From a virus (lineage: Duplodnaviria; Caudoviricetes): a DNA stretch of 64,000 nt. Position numbers and translations under genes: made by a program. Shown one piece after another: positions 1 to 64,000 of the stretch; within the stretch, counting starts at the first letter, position 1; each line of letters opens with the position of its first letter. Below the pieces are notes generated by a model. The model was not told the origin of the DNA, ran no database searches, and saw only the letters and a program-made list of their open reading frames with translations. The stretch spans positions 64,001 to 128,000 of the IMG/VR virus record IMGVR_UViG_3300014697_000001. One strand, written 5' to 3'.

Positions 1-119
1 TAACGAGCGGTGAACCTGGCCGTGAGATCCATGAGTTCTCCATGAACTACTACGCCAAACCTGAAATGGAAAAGGTGGTAGAAAGCCTGTCGCATAAGCT
101 GGCTCATCACGCATCGTAA
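1..119 (+). CDS. 3' end of a gene entering the window (partial)
   Basis: Open frame from position 3 (TSGEPGREIHEFSMNYY...HHAS) to TAA at 117-119, followed at once by a hairpin. Confidence 0.6.
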   Translation, partial: TSGEPGREIHEFSMNYYAKPEMEKVVESLSHKLAHHAS

Positions 120-122
120 CGA

Positions 123-152
123 CATAGAGGAGGGCGTGTGCCCTCCTCTATG
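123..152 (+). terminator. CATAGAG...CTCTATG family hairpin
   Basis: 13-bp stem catagaggagggc/gccctcctctatg; near-identical copy at 52464-52495. Confidence 0.7.
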
Positions 153-172
153 CTGACTTTAAAGGATTCGCT

Positions 173-688
173 ATGAAAATTACGTTGGTATATGCCCAGA
201 CTAAAGACTGCGCCATCGGATACAATGGGAATAAACCCCTACCGTGGAACTACCCCGAAGACCTGACTCACTTTGTCCAAGTCACACGGGGAAAACCCAT
301 GATCATGGGCATGTCGACCTTCGAATCGCTGCCAGGTCTTTTACCTGGCCGGTTCCATCATGTACTTACCCGCAAGAAGTCTTTTCTTTCGTTGGGTCGT
401 ACAGATAGGGTTATGTTCCATGCCTCTCTCGATGACGCCCTGAATGTGTGTCTGGAGGACATGGCCGAAGAAGTCTGTTTGATCGGAGGGGCTTCAGTCA
501 TCACAGAAGGGATGGGAGCGGCTGACACTATTCATCTGACAGTGATTCTGAACAAAACCCTCGAAGGAGACCTGGCCGTTGTTCCTGAAATACCCGGTGA
601 GTTTGAATGTGTCAATGTCCTGGCTTGCCCCACCAATCCCGACCTTGTTTTCCAGACATTTAAGCGAATCCCCCACTGGTCACCTTAA
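173..688 (+). CDS. folA: dihydrofolate reductase
   Basis: AIG..N.PLPW..PEDL.HF...T.GKP.IMG..TFESLP..LPGR...VLTR and IGGA motifs. Confidence 0.95.
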   Translation: MKITLVYAQTKDCAIGYNGNKPLPWNYPEDLTHFVQVTRGKPMIMGMSTFESLPGLLPGRFHHVLTRKKSFLSLGRTDRVMFHASLDDALNVCLEDMAEEVCLIGGASVITEGMGAADTIHLTVILNKTLEGDLAVVPEIPGEFECVNVLACPTNPDLVFQTFKRIPHWSP

Positions 689-726
689 TGCAGTTTATCC
701 TATGACTTCATTAACCAAATATAGGA

Positions 727-1008
727 ATGGTTATGGCCAGCGTGCCCCAGTTAACCACATCCCTTCGTAATCTACTGCAATCCATCCACAACACAATTGC
801 TGGTAAATTGGATGCAGCCGGTACGGCGGCGAATGCCTCTAAACTCGATGGCTCCACCAAAATCCAGATTCAGCAAGAAGTGGTCAGCAGTAATCTGGGG
901 CACGTTTCAGGCCGCATCTACAAGAATACAGAAGGTCCTGGGTTTGAAGCACTTTATCTGGACCATGACGGTACATTCCTGACACTGGGCAATGCTGGCA
1001 TAATGTAA
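727..1008 (+). CDS. small virion/fibre-associated protein
   Basis: KLDAAGTAANASKLDGST motif shared with fibre proteins at 19760-21709. Confidence 0.6.
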   Translation: MVMASVPQLTTSLRNLLQSIHNTIAGKLDAAGTAANASKLDGSTKIQIQQEVVSSNLGHVSGRIYKNTEGPGFEALYLDHDGTFLTLGNAGIM

Positions 1009-1138
1009 TCTAAACCAACAGTATGTCGAAGTATGCTCAAAATTTCCATGACACTCTATTGCAAAGAGCAAGCTACACTTAAAATAATAGCCCTGCAATG
1101 TGTTGTCAGTAGTTGGAAACACAACAGGAACAGCTTTC

Positions 1139-1621
1139 ATGTCCAAGGGTAAATATGTAATACCGGTGATCCTAGGTCAGCGCGGTCGAGAATTGTTTTT
1201 TGTCAAGGGGGACATTCCTCGCGACCGCAACCTGATCCTGGTTCGAAAGTTCGGTGAGAGGGGACTCACCGACAAAGACATCCGTCATCTCGATAAACTG
1301 CTGGAAGGTCAACACAGCGACATTCCGCGGCCGAATCGGGTCAAAGAGCTTGAGCATATCTGCGCTCAGTCAATAGGTCTGATCAGTGAACGTGAAGCCA
1401 CCTTGGTTCATGGCTACGTCACCAATGTTCTTCCCGGTGCCTTCAAGGCTCCTGAGTTGAGCAACTGGTACATCTTCGAGCGACCAAGTGAAATCATCCC
1501 GCTCAAGTTGGCACGCTTCTCGATCAACCTGCTCGAGCGCACTGAACGATCTGCGTTGGTCGAGGCCTTGAATATCATCAAGGTCCCGTCCACTCACACC
1601 GATTTCAGCGACTATCGGTGA
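1139..1621 (+). CDS. hypothetical protein
   Basis: AGGA RBS before ATG 1139; ends before hairpin 1630-1660. Confidence 0.7.
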   Translation: MSKGKYVIPVILGQRGRELFFVKGDIPRDRNLILVRKFGERGLTDKDIRHLDKLLEGQHSDIPRPNRVKELEHICAQSIGLISEREATLVHGYVTNVLPGAFKAPELSNWYIFERPSEIIPLKLARFSINLLERTERSALVEALNIIKVPSTHTDFSDYR

Positions 1622-1819
1622 CCGTAATTCGGCGTCCTGCGGGGCGCCGTTTTATGCCGCATGTCAAAATAGGAGACGTTATGACTGCATCAACCCCCAC
1701 GATGAAGTGGAGGCTAGGGTCTTTAAAGTCGAACAGATAACGGTCATTCGCGAGTACATGCTTTAATCCGTCAAAGAAAACGAATACACCATCATGTATG
1801 TTTAGTCAAGGAGTGTAAC

Positions 1820-2626
1820 ATGTCAGATTACCACGGAGCCGCCACTCGTTCGATAGACCCTGATACCTTCGCGCATTACGACGGCGAGACATGGTGGCGT
1901 CAGCTACGAGATGCGGTGATCAACGAAGAGAACTCTCGGGCACTGTGTCTGATCGACAGCCTGCCTCAGAGTCTGAAGTACCTCAAGCATGTGGGTCAGA
2001 CCCACGTGATTGTTGAGCATCCGGACCACATGACCGAAGACATGGTCGATGCCACCCGCAGTCTGCTGCTTTACACCGATACTTTCAGTACGCATGACGC
2101 GGCGCACATCCGTGAATTGCTCAGCATGCGCGGTTGGACCAAGCGTCATCTACCTGAGTGGTTCCAGACCTACGAAGGACATCTGACCAAAGCTGCTCGT
2201 GCGTCACTGGCGTATCACCTGACCATCATGGCGGCGATTGACCCACCTAAACCTGAAGAGCGGCACTTCCCCAAGGCCAGCACGAAGAAACCGCGACCGG
2301 GCGAGCAGCGCCTGTGGATCACTATCCGTGACACCAACAGCACCAAGGAACTGTGTTTCGGATGGGCCTATGAAACCAGCATCCTCTCCAACAAAGCTGA
2401 GGTACTGGATGTTCAGATCAACCGTCATCAACTGCCTGAAGACTGGCGGCATTACTTCAAGAAGCAGGCCATCGATGTCAGCGCTCGTGTCAGCAAAGGC
2501 GAGGACAATCTCTACCGCATCGAGCACCATAAAGCGCGCATGGGTGTCAAAGATGGATTCGCCCAGTGGCTGGAGATCGAAATCGACGATGGGGTCGAAC
2601 GTTATAAACGGGAGAGTAACCAATGA
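1820..2626 (+). CDS. hypothetical protein
   Basis: AAGGAG RBS, 268-aa ORF with phage-typical codon use. Confidence 0.8.
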   Translation: MSDYHGAATRSIDPDTFAHYDGETWWRQLRDAVINEENSRALCLIDSLPQSLKYLKHVGQTHVIVEHPDHMTEDMVDATRSLLLYTDTFSTHDAAHIRELLSMRGWTKRHLPEWFQTYEGHLTKAARASLAYHLTIMAAIDPPKPEERHFPKASTKKPRPGEQRLWITIRDTNSTKELCFGWAYETSILSNKAEVLDVQINRHQLPEDWRHYFKKQAIDVSARVSKGEDNLYRIEHHKARMGVKDGFAQWLEIEIDDGVERYKRESNQ

Positions 2627-2901
2627 GCCGTAAGCTGGGTAAGAAACATCCTCAATACGTCGGTACGAAAGGACTGGAGCGTCTGAAACGTGAACGATAC
2701 TACTGGAACCATAAGCGTCGGCTATGGGATACGTACATAGTGCAGAACCTTCTGACCCATAATAGCTTGCGTGATGTCTACTGGAACCCACAATGTGGGG
2801 TGGCGTGCTCCAAGGGTATTTTTAAGACGCTGACTCCAGCCAAGCAAAAGCACTACGCTAAACTGGAACGCTATTACTACCGCGCCAGTACCGGCCGTTA
2901 G
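2623..2901 (+). CDS. small basic hypothetical protein
   Basis: ATGA overlap with upstream gene; K/R/Y/W rich. Confidence 0.7.
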   Translation: MSRKLGKKHPQYVGTKGLERLKRERYYWNHKRRLWDTYIVQNLLTHNSLRDVYWNPQCGVACSKGIFKTLTPAKQKHYAKLERYYYRASTGR

Positions 2902-2957
2902 AAGTCCCCCCATGTCGTAACCACCATCATTTAACATCACCACCAAGGAGTGCTCCA

Positions 2958-4034
2958 ATGAGCCAGCATCAAGAACTGAAGCAGTACAACCGCACCAAGC
3001 GCGATGAGATGACTTTCGGCGTGTTGCCCGAGTACGTCCCCGCCAACCTGGTCGGTGAAGATGGTATCGGTGCCCGTATGTACGACTCCAATGAGATCCA
3101 CAATCTCATGATGGAAATGGATGCAGGTTTTGTCGGCATGCGTCGCAGCCTGATCGACAAACTGGAGAACGTCCAGCAACTGATCCTCTACACCGTGGCC
3201 GGTCAGATTGACAAACACGGCGTGCTGCGTTTCGCCACCTATCAGCGTGCCGCTGGTGCCGATGCTCGTCTTAAAGACGGTTTCTCCATCGGCTTCGGTG
3301 GTCATGTGGAAATCCCAGATCTCTTCGGTCAGTACAACATCACGCCCAATGGCGAATACGTTGAAATCGCCGAAGTGCCGTCGAGCTTCTATTCCACCCT
3401 TCGTTCAGGTATTCGCGAGCTGCAAGAGGAGGTGGTATTCTTTACGGCGGGTGATGTGGAGACCCCGTACAGCGAAAAAGAGATGCTGACAAACCTGGCG
3501 CGTGGCTTTGGTCTGGACGTCGAACTGGAACACATCGAGGTCGATGGCGAATTCACGGCTGAATTGCGTGAAGGTGCCATGGTGGTCACACCGCCTGCCG
3601 TTATCTCCCGCGATGCCGAAGCAGGCAAAGCATACATCTACACCATCCGTGAAGGCGCTACCCTGGCCGAAGTGTATGGGATGTTCACCGGCCAAGAACC
3701 GATCAATAAGGTTGAACCGCTGGATCTGGGTGCCAACGTGGTCCCCTTTGGCTTCGTCTGTGACCGCGACATGAGCAAGCCTGGATTCGTGGGCAATACC
3801 CATCTGGGCGTGCTGGCAATGTTCCGGGTAGATGCTAACGTCGACTTCAAGGTCCTTGAAGACAAGTACACCACGATTGGTTGGAAGACCAAGGATGAGC
3901 TGCGTGAGATGAAGGCACGCTGTGAGCCCTGGACCCAGTACGTGATCGAGCATCTGGATGCCATGGAAGCTCGTCTGATCGAAGATTGCAAGATCGATGC
4001 GCGTACCCAAGAGCTGGAAGCTAACTTTCAGTAA
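2958..4034 (+). CDS. Nudix-family phosphoesterase (COG4112-like)
   Basis: QLILY, YQR, D-ARL...SIGFGGHVE, GIRELQEEV Nudix box, VGNTHLGV, EPWT motifs. Confidence 0.8.
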   Translation: MSQHQELKQYNRTKRDEMTFGVLPEYVPANLVGEDGIGARMYDSNEIHNLMMEMDAGFVGMRRSLIDKLENVQQLILYTVAGQIDKHGVLRFATYQRAAGADARLKDGFSIGFGGHVEIPDLFGQYNITPNGEYVEIAEVPSSFYSTLRSGIRELQEEVVFFTAGDVETPYSEKEMLTNLARGFGLDVELEHIEVDGEFTAELREGAMVVTPPAVISRDAEAGKAYIYTIREGATLAEVYGMFTGQEPINKVEPLDLGANVVPFGFVCDRDMSKPGFVGNTHLGVLAMFRVDANVDFKVLEDKYTTIGWKTKDELREMKARCEPWTQYVIEHLDAMEARLIEDCKIDARTQELEANFQ

Positions 4035-4077
4035 TCTAAGTACTTGAAGTAGTTAGTTTTTACTGGCTAGATTATCT

Positions 4078-4925
4078 ATATGTAGTAGCACTGTGACAGC
4101 ATTTAAGGAATTGAATGTTTCTGACACTCTCGCCATTACTGTCGATGTTTAGACCAGGTGCTCTGTGGCTGGCTCAACGGGTGATGAAGGCCTTACCGCC
4201 CACTTATCACTCGTTGGACCGCGGTCATAGAAGTCCTCGGGTCAAGGCAAGAGACGGTTTCTCGCAGATGGCGCGCACCTCATGCCGTTGGAGCATGGTA
4301 GGGTGGCGACCAGAACGCACCTTGAACTTAACTGACAGGATCTGGGCACTGTCCAAATGCCCCACTAAAAATTCCCTCCAAGGAGGACGATATCGTCACA
4401 CGCGGACCAGTCTTGGTATTGGTCTTCTTACTAGGACACTTGATGGGATATTCCGGCCAGATAACAGCCGGATGGTTTTCCAGTGAGCAACACTTTAGTG
4501 CACCAAACAACTCATTCTATCTCGAGACCCCGGCCATTGTGCTGGTTAAGGCAGTATTACCATACTACCATGAGATTGAACTGTACGTTGGAATTGATCG
4601 CGGTGAAGCTCCAAGTAAAGTAGTAAGTGGGCAGGTATTGAAGACGGCTCGATCTGTCGAATTGCACGGGTACTGTGGGTCCCGTAAGCATTTCTAGGTC
4701 GAGTAGCATAATTGGGCTACCACCACACTCCTCACCGATTAAGTTCGGCCATTGATGATCAGCGGATCATCCAAGTCCTACCACCCGTAGGCACCGGTAG
4801 CAAAGGTTACGGAGAAGACGGCAATGTACACAGCTCAGGTAGCCCCTGAGTGGAACCTGAGCGTTCCTTCAATTGTGGTACACCCGAGCTTCTCCAATAC
4901 TTTCCTTTATTTTTTTGTTTTCTGT
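4078..4925 (+). ncRNA. candidate large structured ncRNA (about 840 nt)
   Basis: No credible CDS; many stems with G-U pairs on + strand (4175-4187/4204-4216, 4754-4760/4765-4771, 4811-4817/4889-4895); TATGT start and T-rich end. Confidence 0.65.
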
Positions 4926-4960
4926 AATTGTGTGTCTCTTTTCTATCGAGTGCACTCACC

Positions 4961-5254
4961 ATGATGGTTTCTGTTTCTCCTGCTAATCGAGTGGCGCCCG
5001 GTCACCTCGACAACCGTGAACGCTGGGTGGCTGCCCGCGTAACCGCCTCCCACCTCAACACCTTCTTGAAGCTGATCAAGAACGCCGATCCTGAGATGTA
5101 CAGTGGTGATGAATTTGAATCGGCCAAGCACCTGATGACCCACTTCCAATCCGCCTGCGGTGTATTTATCGACGCTCTACATACCGCAACCAGTGTCGAC
5201 CAACTCATTGAGATCAACGATGAGTTCTACAAAATGGCCTGCGCCAAGTCCTGA
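4961..5254 (+). CDS. hypothetical protein
   Basis: 97-aa ORF followed by hairpin 5258-5290. Confidence 0.7.
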   Translation: MMVSVSPANRVAPGHLDNRERWVAARVTASHLNTFLKLIKNADPEMYSGDEFESAKHLMTHFQSACGVFIDALHTATSVDQLIEINDEFYKMACAKS

Positions 5255-5297
5255 CACAGAGCCTGGGGAGTTCCCCAGGCTCTTTATGCGATTCGAC

Positions 5298-5327
5298 TTT
5301 TTTTCAACCATACATGATAGCGATGAA
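5298..5327 (+). promoter_or_regulatory. putative early (virion RNAP) promoter
   Basis: TTTTTTTCAACCATACATGATAGCGATGAA; motif recurs at 9263, 26295, 36986, 54207, 55053, 55342. Confidence 0.65.
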
Positions 5328-5359
5328 TACCCTACCCAGATCTTAAGGAGATCAGTACA

Positions 5360-5527
5360 ATGAAAGCATTACTCACCGTAGTTGCGATTGTAGGTGTTTC
5401 GGCAATCTACGCCTGGAACTGTAAGGACGTCAAAGAAGTCCGCCGCCAAACAGCAGAGCTTAAGAAACGCAACGAACATGACATCGCTGAGCTGGCTAAA
5501 GTCGGCATCCATATCAAGAATTCCTAA
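5360..5527 (+). CDS. 55-aa membrane microprotein (not in ORF track)
   Basis: TCTTAAGGAG RBS; MKALLTVVAIVGVSAIYAWNCKDVKEVRRQTAELKKRNEHDIAELAKVGIHIKNS. Confidence 0.75.
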   Translation: MKALLTVVAIVGVSAIYAWNCKDVKEVRRQTAELKKRNEHDIAELAKVGIHIKNS

Positions 5528-5554
5528 CCCCCCTGTTCTTAAGGAGAACACACC

Positions 5555-6238
5555 ATGACTAAGAATATCGCAATCGGCAGCGCCATCGTTGTAGGTCTGG
5601 CAGCAGTTGCAGGCCTTGGCTGGAAGACCCTCAAGGCCCGTAAGGCTTCTAAGGTCACTGCAGCACCGTCCCCATCGGTTACCACTGTCAACACTTCCCC
5701 GAAGGAAGCTGTGGCAACCGGTGAACAGGAGAAGGTCAAATCCACCCTGTCCATTGTCAAACCTGTTGTAGCCGAACCTGTCGCTGCAGAAGAAGTTAAA
5801 GCAGTGGTTCAGGATGATGCCGTCTCCAGTGTCACAGGCACAGACGGTGAAACCATCGCTGCAGTATCTCGCATCCGGGTACCTGAAGCATCCGAAGAAC
5901 CTGCGGTCGACACCACGCCGGCGTTCTGGAGTTTCTTCTACCGCAACATCCGTCGGGAGGAGGTTGTTAACCTGACTGCACAGGACTTCACCAGCAGCAC
6001 CAAGCCCACCCTGGCTAAGGGGTATCACAAGGCCCATATCGAAGGCTTTGATGCCCCGGCTATCGTTCACGTTACCAAAGGCCATGTATCGGCAGTGGTA
6101 CATGTTGGCGGTACTGTGTTCATGGGCTTTAGCACCTCGGGTAGCCGGTTCCCTAAGGCAGTCTCGAGTGAGGCGGATATCGCTGGGACATTCCACCTCG
6201 ATGCCCGCGCCGCTAAGGACTTCCTGAACGGTCGGTGA
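5555..6238 (+). CDS. membrane-anchored early protein
   Basis: TCTTAAGGAG RBS; N-terminal hydrophobic helix followed by K/R, low-complexity linker, globular C-terminus. Confidence 0.8.
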   Translation: MTKNIAIGSAIVVGLAAVAGLGWKTLKARKASKVTAAPSPSVTTVNTSPKEAVATGEQEKVKSTLSIVKPVVAEPVAAEEVKAVVQDDAVSSVTGTDGETIAAVSRIRVPEASEEPAVDTTPAFWSFFYRNIRREEVVNLTAQDFTSSTKPTLAKGYHKAHIEGFDAPAIVHVTKGHVSAVVHVGGTVFMGFSTSGSRFPKAVSSEADIAGTFHLDARAAKDFLNGR

Positions 6239-6240
6239 GA

Positions 6241-6292
6241 CGGCATAGAGAGGGAGCGCAAGCTCCCTCTCTTAGCTGTTTCTTTTTTCTTT
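6241..6292. terminator. hairpin terminator between convergent genes
   Basis: agagagggagc/gctccctctct stem plus T tract; near-duplicate at 11952-12004. Confidence 0.8.
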
Positions 6293-6295
6293 GGT

Positions 6296-6763
6296 TTACC
6301 AGTTCATGGCGGATCTGGCAGAGGAGAGGATGACTTCTTTACGCCCCAGGTATGTCTTAAGATCAACCTGTTTACAATGGTTGATCATGGCGGCTGGAAT
6401 AATCTCCTTTGTCTTATATTCGTGTTTCATGCCATTGTGCAGGTTGTTGACAGCAACCCAGATGTCTTTGTGCCAATCCACCTTATAGAGGTAGACGGTC
6501 AAGGCTTCTATTTCCTTCAGGGTTGGAGGGACATCCTCGAAGATGAACTCCAACGTCCTGCCAGAGGACTTAAAGCGGCTCATGGCGAAGTGTTTCTCCA
6601 CCACCGAGGCTAACCCTTGCGAAATGGCTTCCTCCATCACAGCCGTTGCGTAGAGCCACTCGTTGGATTCGCTCTTATCCCACTCGACTTTAACACCCGT
6701 GTAATGGATACCGGGCTTTAGTTCGGTATGGCGATAACCAGAACCATGGTAAAGATGATGCAT
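6296..6763 (-). CDS. conserved hypothetical, possible ADP-ribosyltransferase-like fold
   Basis: N-terminal LYHGS...LKPG, WLYAT, late HEY. Confidence 0.7.
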   Translation of the reverse strand: MHHLYHGSGYRHTELKPGIHYTGVKVEWDKSESNEWLYATAVMEEAISQGLASVVEKHFAMSRFKSSGRTLEFIFEDVPPTLKEIEALTVYLYKVDWHKDIWVAVNNLHNGMKHEYKTKEIIPAAMINHCKQVDLKTYLGRKEVILSSARSAMNW

Positions 6764-6831
6764 GGTGAATTCCCTTTGTTAAATAAGAAAAAGCTCACCG
6801 ATCCTGTAGAACAGAAACGGACATCGCCCCA

Positions 6832-7362
6832 ATGAAAAAGCTGCTAGTCTTCCGAGAAGGCATGTGCCCAGATTCTCGTGAGGTGGATGATTACCTACAT
6901 GATAGTGAGGTGATCAAGGGTGATTTCATAGACCTCAACCCCGACGACGAGCGTAAATACACGAAGGGTCGAGTGGCCCTCTACGATTCGACCTGGTCGG
7001 TTGTGTTCAAAGACGATCACCTCTATGACCACTGGCACCTGGTGGGTGAAGGCACTCGACTCTATGCCTTCGATGAGGATACCTTTAAGGCCACCAACAC
7101 ATTACTCGAACCTTACCGCGAACACCTCTTACTGACCGCGGTGTTACACAAGAACAATGCAATCACGCTCATCTACCGAGCGGGTAAGGGCATGTCTCAT
7201 CTACTGGACATGCACATGTCATTTATCCTCGACAGTTTTAACGATGGAGCCTACACCTATGTCATTCCTAGTGCAGATGTGGCTGCTGCTGCTTTATCCG
7301 ATTCGAAAGCGAAGGCTGCTCAAGACACTGAGAAGGACGATAAAAGCCACCGTCCTAAATGA
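6832..7362 (+). CDS. hypothetical protein
   Basis: 176-aa ORF divergent from 6763. Confidence 0.7.
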   Translation: MKKLLVFREGMCPDSREVDDYLHDSEVIKGDFIDLNPDDERKYTKGRVALYDSTWSVVFKDDHLYDHWHLVGEGTRLYAFDEDTFKATNTLLEPYREHLLLTAVLHKNNAITLIYRAGKGMSHLLDMHMSFILDSFNDGAYTYVIPSADVAAAALSDSKAKAAQDTEKDDKSHRPK

Positions 7363-7837
7363 GACCACGTATTTTGTCTACATGGACCTGCGGGGTCATT
7401 ACGGTTCATCGTACGCATTCAGTCAATTAAAGCAAGCCACGTACGACATGCTCCTTGACATGTACAGGCGCAAGCACCTACATAACGAGTTTTATCGTCA
7501 GCAGGTGCCGCGCTGGATAGACGAGTGGTTTGAGCGGATGTCTTGTCAAGGCAGTTACGTCTATCAACCCGGTCGGGATAAGCACGTTTACCATCTACCT
7601 AAAGCCCGACCTGCGCGGCGCATTTTTCTGCTGGTGGGTGACACCGTTCTTAATCAGCTGGGCGATACACCGGTTGAACGGTTTGAACTGTCAAACATGC
7701 TCTTCGACATTCTTGGCCGAAAGGCCAGTGAGGATGTAGCCACCGTTGTATTCGCCGACGGTGATCGGATCGTTAATCTATTCAAGTTAAAAACAACTGG
7801 CCAAGTGCCATCATATGACAGACCTAATAACGTCTGA
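7157..7837 (+). CDS. hypothetical protein (true start probably a later Met)
   Basis: Fills gap up to the histone-like gene; overlaps upstream ORF. Confidence 0.6.
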   Translation: MQSRSSTERVRACLIYWTCTCHLSSTVLTMEPTPMSFLVQMWLLLLYPIRKRRLLKTLRRTIKATVLNETTYFVYMDLRGHYGSSYAFSQLKQATYDMLLDMYRRKHLHNEFYRQQVPRWIDEWFERMSCQGSYVYQPGRDKHVYHLPKARPARRIFLLVGDTVLNQLGDTPVERFELSNMLFDILGRKASEDVATVVFADGDRIVNLFKLKTTGQVPSYDRPNNV

Positions 7838-7881
7838 TGGTGTTACAAATCCATTTTAATGCACTGAAGGAAATGTCCAAC

Positions 7882-8289
7882 ATGACCACCGCTACCAAGA
7901 AAGGCACTGCCGCTAAACCGGCTACCAAGGCCCCAGCCAAGAAGCCCGCCGCTACCAAAGCAGCCCCGAAAGCCCCCGCCAAGAAGCCGGTGGCTACCAA
8001 GCCCGCCGCAGCAAAAACTGCTCGCAAGCCGGTTGCAAAGCCTGCTGCCAAAGCTCCGGCCAAGAAGCCTGCACCGAAGGTCAAAGCCACCGTCATGGCT
8101 CTGGACCTGACCGAACTCCTGAAAGCTTTCGCTGCCGGTGGTAAGTCGCCGCGTAACGTGCGCCTGCCTGGCAGCGTCGATGTGAACGTCAAGGCTGCAC
8201 TGATCGCTGAAGCCAAGCGCCTGAAGATCTCGGTCTCGGCACTGACCTCGGCAATCGTGACCCAGTACATCGCCACGCTGTCTGCCTGA
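7882..8289 (+). CDS. histone H1-like (AKP-repeat) DNA-binding protein with C-terminal ribbon-helix-helix-like domain
   Basis: KAPAKKPAATK repeats over about 70 aa, then RLPGSVDVNVKAALIAEAKRLKISVSALTSAIVTQYI. Confidence 0.8.
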   Translation: MTTATKKGTAAKPATKAPAKKPAATKAAPKAPAKKPVATKPAAAKTARKPVAKPAAKAPAKKPAPKVKATVMALDLTELLKAFAAGGKSPRNVRLPGSVDVNVKAALIAEAKRLKISVSALTSAIVTQYIATLSA

Positions 8290-8295
8290 CCAAAC

Positions 8296-8324
8296 GGGAG
8301 AGCTTCGGCTCTCCCCTTATGCCG
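8296..8324 (+). terminator. UUCG hairpin followed by TATGCCG
   Basis: gggagagc-ttcg-gctctccc. Confidence 0.75.
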
Positions 8325-8371
8325 GCTCGACGGTACCATTGTATGTCTTTATCTATCGGTGAGATTTCATT

Positions 8372-8887
8372 ATGTGGACAAGACTTATAGCAGCAGTTGG
8401 TTTGAAAGGTATACTGGTCGGTCTTCTGGTAGCGGGGGTTGCCTCCACGTTCATCTACTGGGTGAACTGGACCGTTGAGGCCAATCGGACCCTGGTAAGC
8501 AATGCAGAGACCATCAAACAACACGAAGAGACCATCAACACCCTTCGTGGCGAGATACAGCAGTACCTCCAGGAAAACCACCAGCTAGAGGAGAAGTTCT
8601 ATCAGATAGAACAATCTCAGAGTGACCTTCTCTGCGCAGCCCGTTACGGTCAACCCGTCCAGGACAGTACGGTGCAGTTACCTCTGGTCAAAGAAGTTGT
8701 GGTCTACCGGGACCGGATGAGCAAATGCCCTACGCTTGACATCAATCAGGCTGAAGTGACGGACTCACTGGGCACTGCACTACGACCGTCAAATGAGCAG
8801 ATCGCTGTAAAGGTTCTTGAGAACTCTTGGGAGGCATTCTGCATCGCCAATAAACAGGAGCATCCCTCATGCTTACCTACCCAATAA
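8372..8887 (+). CDS. inner-membrane spanin (Rz-like)
   Basis: Single N-terminal TM, coiled coil, periplasmic cysteines, followed by overlapping lipoprotein gene. Confidence 0.7.
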   Translation: MWTRLIAAVGLKGILVGLLVAGVASTFIYWVNWTVEANRTLVSNAETIKQHEETINTLRGEIQQYLQENHQLEEKFYQIEQSQSDLLCAARYGQPVQDSTVQLPLVKEVVVYRDRMSKCPTLDINQAEVTDSLGTALRPSNEQIAVKVLENSWEAFCIANKQEHPSCLPTQ

Positions 8888-9213
8888 AGGCTCACAGTAA
8901 CAACCCGTTTAACCGATTCGTGATGTTCAGTACTCCGTACTCCCCCAAGCGCCCTAAACGCAGTCGGTGGTGGCTGTTGCTACTGTTTGTGGCCGTGGTC
9001 ACCCTACCGGGGTGTACAGCCAGGTACCTGGCTGTACCTGAATGTGAGATCACCTCGCCTCCGGATGCCGACCGCTACCTGCAAGCTGTCCCAGATGAGC
9101 GTTTGATCATGATGAGCAGTGCCTACATTGCTCAGGTCAAACAAACAGCCAGCTGCAACAAGAAGATACGTCTGGTCAATGCTGGCAATAAAGCACGTGA
9201 CACCCTCGATTGA
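8869..9213 (+). CDS. outer-membrane spanin lipoprotein (Rz1-like)
   Basis: Basic region, hydrophobic stretch and lipobox LPG-C; proline-rich mature N-terminus. Confidence 0.7.
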   Translation: MLTYPIKAHSNNPFNRFVMFSTPYSPKRPKRSRWWLLLLFVAVVTLPGCTARYLAVPECEITSPPDADRYLQAVPDERLIMMSSAYIAQVKQTASCNKKIRLVNAGNKARDTLD

Positions 9214-9217
9214 CCCT

Positions 9218-9251
9218 ATAGAGAGGAGCCAACGGGCTCCTCTCTATGCCG
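9218..9251 (+). terminator. hairpin ending in TATGCCG
   Basis: atagagaggagcc/ggctcctctctat 13-bp stem. Confidence 0.75.
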
Positions 9252-9262
9252 TCTCGATTCCA

Positions 9263-9293
9263 ATTTATTACAACGATACATGATAGCGGTGAA
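9263..9293 (+). promoter_or_regulatory. putative early promoter
   Basis: CAACGATACATGATAGCGGTGAA, nearly identical to 5298-5327. Confidence 0.65.
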
Positions 9294-9324
9294 TGCATCA
9301 CCGAGTTCTTAAGGAGAACTGATC

Positions 9325-9495
9325 ATGAACGTCAAAGCCATTTCTGTCATCGCTATTGCCGCTGCCGCTATCGGTTACTGCAGTTACAGGCAGTATAAGA
9401 AGTTCAAAAGCGAGACCCCTCTTTCGGCGGAACAAGCCGCTGAAGTTCAACGCATCCTTGACCCGGTTGCCGAGATTGTCAAACCCAGTCGTTAA
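9325..9495 (+). CDS. 56-aa membrane microprotein (not in ORF track)
   Basis: TCTTAAGGAG RBS; MNVKAISVIAIAAAAIGYCSYRQYKKFKSETPLSAEQAAEVQRILDPVAEIVKPSR. Confidence 0.75.
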   Translation: MNVKAISVIAIAAAAIGYCSYRQYKKFKSETPLSAEQAAEVQRILDPVAEIVKPSR

Positions 9496-9526
9496 CTACC
9501 CCCCAGCGTTCTAAGGAGAACGTGCC

Positions 9527-9799
9527 ATGAACGTGGCTGCTGTATACACCGGACACTCCAGTGAAAGTGTCCTAAAAGTCTACCGGGAGATTCAACGACT
9601 CCCACTGACCGAAGCCCATGCCGAACAGATCGAAGCCATCAAGGCACATGTCGATGTCCTGGTGACACAAGCCAGTCAGTGCATCGATCCTGTGGTTGGT
9701 GATAAGTTGTTAGCGTTGGCCCATAACCGTGTTCTTGAGATTGAACGTCTTATCGAGGAGAATGACCGTGTCCAATATTTCGGTAGTAGCTGCATTTAA
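9527..9799 (+). CDS. hypothetical early protein
   Basis: TAAGGAG RBS, helical 90-aa ORF. Confidence 0.75.
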   Translation: MNVAAVYTGHSSESVLKVYREIQRLPLTEAHAEQIEAIKAHVDVLVTQASQCIDPVVGDKLLALAHNRVLEIERLIEENDRVQYFGSSCI

Positions 9800-10106
9800 A
9801 CTCACCATTGGCGTGTGGGTTGATGACATGTTCTTCATGCAAGACTACAATGGTGAAGGATATGTACCCGACCGGATCGAGATTCATAATGACGCCGGTG
9901 AAGCAGTGGTGAAGGTCATTGACGAGAACGATCAAGTCATCTACACCAAGCCCACTCATTATTCGTTCGACAAGATAGTCACCTACGCCGAGGCACTGCA
10001 CGAGCTACCTATCTTTACAAAGCTGGACGAACCCGAACCAAGCCATCAAGCCTGTGTCGAGACTACAGACCAAGTCATCACCCTACGCGCCCCATCGCGC
10101 ACCTGA
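9762..10106 (+). CDS. hypothetical early protein
   Basis: In operon; start uncertain. Confidence 0.65.
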   Translation: MTVSNISVVAAFKLTIGVWVDDMFFMQDYNGEGYVPDRIEIHNDAGEAVVKVIDENDQVIYTKPTHYSFDKIVTYAEALHELPIFTKLDEPEPSHQACVETTDQVITLRAPSRT

Positions 10107-10125
10107 CCCCGATCTTAAGGAGATC

Positions 10126-10800
10126 ATGACCATGAACACTTATTCTTTCGTCATCAGCCACGATGACCTGCTCGAAGCCCGTATCAACACCACCGAGCCT
10201 TTCTCCGGCCTCTTTATCACCAAACTGCCAAGCTTTGATACCGAGCTTGGATATGAAGTCCGTGGAACCGAACTGATCGTCAAGTACGAAGAAGTCGATG
10301 GTGAACGCCTCCTACTTACCACAGGGAGCTACTACGCACAAGAGACTCCGTTACCAACTATCTACGGAATCGTCCTGAAATTACACGGCTTACGTACCCT
10401 GCGGGTTGGGAACAATCCAGTTGTGGTGGCAGATGTACATGTCAACAGTCCGGATGACTTCTACGTCACTCGCCGTAATGCCGGCGGGTTAGTCGAGAAC
10501 CATCCCGTCAAAGGCGATGTGTTCACCTACAAGGAAGGCTTTGGTTACACCACTCTCACCGAATCGGCCATTGATGATCTATACCGCAAGTATGTTCATC
10601 TGGGACATGGTGCCTTTATCCCAGGATGCTATCTGGTCCGCTTTGGCTCGGTAGTCGATAACGGCTCGGTGCTCTACGTGCCACTTGCATGGTTGTTCCA
10701 CGACCCTCTGGTGGCCCAGGCCCATTTCCCGACCATCGATACCGACCTCTGGAAGATGAAAGCCGATATGTTTTCCCTTAACTACGATGGGGGTGAGTGA
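10126..10800 (+). CDS. hypothetical early protein
   Basis: TCTTAAGGAG RBS before ATG 10126/10132. Confidence 0.8.
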   Translation: MTMNTYSFVISHDDLLEARINTTEPFSGLFITKLPSFDTELGYEVRGTELIVKYEEVDGERLLLTTGSYYAQETPLPTIYGIVLKLHGLRTLRVGNNPVVVADVHVNSPDDFYVTRRNAGGLVENHPVKGDVFTYKEGFGYTTLTESAIDDLYRKYVHLGHGAFIPGCYLVRFGSVVDNGSVLYVPLAWLFHDPLVAQAHFPTIDTDLWKMKADMFSLNYDGGE

Positions 10801-11087
10801 TGAACGTCTACCATGAACCCAATGGCCTTCTCTTCCGCAAGTTGGAAGGGGAGGCCGGGATCAGCTATGTCGCCATCGATCCAGACGAGGTGGATGGCAA
10901 CCTTACAGGCCTGCTTGTCCGTCACGGCTCGCCCGAATCGGGCTGTGGCTATTATCCCGCTAGTCTGGTAATGGCTGACTCTGAACTGCGTGAAAAAGTA
11001 GCGGCTGTGAAAGGTCGACGGAAACCCAGTGAACGCTGGATAGACCAGATTAAAAACCGCCTAATCGAATCGGGCATCCTTCATTGA
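10797..11087 (+). CDS. hypothetical protein
   Basis: Overlaps upstream stop. Confidence 0.7.
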   Translation: MMNVYHEPNGLLFRKLEGEAGISYVAIDPDEVDGNLTGLLVRHGSPESGCGYYPASLVMADSELREKVAAVKGRRKPSERWIDQIKNRLIESGILH

Positions 11088-11102
11088 TACAGGAGCAACA
11101 CC

Positions 11103-11624
11103 ATGCCGTACGCCATTTACACCATCGAAAGTAAGGAACCAAGTTATCTCATGGCGAATCCATTCACCATGAACTCGGAACCGATCGTCGACATGCGTTT
11201 CATCACCATGGCAAAAGACCCCTCTGGAGTCATGGCGGATCTCGTCAAGTTCATCAGCGACATGATCGACAACCGGCTCCGCGATGGTTTTGATGACGAT
11301 CCAAGCGAGATCGACAATGTTGGGGAACTCACCATGGTCATGCATGATCGGTTCATGACCCTGACGTCAATCCTGGCCGGGATCAAACTGACGCCTGTGT
11401 ATGTCCTCGATGATAACGAGGCGGCCATGGTGGATCAGGCCATTGAGCTGCTGGCCAAGTGTGAGGCGATCAATCGAGATCCCTCAGCAACCGACCGTCG
11501 CGTGTATGGTGGTAAAATACGCGACCTCAGAAGAGCCATGTTGGTGAGGCTGTCCAACTCCTCACTAGACCCTTCCGAACACGCTAACGAAAACCTTTCC
11601 GCTGCAATCCAACAACTGCTGTAA
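11103..11624 (+). CDS. hypothetical protein
   Basis: AGGAGCAACACCATG start. Confidence 0.8.
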   Translation: MPYAIYTIESKEPSYLMANPFTMNSEPIVDMRFITMAKDPSGVMADLVKFISDMIDNRLRDGFDDDPSEIDNVGELTMVMHDRFMTLTSILAGIKLTPVYVLDDNEAAMVDQAIELLAKCEAINRDPSATDRRVYGGKIRDLRRAMLVRLSNSSLDPSEHANENLSAAIQQLL

Positions 11625-11647
11625 CCCATAACCCAAGGAGCAACACC

Positions 11648-11944
11648 ATGCCGTATAAAGCCATTGCTAAAACCATCATCGAAGCCATCGAAGCCCGTGT
11701 CAAGGCTAACATCGCGGTCGGTAATTTCGGTACCATCAACTTGACCATGTCCGATAGCGAACTGAAGAACCGCATGGGGCTCGAGCGCCTGAAGACCATT
11801 ACCCGCAAGCGCCTGATCGCCAGCCTCTGCGCTGCCGATTATATCGTTAGTGATGATGGTGAGGAGATCACCATCGAAGTAGATGTAGCCTCGCGCTACA
11901 CCGATTTCGAGAGCCTTGAGGATCTCCTCGAATCGCTCGAATAA
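11648..11944 (+). CDS. hypothetical protein
   Basis: Same AGGAGCAACACCATGCCGTA start context as 11103. Confidence 0.8.
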   Translation: MPYKAIAKTIIEAIEARVKANIAVGNFGTINLTMSDSELKNRMGLERLKTITRKRLIASLCAADYIVSDDGEEITIEVDVASRYTDFESLEDLLESLE

Positions 11945-11951
11945 CCGGTGA

Positions 11952-12004
11952 CGGCATAGGGAGGGAGCTTGCGCTCCCTCCCTTAGCTGTTTCTTTTTTC
12001 TTTG
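11952..12004. terminator. hairpin terminator between convergent genes
   Basis: agggagggagc/gctccctccct stem plus T tract. Confidence 0.8.
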
Positions 12005-15000
12005 TTACTTGATTGAACGATCAATCCATTTGATGATGGCTTTAGCTGTGGGGTAGACTTCGATCATTTCGGTGAGGCTGAGCGTCCACATCTCAGGCTC
12101 GCGTTGGTGATAAAAGCGCTCCCAGTAGGCTTCATCGAGTTTCCGATCGGTGACGTACAGCCAGTCATTGAACTCGTTACCATCCTTGAAATCGAGCCAA
12201 GGGATAAATCCAATGGATGGGTCCCATTTCTTATCAGTTAGCATTGCTTTGACAAGCTGAGCTGCTTCTAACACCTGCGTGGCATTTAGTGCAGGGAGTG
12301 TTTCAGCAGCTACTAACTCCGGGACAGTTCGAACAACAGGCGTACCTTTAACAACCTCTACCTTAAGGTTCTTCAGAGACGTTCCTTCGAACTTCGGAAA
12401 GCGCTTCATGGGATCGGGGAGAGCGTCGAACTCGTTAACTGATTTTCGAACGAAATCCAGAATAGACTCGGTGTCTCCGGCGCTCTTCTCCCAGTGCTTC
12501 ACAGTGCGGTTGTGAATTTCCTGGACCTTGTCGTTCAATGGCCCAAGCACACCCATCCATGCCTTGGTGTGACGAGCGACTCTACCGTGAGCCTTTATCA
12601 CATTGCCCAGTGGACTGTCCCCTAACTTACCATCCAACATGAAGTACGTCGAAATATCCTTCGCAGGCACATCCCCTTCAACATATTTCTGCTTGTCAAG
12701 CCAGGTTCGACTCAGATAGGTTTTGTTCATCTCCTCCATGAACCGCTTGAGTTTATTAGCATGTTCGTATCTGAGGTATTCGCTATCGTCGTCCTTGTAC
12801 TTGGGTTTCTTGGGTCTAAGCAAGCCACCTAAGAGATCGGACAACCCTTCAAACGACACGGTGTCCTCGCCACCATCCCTTACGTCGATTGGCAGTTCGA
12901 GTTTCACCCTGTCGATAAATCGCTCAGCATCGCCCAGGGTAGCCGCTGGATTCTCCACCAAAGACTCCAGCGATGCCTCTAGATCATCCGGAGCACTGAC
13001 CCCGAGGATAGCCTCGACTTGAGATTTACTCCATGCCATGATGTCCTTAGAGCGCGTCGAGATGTTCGGCTCTGCACCGGTATCCAGATACGTCTCCCAG
13101 ACATGGCAGCGATGCTTCTGTCCGATTCGGTCAACACGGGCAATGGTCTGCGTCCGTTCGTAATCACGGAACGGGGCATTGGTGAACACAACTGTGTTTG
13201 CCATGGTCAACGGTACAGCTGTCGACAGGGACTTGAAGGTTGCCACCAGAGGATTGATGTCGTCGTCATTCTCAAACCGCTTGACGATGTTCGGCAAGTC
13301 CTTGTTGGTCTCCCCGTACACCAGCAGGGGTTTATACCCCGCCTTCGTCAGCAGGCTCTCAAGCTCCTTGACCACTTCCACGTAACTGGTAAAGATCACC
13401 GTTTTGGTGGTCGCGTTGTCGATGATCTCATCCAAGGGCATGTTGGGTAGCATGTCCAGGTGACACTGGATGCGCAGACGCCCCAATACCTGAGACAACG
13501 CCTCACCCATGACCCTGAGGTCAACGTACTTGATGATGGCACGGACATTCAAGAACGGTTTGCGGTACCGTTCAGGTAGCGAGGGAACAATGGTCTTCAG
13601 CTCGTACCGGTTACAGTACATCACCAGATCCTTCATGGTAACCGGATCATACCCCTTGCGAAGTTGAGCCACGCCACGTCGGTATTCAGAGAACGCTGCG
13701 GAGGCCATTCCGCCCTTTACAGTCTGCCCGTGAAGCTCCATGCAAGTCGCGTAGAGTTTTTCATACTCCGGCATCCCCTTTCGGTAGAAGGCCAAACGCT
13801 CATCGATAAACTTGCTCATCTTCTCGCGGACACTGGTCAGGGTATATTCCGATGAGTTGTTCATCGGTACCTTGATCTCATGGTAATCCACACCCGGAGT
13901 CTCGATGTCAGCTTTCACCACTTTGAAGGAGACAATACCGATTCGGTTAGCCAAGATCTCAATCGCCCGCTTAGCCTCCTTGCCAAATATCTTACGGAAG
14001 GACCCTTGTACTTCAGGAGTGAAGTCATTACAGATCGTCGCCAGCAGGGTGATGGCTTCAGAACCCATGGCCTTGAACGGCGTACCCGATGCATGGATCA
14101 CATCTCGGGCCTTGAGGGTCTGGCAGAGCTGGATCAGCAGGTTGGTCCGGTTGGACTGCTCGTTGAAGTTGTGCGATTCGTCGATCCCTACATAGACCTT
14201 GCCGAAGCTGCCTTTGTTAGCCCCGACGAAGGCCAAGAACTTCTCCAGATAATCGTAATGGACGATGTAGTACTTCTTGCCCAGAGTCAATTCCTCTCCA
14301 CTCAGGCTGTGCCAGTACTCTGGCGTCTGCTTGAAGAGTACCTTGATGGTTTTGACCCAGACGTCAAACACAGAGTTCTTCGGCACAACGAGCACTGAGG
14401 TGTCAGCCCCTAAGCAATGGGCCGTGGCGTATTGCGAGATCGTGTTATGGGTGACAATGAAGTCATCGGTGATGTACAGGTGTTTCGGATGATCCACCCT
14501 GATACATTGCGCCTCTTCCTGACCGACGAGCTTGATTGACTTAACACGTAGTTTGAGCGTTGCAGCATACTGTCCATCGTCTTTACAACGTTCCTGTTTG
14601 CGTTTTAACCTGAACAGTTCGGATGGTTTGGAGTGACGAATGTTGACTTGATATGCAGGGCGGCCATTTCGCGTCTCGCCGTTGTAAGTATAAGTCGGTT
14701 TCCGAACAGCGATCCTGGCGATACCACCCAGACTGCGAACCAGATACTGCACACCTTCCGCCAATTGCTTACTACTGGAGCAAAATGAGACGGTCCCTTG
14801 CTGATCCGAAGTTCCATCGGTGTCCATGAGGCCTTGAAGAAGACTCAGGCGTTGTGTCCGGGAACCCTGGAGATACTCACTAGGAATATGTTTTTCGTGA
14901 GAATACTTACCAAATAATCCAAGTTCTCTAACTATCCGTCTCAGTACATTGTCGCCGCGCTCAACACCCACAATGCTGTAGTCGATTTCAGTTATACGTT

Positions 15001-15946
15001 TGAATTCCACGGTGTCTGGTAAGGCATTACGGACATTCTCCAGTACCTCGGCATCTGGAGTACAAAAGGCAACATGGTATCGAAGACCACCGTCGCCCAA
15101 TAACGCACCCAGCACATACGGGTCAAGTGGGTATTGTACCTCTGTACCTTCATCTGGAGTGATGAGAGGAACGTACAGTCGATTCCCACCGCGAGATTCT
15201 AAAATCTCTTTCATGCGCAACGTCGATCGGACATCCCACTGGCGGGAAACATTACTCTGCCTTCCGTCGTGACATTCCCAGAGATGCTCACCACACGCCC
15301 TGGTTTTCCGCCCATCGACGAACTCAATTTCATAGATGTCTTTTACACCTTGAGGATAAACACCCGACACATTGACGGTCGTACCGTCCGGCGCAATCAC
15401 CTGACTCCCCACGCGCATGTCACCCATAGTGGCCCAACCACCAGGTACCTTGATTTTAGCGTCAAGAGGCTGAGCCTTACCCGATCCTGCTGCCGCGTCC
15501 ATCAACATTCCATTGAGCGAGTATTCAAACGTAGCTCGGTCGTAATGCTGTAAAAAGTTAATTTGATGGGGAAATAATGTGACTGTCAAGTCCTTCAGTG
15601 CCGACATGTTAAGCCTGGAGGTGAAATCACCCAGACCTATGTTGCGCAGCCACGTGCCAGCAATCAACTCATCGCGTACACGCTGTAGCGTCCGCCGACC
15701 CACATACGTCCGACGGGATTGGATCAGTTGATCCAACATGTACAGAACTTCGATGGCGTAGAACTTGGGAAACTTTACGCCACTTCGCGAAATAGCAGTG
15801 AACATGTTGTTGTTCAACTTGCTAGTTTTCCAGTGATTGTATACGTCTTTAGAGAACCTGAGCCCAGGTATTCCATTGACTATAATGTGAGAGCCGGTCT
15901 CCTTCACGGAGATCAACCCTAACAGACGCGAGAAATTGGCGTACAT
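12005..15946 (-). CDS. SF2/SNF2-like helicase of phiKZ-like phages, intein-containing, with C-terminal extension
   Basis: Walker A DAAAGSGK|T split by intein, DESH, SGTP, QTIARVDRIGQ. Confidence 0.9.
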   Translation of the reverse strand: MYANFSRLLGLISVKETGSHIIVNGIPGLRFSKDVYNHWKTSKLNNNMFTAISRSGVKFPKFYAIEVLYMLDQLIQSRRTYVGRRTLQRVRDELIAGTWLRNIGLGDFTSRLNMSALKDLTVTLFPHQINFLQHYDRATFEYSLNGMLMDAAAGSGKAQPLDAKIKVPGGWATMGDMRVGSQVIAPDGTTVNVSGVYPQGVKDIYEIEFVDGRKTRACGEHLWECHDGRQSNVSRQWDVRSTLRMKEILESRGGNRLYVPLITPDEGTEVQYPLDPYVLGALLGDGGLRYHVAFCTPDAEVLENVRNALPDTVEFKRITEIDYSIVGVERGDNVLRRIVRELGLFGKYSHEKHIPSEYLQGSRTQRLSLLQGLMDTDGTSDQQGTVSFCSSSKQLAEGVQYLVRSLGGIARIAVRKPTYTYNGETRNGRPAYQVNIRHSKPSELFRLKRKQERCKDDGQYAATLKLRVKSIKLVGQEEAQCIRVDHPKHLYITDDFIVTHNTISQYATAHCLGADTSVLVVPKNSVFDVWVKTIKVLFKQTPEYWHSLSGEELTLGKKYYIVHYDYLEKFLAFVGANKGSFGKVYVGIDESHNFNEQSNRTNLLIQLCQTLKARDVIHASGTPFKAMGSEAITLLATICNDFTPEVQGSFRKIFGKEAKRAIEILANRIGIVSFKVVKADIETPGVDYHEIKVPMNNSSEYTLTSVREKMSKFIDERLAFYRKGMPEYEKLYATCMELHGQTVKGGMASAAFSEYRRGVAQLRKGYDPVTMKDLVMYCNRYELKTIVPSLPERYRKPFLNVRAIIKYVDLRVMGEALSQVLGRLRIQCHLDMLPNMPLDEIIDNATTKTVIFTSYVEVVKELESLLTKAGYKPLLVYGETNKDLPNIVKRFENDDDINPLVATFKSLSTAVPLTMANTVVFTNAPFRDYERTQTIARVDRIGQKHRCHVWETYLDTGAEPNISTRSKDIMAWSKSQVEAILGVSAPDDLEASLESLVENPAATLGDAERFIDRVKLELPIDVRDGGEDTVSFEGLSDLLGGLLRPKKPKYKDDDSEYLRYEHANKLKRFMEEMNKTYLSRTWLDKQKYVEGDVPAKDISTYFMLDGKLGDSPLGNVIKAHGRVARHTKAWMGVLGPLNDKVQEIHNRTVKHWEKSAGDTESILDFVRKSVNEFDALPDPMKRFPKFEGTSLKNLKVEVVKGTPVVRTVPELVAAETLPALNATQVLEAAQLVKAMLTDKKWDPSIGFIPWLDFKDGNEFNDWLYVTDRKLDEAYWERFYHQREPEMWTLSLTEMIEVYPTAKAIIKWIDRSIK
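14444..15475 (-). mobile_element. class 3 intein (344 aa) with LAGLIDADG homing endonuclease
   Basis: Starts AQPLDAKI, block B CGEHLW, block F AQCIRV, block G FIVTHN followed by Thr; LGALLGDG and LQGLMDTDG motifs. Confidence 0.92.
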
Positions 15947-15995
15947 TTGAAAATATTCCTTTTAACTAGGAGTATAATGGAAGAGGATTCATAGA

Positions 15996-17570
15996 ATGAG
16001 CCACACCGCAAGCAAACCGACTGCAGCCGTCATGCTTAACGAAGCCCAGAACTACCGCACCAGCCTGGAAAGCCTGATGAGTGTAGGGCGTGCCCTGCTC
16101 AGCAGTCCGTCGATGGAAGATGCCTCTGCAACCGCCTTCCAGGTGTTGGCCGAGAATGTTCTTGAGCAAGCAGACCACCAACAGGACCTCGTAGCCGTTG
16201 ACGGTGTTGAAGAACCACAGGTCCGGGTCGAGCTGATCATGCAGGATGTCCTGACCCCTCGTCTGACCGAAGTCGAGCAGATCGAAGACGCTCTGCAAGC
16301 CAAGGCCGATGCAGAAGAACCTGTAGCTTTCCATACCAGCGAACGCGCCACTCACGCCTCGCAGGAAGAACTGATCCTGTCGATGGAGATGTTGGCTATC
16401 CATCGTAACTACATTGGTGCCATTCGCTCGGTCCTATCGATGGAATCCTTCCCGGTAGCGGCCGCCACACCTCTGCTTCAAAGCGTCACCCGCTGCTTTG
16501 GCTCGTATGCTGACAAGCTCGGTGTGTCGATGGAATCGTTGGAACAGACGCAAGTCCTCGGTGAAATGAGCGATGCCGTTGATCGCATCGAACAGTTGGT
16601 CACCAAGGCCCATGAGTCTGTGCTTGAGCAAGCTGAAGCCATTCGTGCAGACGCTCGAGCCGTCGGCAGCGATGAAACGGACAAGCTGGGTGACCTGATC
16701 GAAAAGCATCGCCAGGACAACCCGGTCGGTATCCAGTTCGAGGAAGGCACCTCTGTCAACAGCATCCAGTCGGATGCCGAACCCAAAGACGACGAAGAGC
16801 AAGAAGAAACGCTCGACGAGTCCGAGTCTGACGGTGAACAGGACGGTGCTATGGACGACACTTCCATGACCGATGACGAAATGGAACTCGTCCCGAACGA
16901 GGATGATCAGGAACAAGAGGAAGAAGCACCTCTTGAAGAAGACCCCGATCTCGAAGAGGCGCCTGAAGAAGAGGAAGAAACCGACCTCGACGACGAGCAG
17001 GAAGAAGAACTCCCTGAAGAAGTCGAAGAAGTCGAAGAAGAGGAGCTTCCCGAAGAGGAGGAAGAGCTCCCTGAGGAAGAAGAGGAAGGTGACGACCTCG
17101 ATAACGAAGAGGAAGAAGTAGCCAACGCCGACACGATCGACGAAGACGCTATTGAAACCGAAGTCGAAGAGGAAGAGGAGCCTGAATCCGAAGAGCAGGA
17201 AGAAGAGGAAGAAACTGCTGAAGAAGACGAAGACGACCTTGAAGAGGAGGAGGAAGACGGTGAAACCAATTCAAACGAATCTCTGGTCGAACCCATGGTC
17301 TGGGATGCCGACGCGTACGGCGAACAAGCCGCCGAAGTCCGTGGTATCCACACACAGATCCTTCGCTTCCTTGGCGATCACGGTATGCTCACCCCTGAAG
17401 GTCAGGCTATCGCTGAAAACGACCAAGCGGTCGATTTCGTGTTCTCCACTGACCTGATGACCCCGCATGCTGCTGAAGTATTGGCACGTCATTATCAGAC
17501 GTGGATCGGTGCCTCGCTGCGTGATGGGCAAGCCAATCTTCTCTCACTCGGTATCCTCCTTGGTGTGTAA
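15996..17570 (+). CDS. very acidic putative internal head/scaffold protein
   Basis: Repeated S-L/M-E motifs in N-terminal part, long E/D tract. Confidence 0.8.
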   Translation: MSHTASKPTAAVMLNEAQNYRTSLESLMSVGRALLSSPSMEDASATAFQVLAENVLEQADHQQDLVAVDGVEEPQVRVELIMQDVLTPRLTEVEQIEDALQAKADAEEPVAFHTSERATHASQEELILSMEMLAIHRNYIGAIRSVLSMESFPVAAATPLLQSVTRCFGSYADKLGVSMESLEQTQVLGEMSDAVDRIEQLVTKAHESVLEQAEAIRADARAVGSDETDKLGDLIEKHRQDNPVGIQFEEGTSVNSIQSDAEPKDDEEQEETLDESESDGEQDGAMDDTSMTDDEMELVPNEDDQEQEEEAPLEEDPDLEEAPEEEEETDLDDEQEEELPEEVEEVEEEELPEEEEELPEEEEEGDDLDNEEEEVANADTIDEDAIETEVEEEEEPESEEQEEEEETAEEDEDDLEEEEEDGETNSNESLVEPMVWDADAYGEQAAEVRGIHTQILRFLGDHGMLTPEGQAIAENDQAVDFVFSTDLMTPHAAEVLARHYQTWIGASLRDGQANLLSLGILLGV

Positions 17571-17601
17571 CTGAAATACTTGTACTGTTTTTACGGTATA
17601 G

Positions 17602-18035
17602 TATGTCAGACTATGCATTTAAAGCATGGTCAACCTGATGCGCTTCACTGCGTAGAGCCTGCTGGGGTACTTTTTCCCTAGCCCAGTACCCGACTACCCC
17701 CTTAGTCGTGGTGCACCTTCGTGAGGTGGGACAATCCCACCTCACGTCCCTGTTCGTTGCCCTGAGTGAACTTGTCGTGATAGCTCAGGTGATTGTGGTT
17801 CCGCCTTCCAGGCCAAGGGAAGGTGGTAAACGATGGTGTGTAGAGTGTCGTTGCTCCACATCGCTGCAAGAAACACAGTCGGGGAGTTTTCCGGCTTTCT
17901 CCTTGCCTGTGGTGTCTGGATTGGGGTCCGCTCCTTCTCTGATTCAGACATAAAGTGCAGCCTCCAGTGATCCGTCCTTTCGAACGATTGGGCTGATCAC
18001 TGGGGGAAGTACTTTATTTCTTTTTTTTGTTTTGC
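17602..18035 (+). ncRNA. candidate structured ncRNA (about 430 nt)
   Basis: About ten consecutive stem-loops, G-U pairs on + strand, TATGT start, T-rich end. Confidence 0.7.
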
Positions 18036-18080
18036 TGTGATTTCAAAATAACCCAGGGTAGGGTATGACAATCTTCGGAG

Positions 18081-18452
18081 ATGAGCATGGACGTTTATAC
18101 GATCGCGATACCACAGTGGCGGAAAGCCCGCGACAGAGACATTGAATTATTCGACATCACAGTCAAATCAGGTTTTGAACCCTTCGCCCCCTACAAGGAC
18201 GTCCTGTACGCCTACAAGCGCGGTGAAGTTACAGACGACCAATATACCGAGATCTACCTAAAGAAGCTCACAGAGCGTCTTAGGGCCGTTCCTGAGGACT
18301 TCCAGAGCTTCCTTGAACGTAAGGGACCGATAGCGGTGGCCTGTTACTGTAAAGCCGGTAAGTTCTGTCATCGTCACCTGTTTGTGGACTTCATTCAGGA
18401 AGTAGCAGAGGACAATGGATACACCGTCAGGCTAGGGGGTGAAATACTATGA
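18081..18452 (+). CDS. DUF488-like protein
   Basis: DITVKSG...FAP...YK...Y...CYCKAGKFCHRHL. Confidence 0.75.
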   Translation: MSMDVYTIAIPQWRKARDRDIELFDITVKSGFEPFAPYKDVLYAYKRGEVTDDQYTEIYLKKLTERLRAVPEDFQSFLERKGPIAVACYCKAGKFCHRHLFVDFIQEVAEDNGYTVRLGGEIL

Positions 18453-18479
18453 GGGCTCCCGATATAACCTGAGGACGAT

Positions 18480-19148
18480 ATGAACCCATTACTTATTTCC
18501 GCTGCCCGGCAGCGGTTAAAGAACATTCGAAGAGTCTACCCGAACAGCGGCCCTGGTGCCATTGAGCTGATCGCAGGTGACGATAGCGTAGGCTGGCTAG
18601 GTGAAGTGACCACCGGTTCACTGATTACTGGTGCCGCATTGATCTCCCGACTTGGGGGTGGCCTTGGCACTGGCGTCAATTCATCCAGTCCGTGGCTGAA
18701 ATTCGTTCACAACGGTAAAGTACTGTTTGTGGCAAGTCGTCCTTATTCTCGGCAAGTGTCTTGGTCGATGCTCAACAGCAAAGACATTCTGACTGGCGCT
18801 CGGACCCTGGTCATCGGGGAACACACCTACAAGGTACGTGTCTTGACTGGCGGTAACGCCAACCCAGCCAGTGTAGCCGGCGGCGAATGGGATGCATTGA
18901 TGTACGCGGTCAGTGAAGGCCGCCCGAGTGAATACGTGGGTCTTAAAGCGGCCAATTACAGTGACTCAGCTTTGGGGGTCGGTACTTCGTCCAACCCGAT
19001 ACGCACGATCTGTATGGAAACTATGGCTAACAACGCCGCCAATGGTCTGAACCGTGGTCGGGTTGGGGTACAGTGGTTTGGCGGACTCGTTAAGAGTGAT
19101 GACGGGACCTTGGTCTACTGGCGTCCTGTATTAGAACTGGTTGAATAA
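18480..19148 (+). CDS. phiKZ-family virion/fibre-tip domain protein
   Basis: GWLGEV, WLKF..NGKVLFV, YKVRVLTG, EWDALMY, WRPVLEL motifs of the paralogous virion family in phiKZ-like phages. Confidence 0.75.
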   Translation: MNPLLISAARQRLKNIRRVYPNSGPGAIELIAGDDSVGWLGEVTTGSLITGAALISRLGGGLGTGVNSSSPWLKFVHNGKVLFVASRPYSRQVSWSMLNSKDILTGARTLVIGEHTYKVRVLTGGNANPASVAGGEWDALMYAVSEGRPSEYVGLKAANYSDSALGVGTSSNPIRTICMETMANNAANGLNRGRVGVQWFGGLVKSDDGTLVYWRPVLELVE

Positions 19149-19149
19149 C

Positions 19150-19707
19150 ATGGCCTGTAAAACAGATAACTTTAAGTTTGACCCGGACAAGACAGCCCTG
19201 GAGAACCTCTTTGCCCTGATCTTCAGAACCAACCGCATCCGCTTGAGTTCTCGTGATCTGGATGTGGGGGCACCACGTGCCATTGAACCGGATGAACACG
19301 GTGACAACACTGTCATTAAGGTCAGTGGTAAGGTTAACGGCCCCGTCAAAGGCGATGCCGATCTTTACTATGCCCGTGCTGACATCGATACTCACTACCC
19401 GGTCTTTGAAATTGACGCTGCCAAGGCACCCCTGATTGACGGTAAGGAAGCCCTGATCCGTTACTTGGACGGTAAGTTCAACCTGGTCGATGGTGAATTC
19501 GATGTGGATATCGATCACCCCTTCGATTCGCTGGCGCAGTTCCTTGAGATAGAGATCTTTGCCAAAGACACATCCTACATCTACATCGGCCGTAAGACCA
19601 TCCACATCTTCTGGTCTGAAGCCGTACGGCGCATTACAGACGAAGGCATCATCCGGGTAACGGATGAGGGTCAGGTGCGTGGCGTACCGATTGAAGATTT
19701 CCAGTAA
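19150..19707 (+). CDS. putative virion structural protein
   Basis: LYYARADI motif like Y.RLD in other structural paralogs here. Confidence 0.7.
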   Translation: MACKTDNFKFDPDKTALENLFALIFRTNRIRLSSRDLDVGAPRAIEPDEHGDNTVIKVSGKVNGPVKGDADLYYARADIDTHYPVFEIDAAKAPLIDGKEALIRYLDGKFNLVDGEFDVDIDHPFDSLAQFLEIEIFAKDTSYIYIGRKTIHIFWSEAVRRITDEGIIRVTDEGQVRGVPIEDFQ

Positions 19708-19710
19708 AGC

Positions 19711-19750
19711 GCATAAAGACGGAGGGGCAGTGCCCCTCCGTCTATGCCGC
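19711..19750. terminator. hairpin between convergent genes
   Basis: agacggaggggca/tgcccctccgtct flanked by GCATA and TATGCCG. Confidence 0.75.
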
Positions 19751-19759
19751 GGGTATTAC

Positions 19760-21211
19760 TTAGACAGCCGGAGCCGGCGTCAGGTCAGCAGCAGCACTGT
19801 CGAACGCTGCAGCCATCTGAGCCATCAGGTCGTCGATGGACGCGGTGTTGTCAGCAATGGCCTGAGCCTGTGCATCGAAGCTAGGCTTCAGTGCAGCCGA
19901 GGTCACGTACTTGACATCATCGGTACCAGCTTGGACGTCAGCCGAAGTGGCCTTGTCGAGGATGTTCAGCTTGGTGTCAACCACAGCACTCAGGTCAACG
20001 ATGGCCTGAGCGTTCTGAGCAACCAGATCCTGCAGAGCAGTGATCACATCCGGGTTGTTCTGCAGAGCAGTGGCCAACTCGTTGATGGTGTCCAGGGTCT
20101 CAGGAGCGGCACCAACAAGAGCAGCTACGGCAGCGTCGATAGCTGCTTTGGCGCCGAGGGAGGTGACGTACTTGGCATCGTCGATACCTTCGATCACTTC
20201 AGCGCTTGTGGCCTTGGCGGCTACGAATGCGTTGAAGGAATCCTGCAGGGCCTGGATGGCAGCTGCGTCGCCAGCGTTGGCAGCTTGCAGTTGAGCAACC
20301 AGCGTGTCGAGGGTAACCTCAGCAGCCAGTTCGCCTTCACCCTGGGTCAGGGTGTTGGAGCCGATGTTGCCGCCTTTGTCGACCTTGTTCAGTTCCAGAC
20401 CGTCGGTCAGGGCAGTGAACTTGGTGTCCAGGGCAGTGTCGGCGTCGCCACGAGCGACGACTTCAGCGTCCAGAGCAGTCTGCAGGGCAGCATCTGCATC
20501 GGTACGAGCAGTGACTTCAGCTTCCTGAGCAGCTTGACCAGCAGCGATGTCGCTCTTCAGACCGGCCAGAACGGTGGCCAGAGTGACCTGCTGAGCATCA
20601 ACGCCTTCACCGACGGTGAGGGTGTTGGTGTCGACGTTGGCACCGACTTCGACGTAGGTCTTGCCAGCGTGAACTTCCAGCGCATCCACACGAGTGGAGA
20701 CGTCGGCGATCGCAGTGGCGTTGGCGTCGATCAGGGTCTGCAGAGCAGCGATGACGTCAGGGTTGTTCTGCAGCGCAGCTGCCAGTTCGTTGATGGTGTT
20801 CAGGGTTTCAGGAGCAGTACCTGCTACGTCGGCCCAGAACGCGTCCAGCAGTGCCTTGGAGACAGCCGGAGTCATGTACTTGTCGGAAGCCAGACCAGCA
20901 ACGGCTTCTTCCAGAGTAGCCGGTGCGTAGTTGGCGACCAGACCCAGACCGACCTGTTCGGCGGTAACTTCATGCGGGTTGTCGCGACGGGCGACGAACG
21001 CAGCGAAGTCAGCTTCCAGGATGGCCAGAGCGGCATTGATGTCGTCGCCGATCAGCGACTGGATCTCAGCCAGGGTTTTGCCTTCGAGCTTAGCGGAGTT
21101 GACCGCGGTGTCGATGGCGTTCAGCTTGGCATCAAGACGATCCTTGATGGTGGTGCTGAAGTTGGAAAGAGAAGCCAGCAGTAGAGCCAACTTGGTAGGA
21201 TCGAGTGACAT
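19760..21211 (-). CDS. tail-fibre-like coiled-coil protein
   Basis: RRDNPHEVTAEQVGLG motif, two APETL.TINELA.ALQNNPD repeats, strongly biased codons. Confidence 0.85.
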   Translation of the reverse strand: MSLDPTKLALLLASLSNFSTTIKDRLDAKLNAIDTAVNSAKLEGKTLAEIQSLIGDDINAALAILEADFAAFVARRDNPHEVTAEQVGLGLVANYAPATLEEAVAGLASDKYMTPAVSKALLDAFWADVAGTAPETLNTINELAAALQNNPDVIAALQTLIDANATAIADVSTRVDALEVHAGKTYVEVGANVDTNTLTVGEGVDAQQVTLATVLAGLKSDIAAGQAAQEAEVTARTDADAALQTALDAEVVARGDADTALDTKFTALTDGLELNKVDKGGNIGSNTLTQGEGELAAEVTLDTLVAQLQAANAGDAAAIQALQDSFNAFVAAKATSAEVIEGIDDAKYVTSLGAKAAIDAAVAALVGAAPETLDTINELATALQNNPDVITALQDLVAQNAQAIVDLSAVVDTKLNILDKATSADVQAGTDDVKYVTSAALKPSFDAQAQAIADNTASIDDLMAQMAAAFDSAAADLTPAPAV

Positions 21212-21232
21212 ATTTCACCTTTATGGTAAGTC

Positions 21233-21709
21233 TTAAATGGTGATGAGATCAGTGAGCTCATCGATGCTTTTCGTTACTTCCACCAACGCATGTTCAAACT
21301 CATCGACCAGAAGGTAGTCAGTTGCCGGACGTCCCGCCAGGTTTTCCGAGTTCGAAGCCGTGCCTTGTCTTGCTTCCACGACAATCTCTTGCCGAGTTCT
21401 ACCGTCAAGTCTCATAGAATTGACGGCAATATCTGTTACGCCCAGCTTCTCCTCAAGGAGAGCCTTGATCTGTTCGATGGTGTAGCTGCCGACTTGCTCA
21501 GCGGTAACCTGGTTAGGGTTATCCCTGCGCTTGGCGTAGATCGACAAGACAGCATTGAGAGTGGTGCGGTAAGTCCGTTTGGGCATCCCGGCACCACCAT
21601 CAGCACGGGTGCTGATGGTTATCTCAATACTGTCATCACCTGAGAGCAGATCAGGTTCGAGAGGAGGAAGTTGGGCGATCGTTACCACCTGCGGGACGTT
21701 ATCGGCCAT
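21233..21709 (-). CDS. fibre-associated protein
   Basis: RRDNPNQVTAEQVG motif shared with neighbour. Confidence 0.75.
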   Translation of the reverse strand: MADNVPQVVTIAQLPPLEPDLLSGDDSIEITISTRADGGAGMPKRTYRTTLNAVLSIYAKRRDNPNQVTAEQVGSYTIEQIKALLEEKLGVTDIAVNSMRLDGRTRQEIVVEARQGTASNSENLAGRPATDYLLVDEFEHALVEVTKSIDELTDLITI

Positions 21710-21731
21710 GACGCTTCCTCACTTCGGCAAA

Positions 21732-22865
21732 TTATACCGGCTCAGAACCAGGCACGGATACGCTAACGCTGATCTCGACCTGCAGCGGCTGTACCAGGCC
21801 TTCACGCCGAACGGCATTCAGACTGATCAGGAAGTCACCGATTGGCGAACCCAGGGTGTTGGTGGTCATCTCACCCAGCTGGGCCTTGTAGAAGGTAGCC
21901 CGCTGAATGTTCTGCACAACATCACCGGAGGCAGTCACTGCGCTGTCGGAAATGTCCAACCCGTGCTGCTCGTTGATGAAGTGCATTTTGCCTTCAGCGT
22001 CACGAACCAACTGGAATGGGAGGGCGACACCCGTCTCAAGCGAGGTGATCGACAGGACGACATCGTACAGGTCGGTGACCGGACGGCTCTCGCTGAGCAG
22101 GGCCACCGAGAACGGCCAGTTCCAATCGCCGTTTTCAGCGATCTCGATGCTGTAATGACCAGCCTCCGGTACCGGCAGGACACCCGACTTCCAGATACGG
22201 GCACTGACAGCCAGTTCCAGTTCACCGTTATTGGCGACAGTGAATTCGGTCGACGGGTTGCCACTGCCATTGAGCATGGTGCCATCAGCCTTCTGACCTT
22301 TGAGGGTCAGTTCACCAGTCACGATCACCGGATCGATGATATACGCTGGAACGGGAGCGGGGTATTCAGGGCCGTCGAGGACCGGGTCCACGACGACTTC
22401 AGCTAAAGGGATGCTACCCTCCACCAACTGGATTTCCAGCTGACCTTGGAAGCCGTAGGAGCCTTCCAGGGCCTGCAGAATCACCGAGGTGGCAGCCGGA
22501 TCGACTGCAACATTGAAATCGATGTCTTCGGCAGTGAAGCCGAGACCGAAACGGGCATTCAGAGCAGCCACAACATCACCGGTGGTGCTGGCGCCCTGGG
22601 TGAGCTCGACATTGACAATGCCTGCACTGACGAACAGCTGCGTCAGGTCAAGGCGGTCGTAGTAAGCGACCTGGCTGCCTTCGTACTGACTGTCAGCGGT
22701 GGCGGTGTAGATGACTTGGTTCTGGCGTGCCGGGTTGCTCGATGCTTCCACTGGACCGAAATTCAGATCGGTCGGAGCAAAAGAAAAACCCTTAGTAGCC
22801 GCTGCCTTATTTAGGGCAGCCAGCAGGACGCCACGTCCAGATTTGTCGACAAACGTGCTGGTCAT
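21732..22865 (-). CDS. virion structural protein
   Basis: YYDRLDL, LNARFGL, SYGFQG module plus beta-rich C-terminus. Confidence 0.75.
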   Translation of the reverse strand: MTSTFVDKSGRGVLLAALNKAAATKGFSFAPTDLNFGPVEASSNPARQNQVIYTATADSQYEGSQVAYYDRLDLTQLFVSAGIVNVELTQGASTTGDVVAALNARFGLGFTAEDIDFNVAVDPAATSVILQALEGSYGFQGQLEIQLVEGSIPLAEVVVDPVLDGPEYPAPVPAYIIDPVIVTGELTLKGQKADGTMLNGSGNPSTEFTVANNGELELAVSARIWKSGVLPVPEAGHYSIEIAENGDWNWPFSVALLSESRPVTDLYDVVLSITSLETGVALPFQLVRDAEGKMHFINEQHGLDISDSAVTASGDVVQNIQRATFYKAQLGEMTTNTLGSPIGDFLISLNAVRREGLVQPLQVEISVSVSVPGSEPV

Positions 22866-22977
22866 GTATATTTTCCTCTTCAAGAGATGAAGCACAGTTT
22901 AAATGACTGTACATAGGATTGCGGACATAGTGGCCAGACGGTGCCCCCGTCTGGCCATGTATGCTGGTTCGGATTAC

Positions 22978-23244
22978 CTACGCAGGGCTGAACAGGGTTG
23001 TCTCAGCCTTCAGGCAGTTCTTGCACAGGCACTGGTCGGTTTCAGCGATGTTGACCGCTTTGACGTCCATGCACCAGCACAGGTTACCTGATTTACCATC
23101 TTCGATAGCACAGTACGCAGGCCCACTGCAAGCCGGGCAGTTGTGTGTACTGGTTTGTCGCTGGATCTGTTTTAGTAGCCGTGCACGATCTTCCATGGTA
23201 AGTACCCGGTTAACCGCACTTGGAGTAACCACATCCTTCCACAC
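22978..23244 (-). CDS. cysteine-rich CWC family protein (start may be later Met)
   Basis: CPAC...C...CWC...CLCKNCL. Confidence 0.75.
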   Translation of the reverse strand: MWKDVVTPSAVNRVLTMEDRARLLKQIQRQTSTHNCPACSGPAYCAIEDGKSGNLCWCMDVKAVNIAETDQCLCKNCLKAETTLFSPA

Positions 23245-23956
23245 ACGTCGGACAACCGTCCATCAGGACCAGGCTACCGGTGCAGGTGGGGCATGTGCCG
23301 ACGCTATTGACTTTAAGACCAGTGTCCGTCACAGCGACTTCTTCATTGGCCTTCTCGTCAACCGTAACCGGGGCGCTCAGGTGACGGGTGTTCATCTGGC
23401 TGGCCAGTTTTTCCACCGAGACCTGGTTACCTTCGTCATCCAGAAAACCGCGATGCATGAGGATCTGCTGGATGGACCAGGCAATAGCCGCGACTTCAGA
23501 GTCGTGGAACTGAGGCTTGTTCCACTTGTTCATGCCACAGCGAACCACACCCTTGTCCCAGGTGACCTTACGCAGGTCTTGCAGGGCTTGGGTGATGTAC
23601 CCACCCCTAGCAGCTAGGGAAAGGCTGCGCATGCTGGCTGTGATCCACTGGTGTTCACTGGAGAGCTGGCCGCTCGGAATGAAGAATTCCACCGGACGCT
23701 CGATGGTGACTTCTTTACCGTTGACCACACCGGTGACTGGCATGAACGACACCAGTACGTAGACTTTCTTCTTGCCTTCACCGCTGACGTAGACAATCTT
23801 CTCGGAGATGGCCTGCAGAGCCCCTTGGGGGCGCGATTCAATTCGCAGGGTCAGCGGGTTTTCATCAACTGTCGGGGCGACAGGTGCAACCGGATCGTTG
23901 GCTTGCTCTTTCTTGAGACGTACCGCAACGATCTTGGAGGTTATTTCGATGGTCAT
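23210..23956 (-). CDS. nrdJb: class II ribonucleotide reductase small subunit
   Basis: RP.L, RPVEFF, HQWITA..R, SEVA, C-terminal CPTC...MDGCPTC..CGYSKCG. Confidence 0.88.
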   Translation of the reverse strand: MTIEITSKIVAVRLKKEQANDPVAPVAPTVDENPLTLRIESRPQGALQAISEKIVYVSGEGKKKVYVLVSFMPVTGVVNGKEVTIERPVEFFIPSGQLSSEHQWITASMRSLSLAARGGYITQALQDLRKVTWDKGVVRCGMNKWNKPQFHDSEVAAIAWSIQQILMHRGFLDDEGNQVSVEKLASQMNTRHLSAPVTVDEKANEEVAVTDTGLKVNSVGTCPTCTGSLVLMDGCPTCVEGCGYSKCG

Positions 23957-24030
23957 GCTATTTGTTCCATAACGCGTGAATGGGATGTGGGGTGTGGAAT
24001 GACCTGGGACCGAGTCCCAGGTCTGGGGTA

Positions 24031-26178
24031 TCACCACTTACCGTAGGTTCCTTCCTTGATCCCGTCAAAGAGGTTGGCCGCTACGTGCTCTTCGCCCTGG
24101 TAGATGACTTTCTCACTACCGGGCAATTCGATGGTCTCACCGTTTTCCAGCTCGAAGACGTAGACGGTGTTGTCCAGGTCTTCCTTACGTACCAGGACGC
24201 CCTGGAAGGCTTCTGGGTTGAAACGGAAGGTAGTGCAGCCCTTCAGACCTTGCTCGTATGCATCCATGTACAGATTCTGGAAGCGGTCGAACGGGAAGTC
24301 CGTCGGGACGTTCACGGTCTTGGAGATCGACGAATCGATCCAGCGCTGAGCGGCAGCTTGAACCAGCACGTGCTGCTCGGGACTGATGGTGTCAGCCGTA
24401 GCGAAGCAAGCAGGCAGGTCACCTTCTTTGGCTTCTGGGTTGATGAAGTGACGGTAGGCCGCCAATTCAAAGGACACCACCTCAACCTGTTCCTTGGTCT
24501 TCTTGCCTGGAACAATCACGTTGCGCATGTAGCTGTGAGAGAACGACGGCTCGATGCCGTTGGAGGCATTGTTACCCAGCGACAACGAGATAGTGCCGGT
24601 CGGTGCAATGGAGCTGTGGTGTGTGAAGCGTGCGCCCACTTCAGCCAGTTCAGCTACCAGCTCAGGCTCGACCTGTGCAATCTTGTTCATGTAGTGACTA
24701 TACTTGGCATGCAGGATACGACCTGGAACTTCATCACCAACCTTGTAGCCGTCTTCAACCAGCTGAGGACGCTGGCGCAGGTGACGGGCTGTCAGGGCGA
24801 AGACTTCATCCATGATCGGGGCAGGGCCCTTCTCTTTAGCCAGTGCCAGTGCATCACGCCAGCCTTGAACGGCCAGTTCCATGGTCACCTTCTCAGTGAA
24901 CTCCACGGAGGCTTCATCGCCGTAGACCATACCCAACATGGTCATGGTGGAACCCAGGCCCAGATAGCCCATGCCATGGCGACGCTTGCGGGTGATTTCC
25001 TTACGCTGATTTTCCAGCGGCAGGCCATTCAGCTCGACGACGTTGTCCAGCATACGGGTGAACACCGACACCACTTCACGGTAACGATCCCAGTCGAAGC
25101 GTGCTTCAGGGGTAAAGGGATTGATGACGAACTTGGTCAGGTTGATCGAACCCAGCAGGCAAGCGCCTTCCGGAGGCAGTGGCTGCTCACCGCAAGGGTT
25201 GGTAGCCTGGATGACTTCACACCACCAGTTGTTGTTCATCCGGTTGACGGCGTCAATCAAGATGAAGCCCGGCTCAGCGAAGTCGTAGGTGGACTTCATG
25301 ATGAGGTCCCACAGGCGCTTGGCACGCACGCGGCTGTAGATCTCACAGGCAACCAGACCTTGGTCATTGACGGTGTACTCGTCCTCGATGACGGGCCAGT
25401 CACGCCAGATCAGGTCTTCGGCCCGCACATCGTTAATGGCGAGCTTGTTGGTGACCGGGAAGTACAGATCCCATTCGGCATCGGCTTTCACTGCTTCGAT
25501 GAATTCATCAGTGATCAGCAGGCTCAGGTTGAACTGACGCAGACGACCATCTTCACGCTTGGCAGTGATGAAGGATTCGACATCCGGGTGAGACACGTCG
25601 AACGTACCCATCTGCGCACCACGACGGCCGCCTGCAGATGCTACGGTAAAGCACATCTTGTCGAAGATGTCCATGAAGGCCAGCGGGCCGTTAGTGCCAG
25701 CACCGGCACCGTGGACGTAGGCACCCTTCGGACGAATGGTCGAGAAGGCGTAGCCAATACCGCAACCGGCTTTCAGGGTAATGCCTGCATCGGAGACAGC
25801 GGCGAGGATGTTGCGCATCGAGTCGCGGACGGTCTGCGACACAGTGCAGTTGATCAGCGACACTGCAGGCTTGTGGAAACCAGCACCGGCGTTGGAGGTT
25901 ACGCGGCCTGCTGGGATGGCGCCGTTGTGCAGTGCCCAGAGGAAACGCTTTTCCCAATGCTCGGGGTCTTTCTCGACGGAGGACAGGGCTTTGGCCACGC
26001 GGAACCAGGTAGAGTCGATGTTGGCATCTACCGGATCGCCGTGACGGTCGCGAAGACGGTATTTCGATTCCCAAATGTCCAGAGAGGGAGCCTGAAGCGG
26101 GACATCCGTAGTCATGTTCTCGGTACATTTGGCAGCGACAGCAGTCATGTGTTGGCTCTCTTTTACTGGATTGATCAT
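24031..26178 (-). CDS. nrdJa: class II (B12-dependent) ribonucleotide reductase large subunit
   Basis: PAGR, SLINC, RRGAQMG, TNPCGEQ, CLLGSINL, IAPTGTIS, SISKTVN, LKGCTTFR. Confidence 0.93.
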   Translation of the reverse strand: MINPVKESQHMTAVAAKCTENMTTDVPLQAPSLDIWESKYRLRDRHGDPVDANIDSTWFRVAKALSSVEKDPEHWEKRFLWALHNGAIPAGRVTSNAGAGFHKPAVSLINCTVSQTVRDSMRNILAAVSDAGITLKAGCGIGYAFSTIRPKGAYVHGAGAGTNGPLAFMDIFDKMCFTVASAGGRRGAQMGTFDVSHPDVESFITAKREDGRLRQFNLSLLITDEFIEAVKADAEWDLYFPVTNKLAINDVRAEDLIWRDWPVIEDEYTVNDQGLVACEIYSRVRAKRLWDLIMKSTYDFAEPGFILIDAVNRMNNNWWCEVIQATNPCGEQPLPPEGACLLGSINLTKFVINPFTPEARFDWDRYREVVSVFTRMLDNVVELNGLPLENQRKEITRKRRHGMGYLGLGSTMTMLGMVYGDEASVEFTEKVTMELAVQGWRDALALAKEKGPAPIMDEVFALTARHLRQRPQLVEDGYKVGDEVPGRILHAKYSHYMNKIAQVEPELVAELAEVGARFTHHSSIAPTGTISLSLGNNASNGIEPSFSHSYMRNVIVPGKKTKEQVEVVSFELAAYRHFINPEAKEGDLPACFATADTISPEQHVLVQAAAQRWIDSSISKTVNVPTDFPFDRFQNLYMDAYEQGLKGCTTFRFNPEAFQGVLVRKEDLDNTVYVFELENGETIELPGSEKVIYQGEEHVAANLFDGIKEGTYGKW

Positions 26179-26294
26179 GGGGTTAAATGGCTATCGAAAA
26201 GGTTGAGTTTTCGTCGCCTGCACATAATTAGACCGCCCTCTAGTTCTTAAAAATAGAACCCCTAAATAGACTCGAGGGAAGTTACCATTCGACC

Positions 26295-26323
26295 ATTTAA
26301 TGACCCTACATTACCACCGTGTA
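26295..26323 (+). promoter_or_regulatory. putative early-type promoter
   Basis: ATTTAATGACCCTACATTACCACCGTGTA. Confidence 0.55.
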
Positions 26324-26357
26324 GACAGTCGTTAAAATAAAAGACTGCGACTTAACT

Positions 26358-26900
26358 ATGACTGTACAAGGGGACGTTATGGAAGGTTTTACTGTTCACA
26401 AGGTCTGCGATCACCTTGTGGTGAGTCTGTATCCATTACCGGGGTTCAAGACGTTGGGTACCTGTGTGGCTCGCGATAAGCAAGGTAAGACATCGAGCAT
26501 GATTCGGGTGTTCTACGCAGGCGATTTCTTCATCCGCCGCTTTGACAACGTCGAGCTCGAAGTGGTCCGCAAAGCTGTACTTAAACTGGCCCAGAACTTT
26601 GCGGTCAAGACTAAACAAGGCGTGGCCACGACCCGCTTGAATCTTTCCACTGCCCTCAGAAAGTGCGTCGAAGTCAATATTGTAAAGGATCTCAATCATG
26701 CCGTCACTGTTTCGCTTCTTCCGTCAGTATCCAACGAAGCACCAAGCTGCAACCAAACTCTTCAACGAAATGAAACAGATTTCGGTGAAGACAGCAGTGG
26801 TGACCATGCCAACGGCCGTCTATCGCAATCGCCGCGAGTTGAGTGCGGTGCAGGTGGAGGTGACAAACCTCCAGTTGAAGTTCGATACCGCCAGGCTTAA
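26358..26900 (+). CDS. hypothetical protein
   Basis: Follows promoter motif; 3' part overlaps next gene. Confidence 0.6.
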   Translation: MTVQGDVMEGFTVHKVCDHLVVSLYPLPGFKTLGTCVARDKQGKTSSMIRVFYAGDFFIRRFDNVELEVVRKAVLKLAQNFAVKTKQGVATTRLNLSTALRKCVEVNIVKDLNHAVTVSLLPSVSNEAPSCNQTLQRNETDFGEDSSGDHANGRLSQSPRVECGAGGGDKPPVEVRYRQA

Positions 26901-27048
26901 ATACGATGCACTGGTCAAGACCATGGGCCCTCTTGAAAATCTACTGAACCGCAAATCCCTGGCTGTCCAGAAACGGGAACTGGATGCCCACGGTCGCAAT
27001 GTGGCCCATGCCCTCTTCTACCTCAACCATAACCACAGGAACATCTGA
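26698..27048 (+). CDS. hypothetical coiled-coil protein
   Basis: AAGGA RBS; stop 2 nt before dcd start. Confidence 0.7.
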   Translation: MPSLFRFFRQYPTKHQAATKLFNEMKQISVKTAVVTMPTAVYRNRRELSAVQVEVTNLQLKFDTARLKYDALVKTMGPLENLLNRKSLAVQKRELDAHGRNVAHALFYLNHNHRNI

Positions 27049-27050
27049 GC

Positions 27051-27878
27051 ATGTCTATCAAGTCTGACAATTGGATCATTCATCAGTGCACCCGCCCTAC
27101 GCACCGGGTGTATGACTGCGATGGTCTCCCAGGCCGCCTGATTGCCCCACCGTACAGCGAAGAGGAGAAAGCCCTGATCGCCAACTGGTGCGATGAGAAC
27201 AAGCGCGACATCTTCGGCAATAAGGCTTATGCCAAACCCCTGTCGGATGATGATTGGCTGGATTGGAAGCCCATGATCGACAAGTTTCATGACCGCCCTG
27301 TGCGGTATGTCGATAAGGCCACCAACATGCCTTATCAGGGCGTCTTCATTGATGGCGAACCGTTGGATGAGGGCGTCCGTAAAGTGATTTCGTTCGGCAC
27401 CTCGTCCTATGGTTACGACGTTAGCCTGACGAGTGACCCCGACCAGATCAAGGTCTTCACCAACGTCTTCGAGCCTGAAATAGATCCCAAGCGCATGAAG
27501 GAGACCAACTTCGCAGCACCGTACATCCGGGTTGACGAAGACGGTGCCAAGTATGTGCTGATCCCGGCCCACAGTTACATCCAAGCTCCGACGGCCGAGT
27601 ACTTCAATATCCCGCGTGACGTATTGGTCATCGTGTTGGGTAAGAGTACCTATGCACGATCTGCGCTGATCTGCAACGTCACCCCCATTGAACCAGAGTT
27701 CGAAGGTGAAGTGGTCATCGAGGTCGCGAACGTGACCAATAGCCCGGTTCGCTGTTACCTTGGCGAAGGCATCGCACAGTTCTGTTTCTTCCAGGGTGAT
27801 GAAGCATGCCTGCGGTCGTACAAGGACAAGGCCGGCAAGTATCAAGGTCAACGTGGCTTGACCCTGGCACGGGTCTGA
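27051..27878 (+). CDS. dcd: dCTP deaminase
   Basis: MSIKSD.WI, ISFGTSSYGYDV, GKSTYAR, NVTPIEPE..G..IE, EGIAQ, KYQGQRG. Confidence 0.93.
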   Translation: MSIKSDNWIIHQCTRPTHRVYDCDGLPGRLIAPPYSEEEKALIANWCDENKRDIFGNKAYAKPLSDDDWLDWKPMIDKFHDRPVRYVDKATNMPYQGVFIDGEPLDEGVRKVISFGTSSYGYDVSLTSDPDQIKVFTNVFEPEIDPKRMKETNFAAPYIRVDEDGAKYVLIPAHSYIQAPTAEYFNIPRDVLVIVLGKSTYARSALICNVTPIEPEFEGEVVIEVANVTNSPVRCYLGEGIAQFCFFQGDEACLRSYKDKAGKYQGQRGLTLARV

Positions 27879-27965
27879 TTGGATTCACCTCCATTGTCAT
27901 ATCGGCAATGGTTAACCCGCCCACAAGGGCACAACCCATGCTACCGATGTAGCAGGAGGCTTCCC

Positions 27966-28361
27966 ATGGAAGATGTAAAAACCGCACCAACCGTCGTCGA
28001 CGGAATGACCGAGCGTCAAATCAAAGCACTGTACTGTCTGAACATTCTTCAGTTGATGGCTGTTCAGCGTCAGACAGTCCACTACGAGACCCTGGCCATC
28101 ATGTTGGGCCTCCCGACTCGTGGGAATGCCATGGCCAATGCTGTCTCTCTGGTGTTGCGTGATGTCTTTTCATTCTGCATCCGCGCGGGCTTGCCGCCAT
28201 TGACCGTGCTGGTAGTTCGTAAGCGTGGGACTGACAAGGGTATTCCAGGACCGGGTTTCTGGAAGCTGTACTTCCCAGATACTGTTCCGGACCTTGAAAC
28301 GCGTGTCTCCGTTACCGAACGCGAAACCGCTCGCTGTTTCGAGTTGTTCAGTCACCTGTAA
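27966..28361 (+). CDS. winged-helix-like hypothetical protein
   Basis: AGGAGG RBS; TVHY..LA..LG, C...GLPPLT.LVV.K..GIPG.GF pattern. Confidence 0.7.
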   Translation: MEDVKTAPTVVDGMTERQIKALYCLNILQLMAVQRQTVHYETLAIMLGLPTRGNAMANAVSLVLRDVFSFCIRAGLPPLTVLVVRKRGTDKGIPGPGFWKLYFPDTVPDLETRVSVTERETARCFELFSHL

Positions 28362-28424
28362 CCCCTAAGTCAACCATACAGGCGGGGCTACCCCGCCTGT
28401 ATGCCCCTTGTCAGAGAGATAATC

Positions 28425-29387
28425 ATGCCTAAGACGATTGTTCTGTACCACAAGAGCTGTAATGACGGTATTGCTGCTGCTTGGGCGGTGCACCAGAAAC
28501 TGAAAGACGTACCCGGCGAAGAAGTGAGTTACCTGCCTTACCAGTACGGCGATGAGCTGCCTGCAGAAGTCTGGGGGAACCATGTCATCATGGTGGATCT
28601 CAGTCTGCCCCGTGCCATGTTTGAGGCGATCTGTGTTGAGGTGGCCTCCATTCTCATCATCGATCATCACAAGACTGCCAAGGCCCTTGAGTCGATTATC
28701 CGCTCAGTGACTGGATATTCCGATTACATGGATCTGCGGCGTCAAGGCAAAAACACCTTCCTCTACCTGAACCAGCATTATAGCGGTGCTGTTCTTGCCT
28801 GGTCTTTCTTTAACGACATCCCCAATCTCAGTGAAGAGACCCCGCTGCCTGAAGCCTTGTCCCTGATCCAGGATTACGATCTCTGGAAACACAAACTGAT
28901 CCACACCCGGTCTTTCAATGCCTGGCTGTCGGCAGGGTGCTTGTCCATCGAGCGGTTCGATAGCGCGCTGAATGAAGACGGCACTGTCAAACCTGAAATC
29001 CTGGAGACAGGTCGGACGCTGGTGGAATACGACCATCGGATTGCATTGGGTATTGCCCGTGCCTACACCCGCCCTGTGGTCTGGAACGGCATCGAGGTGG
29101 CCACGGTCAACGCCCCTGCTCACTTGCGTAATGAAGTGGCAGACCTGTTGATGAAGGACTACTCTGTGGTGGTCTGCTACACCGTACGCAAAGACAAGAT
29201 CATCTACAGCCTGCGGTCAAATGAGGATGTCGATGTGAGTTCAATTGCCGAACAGTTCGGAGGTGGCGGTCATGCCAGTGCCGCAGCGTTCTCAGTGATC
29301 TCTGAAAACGGTGAACTTCGCGCCCTTCAATGGCTACATCCTAAACCCACTCTTCTCCAGCGCATCAAGCGCCTATTCGGGTTTTAA
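28425..29387 (+). CDS. DHH/DHHA1 phosphoesterase
   Basis: YH..C.DG, VD, IDHH, SGA.LAW, D.DLW, SLRS, GGGGHASAA. Confidence 0.9.
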   Translation: MPKTIVLYHKSCNDGIAAAWAVHQKLKDVPGEEVSYLPYQYGDELPAEVWGNHVIMVDLSLPRAMFEAICVEVASILIIDHHKTAKALESIIRSVTGYSDYMDLRRQGKNTFLYLNQHYSGAVLAWSFFNDIPNLSEETPLPEALSLIQDYDLWKHKLIHTRSFNAWLSAGCLSIERFDSALNEDGTVKPEILETGRTLVEYDHRIALGIARAYTRPVVWNGIEVATVNAPAHLRNEVADLLMKDYSVVVCYTVRKDKIIYSLRSNEDVDVSSIAEQFGGGGHASAAAFSVISENGELRALQWLHPKPTLLQRIKRLFGF

Positions 29388-29412
29388 CTCAACACTTCTG
29401 AGGTACACAACC

Positions 29413-30216
29413 ATGACTATTCAACGCACCTTCTGGCTTACTGTAGCGCTGCTACTGGTCTCTCTGATTGTCCTGCCGGCCCATGCCTTCAACCCACCCA
29501 CCCAAAGCAACATGAGCAACCTGCCGCTTTACTACCCCTGCTCTGTCAAGACGGCCAGTCACCATAAGCAAGGGGAAGGGTTCGTTTCCTGTGCCTGGAT
29601 CGGTGAATCGACCGTGGAGTTGTTCGATGAAAGTACAGGGCGGCACTACAACACCTTCAATCAGATCCTCTTCACGTGTTCGGGCCGTGGGCAATGCGTA
29701 GGTACAGGGGTCAACCAAGGCTACCCTGTAGGGGCTTATCCGGTCGGTAACCGGGGTGTCATCAATATCTGGTATTACCTAGATCAATCCACCGAAGGTC
29801 AGCCAATGGCTTATCGACTGGACCAGGGTCCTAATGCTGGACGGGGTCAGGTGGCTTACGTGGATGCTGCCAATTACATCCTTGAATACTACCAGACTTA
29901 TGGTGCCAGTGAAGATCTGATCAAGAACCGGATGGATCATCTCTACATTGGCGGTTTGGATGGTTATCTCTCTGACAGCCAGGTGCCTGACCTTGCACAG
30001 AAAGTCTCGATGGATGAAATCAATGAAGCCTGGTGCAACCCCAGGGCAGATGACGACTGCTCAATCAATGGTCGGGCGGTAAAGATAGCTGACCTGCCCA
30101 AATACCTGCCATTGGTCGATGAGACCCGTGTCGAGAATGAAGGTGGGATGTGCGAATACCCCATCTGCTACGACGGTAACGATAAACCCGTTGGTCTGCG
30201 TGCCAGCATGTACTGA
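29413..30216 (+). CDS. secreted cysteine-rich protein
   Basis: Sec signal peptide ending AHA-F; eight Cys in mature part. Confidence 0.75.
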   Translation: MTIQRTFWLTVALLLVSLIVLPAHAFNPPTQSNMSNLPLYYPCSVKTASHHKQGEGFVSCAWIGESTVELFDESTGRHYNTFNQILFTCSGRGQCVGTGVNQGYPVGAYPVGNRGVINIWYYLDQSTEGQPMAYRLDQGPNAGRGQVAYVDAANYILEYYQTYGASEDLIKNRMDHLYIGGLDGYLSDSQVPDLAQKVSMDEINEAWCNPRADDDCSINGRAVKIADLPKYLPLVDETRVENEGGMCEYPICYDGNDKPVGLRASMY

Positions 30217-30226
30217 GGAGAGACTC

Positions 30227-30610
30227 ATGAAAGAAGCATCTGTACGTCTAGGGGAATCTGCCTTGAACCTGTCTCCTGAGGCTGTCGAGAAACTTCATCG
30301 GTCAGCAGTTGCGGGTGGCCTACCGGTTGAGTTCGGTACGCCATCACTCTTTGGTCACCAGACGATCCAGCAGCGCGCCGACCGTCACGCCTCGGTGAAC
30401 GAGAAGAACGTCTGTGCAAAGATTGTCAGTGTTCACTATGACGAGTCCACTGGCCAACTGCGGGGTGTCATTCAACCTCATGGTCCCAAGAGCAAGTTGA
30501 TCAAGCAACTGATCGAGCGGGATCAAGCCGATCGGATGGTCCTTGGGATCAGGACACATATCAGCTCCAAGGCCTCTGAGATCATCGGGTTTGACCTGGT
30601 GCGGTTCTAG
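30227..30610 (+). CDS. degenerate prohead-protease-fold protein
   Basis: GAGGAG RBS; EFGTP, NVCAKI, VIQPHGP, LGIRT, IIGFDLV. Confidence 0.6.
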   Translation: MKEASVRLGESALNLSPEAVEKLHRSAVAGGLPVEFGTPSLFGHQTIQQRADRHASVNEKNVCAKIVSVHYDESTGQLRGVIQPHGPKSKLIKQLIERDQADRMVLGIRTHISSKASEIIGFDLVRF

Positions 30611-30676
30611 GGGCTGTAGCCGAGTCCTCACGGATTATTGTAAATCTAAAGACGAGAAGAAGACCAACTGGTGACC

Positions 30677-30714
30677 ACGACACAGGTGATGGGACATCCC
30701 ATCACCTGTGTCGT
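30677..30714. repeat. perfect 18-bp inverted repeat
   Basis: acgacacaggtgatggga-ca-tcccatcacctgtgtcgt. Confidence 0.85.
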
Positions 30715-30768
30715 ATTCTGTGACAGTAGCTGGAATTGTTATTTTTTTCTTTGGTCAAGAGTCGACAC

Positions 30769-31698
30769 ATGAACGGACTAATATTAAGCGCGGCAGCGTA
30801 TCGCAGATTGTCGAGAGGGTATTCGCGAGTCCTTGAGACGGTAGCGCCCTTCGAAGCCCGATCTCGGGTGGCCTCAGCAGTTATAGAGTCTAAAATTTAC
30901 TACTTTGGAGGGTGGGTTGATAGTGGCGATAACTACTCCGATGCTTTTTTCAGTTACGATGTAACTACAAAACAATTTGAATCACTGCCAAATCCATACG
31001 GAAAGCGAGCATTCTCGACATTAGTAGCCCATAATGGATTACTGTACATGTACGGCGGGCGTAACGCGACAGCTCGGTTCTCAAATGTTAGTCGATTCAA
31101 TCCTGTCACCAAAACATGGACAGAGCGAACATCCTTCCCGACTGCGCAGCGATTGATGGGTTCGGCCGCCACTGTGCTCAAAGATAAAATATATATCACA
31201 GGAGGCGCCTCAGATACCGGCCATTTCGACGGCCTGATGATCCACGATATACCGAAAAATACTAGCACTGTATATTCACTCGGTTCGAAAGGGCGCCGAT
31301 ACGGTAAGGCGGTCACTCTGGACAATAACGTATATTCTATCGGCGGGATCAATTCCGATATAGCAACTATATTTCCCGATGTCGATATTTATAGTGAGGC
31401 GCCCCAGAGGCAGGCAGGTGTGCCGTTACCTGCAGGTATGGAAAGATTTGGGGCGGCAGTTGTCGGTAATGAAATCGTCATTTACGGAGGGATTCGCTCA
31501 GAAAGCGGGTCGGCATACAGAACAGCAGATACCCAAATCTATTCACCTGCCACAAACACATGGAAAGTACTACCTAGCTCAGATACACCCATTGAACAAG
31601 TGACACTAGATGTTGTCAATGGAGAACTATATGCCTCGTTTGGCTGGATGTTAGACGAAGGGCGTCAAAATAAGATTTGGAAACTGGTTAGACAATAA
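30769..31698 (+). CDS. kelch-repeat beta-propeller protein
   Basis: Repeated IYYFGG, LYMYGG, IYITGG, VYSIGG, IVIYGG, LYASFG with downstream Y/F-x-P...W. Confidence 0.9.
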   Translation: MNGLILSAAAYRRLSRGYSRVLETVAPFEARSRVASAVIESKIYYFGGWVDSGDNYSDAFFSYDVTTKQFESLPNPYGKRAFSTLVAHNGLLYMYGGRNATARFSNVSRFNPVTKTWTERTSFPTAQRLMGSAATVLKDKIYITGGASDTGHFDGLMIHDIPKNTSTVYSLGSKGRRYGKAVTLDNNVYSIGGINSDIATIFPDVDIYSEAPQRQAGVPLPAGMERFGAAVVGNEIVIYGGIRSESGSAYRTADTQIYSPATNTWKVLPSSDTPIEQVTLDVVNGELYASFGWMLDEGRQNKIWKLVRQ

Positions 31699-31728
31699 CC
31701 CATTGTATCGATTTATTAGAGAATAACC

Positions 31729-32352
31729 ATGATCCGCATGACTCCCCCAATGGGTATTTCTGGTGCCTTCCTGTTTCGTGCGCCTTTCGTTGCAGATACG
31801 GACAAAAGTTATACCGTCATCGCCATTCGTCAATTCAACGAACTCATCGCCCGTGGGCAAGAGCCGTTGAAGCTGATCTATGCTCCAGTCGGGCTGACCG
31901 AGACCGCCTACAAGGATGACCTCTCACTGAATGCCCTGGTCATCTGTCTGCGTGATAAAGATGGATCATTGATCTATGTGCCTGACACCTACATCGAACG
32001 CTATCCAAGCATGGGCAGCATTCCCTACAGCCACTTGGTGCTGGCAGTCTCGTTAGGGATGTGGCCTGAGAACCGCAGTACCGACGATATCGTTCAGGCT
32101 ATCACCGAATCGGTCAAAGCCAAGATCGGTGTCGACCCGGTGTTCTACGTGACGCGTGCACCGGTCAGTGACCATGTCAGCGAGCAGCAACACACCCAGT
32201 TGACAGCGGCGCGGCGTGCGGCTGTGACCCACACAGAAACCGACACCGCCATCATCATTCGCCTGAGCGATACTGTCCAACGGATGCAAGCCACCATTGA
32301 TGAACAGACACTTCTGATCGAGGCCCTGGTCGCTGCACAGAACGCCCCATGA
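31729..32352 (+). CDS. conserved phiKZ-like protein (probably virion)
   Basis: TPP.G..G.F...PF, IYVPDTYI..YP motifs, C-terminal coiled coil; adjacent to DnaB. Confidence 0.75.
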   Translation: MIRMTPPMGISGAFLFRAPFVADTDKSYTVIAIRQFNELIARGQEPLKLIYAPVGLTETAYKDDLSLNALVICLRDKDGSLIYVPDTYIERYPSMGSIPYSHLVLAVSLGMWPENRSTDDIVQAITESVKAKIGVDPVFYVTRAPVSDHVSEQQHTQLTAARRAAVTHTETDTAIIIRLSDTVQRMQATIDEQTLLIEALVAAQNAP

Positions 32353-32356
32353 CAAA

Positions 32357-32394
32357 CGGCATAGAGAGCAGCCCTCGGGCTGCTCTCTTATGTT
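32357..32394. terminator. hairpin between convergent genes
   Basis: CGGCATA-gagagcagccc/gggctgctctc-TTATG. Confidence 0.75.
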
Positions 32395-32399
32395 GGCTC

Positions 32400-33959
32400 T
32401 TATGCTGCGATGTTTTCAATGTCGTCCCACGTAGCTCCGCCGCCTTCGGAGTTAGGACGTCCACCCACGACTTTGTAACTGAGGTCTTCATCCAGATCCA
32501 GGTCGTACGGGATGCCGTACATGTGGTTATCCAGATACCGCATGACGAAGTACTTGTGCGCCTCTGGAGTCGGCTCCACCACACCGCGGTGTTTACCCCA
32601 GATGTATTCCAAGTACGTGCCGTTGTTGACCACTTGTTTGTTGACGTAGAACTCCCAATCCACCTCGGTATCGAGCTTCTTACAACCCTGGTAGTAACCG
32701 CCGCCCGGCATGTCGCGAATGAACTTGGTGGGGTTCATGCGCTTCTCTTCCTTGGCTTGGGTCGAGAGCTGGTGTGCTGTGACCTGAAGGATCTTTTCAG
32801 CGGATGTGTACTCACGCACGCGCTTGAACAGGTCTTGCAGGTCGTCACCAGTCGAGCCTTGTGCACAGCCGTCTTTGCTGTACATTGCCAGGTAGTCGAC
32901 GAAAGATACTGCTACCTCATACCCTTTAGCCTTGTACTGCTCCAGGTGCTTGATGTACTTGGCATAGGAGAATGATGAACCCCGGATACGGTGAAGCTCC
33001 ACGTTCCAGCCACGGGCTTGCAGTTTCTCGATGACGTACTCGGCAGCAGCCTGCGGGTCCATACCTTTGACAGAGACTGCGTGACCGACTTCCCGCTGTC
33101 GCAGGATCACGTAGATCTTCTGGATGATCACTGGGATGTCATCTTCGGTACTGTAGAACAGAGCCAAAGGTTTCTTCTCAGGATCGAACAGGAAAGGATC
33201 GTTGAAAATGCAGGTGCCGATAAACAGGTCAAGCATAGTGCCTGACTTGTTGTTACCGGGCAGGGCATTGATCAGACCGAACTCACCGCGCCGACCACCT
33301 GCCTGAACGCCCATGAGACGGTTCAGGGCCTTGATTGGCCAGCGGATGATACCTTCGGTGCCCAAGGACTTATTCATGTCCTCGAACGCCGCGGTGACCG
33401 AACTCTTGTCCTGGAAGTTGACGCTGGTAATGAAGGCAGGGTCGACCCGGTCTTCAGTCTCCATGTCCACCGACAAGAGGTCTTGGGCGGTGTTGAGAAT
33501 AAAGCTGTCCCAGTCTTCGACTTCGGCTTCCTTGAAGCTCAGAGTGTAGGACGCCTTCTTGATGATTTCGTGCAGCTTCTCGCGGTTTTTGTAGCGGCGC
33601 AGTTCCTGCGAAATGTCATTGATATGTTTGCGGACGACGGACTCATCCGGGTACTTTCGGATAGACTTTTCAAGGGCTTTATAGGTGACATCGTCATGCT
33701 GGGTGTTCATCCGAAGTCGCTGAAGAAGCGAATCCGGTTCATATCTTTGTGAATCACCGTTATTAAGCATCCACAGGACTGTGGTGCGGAGATTGGCAAG
33801 GACGTTCCGCCCTTCGCCGATTTCGCTGATGTCATCTGGAAGCTGGAGGTTGGTCAATAGATCGCGAATTAACGAGACGTTACCGGATTTATACCCCTCT
33901 ACCTGGCTTTCAAGGTACAGAAGCGAAACGGATTTAACAAGGAATAGCTTAATGTCCAT
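32400..33959 (-). CDS. dnaB: DnaB-like replicative helicase (phiKZ gp118-like)
   Basis: GGRRGE, ALPGNNKS Walker A, STED, VDYL, TAHQLS, GKHRG; synteny with capsid gene. Confidence 0.9.
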   Translation of the reverse strand: MDIKLFLVKSVSLLYLESQVEGYKSGNVSLIRDLLTNLQLPDDISEIGEGRNVLANLRTTVLWMLNNGDSQRYEPDSLLQRLRMNTQHDDVTYKALEKSIRKYPDESVVRKHINDISQELRRYKNREKLHEIIKKASYTLSFKEAEVEDWDSFILNTAQDLLSVDMETEDRVDPAFITSVNFQDKSSVTAAFEDMNKSLGTEGIIRWPIKALNRLMGVQAGGRRGEFGLINALPGNNKSGTMLDLFIGTCIFNDPFLFDPEKKPLALFYSTEDDIPVIIQKIYVILRQREVGHAVSVKGMDPQAAAEYVIEKLQARGWNVELHRIRGSSFSYAKYIKHLEQYKAKGYEVAVSFVDYLAMYSKDGCAQGSTGDDLQDLFKRVREYTSAEKILQVTAHQLSTQAKEEKRMNPTKFIRDMPGGGYYQGCKKLDTEVDWEFYVNKQVVNNGTYLEYIWGKHRGVVEPTPEAHKYFVMRYLDNHMYGIPYDLDLDEDLSYKVVGGRPNSEGGGATWDDIENIAA

Positions 33960-34000
33960 GGATAAGCCTTAACCACCGCTCTAAAGAGGATGAATGTCTA

Positions 34001-34510
34001 ATGAGCAAAATCAAACTGGTCGTAGTCCCTGTCTGGCTCAACCTCATCATGAAGGAGCTGGGACTGTCGAATGCCGATCTCACTGATTGGGAAAAGTTGT
34101 CTGGCATAGTATCAAGCAGAGATCTTTTGATTTACCGCTTGGTGCAATCCCATCGTGAAGAAATCCTGAACATCCTGTTGGGTGAGGGTAAATGCACCTT
34201 CGATTTCGACGGTGTAGGTGAAAGCCTGAACCTCGAAGAACGTGCATTTTGCGCCAACGTGCCGTTCGAGACTACTGTCTTCGGTGCGACTACCAACAGG
34301 CAGGGTGAGCTACATGCCCATGTAGAAATGATCGACCAGAACACTCTGGGACTCTTTCTATGTACACAGGCATCGGATAAGCCTGAGCAGGATTTGAAAA
34401 CTACCCGTGCTGATCTTTCGCTTAAAATCAGTGCCGTACTCCATGGCATGGTAGGCGTACACGAGATGGCTAAAACTATCACGTTTCAGCACACCGTGAA
34501 CCAACTGTAA
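34001..34510 (+). CDS. conserved protein between DnaB and capsid gene
   Basis: Position and size as in phiKZ-like phages; GAGGA RBS. Confidence 0.75.
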   Translation: MSKIKLVVVPVWLNLIMKELGLSNADLTDWEKLSGIVSSRDLLIYRLVQSHREEILNILLGEGKCTFDFDGVGESLNLEERAFCANVPFETTVFGATTNRQGELHAHVEMIDQNTLGLFLCTQASDKPEQDLKTTRADLSLKISAVLHGMVGVHEMAKTITFQHTVNQL

Positions 34511-34656
34511 CTAAAAGCCGGTATTTTATTGAGGACTATTGCGGACATCTTTCTGCAATGGTATGCAAAACTTGCGTAAGTATCGGGGGACGGAGATGAA
34601 AACCCGGTATGCTCGCAGTCACGCAGCGCGCGCTGCAATCTTCGCGGAGAAACAAA

Positions 34657-36894
34657 ATGAGTGTAGTAGGTAAGAAGGCGCCGACCGCCCAGGAAACCCT
34701 GGCCAGTCAGGCTCAAGATCTGCAATCCCGTTTCAGCCAGGGTGCCATCGTTGGTAACATCGGTGTAGCATCCATGGAATCGCTGTCCTCGCTGGACCGT
34801 GAAAACCTGGAACTGTCCATGGAATCCGTAGTCAGCGACCTGTCGGTCTCCCTGGAATCCTTCGGCGGCGAAACCCTGACCAAGGCTCAGAAAGACGCTG
34901 TTGCCGTTATCGCCATGGCTTCGGCCTCCCCGGCTGAATACGCCCGTACCGCTCTCAGCGCTTCGGACGCTTCCGCTCCTCGTGGCGCTGGCACCGTCGT
35001 TTCCGTCGAGTCCCTCGGCGACTTCGACTTCATGGAAAAAGCTGTCGCTTCCCTGGAAGCCTTCGACAACAGCAACCTGACCGACTTCATCGGTCTGTCC
35101 ATGGTCTACAACCAGAAAGCGGCCAAGCAGGGCGAATTCGCTGAAGGCTTCTACCGTACCGTGGTTCTGACCCCGGAACAGGGCGGCGCTGACGTTACCA
35201 TCCGTTCGCACCTCGTGCTGAACCACTTCCTGCACAACACCCGTGGCGACCACGCCGACTTCAAACAGCGCCGTCTGCTCGAAGCTGCTCTGAACTACAA
35301 GATCCTGGCCGACCAGTCGACCACTCTGGTACCGGAAATCCATGACGGTAACAAGGATCTGTTCGTCGCCGAAAACGTCGTCGCTCCGCGCAGCGTTGAA
35401 CTGGGCAACCGTAAGGTCACCACCAGCGCTCTGAAAGTCGGCACTCGCGTCAACCTGGTCGGCCTGGCCCAGAACACTCTGGTCAAGATCGCCGGTCAAG
35501 CCAACCAGACCGATTCTCTGGACCGCAACGTCGGTCTGAAGACTCTGTACATCCGTAAGGGTGACAGCGACGTTCTGGGCTTCGATGTCGAGAACCTGCC
35601 GCGTGCTGCGTTCATCAAGGGCAACCAGGGTCTGGCCCGTGAACTGGAACTGAACTTCCGTACCAGCTCCATCCAGATCAACGCCAAGTCCCTGAACTAC
35701 AAGGGCGAGCCGGTAACCAACCCGATCCTGAAGCAGATCGTCGAAGGTGGTTACACCGTGACTCTGGCTCTGGTCGTGACTGGTAACGTGGACGTCGAGA
35801 AGGGCAACGCTGTTGTCAACCCGGCTACCATCGCTGTTGACCGTGTGGTTAACGCCGCTGGTGAAGTCCTGTCCCTGACCAACGCTGGCGTAGGCAAGAC
35901 CATCGCTGATGGCCTGGCTGACCTCGTTGTGATCGGCTGGGAACCGGCTGCTCGCCTGTCCAACGCCAACCGTCGTCTGCGCGGCCTGCAGCTGAACAGC
36001 TCCGAGTACACCGAGCGTTATCCGGTGATGCTGGGTAGCCCGCTGTCGATTCCGTCCCCGCTGGCTGAAGCCCGTGGCATGGCTGACATCGATCTGCTGG
36101 TGACCGCTGCGCGTCTGCGTAACGACAACATGGCTGTGACCACTCTGCAGCGCTTCGTTGACGGCCTGAGCCGTTGGAAGTTCCTGAGCGGTAGCATCGA
36201 CGCTGACGACCTCCTGCCGGAAGTCGAAGGTATCGCACGCTTCCTGGTCCGTCCGTGGTTCCGTGAGCGCAACCTCGACCTGCGTGAGCTGGTAATCAGC
36301 CGCCGCAGCTACGAGCGCGTACAGGACGTCCAGGCTGCTCTGGGCAACGTCCTGCGTAGCGACATTCAGGATGCTATCCTGGAGTCCAACTACAAGACCG
36401 CTCTGGACGCCTACACCGGCTACGTTGGTGAGAAGGTGCACGTGATCATCGGTTCCGATCCGAAGACTGCTTCGTACATCCTGAAGGACGGCGATGCCCG
36501 TACCCTGGGTGACGACATCAGCTTCGAGAAAGTGACCTCGGTCGACGAGCGCATTCGCCGCACCATCTACTGGACCTTCAAGCGTGAAACCGAAGGTCTC
36601 GATCCGCTGAACTGCGGTACTCACTTCTGGATTCCGGAACTGATCAGCCACGTTAACGTGAGCCGTGATGAAACCCAGATCCGTGAAGCGATGGTTCAGC
36701 CACGTAACCGTCACGTCAACCACCTCCCGATCTTCGGCAAGATCAACGTGATCGGCCTGGACGAAGTACTGTCGGAGGGCTGGGCGTATCCCGTCCAGAA
36801 CTTTCCCGGTAGCGCCGACGCCACCGACCCCGTCGAAGGTAGCACTGGCAGCACTGGTACCGGTTCTGATACCGGCGCTGGCACTGCAGGTTAA
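34657..36894 (+). CDS. major capsid protein (phiKZ gp120-like)
   Basis: 745 aa, extreme codon bias, propeptide with repeated S-x-E, AAKQGEFAE.FY.T.V and C-terminal QPR..H..HLP motifs. Confidence 0.92.
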   Translation: MSVVGKKAPTAQETLASQAQDLQSRFSQGAIVGNIGVASMESLSSLDRENLELSMESVVSDLSVSLESFGGETLTKAQKDAVAVIAMASASPAEYARTALSASDASAPRGAGTVVSVESLGDFDFMEKAVASLEAFDNSNLTDFIGLSMVYNQKAAKQGEFAEGFYRTVVLTPEQGGADVTIRSHLVLNHFLHNTRGDHADFKQRRLLEAALNYKILADQSTTLVPEIHDGNKDLFVAENVVAPRSVELGNRKVTTSALKVGTRVNLVGLAQNTLVKIAGQANQTDSLDRNVGLKTLYIRKGDSDVLGFDVENLPRAAFIKGNQGLARELELNFRTSSIQINAKSLNYKGEPVTNPILKQIVEGGYTVTLALVVTGNVDVEKGNAVVNPATIAVDRVVNAAGEVLSLTNAGVGKTIADGLADLVVIGWEPAARLSNANRRLRGLQLNSSEYTERYPVMLGSPLSIPSPLAEARGMADIDLLVTAARLRNDNMAVTTLQRFVDGLSRWKFLSGSIDADDLLPEVEGIARFLVRPWFRERNLDLRELVISRRSYERVQDVQAALGNVLRSDIQDAILESNYKTALDAYTGYVGEKVHVIIGSDPKTASYILKDGDARTLGDDISFEKVTSVDERIRRTIYWTFKRETEGLDPLNCGTHFWIPELISHVNVSRDETQIREAMVQPRNRHVNHLPIFGKINVIGLDEVLSEGWAYPVQNFPGSADATDPVEGSTGSTGTGSDTGAGTAG

Positions 36895-36929
36895 TCCGTA
36901 AGGGTTGACTGGGTGTCCTAGTGACGCAA

Positions 36930-36963
36930 ATAAAAAGCGGGCTTCGGCCCGCTTTTTATGCCG
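36930..36963 (+). terminator. capsid gene terminator
   Basis: aaaaagcgggc-ttcg-gcccgcttttt then ATGCCG. Confidence 0.85.
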
Positions 36964-36985
36964 CATGTCCAGAATCCATTGAAGC

Positions 36986-37014
36986 GAAATAGAGCGATAC
37001 ATTATCGATGTGAT
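36986..37014 (+). promoter_or_regulatory. putative early promoter upstream of nvRNAP operon
   Basis: AGCGATACATTATCGATGTGAT matches TACAT...TGA motif. Confidence 0.55.
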
Positions 37015-37125
37015 CAAGGAAATAAGTGATTGCCATTAGTCTGATGGCACGCAGTCAGTCATCAGTATCAAAAGAAATAAAATCACACAATTCCGTAGTA
37101 ATTTTTTAAATAATGGTGTTCATCT

Positions 37126-38256
37126 ATGGACGACGTCACTCGCATCGATAATCGCTTCAACAGGTACCCACATAGCGCTCATAATCCCGCTCACCTCGAA
37201 CGTGAAGATCTCCCTTATCAGCAGCGAAACGCTACGCGGATAAGAAGAGCCAGTGCGGACCATGAGCGAGGAGTGAGGGGTGCTCCGTATGTCACCACCA
37301 ACTATTACAACTACATGGAACGTGACGTTGTTGTGACCAGTCGAGACGGTACCGCTATTGTGGTTCCGCCGATCGGCAATGGCAGTGGCGATGAATTCAT
37401 CGTCTGTGTCACGCACACCATGAACAAGGCATCCATGGAACGGGCTCTTGATACGTTACGGACCCGTCCTAACCTGGATGACCGTGAGACCCAGTATTGG
37501 ATCAGGGCCTACGACGGTGCACTGCATGCAAACACTCAGCAGTTCGTGAGTGCCAGTGTGGAGTATGTCATCTATTGGCGCGACATGACAGACGCCTCCG
37601 GGCGTTGCTATATGCCGGATGTCGATCTGCTGGTAGAGTGGGTCGCAGACCGTGGAGCTCGCCATCCGTTTGACAAGATCAAGCGCGATGAACGGACCTT
37701 GCAGGACATAGCGCCTGGCATGGGTGAAGCGACTTTTGGTTTCATGCTTAAAGCTGTGGACAATGCCCATCAGGTGCAGCGCGGGACGCGCTACATCAAC
37801 GTGGGTGGTGATATTTTCATGATTCCGGTGGAGCGGGACCTGTCCTACCCAACTGGGATTCATGTGGTCTGCCGTAAGCCGGTGGATGAAGGACGAGTGG
37901 TCAGTGAAGTGATCAACCGCTCGTACACCTTCGAAGAGGCGGATAAGAAGTTCGGACTACACCGGACCGTGGAAGACGCTATCAACGGTGGACCGATCAC
38001 CGAGATGGCGAAGGGGATGATCGAGCGCGACATGACGATTCGGAAACTGGAGGAATCCAAGATCCGGACCGAACAGCTCGAGGCAGAGAAGACACTTCAG
38101 AACTTGCGTAATGAAGGGGCTTACAGCAAGGCTCAGCAAGACAGGGAAGCCGCGATGCGGCGTAATTATGTCGAATGGGCTAAGACGATCGTTGCGATCG
38201 TAGGGGCAGCCATTACTCTTTACGGGGTATTGTCTAAAATATCAGCCAAATCCTGA
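37126..38256 (+). CDS. conserved phiKZ-like protein with C-terminal coiled coil and hydrophobic tail
   Basis: Synteny between capsid and RNAP subunit; RYINVGG motif. Confidence 0.8.
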   Translation: MDDVTRIDNRFNRYPHSAHNPAHLEREDLPYQQRNATRIRRASADHERGVRGAPYVTTNYYNYMERDVVVTSRDGTAIVVPPIGNGSGDEFIVCVTHTMNKASMERALDTLRTRPNLDDRETQYWIRAYDGALHANTQQFVSASVEYVIYWRDMTDASGRCYMPDVDLLVEWVADRGARHPFDKIKRDERTLQDIAPGMGEATFGFMLKAVDNAHQVQRGTRYINVGGDIFMIPVERDLSYPTGIHVVCRKPVDEGRVVSEVINRSYTFEEADKKFGLHRTVEDAINGGPITEMAKGMIERDMTIRKLEESKIRTEQLEAEKTLQNLRNEGAYSKAQQDREAAMRRNYVEWAKTIVAIVGAAITLYGVLSKISAKS

Positions 38257-38274
38257 CAGAACAAGGGGTAGCCA

Positions 38275-39909
38275 ATGGACTCCGCATTATTCGAATACTC
38301 TCACCGCAAACGTGCGCCAGTGTTCAATGAGGATGTGGTCAAAGGGATTGCCTGTAAGGACGTCCCGCACGCCAAGGCCTACATTGATAGCCGCATCCGT
38401 TGTGGTGAGTCCCAGTATCCGGATGGGTTCGAATTTATCGGGAGTGAGCGCTGTTCGCCGTTGGAAACGTATAACGTCATTACTCGGGCGCGCTCGGGCA
38501 ATAACCGGATCTACGACATCGCGCACACCTCGGTGTATTTGGTGAAGTATCGGTTCAGGAATCAGGGCAAAGAACTTGCCCCGATGTACATGTACCTGCC
38601 GTATGTGGAACAGGCAGGCATGCTTTACATTTCAGGTAAGCCGTTTGCGGTGGCACCCGTCATGGGCGACATTGCTTTCGAGATCGAAGAGAACAGTGTG
38701 TTCATCCGCATCCCGCGTGCACCGATGTCGTTTAACCGCGAAAGCTACACCGTGGTGATCGATGGTCTGCGGGTCAAGGAGCAGGTGGTGTACTCCCAGC
38801 TACACAACAAGAAGGCACGCAACCGCAGCGATCTGATTCGCCTGGGGTATGTCTTCAGTTCCCTTCCGCATTACCTGTTCTGTAAGTATGGGCTGTACGA
38901 GGCGTTTGAAAAGTACACCGGCACCAGACCGGTGGTCATGCGCCAGCAAGATTACGACCCGGAAGCCTATCCTGAAGAATATTGGGTCAAGGTCAGCTCG
39001 ATGCGTAAAGCCCCACGGGGCGTGAACCCACGTCGTAACTACGAAGCCATTGCCACCGACTTTATCATGTTGATAGACCGCGGATCATGGAGTGAGCTGG
39101 CCAGTTCGATGGCAGCAGGGTTCTTCTACGTGATTGACCATTTCCCAGAGTACGTGGAAGACGTCAAGGATCTGAATGATACTTGGTGGTGGCGTGTATT
39201 CCTCGCGTTCATTCTCTGGGGTGAAAGCAACAACTACGGCAAGCTGGTCAGTGAAATTGACATTCACCTGAAGTCGCTCGATGGTTATGTGGACCAAGAA
39301 ACCATCAAGACACTGAAGGAAGTGAACATCGACTGCAACGATCTGTACGACCTGATGGCCCACATCATGAAAGAGATGCAGAACATGTTGAACAGCAAGC
39401 GAGGCCAGGAGGCCTGCCTGTACAACAAGCGTCTCGAAGTGCTGCGCTATCTGCTGCGTAACATCAACAACAATGTGTTCGAGTTCCTGTTCAAGATCAC
39501 CGGCAATTCCAAGAAGACCCTCACCAACAAGGAGTACGAGGATATTCTTCGCAAGTATTTCAACCCATGGTTGATCCATGGCATCAGCTCCGCTGCCGAA
39601 CATCCCGAAGTCTCCTCGGTGTCCAACCCGAGTGACAACATGTTCTTTAAGATCACGAGTGTGATTGTTCAGCAGACCGATACCCACGGCCGGGGTAAAA
39701 GCCAAGATGCCAAGCCGATTGGCCCCACCATGTACTTGGACTCCTCCTTCGCCGCTGTCACAGGGTTCGGCGTACTGCCGAAGTCAACTCCCATCGGAAA
39801 CAACCGGTTCAATCCGTGTATCCGTCTGGGACCTCGACATACGACCGAAGAGGTACCTGAGTTCAAACCTATCTTGGATCATACGCAAGCACTGATCCGA
39901 CGCACCTAA
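38275..39909 (+). CDS. non-virion RNA polymerase beta subunit N-terminal part (phiKZ gp123-like)
   Basis: P.FN..V..G, SVYLVKY.F, MYLPYV, LPHYLFCKYG, LYNKRL.VL.Y, R.NP motifs and synteny. Confidence 0.82.
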   Translation: MDSALFEYSHRKRAPVFNEDVVKGIACKDVPHAKAYIDSRIRCGESQYPDGFEFIGSERCSPLETYNVITRARSGNNRIYDIAHTSVYLVKYRFRNQGKELAPMYMYLPYVEQAGMLYISGKPFAVAPVMGDIAFEIEENSVFIRIPRAPMSFNRESYTVVIDGLRVKEQVVYSQLHNKKARNRSDLIRLGYVFSSLPHYLFCKYGLYEAFEKYTGTRPVVMRQQDYDPEAYPEEYWVKVSSMRKAPRGVNPRRNYEAIATDFIMLIDRGSWSELASSMAAGFFYVIDHFPEYVEDVKDLNDTWWWRVFLAFILWGESNNYGKLVSEIDIHLKSLDGYVDQETIKTLKEVNIDCNDLYDLMAHIMKEMQNMLNSKRGQEACLYNKRLEVLRYLLRNINNNVFEFLFKITGNSKKTLTNKEYEDILRKYFNPWLIHGISSAAEHPEVSSVSNPSDNMFFKITSVIVQQTDTHGRGKSQDAKPIGPTMYLDSSFAAVTGFGVLPKSTPIGNNRFNPCIRLGPRHTTEEVPEFKPILDHTQALIRRT

Positions 39910-39932
39910 GTTTACCAGATCTGGAGTACACC

Positions 39933-41849
39933 ATGAGCGACTTGATCAACTACGTCTACGACCGCGCCATCGATTACATCGAGAACCGGGCCAGTTCCAA
40001 CAGCCTTCGTCGCGAGTATGCGCGCTACATGTCGGCTCAGAATTACAACAACAGCGAGATGAATCAGCTGGTGGATGTGATTGCCATCGTGGCAGACAAC
40101 GACCTGCGCACCTCGCGTAGCTCGAACGAAGAAGCTATCGTCCGTGACGTGATCGTCGACATCGTCGACAGTCATGTGGGCGCCTTCGGTATGAGTGATC
40201 CGGATTTTGTTGACTCCGCCCCGGATGACATCTACACCGACATGCGTCGTCACGAGGAGAAGTGGAACACCCTACTGGCACGTATCCAGGGCCGCAGTGC
40301 CGGCACCGGTCGTTCCTCGGGTGGCTTTGGTGGTGACCGCCGTAGCGTCTTTGAGCGTGGCGATAACCGTGCCGTGGGCTCGCGTGCAGGTTCGGTGTTT
40401 AGCCGCAACGAACCTCAGCGTGATGTCCGGGGTAGCAACAGCATCTTTTCTCGTCGCCCAACGGTCCCGCAGGCTGAAGAACCGCGTGCTAGCCTGTTTA
40501 ACCGTGACGAGCAACAACCGCGCCGCGCCGGGTTCGGTCAAGCGGCAGCGGGTATTAGTCAAGGGCGCGTCGATGTGGCGCGGACTGACATCCCGACAAC
40601 CGTGCGTCAAGAACCGGTTGCTGAAACTCAGAAGCCTGACGGTCCTGATTTCAATGTAGATCGTCCGTACGATGACTTCTGGGTCAATGGCGAGAACTGG
40701 CAGCTGGCCCACCGTTCCAAGTTCGCCTGGACTTGGTCACCCAAACAACACACCCGCCGTACCTACGATCCCGACCAGGAAGTCTGCTTCCTTGTTAAGG
40801 GCAAGGACGGCTCTGTCCGAGAGGAGTTCCTAGCCGTGACTGGAGACCTGGTCGAGTACGCCCACGAAATCCGCAACATGACCCGCCCCAACCAAGTTCG
40901 TTCTGTGTCTGACCGTGAAAGCGGTGATGACCTGTTCCCCAGCAACGACCTGGATGTGGTTGACCTCGACGCACTGAAGAATGTGGAAGAAGCTGTCCGC
41001 AAGTACGTGCTCGATGACCTGAAACTGAACAGTGTCCACAGCGTGTCTGGCACTGAGGCAGTTTCCAGCTTGGAAGAAGCTGCCCTTCAGGCGGTCGGTG
41101 CTGCGCAAAAGCAGGATGAACACATCACCGTGACATCCAAGTTTGTAGCTGTCCAACTGCCCGCTGACAAGGAGACCATCAAAGCGCTGGATTCCATCAA
41201 GGCGCTGAATGAAAGCGAAGCGGATCTGCTGGTGCTGCAAAAGCGCCTGAAGACACTGCGTGGCAACATCGCTGAAAACGTGATGAACTACCTGGACAAG
41301 CATTACACCGACGAGGTGAACCGTGCAGTCCTGGATCAGTTTGGTCTGTCGGGCCTGAAGATCACCAGCTTTGTTGAGGACTTTGAAGACCTGCTCAATT
41401 GCGGTCGGTTCAAGAAGTTCGGTGCCGGCTATGCAGCACAGTTCCTCAGCCGTACACGCAACCTGCTGCTGAGCCTGACGCCGCTGACCGATGAGGCCAT
41501 GCGTATGGAGTTCATGGAGTGCACGGACACGCTGCCGATCGCTGAAGAAGATCCGGAAGCCTACCGTCAGTTCCGTGAAAATGTCGCGGTGCTGTTCAAG
41601 CCGCTGGGCATGGTCCATGTCAAGGCAAGCTCTGAAGAATTCGGGCTGGTCTCTGAGGAAGTGCGCACCCCCAATAAGAATGGGGCCGGTGCACAACCGC
41701 AGTTGGCTGAAGTTCTGGTGCAGCTGTATGCCACCGCACGCCGTCTGGCTGGCGCAGGGCACATCTACATGATGACCGCTGACAACCTGTGCTTCGAACT
41801 GGTGGCCATCAGTGGTGCCCGTGACATCGTAGGTATCCGTCTGGCTTAA
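39933..41849 (+). CDS. hypothetical protein with R/G/S-rich disordered linker
   Basis: 638 aa, GGAG RBS, followed by UUCG hairpin 41866-41897. Confidence 0.85.
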   Translation: MSDLINYVYDRAIDYIENRASSNSLRREYARYMSAQNYNNSEMNQLVDVIAIVADNDLRTSRSSNEEAIVRDVIVDIVDSHVGAFGMSDPDFVDSAPDDIYTDMRRHEEKWNTLLARIQGRSAGTGRSSGGFGGDRRSVFERGDNRAVGSRAGSVFSRNEPQRDVRGSNSIFSRRPTVPQAEEPRASLFNRDEQQPRRAGFGQAAAGISQGRVDVARTDIPTTVRQEPVAETQKPDGPDFNVDRPYDDFWVNGENWQLAHRSKFAWTWSPKQHTRRTYDPDQEVCFLVKGKDGSVREEFLAVTGDLVEYAHEIRNMTRPNQVRSVSDRESGDDLFPSNDLDVVDLDALKNVEEAVRKYVLDDLKLNSVHSVSGTEAVSSLEEAALQAVGAAQKQDEHITVTSKFVAVQLPADKETIKALDSIKALNESEADLLVLQKRLKTLRGNIAENVMNYLDKHYTDEVNRAVLDQFGLSGLKITSFVEDFEDLLNCGRFKKFGAGYAAQFLSRTRNLLLSLTPLTDEAMRMEFMECTDTLPIAEEDPEAYRQFRENVAVLFKPLGMVHVKASSEEFGLVSEEVRTPNKNGAGAQPQLAEVLVQLYATARRLAGAGHIYMMTADNLCFELVAISGARDIVGIRLA

Positions 41850-41947
41850 GCGATACGCCACAGGGTGACAGGGGAGGGCTTCGGCCTTTCCCTGTCATTC
41901 TATGGTGCATTTCTTTTTTGTCAGTCTTAAGTCTACGGGACATTATC

Positions 41948-42586
41948 ATGAACACAATCCTCAAACAAGCCATGGCGCCCGTCTACGCCGTCAGCTTGGA
42001 GAGTAATGCAGAAGGGGCTACGGTCCAGGAACGGGAATATGAGATCTACGGCAAAGTCAAGGACCTTGAAGCACTGGCCAAGTCGGCAGACCGTCAGGAG
42101 TTCCAGGAACAGTGGGGCATGCCCTGCAACGTAGGGGGCGATACGGGCATAAACGGTAACATCCGTGTCCGCATGACAAAGACCGGTGACGGTGAGCCTG
42201 TCTACACCCAGACCATCAAGGTCAAACAACCCGACGGCAATCAAGAGAATGAAATGGAGATCTCGGCCGATACATTCGCTATCTTCCGTTCCTTGGTACC
42301 CACTGGTCTGAAAAAGACCCGTTACTTCTTCCCGGTCAAGGACAGTGACTTGGTGCTTGAAGTGGACGTCTTTGAAGATGCCGAGGGTGTCCAGCAATCG
42401 ATGGTCAAGATCGATCTGGAAGTACCGGATGGTGTGAAGATCGAAGAGGTGGAGATTCCCTTTGCCCTGGAAGACATCCGCGTGATCAAACCCGGCATCA
42501 AGACCCAGGAAGACGCAGAGTTCGCCAGGACGCTGTTTAAGAACTCTTTTGAAGTAAGCAACCCGATGCATCGCAAGAAGCACTAA
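41948..42586 (+). CDS. CYTH-like (triphosphate tunnel) protein
   Basis: EREYE, IRVR, TIK, ENE, KTRY, LEVDVF, IDLE. Confidence 0.75.
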   Translation: MNTILKQAMAPVYAVSLESNAEGATVQEREYEIYGKVKDLEALAKSADRQEFQEQWGMPCNVGGDTGINGNIRVRMTKTGDGEPVYTQTIKVKQPDGNQENEMEISADTFAIFRSLVPTGLKKTRYFFPVKDSDLVLEVDVFEDAEGVQQSMVKIDLEVPDGVKIEEVEIPFALEDIRVIKPGIKTQEDAEFARTLFKNSFEVSNPMHRKKH

Positions 42587-42592
42587 CATGCC

Positions 42593-42640
42593 GCATAGAG
42601 CCTCCTAGAGCCTTTGAAGGGGCTCTAGGAGGCTCTATGT
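42593..42640. terminator. long hairpin between convergent genes
   Basis: catagagcctcctagagcc/ggctctaggaggctctatg. Confidence 0.8.
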
Positions 42641-42647
42641 CTGTACA

Positions 42648-42851
42648 TCATGCAGGAGTCGGGGCCAGCAGGGTCAATAAGGTATCGAGAAGCTTATCGA
42701 GCATCTCCATGTTGAATGAGGTTCCCGCGCGCTGCGATAAAACAATTTCAGAAAGTACAACCAACAATACGACAGCCAGAATGACCATCTTGACGTAGAA
42801 AGCAAATCCACGTTTGTTCTCAGGTGGTGTTACAGGTTCAACATTACCCAT
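42648..42851 (-). CDS. small membrane protein
   Basis: One TM helix then amphipathic helix. Confidence 0.7.
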   Translation of the reverse strand: MGNVEPVTPPENKRGFAFYVKMVILAVVLLVVLSEIVLSQRAGTSFNMEMLDKLLDTLLTLLAPTPA

Positions 42852-42861
42852 GGCCCGTTAC

Positions 42862-43344
42862 TCACGGTAGGTTTAATAGGGACGGGAAGAAGATCTTAGC
42901 CGCCTCTGCAAACACCTCGGACCAATCGATTGGTCCGTTTCCTGGCAGGAGACTGATCATAACCATTGCGACTATGGTCATCGTCGCCACTGCCACCGCC
43001 ACTATGACAAAGACCGGACTCTTCATGGCCTTACACAGCTTACGGGTTTCATCTTCAGGTGTAGTCTCTTCAAACTCTACCACCATGCCACCACCCACTG
43101 GGGCAGTGATACGGCAGTGACCGGTGTCCAGGTTAGCCCTAAGCACCAGATCCTTCACATCCGCACCCAGAGAATTCAGGGCGCGGTCAACATCGTGGCC
43201 GGTTGAAGACAGCTTCAAACGAAATTCTTCAGTGACGAACAGGTTGACCGTATCGACAACCACGCACCCCCACGGAAACTCTTCGAGCTCATCGTCACCA
43301 ATTACCTTTATCACGTCAGACAGTAGCATCATGACGCCCCTCAT
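42862..43344 (-). CDS. membrane protein
   Basis: C-terminal TM plus amphipathic helix, same layout as downstream gene. Confidence 0.7.
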   Translation of the reverse strand: MRGVMMLLSDVIKVIGDDELEEFPWGCVVVDTVNLFVTEEFRLKLSSTGHDVDRALNSLGADVKDLVLRANLDTGHCRITAPVGGGMVVEFEETTPEDETRKLCKAMKSPVFVIVAVAVATMTIVAMVMISLLPGNGPIDWSEVFAEAAKIFFPSLLNLP

Positions 43345-43347
43345 GGT

Positions 43348-43938
43348 CTATGGCTTGGCGAAACCCGTCGCACTTCTCACATCTCGACCATGGGCCACGG
43401 CCACAGCGATTGCATCGTACTCGTGTTCCGTCAGCGCGTCTTTGTGGATTCCCTCTCGATAGCGAATGTTTTCCATTCTAAGAACGCAGTCCTTCATGAC
43501 TGCCTTTTTCATGGTGAAGTTAGCAGGCTGAACAGCCCGCTTGGCTTGACCAGGGGTGACGCGGATAATGTCACTGCCTAGACCGTAATCTTCTACAGCC
43601 AGTCGAATGAAAATCATCATCTCTGTCAGGGTTTCAAAGCTCTGTACCCGACGTGGCATGAAGAATGGAGTCTCCACAGCCACGACATGAGGGTTAAAGA
43701 ATCGCAATGCACTGGCCACCGCATCTTGCAATGCGTGCTGGCGTGCCCAACGAGCCCCGTGCGATGAAACCAACCCCTGGTAGTCCTTTAGGATCTTCTC
43801 GGCCACGAAGGTTTCGGCAGTGACGACCTCGTACAATCCAGTACGCAAATCCAGGTCTGTCACCACCATCCCTAACATAGACGAGCCGTTATCGATCCCC
43901 ATGATGCGGTAGATGAATGACTCATCGTTAAACTGCAT
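43348..43938 (-). CDS. ruvC: RuvC-like Holliday junction resolvase
   Basis: IMGIDNG, VAVE, P..AK..V, HEYDAIAVA. Confidence 0.85.
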   Translation of the reverse strand: MQFNDESFIYRIMGIDNGSSMLGMVVTDLDLRTGLYEVVTAETFVAEKILKDYQGLVSSHGARWARQHALQDAVASALRFFNPHVVAVETPFFMPRRVQSFETLTEMMIFIRLAVEDYGLGSDIIRVTPGQAKRAVQPANFTMKKAVMKDCVLRMENIRYREGIHKDALTEHEYDAIAVAVAHGRDVRSATGFAKP

Positions 43939-43971
43939 GGCTAGGCCCCCAGGGAGTCAGTTTACCGGGTG

Positions 43972-44847
43972 TTAACCGCCCAGCATCTGCATGGACACCG
44001 TCGGGATCTGGCTGGTGCCAAGAAGCGGCTGGACAGCACCCACTTCCAGACTGAAGTCAAAGCCTTTGCTGTTGTAAATCAGCTCGTAGTGACCGCTGAT
44101 GATCGAGGCGATCTGGGCAGCAATGACTTCTTTGAAGTTGACTGCGCCAGACGGCGCATTGATCGACACATCGGCATCGATTCCTGTGCAGAAACCGAAC
44201 TCACTGATTACCGCCAACCGACGATCCCCAAACAGGGTCTCTGCGACGTTGTACAGCTCAGCCACGTCCTTTTCCGTGAACGGCATGGGCACGATAGCCG
44301 AAGTGGCCAGGTACTCGTTGCTGGTGGTCACCGCGCCGGTGTTGGGGATCTCTGGCGGCGTAGGGGAGAGGTTGGCTTCGGTGTAGACGTAGTCTTCGAC
44401 GATGGTTTGATCATCGAGAATGGTGCGCTTGGTCATCCGAGGACGGACCGACGACAGGTCCAGCCGCTTCCCGTAATAGGCAACGAGGTTCACGGAATCA
44501 ACCGTGATGGTCTTGCGCAGGCAGTAGCGGGTTCGCTCACCGGCAGTCAGGTCGTCATTGATCGGACGAACCACGAACGGCAGGTGATGGTACAGGCCAG
44601 CGTCTGCCGAGGTATGGTCGACACCCTGGCTCAAGGGGATGTTGTTCGGCCCCATGGTGTAGCCGTGTCCACCGATACCGATGGTGAAGAACTTCAATGT
44701 CGGGCGAGCGTTGGGCGGTATGGCTGCGCTGGCTTGGATATCGAACTTCTGGTTGAGCGTGGTGTTCTCTTCTTTAACAAAGGAACTGCCAAGGAAGTTG
44801 GCTACCTGAAGGTAGTTGGACAGTTGGGTTGGGACAATCTTTTGCAT
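43972..44847 (-). CDS. virion structural protein (phiKZ gp139-like)
   Basis: TLNQKF, IG.GGH, LYHHLPFVVR, AYYGK.L, ISE.G.C.G.D motifs. Confidence 0.8.
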   Translation of the reverse strand: MQKIVPTQLSNYLQVANFLGSSFVKEENTTLNQKFDIQASAAIPPNARPTLKFFTIGIGGHGYTMGPNNIPLSQGVDHTSADAGLYHHLPFVVRPINDDLTAGERTRYCLRKTITVDSVNLVAYYGKRLDLSSVRPRMTKRTILDDQTIVEDYVYTEANLSPTPPEIPNTGAVTTSNEYLATSAIVPMPFTEKDVAELYNVAETLFGDRRLAVISEFGFCTGIDADVSINAPSGAVNFKEVIAAQIASIISGHYELIYNSKGFDFSLEVGAVQPLLGTSQIPTVSMQMLGG

Positions 44848-44898
44848 GGCGAGGCCTTTAGCAAGCGTAAAGATAGGGTATGGTCATAGAATTCGCTT

Positions 44899-45918
44899 TC
44901 ATTGATCCTGGATCGGCAGGTGATCAATGCGCGAACGTCGCAGCCAGTTCTCGTGGTTGTAGTAGCCGATGATCCACTGGCCTGCGAGGTTATTCGAGTA
45001 CTCGTCATGGAACTGAATAATCAAAGCATTGGAGACCTTAGGGTCATTGATGTAGATCTCGCCCGTGTTCAGACCGTTGTAGACTACCTTTGCCCCATAG
45101 AGGTTAAATGGCAGCGGGCGCTTCTCGAACACCCACTCATCACCAGTGACCCGTTTGGCCATATCCACCGCCCAGGCCCCAACCAGATCACCGTGCTTGA
45201 GGTGCTTGAGGGTATGGTCGTAATCAACGAAGCGATCCATGGGTAGGATCATCTCGGCTGGAAGCTTGTCGTGATTGCCCGGCCCCAGGTAACGCTTGAC
45301 TTCCAGGGTTGTCTTGATCGGACGATCCAGAAGCTGGACAGCCTCACGGATATAGACCTTGATTTCACCCATCCAGATCGGGTGTTCTGGATTGATCTTG
45401 ACGTTGGCATTCCAGGTCACAGGTGGAATGTAGTCGTCACATTCGATATCATTCTCAATGATCGACCCCATGTGCGTTTGAAAGAGCACGGTGGTGATGT
45501 CGATCTGTTCGAAGTCGATGGTGACCAGGTGAGGTTCAAGGTGAAGTCCGTACTGATCCTTCAGTGCCTTGAGGATCACCGCATCGGAATTTTCCACTGC
45601 ATAGATGACAAACGGTACTGCAGCAAAATGGTCCTGGATGATCCGCCGGCGGTAGGTCAGGTGCTGCGAGCGGCGCCAGCCCGATTCCGGTGTCGGCTTG
45701 ACTTCGATCCGCGTCAGCGTGGTGACGTTGGGGCGCTGAAGATCGTAGTCGTGAACGTGAGGCAGGTTAATCGGGATCTCTCGATCTTGCTCGGGGATGG
45801 GAGGACCGAAGGTAACCTGCCATGGCTCGATAGCGGTGCCGTTGGTAAAGTTCAAAATGTCAAGCAGTTGCTGCTCGACCGGTTTGTTGTACTTCAGTGG
45901 ACGGATATACATACCCAC
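44899..45918 (-). CDS. virion structural protein
   Basis: LTYRR module, PFNLYGAKVVYNG motif; structural block. Confidence 0.75.
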   Translation of the reverse strand: MGMYIRPLKYNKPVEQQLLDILNFTNGTAIEPWQVTFGPPIPEQDREIPINLPHVHDYDLQRPNVTTLTRIEVKPTPESGWRRSQHLTYRRRIIQDHFAAVPFVIYAVENSDAVILKALKDQYGLHLEPHLVTIDFEQIDITTVLFQTHMGSIIENDIECDDYIPPVTWNANVKINPEHPIWMGEIKVYIREAVQLLDRPIKTTLEVKRYLGPGNHDKLPAEMILPMDRFVDYDHTLKHLKHGDLVGAWAVDMAKRVTGDEWVFEKRPLPFNLYGAKVVYNGLNTGEIYINDPKVSNALIIQFHDEYSNNLAGQWIIGYYNHENWLRRSRIDHLPIQDQ

Positions 45919-45923
45919 CTCTA

Positions 45924-46370
45924 TTAGGGTTGTTGCAGGACGGTGAGTTGACCGTACCAGCGAAGCGATTTAGGGGAAGCCTTCAGAATGTTACTCTCAG
46001 GCGTCAGGACCTGGTCCATAAAGTCACTGGGATCAAAAACTATCCCTGAGCGTTGGGTCAGGATGCGCCCGACGTCGTAGCTGACAATCTGACCACTGTA
46101 CGGAATACGAACAGCCCCGGCAAAGAGCGCACCTATATCCAAGCGCTGGATGGTAATCAGGGCTTGATTGGTGAAGCGGTTCTCTTCGCTGTTGGGGGGT
46201 ATGGAAGCCGCTTTCAACCGCAGGCTGACTTGCGGACCTTCACTGCCAATGACTTCTGTCAGCTCCACGTAACGTGGGTTGAGTTGTGTGCCGTGCTGTT
46301 CATTGAAACTGATCAGTGCGGCCTCGTACGGTGTAAAACGCAGGAGTTGTTCAAGACTAAAGTTCGCCAC
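45924..46370 (-). CDS. virion structural protein
   Basis: QRLDI and SLRWYG module. Confidence 0.75.
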   Translation of the reverse strand: MANFSLEQLLRFTPYEAALISFNEQHGTQLNPRYVELTEVIGSEGPQVSLRLKAASIPPNSEENRFTNQALITIQRLDIGALFAGAVRIPYSGQIVSYDVGRILTQRSGIVFDPSDFMDQVLTPESNILKASPKSLRWYGQLTVLQQP

Positions 46371-46372
46371 AG

Positions 46373-47359
46373 TTACACCGCTCGATAATCAATGGTTAGT
46401 TCGCCCACGTACCGCAGGTTCTGAGGCTTGAAGGCAATGGACAGGGTGGCGAGGTCACCCGCTGTCAGCATGGAGAAGGTAGTGGCGACGACATCGTCAC
46501 TGGACAATGGAAACCCTGTCTGAGTACTGGCTTGATTCAGGATGTAGTTGAGGGTTGGCAGCGGTGGACCTTCCATGTAGATCTGATCACCCATGGTGTA
46601 CCATCCGAAGTCCAGTCGACTGTAGATGACATCCAGATCACCGAGGTAATACCCCTCACCACTGGCAGTCAACCGAATCCGACTGTTGTCATGGGCATAC
46701 CCACCCATCACCTCGACCGGGCTCAACGTGATCCGGTCAATTTCCAAGGGGTAAGGTAAGGTGTCGGGATTGGCAGCCGTTAACTGCGACAGCAGGACCG
46801 CCTTGACGTTGGTGTCAAAGTCAGTGGGGGTCCGGAAACCCGTAACCGTACGATTTGGCAGTACATCTATCAGCTGACGCTGTAGCGGCTTGACCTCAAA
46901 GGGGGCTCCTCCATAAAGCAGGAACTGACCGTCTTTGATGGTCATTGTGTGTTGACCGAAGGTGGCAATGGACTGCTCGACAAATTGCTCCGACCGGTCG
47001 TATAGCCCAGCACGGTCAAACCACCCCCGCATCAACGTCTTGGCAGTAACAGGCAGGTCAGCACGCAGGATAGAACCGTAGCGCTGCACCATGGCGCTCA
47101 TGGGAATGCGACGATATGTCAGCTGGATCTTGTCCTGATACCCCCAGTAGTCGATCATGGATTTAGCAGGGGCAATACCCACCTCGATCAACGCCTGAGT
47201 GGGATTTGCCGGGTCAGTGACAGGTACAGAATGTTCAAACCCCTCTACTTCAACACCTGCCTTCACCATGGAGCGAAGCAGGCGATAAAACGCCTGCTCG
47301 TCGTTTTCCTGGAGAGCAGCTTGGGTGTTACTAGGGCCATTAAGGATTGACGAAGTCAT
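46373..47359 (-). CDS. virion structural protein
   Basis: Two Y.R modules (TYRRI, YSRLD), NLRYVG; start at Met overlapping upstream stop. Confidence 0.75.
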   Translation of the reverse strand: MTSSILNGPSNTQAALQENDEQAFYRLLRSMVKAGVEVEGFEHSVPVTDPANPTQALIEVGIAPAKSMIDYWGYQDKIQLTYRRIPMSAMVQRYGSILRADLPVTAKTLMRGWFDRAGLYDRSEQFVEQSIATFGQHTMTIKDGQFLLYGGAPFEVKPLQRQLIDVLPNRTVTGFRTPTDFDTNVKAVLLSQLTAANPDTLPYPLEIDRITLSPVEVMGGYAHDNSRIRLTASGEGYYLGDLDVIYSRLDFGWYTMGDQIYMEGPPLPTLNYILNQASTQTGFPLSSDDVVATTFSMLTAGDLATLSIAFKPQNLRYVGELTIDYRAV

Positions 47360-49529
47360 TGGACACAGTCCTGTTAAAAAGGTCTGCAATCGGCTTGCTT
47401 GCCAATGCAGGAATGGTGACCGTGGTGTTGTTCAGTTGACTGAGGTCGAGTGACGGCTGACCGAGAACAGTGACCAGTGAGTTCAGCATCAGTCCGCCTT
47501 CCAGGTGCTGGTTAAGACCACTGAGGTTGAAGTCAATCCCAAGGTCCAAACCAAACTCATGGGCAGCACTGCGGGACAGGTCCTGAATAGTCATCCCGGA
47601 CAGGTCGATTACCCCTTTGAGCTTTGCCGCGCCATAAAAGTCTAAAGGCGTTACCTGAGGCACTGGTAGCTGCACGTCATGTCCAACCCAACCACCTGGG
47701 TTATGCCAGCGCAGATGAGGCCAATCCAACATGATCACGGCTTCATCGTTGATCTGCTGGATATAATGAACACTGTAGCTTGACAGCTGAGACATGATCC
47801 CCAACATGGCTTGCTGGATGTCCTTGACCGTCTGTGCGGTACGCAATTCCAACCCAGTGGCCTGATTCAGAATTCCCAGCATGATCTCATCGAGTTCTGC
47901 CTGGTTGTACTTCTCAAAGTCAAGGCTGCGGGCCCTGAGCCAATCGGCGTAATATTGTCCGTTGTCCATGTCCACCGGCATGTCAACATAGAACCGGTCA
48001 ACGAGAAGTTTTATCTCCCCGTATTGGAACAGGTCTTCCCGGTAAACATAGAGGTCTCGATGCAACAGCATCCGACGCTGAATGTTCTGACTTAGCCTCA
48101 GGAATGAATCCACTGAAACATAAGACGTGATGCTTTCGTTGTCTCGCAGTGCCTCATGGATAAATGCGTCTGAGGTCACTGCCGTGGTCGTGATGGACCG
48201 CAGCTCCTCAAACGTCGGTAGAGGCTGACGACGGACTCGTTTGGCCATGATCCGTGGGATCTCGGTCAACTCGATACCCATGCGCCGGAAGTAAAGGTAC
48301 TGGTATACCAGGTACGCTTCCTTCATGCTGAGCTTGACGCCATCCCCACCGTCTGGCAACTGCATGATCAACACTGTACGGTACTGGCCACTGTCAGCCA
48401 AATAGATCCAGTGGTTGAGTAGGACCTCGCTCAGGGTATAGGGTTCCGATTCCTTAAGGTCAATGACGTTGGATTCCAGTGACTTGGTACGCACCTCCGA
48501 CGTCAAGCTGCGGCTCATGGCCTCTGGCACGTATTGCTCGGCGTAGAAGTTTTCTTCGTCGTTGGAGCGCGCCAAGGTACGCTGCAGATCCAACATCATC
48601 CGAGGTGTCTTGATGTCTTCACCCAAAGCCGACGGGATGGCATTGACACTCATGCGTTCGAACTGTATCTCGGGGTCCATTTGTTCCAGTAGATTGGTGT
48701 CATTTTGCTGCATGACGTATTCGGCCAGTGGGAACTTTCGTTCGGTCATGACCTTACCCACCAGCTCCTGGAACATTTCGTCCTTGCCATTGTTGTTCAG
48801 GATATAGCGGATGTTCCGGTAGAAGTACAGGCGCTGGAACTCATTCATCGAGTCGTAGTACTTATCCAGCGGACCAAAACTAGCCAGGTATCGACGGATG
48901 TGGTAACTGTGGACGCGATTGGTTCGTGCATTGGCCGATCGGATGGATTTGATCGCTTCCGGCATGGCCATAAACAGGACACCCAGGCGCGCCATGACAA
49001 AATACGCGTTGTTGATACGGTAGTCGTCATTTGCCCAACGGACAAACTGAGCATTGATCCAGTTCTGCAGCTCTGTAATGAGGTTGACTTCGCGTGCTTC
49101 AACTTCAGCGGCGTCATGATACAGAATACTATGATCCGGCGCAGTTATTGCTGTGCTCAGGTCCACCGGGTTTAAAATCCCGTGGATCAGTGCATCTTGA
49201 GCGGGGTAGCGCGCCAACAGTTCTTTATAGTAACGAGACCCGTACTGATATTCGCGCCAGGTGGCACGGTGCAGGGTCATGTTTTCCTTGGTGAACTCGA
49301 TGTTCTCATGGGTGTCCATGGACACCACTGTCATCACAGTGTCCGACGGATGGTACTGACCTGCAAGGTTCAGGTAATACTTCCATGTCTCGGGACGGTC
49401 ATCCAACACCTCATGACCAAGAAGGGCTAGGCGCTGGTTGATGATGGTGGAGGTTGCTTCGTCCTTGACCACCAAAGTTGCTGCCAGTCGAATCACCGAC
49501 TCGTGATAAATCTGATACAGAGTACTCAT
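47340..49529 (-). CDS. virion structural protein (phiKZ gp128-like)
   Basis: TWKYYLNLAG.YH.SD, VHS.HI..YLAS, YFYRNI.Y, LSSYSV; divergent from portal. Confidence 0.85.
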   Translation of the reverse strand: MSTLYQIYHESVIRLAATLVVKDEATSTIINQRLALLGHEVLDDRPETWKYYLNLAGQYHPSDTVMTVVSMDTHENIEFTKENMTLHRATWREYQYGSRYYKELLARYPAQDALIHGILNPVDLSTAITAPDHSILYHDAAEVEAREVNLITELQNWINAQFVRWANDDYRINNAYFVMARLGVLFMAMPEAIKSIRSANARTNRVHSYHIRRYLASFGPLDKYYDSMNEFQRLYFYRNIRYILNNNGKDEMFQELVGKVMTERKFPLAEYVMQQNDTNLLEQMDPEIQFERMSVNAIPSALGEDIKTPRMMLDLQRTLARSNDEENFYAEQYVPEAMSRSLTSEVRTKSLESNVIDLKESEPYTLSEVLLNHWIYLADSGQYRTVLIMQLPDGGDGVKLSMKEAYLVYQYLYFRRMGIELTEIPRIMAKRVRRQPLPTFEELRSITTTAVTSDAFIHEALRDNESITSYVSVDSFLRLSQNIQRRMLLHRDLYVYREDLFQYGEIKLLVDRFYVDMPVDMDNGQYYADWLRARSLDFEKYNQAELDEIMLGILNQATGLELRTAQTVKDIQQAMLGIMSQLSSYSVHYIQQINDEAVIMLDWPHLRWHNPGGWVGHDVQLPVPQVTPLDFYGAAKLKGVIDLSGMTIQDLSRSAAHEFGLDLGIDFNLSGLNQHLEGGLMLNSLVTVLGQPSLDLSQLNNTTVTIPALASKPIADLFNRTVSNDFVNP

Positions 49530-49556
49530 CGTTTAAGATCCAAAAGGAGTAGTGAG

Positions 49557-52460
49557 ATGGCCGACGAAACACGCCGCTTTCCCAGGTTCTTGTCAACGCG
49601 TGACATTGACAATGAAACCAAAGCGGCACTCAGCAAGATGCAGCCTGACCCGCGTGGCGCTGCGACGCCCCGGCAAAATATGCGTCTGCCAGACAACCGT
49701 GTGTTGGCGCATGTGGCTAACACAACGATTGGCAATATTCGCGATGCACGCAACCTTTTCCAGATCCTTCCGGACATGGATTATGCGCGTCAGATCCTGA
49801 TTTCAGCTACGCTGGCACCAGGTGACCTGACAGATGCCAAGGTGCTGTACACGATTAAAAACCAGAAACTGGATTCCAACCTGACCGGACCCTTACTGAG
49901 GAAGGTCCAGGAATTCTTCGATGACTCCTATAGGATTACGTCGCTGCTGCAGCCTATTCTCAACGATGTTCTGTTTGAGAAGGGTTCGTATCCTATCTTG
50001 GTTTTGCCCGAGTCTTCCATTGACCGCATTATCAACGCAGACAACTACAGTGGTGTGTCTCTGGAATCGGCAGTGCAGCAGCTCGATGGCCACATTCGTC
50101 AGGAAACCGACAACAAAGGACGTTACCTGCCATGGGGTGTACTGGGCCAAGGGTCCACCAATCCTGAAAAGGTTGACTCGTACACGGGCGTCTCGTTCGA
50201 ATCGATCAACTACCGCACTGATCAGTATAACCATGAGGTCAATGTAACCGGTATCAAGGTCTCGCTGGAGAACCTGATTCCTGAAGACAGTGAGCACCGT
50301 GATCAGCGCAGTAAGCTCAGTGAATTGTCCAAAACGATGCAGAAGGCGATTACTGATAAGGGGTCCACTATCGAGGTGTTGGATAACCTCAACATCCTCA
50401 AACGGCCGATGGTCGTGGAGACCCGTCGCAAGTTGGCTGTCAAGCGTATCTATGGTGGGCGTTTGCACTCCAGGGCGTCACTTGAGAGCCGGGCCGATCG
50501 GGGCGATCAGGACGCCAAGCGAACCTTGTCTGCCATCGAACGAAGCTTCTACAATAAGCGCCGTTACACCCACGTGCCAGTACAGCCGGTGATGACGCAT
50601 CGGCAGACGGGGGTTGAAACCTACGGTCATCCGTTGGTCATGCACCTGCCGGCTGAATCAGTAATCCCGATCCACGTCCCCGGTAACCCAGCAGAGCATG
50701 TCGGGTACTACGTTCTACTGGATGTCGATGGTAACCCTATCGATGTCGCCGATCAGAGCTCGTACTACGACGACATCAAAGCTCAGATGAACAACGTCGA
50801 CAGCTACGCCAGCCAAATGATTCAGCAAGCCCGCCGTGGGTTTGAAGGCATGGGCGGCTTTCAGAACGAAATCATTGACGAACTGGGGCGCATTCACGGG
50901 GAGGTGATCGAGGGTGATCTGCTGAGCCGCCTACGTTCTGGGGCATTGTCTGGCAACTACGAACTGGGCATGACTGAGAATCACAACCGTATCTGGCTGG
51001 CGCGTCACCTGAAGGGTCAGCGGACCATGATCTTGTTTGTCCCTGCGGAGATGATGACCTACATTGCGTTTGACTACAACGAGTTCGGTGTAGGCAAGAC
51101 AGTGCTGGAAGACGGTAAGATTCTAGGTTCGATTCGTGCGGCGATCATGTTGGCTAACACGCTGGCTACGATCAACAACGCCGTGGGCGGAAAGACCCTG
51201 GAGATCACCCTGGACCCACAGGACGAAGACCCGGTCAGCACAGTAGAGTTCATGCTCTCTGAATACGCCAAGGTCAACAGCCAGGGGTTCAGTCGCATCG
51301 TAGGCTCGACGCACCCTCTAGGATTGGCGGATCAAATTCAAAATCACGGGGTGAATGTCGTCGTCAGTGGCAACACCCGCTACCCGGAAACCAAACTGGA
51401 CGTCAGTCAGCGTGAAGGCACCTCTCGCCCGATCGACACTGAGATGGAAGAGATGTACCGCCGTCGACACATCCAGATGTTCGGCCTGAGCCCTGAGATC
51501 ATGGAGGGTATCAACTCAACGGACTTTGCGACCACGGTAGTTCAGAACAACCTGATGCTGCTTAAGCGCGTGATCCAGAACCAGGACAAGTTCGATCCGT
51601 TCTTGACAGACTTCATCCGTAGCTACTTGCTCAACTCCGGAATCTTCCTGACTGAGATGCGCGAGTTCGTAACCGAGAACAAGAAGTTCTTGGACAACAC
51701 GGGCGAACAGAAGTTGTCTGAAGAGGAGCTGATTGACCAGTTCATCTTTGAATTCGTCGAGTCGCTACATGCTAACCTGCCAGCGCCTGAAGTGGGTGAT
51801 GTCAGCAAATCCATGCAGGGCTACGATGCGTACAGTGAGGCACTGGACAAGGTTATCGCGGCGTACATCAGTGAAGAGATGTTTGCATCTGATACCGCCA
51901 TTGGCATGGAGGAAATGATCCCAACCATCACCGCTGTGGTCAAAGCTGAATTCCAGCGTCGCTGGCTGCGTAAGCGCAACATCATGCCGGAAGTGGATAT
52001 CTTCACTACAGTCGACGAGGAAGATGGCTCTCCAGCCTTCAACCTGCTGGAGACAGCAAGCAACCATCTGGATGGACTCAATGGTTCGATCGCCGACTAC
52101 GTCAAAGAGTTGCTTACCGCGGCCAAGAAGCGGGCTAAAATCCTGAAAGATCTGGCAGACCGTAAACAGGAACTGCAAGAGATTAAGGATGAGGCCGGTG
52201 GTAGTGAGTTCGGCGGTGGGGATGACGCCGGCGGCGAGGAAAGCTTTGATGCCGAGGGAGGGGATGACGGCCTGGGTGGTGAGGAGGAGAGTTTTGACCT
52301 AGACGAACCTGCTGAAGGAGAAGTTCCAGACGACGAAGGACTGGACGAGGAGCTTCCTGAGGAAGGAGAAGAGCCTGCGGAGGAAGAACAGGCTGAAGAA
52401 GAGGAACCTGCCGAGGGAGAGGAAGAGGATTTGGATATCCCTGACGAACCTAAGGTGTAA
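49557..52460 (+). CDS. portal protein (phiKZ gp129-like)
   Basis: LPD...A.QILIS..L.P, GSYP.LVLPE, HLP.ESVIP, YIAFDY...G.G; acidic C-tail; AAGGAG RBS. Confidence 0.82.
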   Translation: MADETRRFPRFLSTRDIDNETKAALSKMQPDPRGAATPRQNMRLPDNRVLAHVANTTIGNIRDARNLFQILPDMDYARQILISATLAPGDLTDAKVLYTIKNQKLDSNLTGPLLRKVQEFFDDSYRITSLLQPILNDVLFEKGSYPILVLPESSIDRIINADNYSGVSLESAVQQLDGHIRQETDNKGRYLPWGVLGQGSTNPEKVDSYTGVSFESINYRTDQYNHEVNVTGIKVSLENLIPEDSEHRDQRSKLSELSKTMQKAITDKGSTIEVLDNLNILKRPMVVETRRKLAVKRIYGGRLHSRASLESRADRGDQDAKRTLSAIERSFYNKRRYTHVPVQPVMTHRQTGVETYGHPLVMHLPAESVIPIHVPGNPAEHVGYYVLLDVDGNPIDVADQSSYYDDIKAQMNNVDSYASQMIQQARRGFEGMGGFQNEIIDELGRIHGEVIEGDLLSRLRSGALSGNYELGMTENHNRIWLARHLKGQRTMILFVPAEMMTYIAFDYNEFGVGKTVLEDGKILGSIRAAIMLANTLATINNAVGGKTLEITLDPQDEDPVSTVEFMLSEYAKVNSQGFSRIVGSTHPLGLADQIQNHGVNVVVSGNTRYPETKLDVSQREGTSRPIDTEMEEMYRRRHIQMFGLSPEIMEGINSTDFATTVVQNNLMLLKRVIQNQDKFDPFLTDFIRSYLLNSGIFLTEMREFVTENKKFLDNTGEQKLSEEELIDQFIFEFVESLHANLPAPEVGDVSKSMQGYDAYSEALDKVIAAYISEEMFASDTAIGMEEMIPTITAVVKAEFQRRWLRKRNIMPEVDIFTTVDEEDGSPAFNLLETASNHLDGLNGSIADYVKELLTAAKKRAKILKDLADRKQELQEIKDEAGGSEFGGGDDAGGEESFDAEGGDDGLGGEEESFDLDEPAEGEVPDDEGLDEELPEEGEEPAEEEQAEEEEPAEGEEEDLDIPDEPKV

Positions 52461-52463
52461 CGA

Positions 52464-52495
52464 CATAGAGGAGGGGCAGCTGCCCCTCCTCTATG
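52464..52495. terminator. hairpin between convergent genes
   Basis: catagaggaggggca/tgcccctcctctatg. Confidence 0.8.
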
Positions 52496-52502
52496 CTGAT
52501 TG

Positions 52503-53264
52503 TCACCTGAATGTGGTAGGGACTTGGAACGTCTCACCCTCGTAGATGGCTTGATGAATGATACGCATGCCGAGGATGTTACCGACCAACTGCCAGTAAA
52601 CATTACCACTGCCGCCGCCAAGACGCTGACCCAGACGGACAGGGCGTACCACACTGTTCACCAAGTCTACGGTCCAGCTAGCCGGGACCGATATACGTGT
52701 ACCATTGATGTAAAACGATACGTTACCGGATTTCCTAACCACCGCAAGATGTATGGTGCTATTGGCGGTAAGGGGTGGGCAGTTCACTGTCGCCGCCGGG
52801 GTATTGATTGACACACCACCGAAGAATAGTCTACCGCTGGTTCGAGTTGAATTGGTCAAATAACAAACATCGAGGTTACGGAGTTGACCGGGTGCTGACC
52901 AGGTCTGCCATGACAGTAACGGGATGAGGTAGCTGTTATCAGCTGGCTGGTGTTTAATCGAGGAGAAGTCAAAGACCGCTTCGTACGTAAAATCTCCCGA
53001 GCCCGGAAGATAGCTGACGTTATTCGGCAACGTGGCTGATGTACCGTCCTGACCACTGAACTTAAGTGAACCGGCTTCCCCTACCATCTTCTTGGTGGTG
53101 TCGAGGGTGATCTGGGTCGGGTGACTGATGGTCACCGGGGCGTTGGTGATGAGGTCGTAGGCGCCTGTGGAGTTAAACGCTAATTGAAACCGGATCTTGT
53201 CCTTATAAGGACGCATACCGTATTTACGTCTGGTCGTATCGGCAGACAATTGGAGAATGTTCAT
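52503..53264 (-). CDS. LamG/concanavalin A-like lectin domain protein
   Basis: SLKF.G, GDFTYE, HLAVVRK.G...FYING, GNI..MRI....Y. Confidence 0.85.
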   Translation of the reverse strand: MNILQLSADTTRRKYGMRPYKDKIRFQLAFNSTGAYDLITNAPVTISHPTQITLDTTKKMVGEAGSLKFSGQDGTSATLPNNVSYLPGSGDFTYEAVFDFSSIKHQPADNSYLIPLLSWQTWSAPGQLRNLDVCYLTNSTRTSGRLFFGGVSINTPAATVNCPPLTANSTIHLAVVRKSGNVSFYINGTRISVPASWTVDLVNSVVRPVRLGQRLGGGSGNVYWQLVGNILGMRIIHQAIYEGETFQVPTTFR

Positions 53265-53896
53265 TGGATCATGTCCATTATGTTAGTGGAAGGGAATGCT
53301 CGATCATCACCCCAGATAATTCGGATGCCGGCTCTACCGCCTTCACCAGAACTACCCTTGTCTCTCCAGATACCACCACCGCCACCAAAGTCGCCACCGT
53401 CACGTGAGAAGGTGCCGGTGGCACCCGTCAGCTGGAAAGTCTTCAGGTCTATACCAAAGCTGTTACGATCGGCACCAACCAAGCCGACGTTACCACCGGA
53501 ATCCATCTGGCTGTAATTACTGGACAGGCCCTGGGTGCCATCACCGCCCTTGACTACGGCAGACAACGGCGAGGCTGCTGTGAAGCCAAATGCTGAGGTG
53601 GTGTTGATCGCCGCTTTAGTATTCCAGTTGGTCGGAGGGACCATCAACTGGTATGCCTGACCAGGGACCACTGGGATGTTGTTGATGTACCTAACATTGG
53701 CGCCATCGCCTGTGAAGTTGTTACGGATGGAACCGCAACCACCAGCACCGACCAGGGCTACACAGACTTCATGGACATTGGCAGGACAGATCCAGGTAAA
53801 GGTACCGGGTTGATCAAAGAGTATCTGACCAGGTAACGGGGGAGGTAACCCTTTACGAATTCGATTCGATACAGCTACAAGAATACTGAGAGCCAT
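53261..53896 (-). CDS. glycine-rich fibre-tip-like protein
   Basis: PGTFTW..P..V..V....VGAGG, IPVVPGQ.Y, GGGGG, G..G.IRIIWG. Confidence 0.8.
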   Translation of the reverse strand: MALSILVAVSNRIRKGLPPPLPGQILFDQPGTFTWICPANVHEVCVALVGAGGCGSIRNNFTGDGANVRYINNIPVVPGQAYQLMVPPTNWNTKAAINTTSAFGFTAASPLSAVVKGGDGTQGLSSNYSQMDSGGNVGLVGADRNSFGIDLKTFQLTGATGTFSRDGGDFGGGGGIWRDKGSSGEGGRAGIRIIWGDDRAFPSTNIMDMIQ

Positions 53897-53950
53897 TGTT
53901 AATTCCAGGTATTGATTAGAGGAATGGGTTACTCATAAGATTTCGTAATT

Positions 53951-54152
53951 TAATCCTGCCTTGAGTAATCATCTGAATAAATTCAAAAGACTATAAAGAG
54001 CGAGGTTGTAAGGAACGAAGTGACTGGAGACGGAGCGCCTGCGGAGGAGAGCAACGACGACATCCCTAGTGCTTTTCTAAGCTGACCGAAGGTCCGACTG
54101 ACTCGGGACGAAGTCCCTTACCGAGTAAAATAATCCATACTTGAGTAATCAT
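53951..54152. repeat. 22-bp direct repeats 180 bp apart enclosing GAA-loop hairpins
   Basis: taatcctgccttgagtaatcat (53951) and taatccatacttgagtaatcat (54131). Confidence 0.8.
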
Positions 54153-54206
54153 ATCCAGATAACGGATAGGACCTCAAGTCAGCGTTACTTTTATGCTGCA
54201 TCGATT

Positions 54207-54242
54207 AGAAATAAGCCCGACCCTACATGATAAACCCGATAT
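54207..54242 (+). promoter_or_regulatory. putative early promoter
   Basis: GACCCTACATGATA. Confidence 0.55.
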
Positions 54243-54270
54243 CACATACCCATGTAAGAAGGAGTACACC

Positions 54271-54996
54271 ATGCAAGTAATGTCCCGTGCTATTGATTCG
54301 GACATGATGACCCCTGAACTCTTTAGGGATATCCTGGAACTGTTTCATGGAGGGTATCAGGTAAGAGACAGTGGAGGCCATCAACAACATCGAACTCCGA
54401 CGGTGGTCATGTTTCGTGGCAAGGTCTCTGAAGAAGATGGCTTTGTCCTGATGGCAATTGAAGCAGGCCTTGAGAGTAGTCTCAGACCTATTGTCAAGCG
54501 TCAAGGCGATGCGGGCATGTACTGGATGGAGATTGACGAACCCCATAACCTGAATCGCTCTCAGACGACTGCGTTCCACCCTTACGAGCAGACCACCGCT
54601 GCTGAGGATGCCATGCATTGGGCAGACATCCTGTACCGGTCAGGATTGATCGATGGGTACGTAGGGCTGCACGATTATGAGATTGTCTACCCAGAACGCT
54701 TGATGGGGGATACCATCAGTCGTCACTGCATGGAAGAGGTCTTTGATGAACGTGTGCTGGGTAAAGCCAGTCGCTTTGACCTGTACTTTAAGGATGAGGA
54801 CACAGGGGCGTTCTATCCGGTCGATGATTGCACCATCTGGGGCGGAGCGATACTTGAACATGGCCACTACCATTACCTGGGTGAATACATTCGCGTACTG
54901 GAGGTCAATAACCTGATCACCGACCACCGTAAGATCCTGGCACGGACGTTGCGTAAGGCATTGCGTTACCATTACATCACCACAGCTCAAAGCTGA
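54271..54996 (+). CDS. hypothetical early protein
   Basis: AAGGAG RBS before ATG 54271. Confidence 0.8.
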   Translation: MQVMSRAIDSDMMTPELFRDILELFHGGYQVRDSGGHQQHRTPTVVMFRGKVSEEDGFVLMAIEAGLESSLRPIVKRQGDAGMYWMEIDEPHNLNRSQTTAFHPYEQTTAAEDAMHWADILYRSGLIDGYVGLHDYEIVYPERLMGDTISRHCMEEVFDERVLGKASRFDLYFKDEDTGAFYPVDDCTIWGGAILEHGHYHYLGEYIRVLEVNNLITDHRKILARTLRKALRYHYITTAQS

Positions 54997-55162
54997 GGTG
55001 ACGGAGGGGGTGATAAAGCCCCCTTTTCTTTTGTGCTGGTCGATTCGATTCGAATTAAAGTCAGCCCTACATCACCTAGGTGAAGTGGTCACTTCTCTTG
55101 TTAGAATTCGTTGTGCCTTCGAAGTCAGTTCAGTCAAAATAGTAAAAAATAACTAGGTCGGT

Positions 55163-55335
55163 AGTATGTTATAGGGAGGATAGGTGCCACAGTGCCTCCG
55201 GGGTAGGATCAGGCGAGCGATCGGCAATGGCCATCGCCCCTGACTACCCACTATGCCGTCTCACCGAAATTCCGATAGATCAGTCGTTAGGCCTGTGCCT
55301 GATAAACTGATCTATCATCCCTTTATTTTTTTGAT
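55163..55335 (+). ncRNA. candidate small structured RNA (about 170 nt)
   Basis: Three stem-loops, TATGT start, CTTTATTTTTTTG end. Confidence 0.55.
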
Positions 55336-55341
55336 TCTAAC

Positions 55342-55372
55342 TTTTTTCAACCCTACATAGTACTGGTGATAT
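55342..55372 (+). promoter_or_regulatory. putative early promoter
   Basis: TTTTTTCAACCCTACATAGTACTGGTGATA. Confidence 0.65.
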
Positions 55373-55402
55373 ACCCCAGCAATCCCCTCAGGAGTCACGT
55401 CC

Positions 55403-55636
55403 ATGACTGACACAGTACCTAGCACGTGCCGTTTCTTCATGCCGCACCCCGAGACGGGGGTGATGGTCCCAGTAACCCGGTCAGCCATGTCATTCATGCC
55501 ACTGACCACGTTCCTTAAACGATCGTATTACCGGTTAGACGACGGGCGTTTCATTCGCAGCCTCACCGCGGCCGGAGGAGATGATCGCTCGTACCGTGAG
55601 CAGTTTCACAGACACTTACTCGAACAACTGATTTAA
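55403..55636 (+). CDS. hypothetical early protein
   Basis: AGGAG RBS. Confidence 0.7.
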   Translation: MTDTVPSTCRFFMPHPETGVMVPVTRSAMSFMPLTTFLKRSYYRLDDGRFIRSLTAAGGDDRSYREQFHRHLLEQLI

Positions 55637-55667
55637 CACCATTACCCTGTTCTTAGGAGAACTACCC

Positions 55668-56168
55668 ATGAATGTTCATACCCTCGATGTTTCCGCTATC
55701 GCCACCATTCTCTCCAAGACTGCGAATGTCGACGAGAGCAGCACCCGTGCGGTCGTTACCTTTGGTCGCGGCGCAGCCAACAAGGTGGTCTTCAACAAGA
55801 CCACCAAAGGTCAGCTGGACCTCAAGTCCGTGCAGATCGAATACCGTTGCACCTACACCCTGTACTTCAATCCCTGGGGTAGTTTGTCCGCTGCTGAGAA
55901 GCACCATGTAGCTGCAGCATGCATCGCCCTCGGTGTCGATCATTTCGTCATCGGGTACAACGATGTCGTCGGTCTGGTAAACAACTGCACTGAGGCTAAC
56001 CCCAAGGTGCGTGAAGTACCGGCCGCTGATCCGTGGGATGCTGTAGAACCTACAGTGGTGCGGACCTTTGGCACATCCACTCACACCCGGTCCCCTGAAA
56101 GTGCTTCAGTGGCCCTGGGTACCCTGTTGGGTATTGGCCTTGGCATGCTTTCATCCAAGCGCCGTTAA
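55668..56168 (+). CDS. hypothetical protein with C-terminal membrane anchor
   Basis: TCTTAGGAG RBS; VALGTLLGIGLGMLSSKRR tail. Confidence 0.8.
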   Translation: MNVHTLDVSAIATILSKTANVDESSTRAVVTFGRGAANKVVFNKTTKGQLDLKSVQIEYRCTYTLYFNPWGSLSAAEKHHVAAACIALGVDHFVIGYNDVVGLVNNCTEANPKVREVPAADPWDAVEPTVVRTFGTSTHTRSPESASVALGTLLGIGLGMLSSKRR

Positions 56169-56210
56169 TCACACCACCCGATTCACTACCGGCCCAAAGG
56201 AGGGCGCACC

Positions 56211-56375
56211 ATGTTTAAGAAACTGTTCGGTATCGACAACCGCGCCCTCAAATCCGATCTGGACCATACCGTACGCTTGCTCGAACTGGCAATGCGTCGC
56301 TGTGGCGTTCGCAGTCCAGAGGTTCTGGAATATGAACGTAAGATTGCGCACCTGGAATCAGCGCTTGGCATCTGA
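56211..56375 (+). CDS. 54-aa protein (not in ORF track)
   Basis: AAGGAGG RBS; MFKKLFGIDNRALKSDLDHTVRLLELAMRRCGVRSPEVLEYERKIAHLESALGI. Confidence 0.7.
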   Translation: MFKKLFGIDNRALKSDLDHTVRLLELAMRRCGVRSPEVLEYERKIAHLESALGI

Positions 56376-56394
56376 CTCACGGAAGGAGAATACG

Positions 56395-56748
56395 ATGAAT
56401 AACAATGACCTCTACACCATCATCAGGGCAGTGGAAGACCACGGTCATCAATTGCTCGATGATAACCTGCCAGGAACTCAGCTTGTAAAGGCTGACGCAG
56501 TCGGTATCCACCATTGGATGGGCCGTACGAGTATTGTCGCACTCTTTGAGGACAAGACTCAGTACATGCTCAACAGCATCTACCTCGACGTGACAGGTCG
56601 CCCGCATATCTCCACCGAGCATGTCGGTGGCCGGATCATGCCCACGGGTTACCTTGAGGATGCTGTGACGGAATACAACAATGCTGACAGCCACGCCAAA
56701 CACGGTCGTATCGACCACATTGTTCGGGCCAGCACCAAATACCTTTAA
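56395..56748 (+). CDS. hypothetical protein
   Basis: AAGGAG RBS before ATG 56395. Confidence 0.75.
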   Translation: MNNNDLYTIIRAVEDHGHQLLDDNLPGTQLVKADAVGIHHWMGRTSIVALFEDKTQYMLNSIYLDVTGRPHISTEHVGGRIMPTGYLEDAVTEYNNADSHAKHGRIDHIVRASTKYL

Positions 56749-56779
56749 ACAACTCGTACCCCATTTTAAGGATATCGCC

Positions 56780-57196
56780 ATGAACAAGCAAGAATACCTC
56801 GCTCTGCCTACCCCTACCCTGACTGCCCAGAACGCTGCAATCATCGAAGCGGTGAAAGCGGCTAACTTCATCCTTAAGGATGAGCATGACAGTACGGGTG
56901 AACGCACCGCACCCCTGTCTGGCGTAGCCGTGTACCAGGACGGCACCCGGCAGGAAGTCGTGGCGCTGTTCAATGGCGCTTACTCGCCATACTACTCGCT
57001 GAACCGTATCGCCGTTCGCAAGGACGGTAGCGTCGCAGTAACCCGTGATAACTGTGCCGGCACCGTCATGCATGCCACCGATGATCCGAAAGCCGACCTG
57101 GCAGGCATCATCGAAAACATCAATTGGGACGCTGTCGCGAAGTACCCATGCCTGGCTCCAGGCCAGTATTTCAACATCGTACTTAAGACTGCGTAA
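56780..57196 (+). CDS. hypothetical protein
   Basis: TAAGGA RBS before ATG 56780. Confidence 0.75.
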   Translation: MNKQEYLALPTPTLTAQNAAIIEAVKAANFILKDEHDSTGERTAPLSGVAVYQDGTRQEVVALFNGAYSPYYSLNRIAVRKDGSVAVTRDNCAGTVMHATDDPKADLAGIIENINWDAVAKYPCLAPGQYFNIVLKTA

Positions 57197-57249
57197 AAAT
57201 AGCTCCTCTAGACACCGTAACACCCACCCTAGTCTAGAGGAGACTCGTT

Positions 57250-57576
57250 ATGCGTACGTTAACGCAAACCGTTACCATTGGGGATTTCCGTAGCGGATAC
57301 ATCATCGATTTAATCGATGACTGTATCAGCAAGGATTCCATAACTGGTGACACGGTGACCATCAAAGTCATCGATGACTGTCCGGTAGTAGACATGGTCT
57401 ACATACCTGACGTCACCGGTTACAATGACGGAGCACCAATCTTCCCCACATCTGGTGGGGATTGGATGGAATTGAACGGTTGCCTTAGGGCAGTCGTGTC
57501 AATCCATCTGATACGAAGAGGCTATAACCTCTTTGTATACGGCAGGCACCAGATTCGTCTGGTGCCTGCTTGGTAA
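57250..57576 (+). CDS. hypothetical protein
   Basis: GAGGAG RBS (within hairpin 57203-57242). Confidence 0.7.
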   Translation: MRTLTQTVTIGDFRSGYIIDLIDDCISKDSITGDTVTIKVIDDCPVVDMVYIPDVTGYNDGAPIFPTSGGDWMELNGCLRAVVSIHLIRRGYNLFVYGRHQIRLVPAW

Positions 57577-57586
57577 AGGGAATAAG

Positions 57587-57627
57587 TGGAGGGGCGAAAA
57601 CCCCTCCATTCTTTTTTTCTTTTTTGT
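57587..57627. terminator. terminator between convergent operons
   Basis: tggagggg/cccctcca stem plus long T tract. Confidence 0.8.
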
Positions 57628-58347
57628 TCAGACCCGCAGGTTTTTCGGGTGCAGTCCCGCAACCAGTTTCTGCGTTACCTTGGCACAGCATTCGGCCTTG
57701 GTGATCTTGCCATCTTTGTTGATGTCAAGGCCTTTGTTCTGCACGTAGGTAGTTGGGCGAGTCTTTTCATCCCAGAGCACGTAGTCATCGGGCTTGCCAA
57801 CACCGACCGGCCAGAGAATACGCAGGTACACATCCCCCAGGTTTTTCAGCTTGCCTTTGTACGGAGCAAAGAATTTGTGCACGTAGATCAGCTGTTGTTC
57901 GGCCGTGAGCTTAAGTAGAGCCGGCAAGGTAATACCGACATCTTTCGCCGCGGCCGCACCAAACTGGATGAGTCCGTAGTAGGGAGCGCCGGCGCCGTTT
58001 TTGATCGTCGGGGAGAAGGTCTCGCCGGTTTCGAATGCCATGCATGCCATCAGGTCATCCGGACCATTGTCGGGCATTGCCAAGTTGTCACAGATGTGCT
58101 TGACGATGCGGATGAATTCGTCACTGACCTTTTCCGACCAGGCCGTAGCCTTGCAATAGTCCAGGAAGATTGTATCAAGGTCATGTTCCTCAACCGCCCG
58201 CTTGCGCGCGGCTTCAGAAAGACGCCTGGCGTTCATGAAAGACCCATGACTCAATGGACCCCAGGCACCGTCGATGGCACCGGTATAAAGACCCATGGCT
58301 TTCATACTGCGCTGAAGTGATTTCAGTTGATTAACCGTTGCCGCCAT
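57628..58347 (-). CDS. modular endolysin: peptidoglycan-binding domain plus lysozyme-like/transglycosylase domain
   Basis: LQ..M...GLY.G.IDG.WGP; LMACMAFET, GLIQF, QQL.YV..FF, Y..ILWP, N.GLD.NKDG.IT. Confidence 0.85.
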   Translation of the reverse strand: MAATVNQLKSLQRSMKAMGLYTGAIDGAWGPLSHGSFMNARRLSEAARKRAVEEHDLDTIFLDYCKATAWSEKVSDEFIRIVKHICDNLAMPDNGPDDLMACMAFETGETFSPTIKNGAGAPYYGLIQFGAAAAKDVGITLPALLKLTAEQQLIYVHKFFAPYKGKLKNLGDVYLRILWPVGVGKPDDYVLWDEKTRPTTYVQNKGLDINKDGKITKAECCAKVTQKLVAGLHPKNLRV

Positions 58348-58993
58348 TTTGCACCTCAAACCGCTGGGTGAAGTCCAGGACGATTGTATCGATCATGGCC
58401 TTCAGGTTAGTGAACGGTGTATCGCGAACGGTGTACTCGGTATCATCCAGCGCACTGCCGGCATGATGAGCCATGTACTTGAGGCCTTGCCCCACCAACG
58501 TCAGTGGCGTAACAGGACTGTTTTCATACCGGGTGATATGGATACCGTTGCGATACTCCATACCTTTTGCAGCGATTAGCCGCGGAATCGCGATACTGGC
58601 AGTCTGATCGGCCGCTGCCTGGGCGTAGGTTTCCAGATTCAATGGCGGGGTAGTGAGCTTGACATTAAGGAAGTCGTTGATGATCCCATCTTCAAGATAC
58701 AGCATGTCCTGGGTGCTACTGATTTTATTGCGCATGTAGAACGTGGTGTGGTTTGGCCGGTCCTTGGGTTGGTACAGGGTGGCGATGCCGCCGTTATACG
58801 GAGCCGGTTCGCTTTCTCGCCAGTACTCAATCTGATACCCGATCAGGGCATAGACATATTGCGAGGCATAGTTGAATACGGTTGCTTTTCGAATGCGGCA
58901 GTTGGCATTCATGACAGGGCCCTGTGCAGTATCGAGCCGGTGAACCATGAATTCACCCCGATCAGGGCCGTGGTAAAGTTCGAGTGTAGTCAT
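58331..58993 (-). CDS. hypothetical protein in rSAM/oxygenase operon
   Basis: Overlaps both neighbours. Confidence 0.75.
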   Translation of the reverse strand: MTTLELYHGPDRGEFMVHRLDTAQGPVMNANCRIRKATVFNYASQYVYALIGYQIEYWRESEPAPYNGGIATLYQPKDRPNHTTFYMRNKISSTQDMLYLEDGIINDFLNVKLTTPPLNLETYAQAAADQTASIAIPRLIAAKGMEYRNGIHITRYENSPVTPLTLVGQGLKYMAHHAGSALDDTEYTVRDTPFTNLKAMIDTIVLDFTQRFEVQNGGNG

Positions 58994-59454
58994 TGCTTAA
59001 AGAACTCCATGTCTATGTGTCCATTGAGGTAGTTTGATACCAGAGCTGCACGCAGCTCGCCATTTATGGATGGCTTTACCAGATGAATTACATCCCCTCG
59101 GATGATAACCATTCTACCTTGCCGAGGTTTGATTTCCAAAGCTTCGTTGTCTGGATCGACCACCAACTCACCTTCTGCGTCCAGAAGATAGAGGATCGAA
59201 GTCAGGTGGTACGGGAGGTGGTCATGGGGAGTGACTCCTTCAATACCGACGTGGACGTGCCCACACACCATCCAGAGCGAGGGGGTAGCATCCGGATGAT
59301 TGGCAAAAACGATGTCGCGAAGAACCGATTTCATGTAGTCGTTTATTCGCGGATCGGTGATGTGCGAGAGTTCCTTTTCCGCATACATGGCATCAAGAAG
59401 CCACTCCGGTGGTTCAATGCCTTCAACGATGATATAATCGCCTGGTTTGATCAT
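58990..59454 (-). CDS. 2OG-Fe(II) oxygenase-like (type B')
   Basis: PHDH, LTSILYL, P..GRMVII....H.V, R. Confidence 0.8.
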   Translation of the reverse strand: MIKPGDYIIVEGIEPPEWLLDAMYAEKELSHITDPRINDYMKSVLRDIVFANHPDATPSLWMVCGHVHVGIEGVTPHDHLPYHLTSILYLLDAEGELVVDPDNEALEIKPRQGRMVIIRGDVIHLVKPSINGELRAALVSNYLNGHIDMEFFKQ

Positions 59455-59464
59455 GATACGACAC

Positions 59465-60013
59465 TCACACAAAGTAGCATTCGTTAACCAATGAGAGACG
59501 CATGTCCTCATTGACAGTTGGGACACTGTGCTGGATGTAGCTCGGGATTATCCACAGATCGCCGGCCTTGGGCGTGACGCGATAGTTATCAAAATGCTCA
59601 TCGCGTATTCTGCGTGAATAACCGCGTGATGCAGTGAATCGCGGATCGCTGACCATCAGTCCCGAGGTGTAATCAAAGGGGTAAAATATACTGGTGATGC
59701 CCGAACTGCCGTGAATGTGAGCACCCAGTTCGGTGCCTCGCTTGATCCATTTGCCAAATGTGTCGAGCACCATATCCTGAGGTTCAATGTTAAAGACCTC
59801 ACGGATGTAACGGTGAAGGGCATCGGTTATCAACCCATCGCGAAATGCGCAGATGAGTGGAAATTCCTCTGCAGTGACCACATAAGGTATCTTTGATTCG
59901 GGTGGTGTGGCGTCGTTCAACAGAAAGATTTCATTCGCCAGCCCCTCTATATCCACCTGACCGGCAAAGTTGACGCATGCCAGTTTGATTCTCCAAGGCT
60001 CAATAAAGTCCAT
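59465..60013 (-). CDS. 2OG-Fe(II) oxygenase-like (type A', TIGR02466-like)
   Basis: AHIH, ITSIFYP, DPR, PKAGDL.IIPSY..HSV, RLS. Confidence 0.85.
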   Translation of the reverse strand: MDFIEPWRIKLACVNFAGQVDIEGLANEIFLLNDATPPESKIPYVVTAEEFPLICAFRDGLITDALHRYIREVFNIEPQDMVLDTFGKWIKRGTELGAHIHGSSGITSIFYPFDYTSGLMVSDPRFTASRGYSRRIRDEHFDNYRVTPKAGDLWIIPSYIQHSVPTVNEDMRLSLVNECYFV

Positions 60014-60554
60014 TGTCGCGATTCTCCCATCGGTTGGTTCGCAAGATAGTGAATATGACGTCTTTATCGAGTCCTTCAGGCGTTGCCTCGGCCAAGGGCC
60101 TGAGTTCGTCACTGTCCGATATATCGCAGACTATACCCACACGCAGTTCCGGATGTGGCGACGGATGTGCCGAATGCACTGTACTGCCACGAATGATCAC
60201 TAATCTGCCGGCTTTTGGAAAGACTTCAACAGCCTCTCCCAATGGGTCTACAACAAGGGCGCCTTCTGCATCGGTCAGATAGAGAATTGCAGTCAACAGA
60301 TAGGGTCCGTGATCATGGACACCGACTCCATAATTCCCTTGAAGTACGTGTGCCGTTGCAGCAAACGCACCCCGATGACCGGCACCATGACTGGAAATTG
60401 CCAATGGTGCGAGTATGTCGCGTGCGTAAGGCCAGATGATCTCGTCTCTAACCTGCGACTTATCCGGATAAATCAGGCATTCATGGATTAACTTCTCGTC
60501 GAACTCAACCCCGTCGATAATGATGTATTCGCCATCGGCTATCATAGCGGTCAC
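60000..60554 (-). CDS. 2OG-Fe(II) oxygenase-like (type B)
   Basis: VHDH, LTAILYL, PKAGRLVII....HS, R. Confidence 0.8.
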   Translation of the reverse strand: MTAMIADGEYIIIDGVEFDEKLIHECLIYPDKSQVRDEIIWPYARDILAPLAISSHGAGHRGAFAATAHVLQGNYGVGVHDHGPYLLTAILYLTDAEGALVVDPLGEAVEVFPKAGRLVIIRGSTVHSAHPSPHPELRVGIVCDISDSDELRPLAEATPEGLDKDVIFTILRTNRWENRDNGLY

Positions 60555-60559
60555 CGACT

Positions 60560-61126
60560 CTAAACGTTCTTACGAAGGTAGTATTCGTGTAGCAGTGACA
60601 GTCTTACGTCCTCTTTTACATAGGACACGCTGTGCTGGATGTAGCTCGGAAAGATGTATACATCGCCTGCGCGCGGTGTGATTTTTACAGTCGAGAAGAA
60701 TTTGTCACGGATTTCCTTAGGGTATCCTCGACAGGCATTGACCCTGGGATCGAACATATTCAGGCCCGAGACGGAATCACTTGGGTACACAATCGCGCTG
60801 ATGCAGGAGCCGGGATGATAATGCGGAAACAACCCTTCGCCTTCCGGAATCCATTTGGCATTGGTCTCTACCTCATATCGTCCGGTGATGTCGTATTCGA
60901 ACACTTCATTGGAATACTCACACACCTTAGGCGTGATGATCTGGTCACGGGTATGCATGAGGATTGGGATCAGCTCAGGGTCTAGAAACTTCTGGTCGAT
61001 GTCTTCATCGGTGGCCATGTTGTTAAGCATGAAGACTTCATTATTCAGTTCGTTGACATCGATGCCAAAGTCGGTAGCCAGGTTGAAATGACCCAGTTGA
61101 ATCTTCCAAGGATGAATGATGTTCAT
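60560..61126 (-). CDS. 2OG-Fe(II) oxygenase-like (type A, TIGR02466-like)
   Basis: PHYH, ISAIVYP, DPR, PRAGDV.IFPSY..HSV, RLS. Confidence 0.85.
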   Translation of the reverse strand: MNIIHPWKIQLGHFNLATDFGIDVNELNNEVFMLNNMATDEDIDQKFLDPELIPILMHTRDQIITPKVCEYSNEVFEYDITGRYEVETNAKWIPEGEGLFPHYHPGSCISAIVYPSDSVSGLNMFDPRVNACRGYPKEIRDKFFSTVKITPRAGDVYIFPSYIQHSVSYVKEDVRLSLLHEYYLRKNV

Positions 61127-61572
61127 ACGTCACCTGCATTGTTGATTTGTTCAAGTCCTTGCTCGGTACATTCCAGGTAGAAATACCTGACCGTCTGAGG
61201 CGACCAGCCGGTCTCGAGCCAATTTGGCAGGGTGTTCACCGCTGCCAGAATTTTTTCATAGGTGTCAGGGTCTTGACTGTAAGGTACAAAGTACTGGTCA
61301 TGACCCATAAACAGGTCGGGATCGTCCAGGCTTTCTTGAATATCGAACCCATAGACTTCGTGCAACTTGGTGGCATAGATCACTGCCACGGCATAGCTCT
61401 TGGCTGGATAGATCAACGGGAATGTAGCACTGGTATAGTAATGCAGGGCATTGTTGACCAGTTCGGGATGTTCGATGATTTCCATTTTGGCAAAATCATC
61501 ACTGTGGTCTAGGACAAGTTCATGATAGAGACGTTGGTATTCTTTATAGATAGAACGATCAGTCATCACCAC
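61123..61572 (-). CDS. hypothetical protein accompanying radical SAM cluster
   Basis: IYPAKSYAVAVIYA and L.DPDLF...D.YF.PY motifs; coupled to both neighbours. Confidence 0.75.
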   Translation of the reverse strand: MVMTDRSIYKEYQRLYHELVLDHSDDFAKMEIIEHPELVNNALHYYTSATFPLIYPAKSYAVAVIYATKLHEVYGFDIQESLDDPDLFMGHDQYFVPYSQDPDTYEKILAAVNTLPNWLETGWSPQTVRYFYLECTEQGLEQINNAGDV

Positions 61573-62614
61573 GCACCGGATTCGTAGAAGGGTTGAGGTC
61601 CCAGCGGTTTTTCATATCCAACAGACATTCATCATGACCGATATGATGCATGATGAGTTGGACATCGCCACGGGCACAGTGATCCATGAAACAACAATCG
61701 CCACACGCAGGATGGTTGCTGTAGTTCAGCAAGTTATTGTAGTACATTTCCGAGCGGTAGTCTATTACCGCCTCGGCTGTCCACGGACGAGGCACAATAA
61801 ACGCATCCGAAAACAGAGGAAACTTTTCCATGAGCACCGGGGTGTAATAGAGTTCGCCTCGATGATAAACCACCTCAACACTGTCCGAAACTGTAGGGAT
61901 CAGGTATCGGTTGTACCGCGTGTCTTTGCACTCATGGATACCTCTTGTAAATGCTGCGAAATCCCGTATAAATTCCTGACGAACCAGCAGATTATCGAGA
62001 CCTCGCCTGGAGTGAGGGAAGACATACTCCACCAGCTTTTCCATGCCGATGTCCAGTTCCTGAACCATTTGGTTGTTGGTCAGTGAGAACTCCTCGACGC
62101 TGGCATTGACCATGTTTATTGTCAGGTAGACCAGCTTGAACTGGGTCTCGTGCATGTGTTCATTCAGTATCTGAATCCGGCGCTTGATCATCGCCAGGTA
62201 TTTGGGATTGCCTGCATTTTTCAAGGTGGCTGGAACCACAAGGCGAAACTTCTTCCCCGCCATTAATCGGTCAACCTTCTTGGCAAACTCCACCAAGCCA
62301 GTATCAAATAACAATGCCAGTGACACGGTCAATGAGCTGTATCGTTCGGCCAGGTCTTTAACTAATGGGCTGTCTAGAATCGACAGCCCTGACTTGGACG
62401 AGACTACATCCGTAGGGCCTAACGTCAGCTCGTGCAAGCGATAACCGGCCTCTTTCATCTGGTCTGCTAGAATGATGAGACGCTCGTGATCACCGGGGCC
62501 GACAAAATCACTGGTAGCATTTTTATCGATAGCGCAATCGGCGCAGGAATATCCACAACCCTTTAAAATCTCAAGCGTAATGTTAAACGCCAGATCACTT
62601 TGATTGGACAGCAT
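61559..62614 (-). CDS. radical SAM-like protein with C-terminal Cys cluster
   Basis: CGYSCADC (CxxxCxxC); CGDCCFMDHC...C. Confidence 0.85.
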   Translation of the reverse strand: MLSNQSDLAFNITLEILKGCGYSCADCAIDKNATSDFVGPGDHERLIILADQMKEAGYRLHELTLGPTDVVSSKSGLSILDSPLVKDLAERYSSLTVSLALLFDTGLVEFAKKVDRLMAGKKFRLVVPATLKNAGNPKYLAMIKRRIQILNEHMHETQFKLVYLTINMVNASVEEFSLTNNQMVQELDIGMEKLVEYVFPHSRRGLDNLLVRQEFIRDFAAFTRGIHECKDTRYNRYLIPTVSDSVEVVYHRGELYYTPVLMEKFPLFSDAFIVPRPWTAEAVIDYRSEMYYNNLLNYSNHPACGDCCFMDHCARGDVQLIMHHIGHDECLLDMKNRWDLNPSTNPVRGDD

Positions 62615-63620
62615 ATTGCAGCCCCACTAAGCATTCTCGTATGGAGAGCATTTCCATGATGGTGGTGATCCCCTTTTCACTACAGCTGCTGAGGTACTCG
62701 CACGTTTCACAAGCAGTACCGGCGATATGCTTAAGTGAGCTCTCCAATGCCTTGCTACGGTGTGCTAGCAGGTTATCCATTGTCCAGGGACGCTTGATCA
62801 CGAACGCCTCGTTAAGGAAGGCATAGTCGTCTTTAAGGAAGGGTACCCAGTGAAGCTTTCCATCGGTATAAAGCAGGTTGACCATGGTGCCGGTGTCTAG
62901 GCACAGGTCAGGGTTCCGACGCCGTTCATCGACCCCGGTGAGCTCACTGTAAAATGAGCTGATTCGATGTGAGATGGCTTTAACCGATTCGCTGGTGGTC
63001 AGATCCAACCGCATCGACCGACCATAGGGAATGTTGAGAATATCGTCCTTGTCTACGGGAAATTCGACATCAAACCCCTTGAGCATCCGGTCTTCGAAAT
63101 CATCGGTCACGGTGTCTCTGGTACAGTTTATGACAAAACCCGCTTCGTTGAGGTAGGCTCTTTTCAGAGTATTTTTGATAAAGGTTAACTTACTGTCGAT
63201 CATTTTCCCAAACTTACCCGTCTTAAAGAAATCAGGGGCGGCCGGGATCAAAAAACGTATTGCCTTACCGGGAAATGCATCATCGATTTCTCGACACATC
63301 TTGGCGTAATTGTCAAGGTTCTTATCGAGAAAGGCAGCATTGATGGTCACCTGTTCAAACATCTGGCCCAGTTCTTTGACGATCGGGTTTTGGAAGACTT
63401 CCAGGCTGTTGTCTGCAGACATGTAATCTGTCGGACCCATGCCAAGGTCAAACGCTACATACCCGGCACTGCGCATCTCATTGATCAGCGCCAGTAACTC
63501 GGGCAGGTCGTAGATATCGCCTCCCAGGGTACGGTCTATCATACACCCAGAACACGAGTGCGCACAGCCTTTAAAAATGTCAAGCGTGATTTCCAGACGC
63601 TGCCTATGGGGTACTTTCAT
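62595..63620 (-). CDS. radical SAM-like protein with C-terminal Cys cluster
   Basis: CAHSCSGC (CxxxCxxC); CETCEYLSSC...C. Confidence 0.85.
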   Translation of the reverse strand: MKVPHRQRLEITLDIFKGCAHSCSGCMIDRTLGGDIYDLPELLALINEMRSAGYVAFDLGMGPTDYMSADNSLEVFQNPIVKELGQMFEQVTINAAFLDKNLDNYAKMCREIDDAFPGKAIRFLIPAAPDFFKTGKFGKMIDSKLTFIKNTLKRAYLNEAGFVINCTRDTVTDDFEDRMLKGFDVEFPVDKDDILNIPYGRSMRLDLTTSESVKAISHRISSFYSELTGVDERRRNPDLCLDTGTMVNLLYTDGKLHWVPFLKDDYAFLNEAFVIKRPWTMDNLLAHRSKALESSLKHIAGTACETCEYLSSCSEKGITTIMEMLSIRECLVGLQYAVQSK

Positions 63621-64000
63621 GTGCTTCCCACCGCTTTAATAGATTATAGAATCCGTTGCACGAGTCCTCGAGGGACTTGACAGGACGTAGATGCTCAGAC
63701 AGGCATCCGCCTTTGTACTCACACGCATTGCAGAATTTATTCTTTTCAACCCGTTTACGTTCGCCTTCACACCATCGATGATAGTCGGCCATGTCCTTGA
63801 TCGGTAGGAAAAACTCTCGATCATTGAGGTCAAATTCCAATACTGCGAATGTCCCCTCTGGAGTTACGTAAAGGTGGTCGTCACTGTAGGAGTGGCCATA
63901 ACCGTCCACTGCCCGAATGATCTGTTGCTGATTCTCGATGTGAAACTTACGCTGGGGATGATGAATCAATGCCCATACCAGGTTTTCGTACTCGCTGAAT
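63604..64000 (-). CDS. C-terminal part of a third radical SAM/SPASM-like protein (partial)
   Basis: YVTPEG; CNACEYKGGC...SC; frame runs off the window. Confidence 0.7.
   Translation of the reverse strand, partial: FSEYENLVWALIHHPQRKFHIENQQQIIRAVDGYGHSYSDDHLYVTPEGTFAVLEFDLNDREFFLPIKDMADYHRWCEGERKRVEKNKFCNACEYKGGCLSEHLRPVKSLEDSCNGFYNLLKRWEAHESTP

Follow-up and report, generated by a model that had tools for sequence, protein, structure and literature searches.

The genes at positions 57628-64000 belong to an operon whose products, in the reading that we consider probable, post-translationally modify one phage protein that then enters the virus particle; in no phage has such a modification actually been seen. 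The protein in question, termed the CH-tail protein, is encoded past the end of the window, i.e. of the whole 64,000-nucleotide stretch of DNA that was analysed. The original prediction of a RiPP-like modification system gained support from a candidate substrate gene, from co-conservation and from a virion-located homologue, short of any demonstration of an actual modification. Such virion maturation is not described in the papers that were searched.

Extent and gene content of the operon

Positions 57628-64000 of the window, which derives from a 250.5-kb phage record, carry ten tightly packed genes on the minus strand: the 3′ part of the radical SAM gene rS317, the radical SAM paralogues rS341 and rS351, p149, four oxygenase genes, one gene of unknown function and one lysin-like gene. 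Neighbouring genes overlap or are separated by no more than 10 nt. All the ORFs of the original prediction were recovered in place on the minus strand. The extent proposed for the operon, 58331-64000, held for its genes and not for its boundaries, as the unit continues downstream to 57628 and starts upstream of the window, ~11 kb past the window end. The whole late operon spans ~17.5 kb, and the portion at 57628-64000 makes up its downstream half.

The unit ends at a GC-rich hairpin (57585-57610, or 1585-1610 in L003 coordinates; no strand assigned) with a 10-bp stem containing 6 GC pairs and a subsequent plus-strand T-run, which separates it from a convergent plus-strand gene. The last co-directional gene (57628..58359, minus strand) encodes a 243 amino acid lysin or baseplate-hub-like protein that matched phrog_4928 (9e-66) and phrog_196, ‘baseplate hub’ (5e-39), and its DT01 homologue is annotated as ‘putative transglycosylase’. 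This gene adjoins the cluster in only two of the 44 independent IMG/VR loci with enough flanking DNA that formed the co-conservation set. The accessory gene at 58331..58993 (minus strand) encodes a 220 amino acid protein of unknown function, for which Pfam, PHROG and NCBIfam gave no family and the atlas no usable lead; homologues were limited to DT01 and a single IMG/VR locus.

Radical SAM enzymes

rS317 is a core member of the system. Its 3′ part occupies 63604..64000 (minus strand), and the full gene (63604-64557, L003:7604-8557) encodes 317 amino acids. The partial third radical SAM gene that had been recognized by its shared Cys tail is the 3′ end of this gene, and the same four-Cys tail is indeed present. 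The rS317 product scored 35.7 bits against PF04055, over the cut-off, matched phrog_1802 (2.6e-33), and contains CX3CX2C at residue 20, GGE at residue 66 and a C-terminal CX2CX5C...C motif. Its closest solved relative by sequence, identified by profile search, was the peptide epimerase YydG/EpeE (E 7e-9).

The divergent paralogues rS341 (62595..63620, minus strand, 341 amino acids) and rS351 (61559..62614, minus strand, 351 amino acids) are 26% identical (E 1e-38). Both carry GPTD in the place of the usual GGE(P) and a C-terminal CX2CX5C...C set; rS341 has CAHSCSGC at residue 19, GPTD at residue 62 and C304/307/313/330, and rS351 has CGYSCADC at residue 20. Residues C20, C24, C27, G66, P67, D69, C304, C307, C313 and C330 were invariant in 25 homologues of this family. 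Both proteins stayed under every sequence-family threshold, with 13.6 bits against a cut-off of 29.5 in Pfam, or no match in the case of rS351, which is 46% identical to a DT01 protein annotated as ‘radical SAM protein’. The AlphaFold2 model of rS351 (pLDDT 89.9) superposed on anSMEcpe over nearly its full length (Z 15.3, rmsd 4.7, 303 aligned), and ChlB, SuiB, CteB and SkfB were the next structural matches. The CxxxCxxC motifs and GPTD described for these two proteins in the original prediction were confirmed. The family occurs in 15 of the 44 loci, so that rS341 and rS351 are a lineage-specific add-on outside the core; with GPTD replacing GGE, their enzymatic activity is no more than putative.

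rS355, another radical SAM enzyme of the system, had profile matches to TigE, anSME, CteB and ChlB and reached the SPASM domain model TIGR04085 (28.2 bits, cut-off 27). The radical SAM enzymes of the cluster are of the peptide-maturase type; no SAM cleavage has been shown. The DT01 genome paper suggested, without data, a role in nucleic-acid or nucleotide modification, DNA repair or metabolism, and phage radical SAM enzymes of nucleoside pathways (QueE, viperin-like) do exist, with weak matches seen here. It is nevertheless very improbable that the cluster works in modifying nucleic acids or nucleotides, in DNA repair or in boosting host metabolism, as peptide maturases gave the best matches in both structure and profile comparisons, the cluster has no conserved nucleotide-metabolism gene, and its linkage to tail modules and the CH-tail gene is strict.

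p149 and the oxygenases

The core member p149 (61123..61572, minus strand, 149 amino acids), containing YPAKSYAVA, matched phrog_20737 (3e-40), and its YP.KSY motif, K10, Q13 and D25 were invariant in 28 homologues. Natural fusions of rS317 and p149 in one chain of 428-460 amino acids were found in ten protein clusters. p149 is likely an accessory subunit of rS317, a role assigned from sequence alone.

The four oxygenase genes, all on the minus strand, alternate between PF13759 and PF13640-like types as a duplicated pair. oxyB (60560..61126, 188 amino acids), of a core type, encodes a PF13759-type Fe(II)/2OG oxygenase (1.1e-11, 45.4 bits) with conserved H102-x-H104...H165 and R175. The accessory oxyA (60000..60554, 184 amino acids) encodes a PF13640-like oxygenase (20.1 bits) with conserved H-D-H...H127 and R138, a type present in 8 of the 44 loci. 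The second PF13759 oxygenase (59465..60013, with a likely ATG start at 60013 and the ORF open to 60112; 29.2 bits) is 42% identical to oxyB (E 3e-46) and keeps the triad, and the second PF13640-like oxygenase (58990..59454, with a likely ATG start at 59454 and the ORF open to 59526; 24.5 bits) is 42% identical to oxyA (E 2e-32). Both PF13759 proteins were above the Pfam cut-off, and both PF13640-like proteins were below theirs of 27. H-x-H/D...H plus a conserved Arg is retained in all four.

The CH-tail protein and its co-conserved genes

A Cys/His-rich substrate gene had been predicted upstream of position 64000, and one is present 4,987 nt past the window end (L003:12987-13691, minus strand). 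Its 234 amino acid product consists of a folded domain of ~165 amino acids, 14 Cys-His-x-Ser/Asn units of the form CH(S/T/A)(S/N), and RGRR. The family (~100 protein clusters) usually has ~180 amino acids and ends in (CHxS)3-RGRR; the number of units ranges from 3 to 15, three being usual. C166, H167, C170, H171 and C174 are invariant, against a mean column identity of 26% elsewhere. A plain metal-binding motif is an alternative role for the tail and was counted against the modification reading. The conserved N-terminal domain was confidently folded in the model (tail pLDDT ~53) and resembled no solved structure (best Z 4.6), which leaves gene context and a single proteome as the only grounds for a structural role.

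That the CH-tail protein, with its folded N-terminal domain and Cys-His-x-Ser tail ending in RGRR, is the substrate of the operon's enzymes is an inference. In the proposed mechanism, the radical SAM enzymes would take hydrogen atoms from tail residues, resulting in thioether-type cross-links, epimerisation or Cys/Ser oxidation, with p149 acting as an rS317 subunit, and the iron oxygenases would hydroxylate His, Ser, Asn or Arg side chains. Every one of these chemical steps is inferred; what was observed is the set of genes, their motifs and folds, their co-conservation, the fusion of two of them and the virion location of a homologue.

Around the CH-tail gene the gene order is fixed, and the same core genes are kept in 37-43 of the 44 loci (unk249, rS332 and rS317 in 43; rS355, rS378 and cupin in 41; p149 and oxyB in 37). 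A lack of co-conservation had been named beforehand as a refuting result, and these counts did not refute the system. The cultured phages Atu_ph07, DT01 and RSL2, together with relatives of RSL2, carry the system as well, and all encode a protein whose (CHxS)3 tail terminates in RGRR or RSRR. The earlier remark that similar clusters are annotated in other phages without a demonstrated product was correct. Bacteria and archaea almost entirely lack the system, with only 3 loci found among 185,579 species genomes. Other lineages carry an extra B12-binding radical SAM enzyme. unk249, unk354 and p149 are conserved, yet have no recognisable function.

The radical SAM/SPASM enzymes rS355 and rS378 and two unknown proteins are present whenever the CH repeats are present. 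A second group, comprising a cupin/JmjC-like oxygenase, the radical SAM enzymes rS332 and rS317, p149 and a PF13759 oxygenase, was seen only with the RGRR ending, and all four loci with non-RGRR tails lack the cupin, rS332, rS317, p149 and oxyB. As three of these four loci share a single subfamily, leaving aside the placement of the fourth, a single evolutionary event could be enough to account for the link. The window contains members of this second group (the rS317 3′ end, p149 and the two PF13759 oxygenases) and lineage-specific extras (the rS341/rS351 pair, the two PF13640-like oxygenases and one unknown protein).

SPASM enzymes also make the peptide-derived cofactors PQQ and mycofactocin. 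The CH-tail protein could be a scaffold or precursor whose Cys-His units are modified and cut off as a peptide, cofactor or metal chelator for the host or competitors, rather than part of the virion; the identical repeated core units, in 3 to 15 copies, recall multi-core precursors, the tail is predicted at low confidence, and weak NCBIfam similarity to PQQ/mycofactocin-type maturases was seen. We regard this as unlikely, since the cluster contains no recognisable protease, exporter or immunity gene, the conserved N-terminal domain is far larger than usual leaders, tail-fibre modules surround the cluster in each lineage looked at, and a homologue was found in virions, as follows.

Association with the virion

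In all the lineages that were looked at, genes of tail-fibre and baseplate type flank the cluster. The CH-tail homologue of Agrobacterium phage Atu_ph07 is gp170, and the masses of gp170, gp176 and gp177 equal those in the published table exactly. For gp170, 8 peptides (35% coverage) were detected in purified virions, and gp171, gp168, gp165 and gp164 of the radical SAM cluster are missing from the virion list (PMC6102473 Table S5). The 31.9 kDa gp170 peaks in gel fragment 1, the top slice, and other ~30-kDa proteins in fragments 7-8 (PMC6102473). As the loading buffer was described without a reducing agent (PMC6102473), the high-mass gp170 could be a disulfide-linked or SDS-resistant oligomer, not an enzymatically cross-linked one. 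Three targets had been offered originally, a peptide, a virion fibre or a small molecule, and a virion protein fits best with the tail-fibre neighbourhood and with gp170 in virions.

Alternatively, the (CHxS)n tail might belong to a fibre or assembly protein and stay unmodified, serving as a metal-binding or redox motif, with the enzymes acting on neighbouring tail-fibre proteins or a host molecule. The tip of the T4 long tail fibre, gp37, has His-x-His iron sites, metal sites from repeated His motifs, and offers a parallel; Cys/His every four residues would line one helix face in the low-confidence model, and if the Atu_ph07 gel was non-reducing, high-mass gp170 fits free thiols forming disulfides. 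We nonetheless doubt this explanation, because each lineage has entirely different flanking fibre genes but a constant CH-tail gene, always directly after rS355, because enzyme content varies with the tail ending, and because Cys-rich C-terminal peptides are established as typical substrates of SPASM enzymes.

Comparison with known systems

A system that modifies the CH-tail protein for the virion is akin in kind to HXS and to RiPP maturases, yet belongs to no named family. rS351 resembles anSME, CteB, SkfB, SuiB and ChlB in structure (Z 15.3 to 12.6 over ~255-304 residues). anSME and the sactipeptide/ranthipeptide maturases target a Cys or Ser within a short peptide motif and carry auxiliary-cluster domains at their C-termini, but sequence identity is 9-14%, they have GGE where rS351 and rS341 have GPTD, and the substrate motif is C/S-x-P/A-x-R or SCIFF-type rather than CHxS. 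A full SPASM domain has seven Cys, of which rS351, rS341 and rS317 retain only four, C-terminal ones.

In proteusin pathways (polytheonamide-type), multiple radical SAM enzymes and one Fe(II)/2OG hydroxylase work on a C-terminal core that follows a large N-terminal domain. The CH-tail system is comparable in its large N-terminal domain, C-terminal tail, several radical SAM enzymes and oxygenases, and in the B12-binding enzyme added in other lineages. However, it has no recognisable nitrile-hydratase-like leader, dehydratase, protease or N-methyltransferase, the product appears to remain on a virion protein, and the host is a phage. In the QhpD/QhpC pair, a radical SAM/SPASM enzyme introduces Cys thioether cross-links into a subunit, the quinohemoprotein amine dehydrogenase gamma-subunit, that stays in its complex; the NCBIfam similarity was weak (<=21 bits, far under the cut-off of 453), and the modifying enzyme is a single one serving a bacterial periplasmic dehydrogenase.

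HXS (HxsA/B/C/D) is bacterial and acts in anti-phage defence (PMC13128918), whereas the CH-tail system is phage-borne and virion-associated, and employs oxygenases as well as four to seven radical SAM enzymes, of which HXS has two. The HxsA repeats are without Cys, and HxsA has a peptidoglycan-binding domain (PMC13128918). The CH-tail protein matched no NCBIfam model, HxsA included, and the HxsB/HxsC models gave matches of only ~26-28 bits against cut-offs of 268-370. The likeness lies in a folded protein with short His-x-Ser repeats that is matured by adjacently encoded radical SAM enzymes, and in a radical SAM enzyme with a small partner, HxsC-HxsD (PMC13128918), as rS317 and p149 may pair likewise. 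Every Cys-His-x-Ser unit of the CH tail includes H-x-S, and HXS maturation, as proposed for the CH-tail system, ends with the modified protein as the functional product (PMC13128918).

Organization of the operon within and beyond the window

The IMG/VR record that holds the window is 250,515 bp long, with an estimated completeness of 94%, and the label of jumbo phage in the original prediction was therefore correct. Ten ORFs are arranged head to tail on the minus strand at 57628-64000, with junctions that overlap by 4-20 nt or leave a gap of at most 10 nt, confirming the predicted gene set as a tightly packed unit. First among them, in the order of transcription, is the 3′ part of the radical SAM gene rS317 (63604-64000; radical SAM genes are named by the amino acid length of their products), whose full 317 aa gene extends to window-equivalent position 64557. 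This is followed by two full-length radical SAM-like genes, rS341 (62595-63620) and rS351 (61559-62614), by p149, encoding a 149 aa protein with the string YPAKSYAVA (61123-61572), by a PF13759 oxygenase (60560-61126) and a PF13640-like oxygenase (60000-60554), by second copies of each (59465-60013 and 58990-59454, respectively), by a gene for a 220 aa protein of unknown function (58331-58993), and by a gene for a 243 aa lysin- or baseplate-hub-like protein (57628-58359). Between the unit and a convergent gene lies a GC-rich hairpin (57585-57610). The 243 aa product matches baseplate-hub and unknown PHROGs over their C-terminal parts; as its gene lies beside the cluster in just two of the 44 other loci compared (see below), it probably neighbours the system without belonging to it. 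An atlas feature search with the 220 aa protein gave no usable lead.

Further radical SAM genes and a Cys/His-rich substrate gene had been expected upstream, beyond position 64000, and both were found in bases 120001-140000 of the same record (L003, to whose coordinates 56000 is added to obtain window coordinates). Three radical SAM genes (rS378, rS332 and rS355) lie there on the same strand, together with a 67 aa ORF, two conserved genes of unknown function (unk354 and unk249, the latter phrog_20767) and a gene for a cupin/JmjC-like protein. Between rS355 and unk249, a 234 aa protein with 14 Cys-His units, hereafter the CH-tail protein, is encoded on the minus strand at L003:12987-13691, 4,987 nt past the window end. 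Also upstream on this strand are two tail-fibre-repeat proteins, matching phrog_2163 ('virion structural protein', 5e-128) and many tail-fibre PHROGs. The 67 aa ORF (L003:9757-9960, window-equivalent 65757-65960, minus strand) fills the sole sizeable gap in the operon, which separates rS332 from rS378. Counterparts exist in phage DT01 (a 59 aa CDS) and in two IMG/VR loci, and the ORF showed neither a Cys-rich motif nor a known family. With this region as query, megablast found nothing among 50,697 phage records, so that searches at the protein level were needed.

The CH-tail protein and its family

In the last 70 residues of the CH-tail protein, the unit Cys-His-(Ser/Thr/Ala)-(Ser/Asn) occurs 14 times, in three cases with a Val-Pro-Val spacer after it; the C-terminus is RGRR. 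A search of 5.8 billion proteins recovered 99 CH-tail clusters, mostly of 172-205 aa, nearly all of which terminate with C-H-S-S-C-H-S-S-C-H-x-S-R-G-R-R; one subfamily terminates with CHGSI instead. Four relatives of this phage carry 11-15 units. Tandem DNA repeats with periods of 45 and 78 nt encode the 14-unit tail, and since the repeats are 92-96% identical, the expansion from the usual three units appears to be recent. In an alignment of 45 sequences, the Cys and His of the repeat were invariant against a mean column identity of 26%.

In the structure model of the CH-tail protein, the N-terminal ~165 residues were predicted with a pLDDT of ~90 and the tail with ~53. Comparison of the model with solved folds gave no match (best Z, 4.6), and matches in BFVD were limited to its own relatives, including the DT01 and Atu_ph07 proteins. 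Longer family members (P0114-P0118, 453-461 aa) carry an N-terminal Gly_rich_2 domain (PF21722), followed by the CH-tail domain ending with CHxSCHSSCHxSRGRR. In P0119 (650 aa, from a JGI metagenome), a Hint/intein-like domain directly follows the CH repeats (CHYSCHFA-CFIRGTQI) and replaces RGRR; this protein terminates with AHNRE, without a nucleophile after HN. The arrangement in P0119 suggests self-cleavage or activation of the C-terminus of the tail, a function that is only putative.

Conservation of the gene cluster

A pattern scan of IMG/VR yielded 59 loci, in which ORFs were called and searched with the operon proteins and then with HMMs built from the first matches. Counting was restricted to RGRR-type loci whose flanks reached at least 2.5 kb upstream and at least 8 kb downstream, of which there were 44. 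Genes unk249, rS332 and rS317 were each present in 43 of these, the cupin gene, rS355 and rS378 each in 41, and unk354, p149 and the PF13759 oxygenase (oxyB) each in 37, while rS341/351 (15/44), the PF13640-like oxygenase (oxyA, 8/44) and the 220 aa unknown (1/44) were less frequent. The gene order was fixed: cupin, rS355, CH-tail, unk249, unk354, rS332, rS378, (oxyB), rS317, p149, (oxyB). From these counts and this order, rS317, p149 and the PF13759 oxygenase are the part of the core that falls in the window, and rS341, rS351, the PF13640-like oxygenases and the 220 aa unknown are additions. In other lineages, a B12-binding radical SAM enzyme takes the place of the rS341/351 additions. The contigs that bear rS341/351 are mainly 107-277 kb long. 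The presence of the extra enzymes could not be related to repeat number; DT01 has three repeats and both add-on radical SAM genes.

The CH-tail gene directly follows rS355 in nearly all loci. A ribosomal precursor with a core motif thus stands beside tailoring enzymes, as required of a RiPP cluster, and this co-conservation of precursor and enzymes supports the RiPP-like modification system of the original prediction, as far as sequence analysis allows.

Four loci, three in the CHGSI subfamily and a fourth outside it, are without the RGRR terminus; they lack the cupin gene, rS332, rS317, p149 and oxyB, and retain rS355, unk249, unk354 and rS378. This suggests that one group of enzymes may be tied to the CH repeats and a second to the basic C-terminus; as three of the four loci belong to one subfamily, a single evolutionary event may be enough to explain the pattern. 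The non-RGRR loci L007, L070, L071, L072 (CHGSI) and L060 encode a B12-binding radical SAM enzyme of ~645 aa. A different layout was seen in three IMG/VR contigs of 17-54 kb (L062, L063 and L068), in which five rS341/351-like paralogues follow a short CH-tail protein (133-138 aa) and rS317, p149 and rS332 are encoded on the other strand; neither a cupin gene nor rS355 nor an oxygenase was detected in these three.

A scan of bacteria and archaea, with a single genome for each of 185,579 species, gave three loci, and in at least one case the contig looks like stray phage DNA. In an assembly of Dysosmobacter segnis, a contig of 4.3 kb (L073, NZ_JACOQI010000054.1) encodes a multi-repeat CH tail 62% identical to that of this phage, along with unk354, rS332 and rS378; a stray phage contig seems likelier here than a bacterial copy. 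In a 208-kb contig binned as Gemella (L074), a CH-tail gene lies among radical SAM genes.

Core radical SAM proteins, p149 and the oxygenases

The products of rS355, rS332 and rS378 each contain seven to eight C-terminal Cys residues, and that of rS355 reaches the SPASM model TIGR04085 (28.2 bits, cut-off 27). A search for longer relatives of p149 recovered ten protein clusters (428-460 aa) that are natural fusions of rS317 and p149, in which the rS317 part is 47% identical over 305 residues and the p149 part 40% identical over 129, with a joint of about four residues; one of these clusters has 12 member sequences on 4 contigs. On the basis of this gene fusion, p149 is assigned as the likely partner of rS317. 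Structure-based prediction of an rS317-p149 complex scored 0.00, which gives no verdict and was counted neither way. An atlas feature search with p149 provided no usable lead and no NCBIfam family was assigned. Matches of its profile to designed PPR repeats among PDB sequences were dropped, as no stretch passes alone. The unk249 and CH-tail family profiles likewise gave nothing usable against PDB sequences.

The two PF13759 oxygenases exceed the gathering score of 27 (45.4 and 29.2 bits), and the two PF13640-like oxygenases fall below theirs, also 27 (20.1 and 24.5 bits). All four (58990-61126) keep an H-x-H…H metal site and a conserved Arg, that is, a facial triad and a basic residue for the 2OG carboxylate. 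The second metal ligand is His in all four rather than Asp/Glu; H-x-D occurs in some relatives from other phages. The copies are 42% identical within each type, indicating tandem duplication of a two-gene unit.

The divergent radical SAM proteins rS341 and rS351

The sequence features noticed originally in rS341 and rS351 were all invariant across 25 homologues: the CX3CX2C motif for the SAM-binding [4Fe-4S] cluster near the N-terminus (C19/C23/C26 in rS341, C20/C24/C27 in rS351), GPTD at the position of GGE (G66, P67 and D69), and the C-terminal C304-x2-C307-x5-C313…C330. The PF04055 gathering score of 29.5 bits was not reached (13.6 bits for rS341, no match for rS351), and the family profile found no significant radical SAM enzyme among PDB sequences, the best match being MiaB (E 0.26). 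In hhalign, the family aligned with the rS355 family at 1% probability and with the rS317 family at 21%, the latter only over the cluster-binding loop, so that radical SAM kinship rests on the motifs and the predicted fold. The AlphaFold2 model of rS351 (pLDDT 89.9, pTM 0.89) contains the partial TIM-barrel radical SAM fold, and matched SkfB, EpeE, CteB, anSME and viperin with a Foldseek probability of 1.00. In VIA-align, it superposed on anSMEcpe over nearly its full length (Z 15.3, rmsd 4.7, 303 aligned), and on further peptide-modifying radical SAM enzymes with Z of 13.8 (ChlB), 12.9 (SuiB), 12.6 (CteB) and 12.6 (SkfB). With these motifs and this fold, rS341 and rS351 were accepted as divergent radical SAM enzymes; SAM cleavage is inferred, without biochemistry. 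The full SPASM criterion comprises seven Cys (CX9-15GX4C, CX2CX5CX3C and C) and two auxiliary clusters. The seven-Cys motif is absent from rS351, rS341 and rS317, whose four C-terminal Cys (CX2CX5C…C) leave room for one auxiliary cluster at most.

The CH-tail protein in cultured phages and virions

The cluster lies within the tail module in every lineage examined. In this phage and its relatives, it comes after tail-fibre-repeat proteins; in other lineages, giant DUF4815 proteins and a faint Gp8-like baseplate match precede it, and Peptidase_S74 fibre proteins come after it. A nucleic-acid or metabolic role is very improbable in our judgement beside this placement.

In tblastn against the phage collection, two distant CH-tail proteins found no match. 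With rS317, a more conserved query, 15 records were obtained, and its homologues place the system in cultured phages including Atu_ph07, Sinorhizobium phage Phosso, DT01, RSL2, RSF1 and FLC6/8. RSL2 ORF068 terminates with CHSSCHTSCHGSRGRR, DT01 PA10_00065 with CHTSCHTSCHSARGRR, and Atu_ph07 gp170 with CHSSCHASCHNSRSRR. The Ralstonia phages RP12 and RP31, which have radical SAM genes and a virion proteome, were set aside, as their cluster differs in gene sizes and content (a 537 aa radical SAM protein, MgoB).

Gp170 of Atu_ph07 (31.89 kDa) is listed among the proteins of purified virions, with 8 unique peptides and 35% coverage, and was detected in gel fragments 1-9 with a peak in fragment 1 (PMC6102473, Table S5). 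Atu_ph07 proteins of ~30 kDa otherwise peak in fragments 7-8, and those of 117-137 kDa in fragments 1-2 (PMC6102473). The neighbouring radical SAM proteins gp171, gp168, gp165 and gp164, as well as gp169, are absent from the virion list (PMC6102473, Table S5). The computed masses of gp170, gp176 and gp177 equal the table values (PMC6102473), and the gene numbering therefore matches. The tail protein of Atu_ph07 is in the particle, in a high-mass form stable to heat and SDS, and the enzymes are not. Disulfides are not excluded and could account for the high mass of gp170, because the loading buffer as described contains no reducing agent. A tail that binds metal unmodified, with the enzymes acting elsewhere, is a reading that we regard as unlikely alongside the fixed position of the CH-tail gene among the enzyme genes.

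A proposed maturation pathway and its relation to known systems

We consider it probable, though far from settled, that the cluster encodes enzymes dedicated to the maturation of a virion protein, with the tail as substrate; the chemistry is inferred. The radical SAM enzymes would abstract hydrogen atoms from the tail, leading to cross-links, epimerisation or Cys/Ser oxidation; their nearest solved relatives do exactly such chemistry on peptides. The cupin and 2OG-type oxygenases would hydroxylate side chains. More tentatively, new covalent chemistry on (CHxS)n-RGRR, such as Cys-to-His or Cys-to-backbone cross-links with hydroxylations, might form a rivet or metal-bearing tip of the tail apparatus needed for infection; this remains a possibility that we hold with considerable doubt. 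To our knowledge, little is known of enzymatic post-translational chemistry in phage particles beyond proteolysis and self-catalysed cross-links. If the proposed maturation is true, it would be the first that is radical-SAM-dependent in a virus particle, with a wide distribution that takes in soil jumbo phages at one end and marine myoviruses at the other. One short motif on a virion protein would then have a conserved pathway of its own, made up of four core radical SAM enzymes, two iron oxygenase types and three proteins without known function. The motif is far better conserved than the rest of the protein and, in one lineage, seems to have expanded recently from 3 to 11-15 copies. Tractable phages already in culture, infecting Pseudomonas, Ralstonia, Burkholderia, Agrobacterium and Sinorhizobium, carry the pathway, which might reveal new reactions of radical SAM enzymes and would assign a role to genes that genome papers now list as 'radical SAM, unknown'.

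The genome papers of DT01, FLC6 and S13 list the genes only, and a literature search (the motif string; radical SAM, SPASM and tail fibre in phages) did not find the system described. Its working resembles that of RiPP and proteusin pathways, but the product seems to stay on the folded protein. Release of a peptide-derived product appears improbable; no protease or transporter/exporter family was found among the cluster proteins, of which three conserved ones are without known function. Maturation on the virion protein remains the preferred reading, and for it the closest described system is HXS, a bacterial defence system that shares the logic of radical SAM maturation of a repeat protein. 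In HXS, HxsA, a protein with His-x-Ser repeats, is matured by the radical SAM proteins HxsB and HxsC together with the small HxsD, gaining +8 Da on an SHRSS motif (PMC13128918). The cluster proteins stayed below the cut-offs of the HXS models in NCBIfam (27.7 bits against 267.9 for HxsC, 25.6 against 370 for HxsB), and the CH-tail proteins matched no NCBIfam model, including HxsA. Each CHxS unit here, with a period of four, contains H-x-S, whereas HxsA, as described, has nothing that corresponds to the invariant Cys of the units; the two systems also differ in their enzymes and in biological side. Radical SAM maturation of a repeat-bearing protein is already known, while the setting proposed here, a phage particle, has not been described before. 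By analogy, the maturation of an H-x-S repeat protein in HXS as well hints that both sides of the phage-host conflict may use related chemistry.
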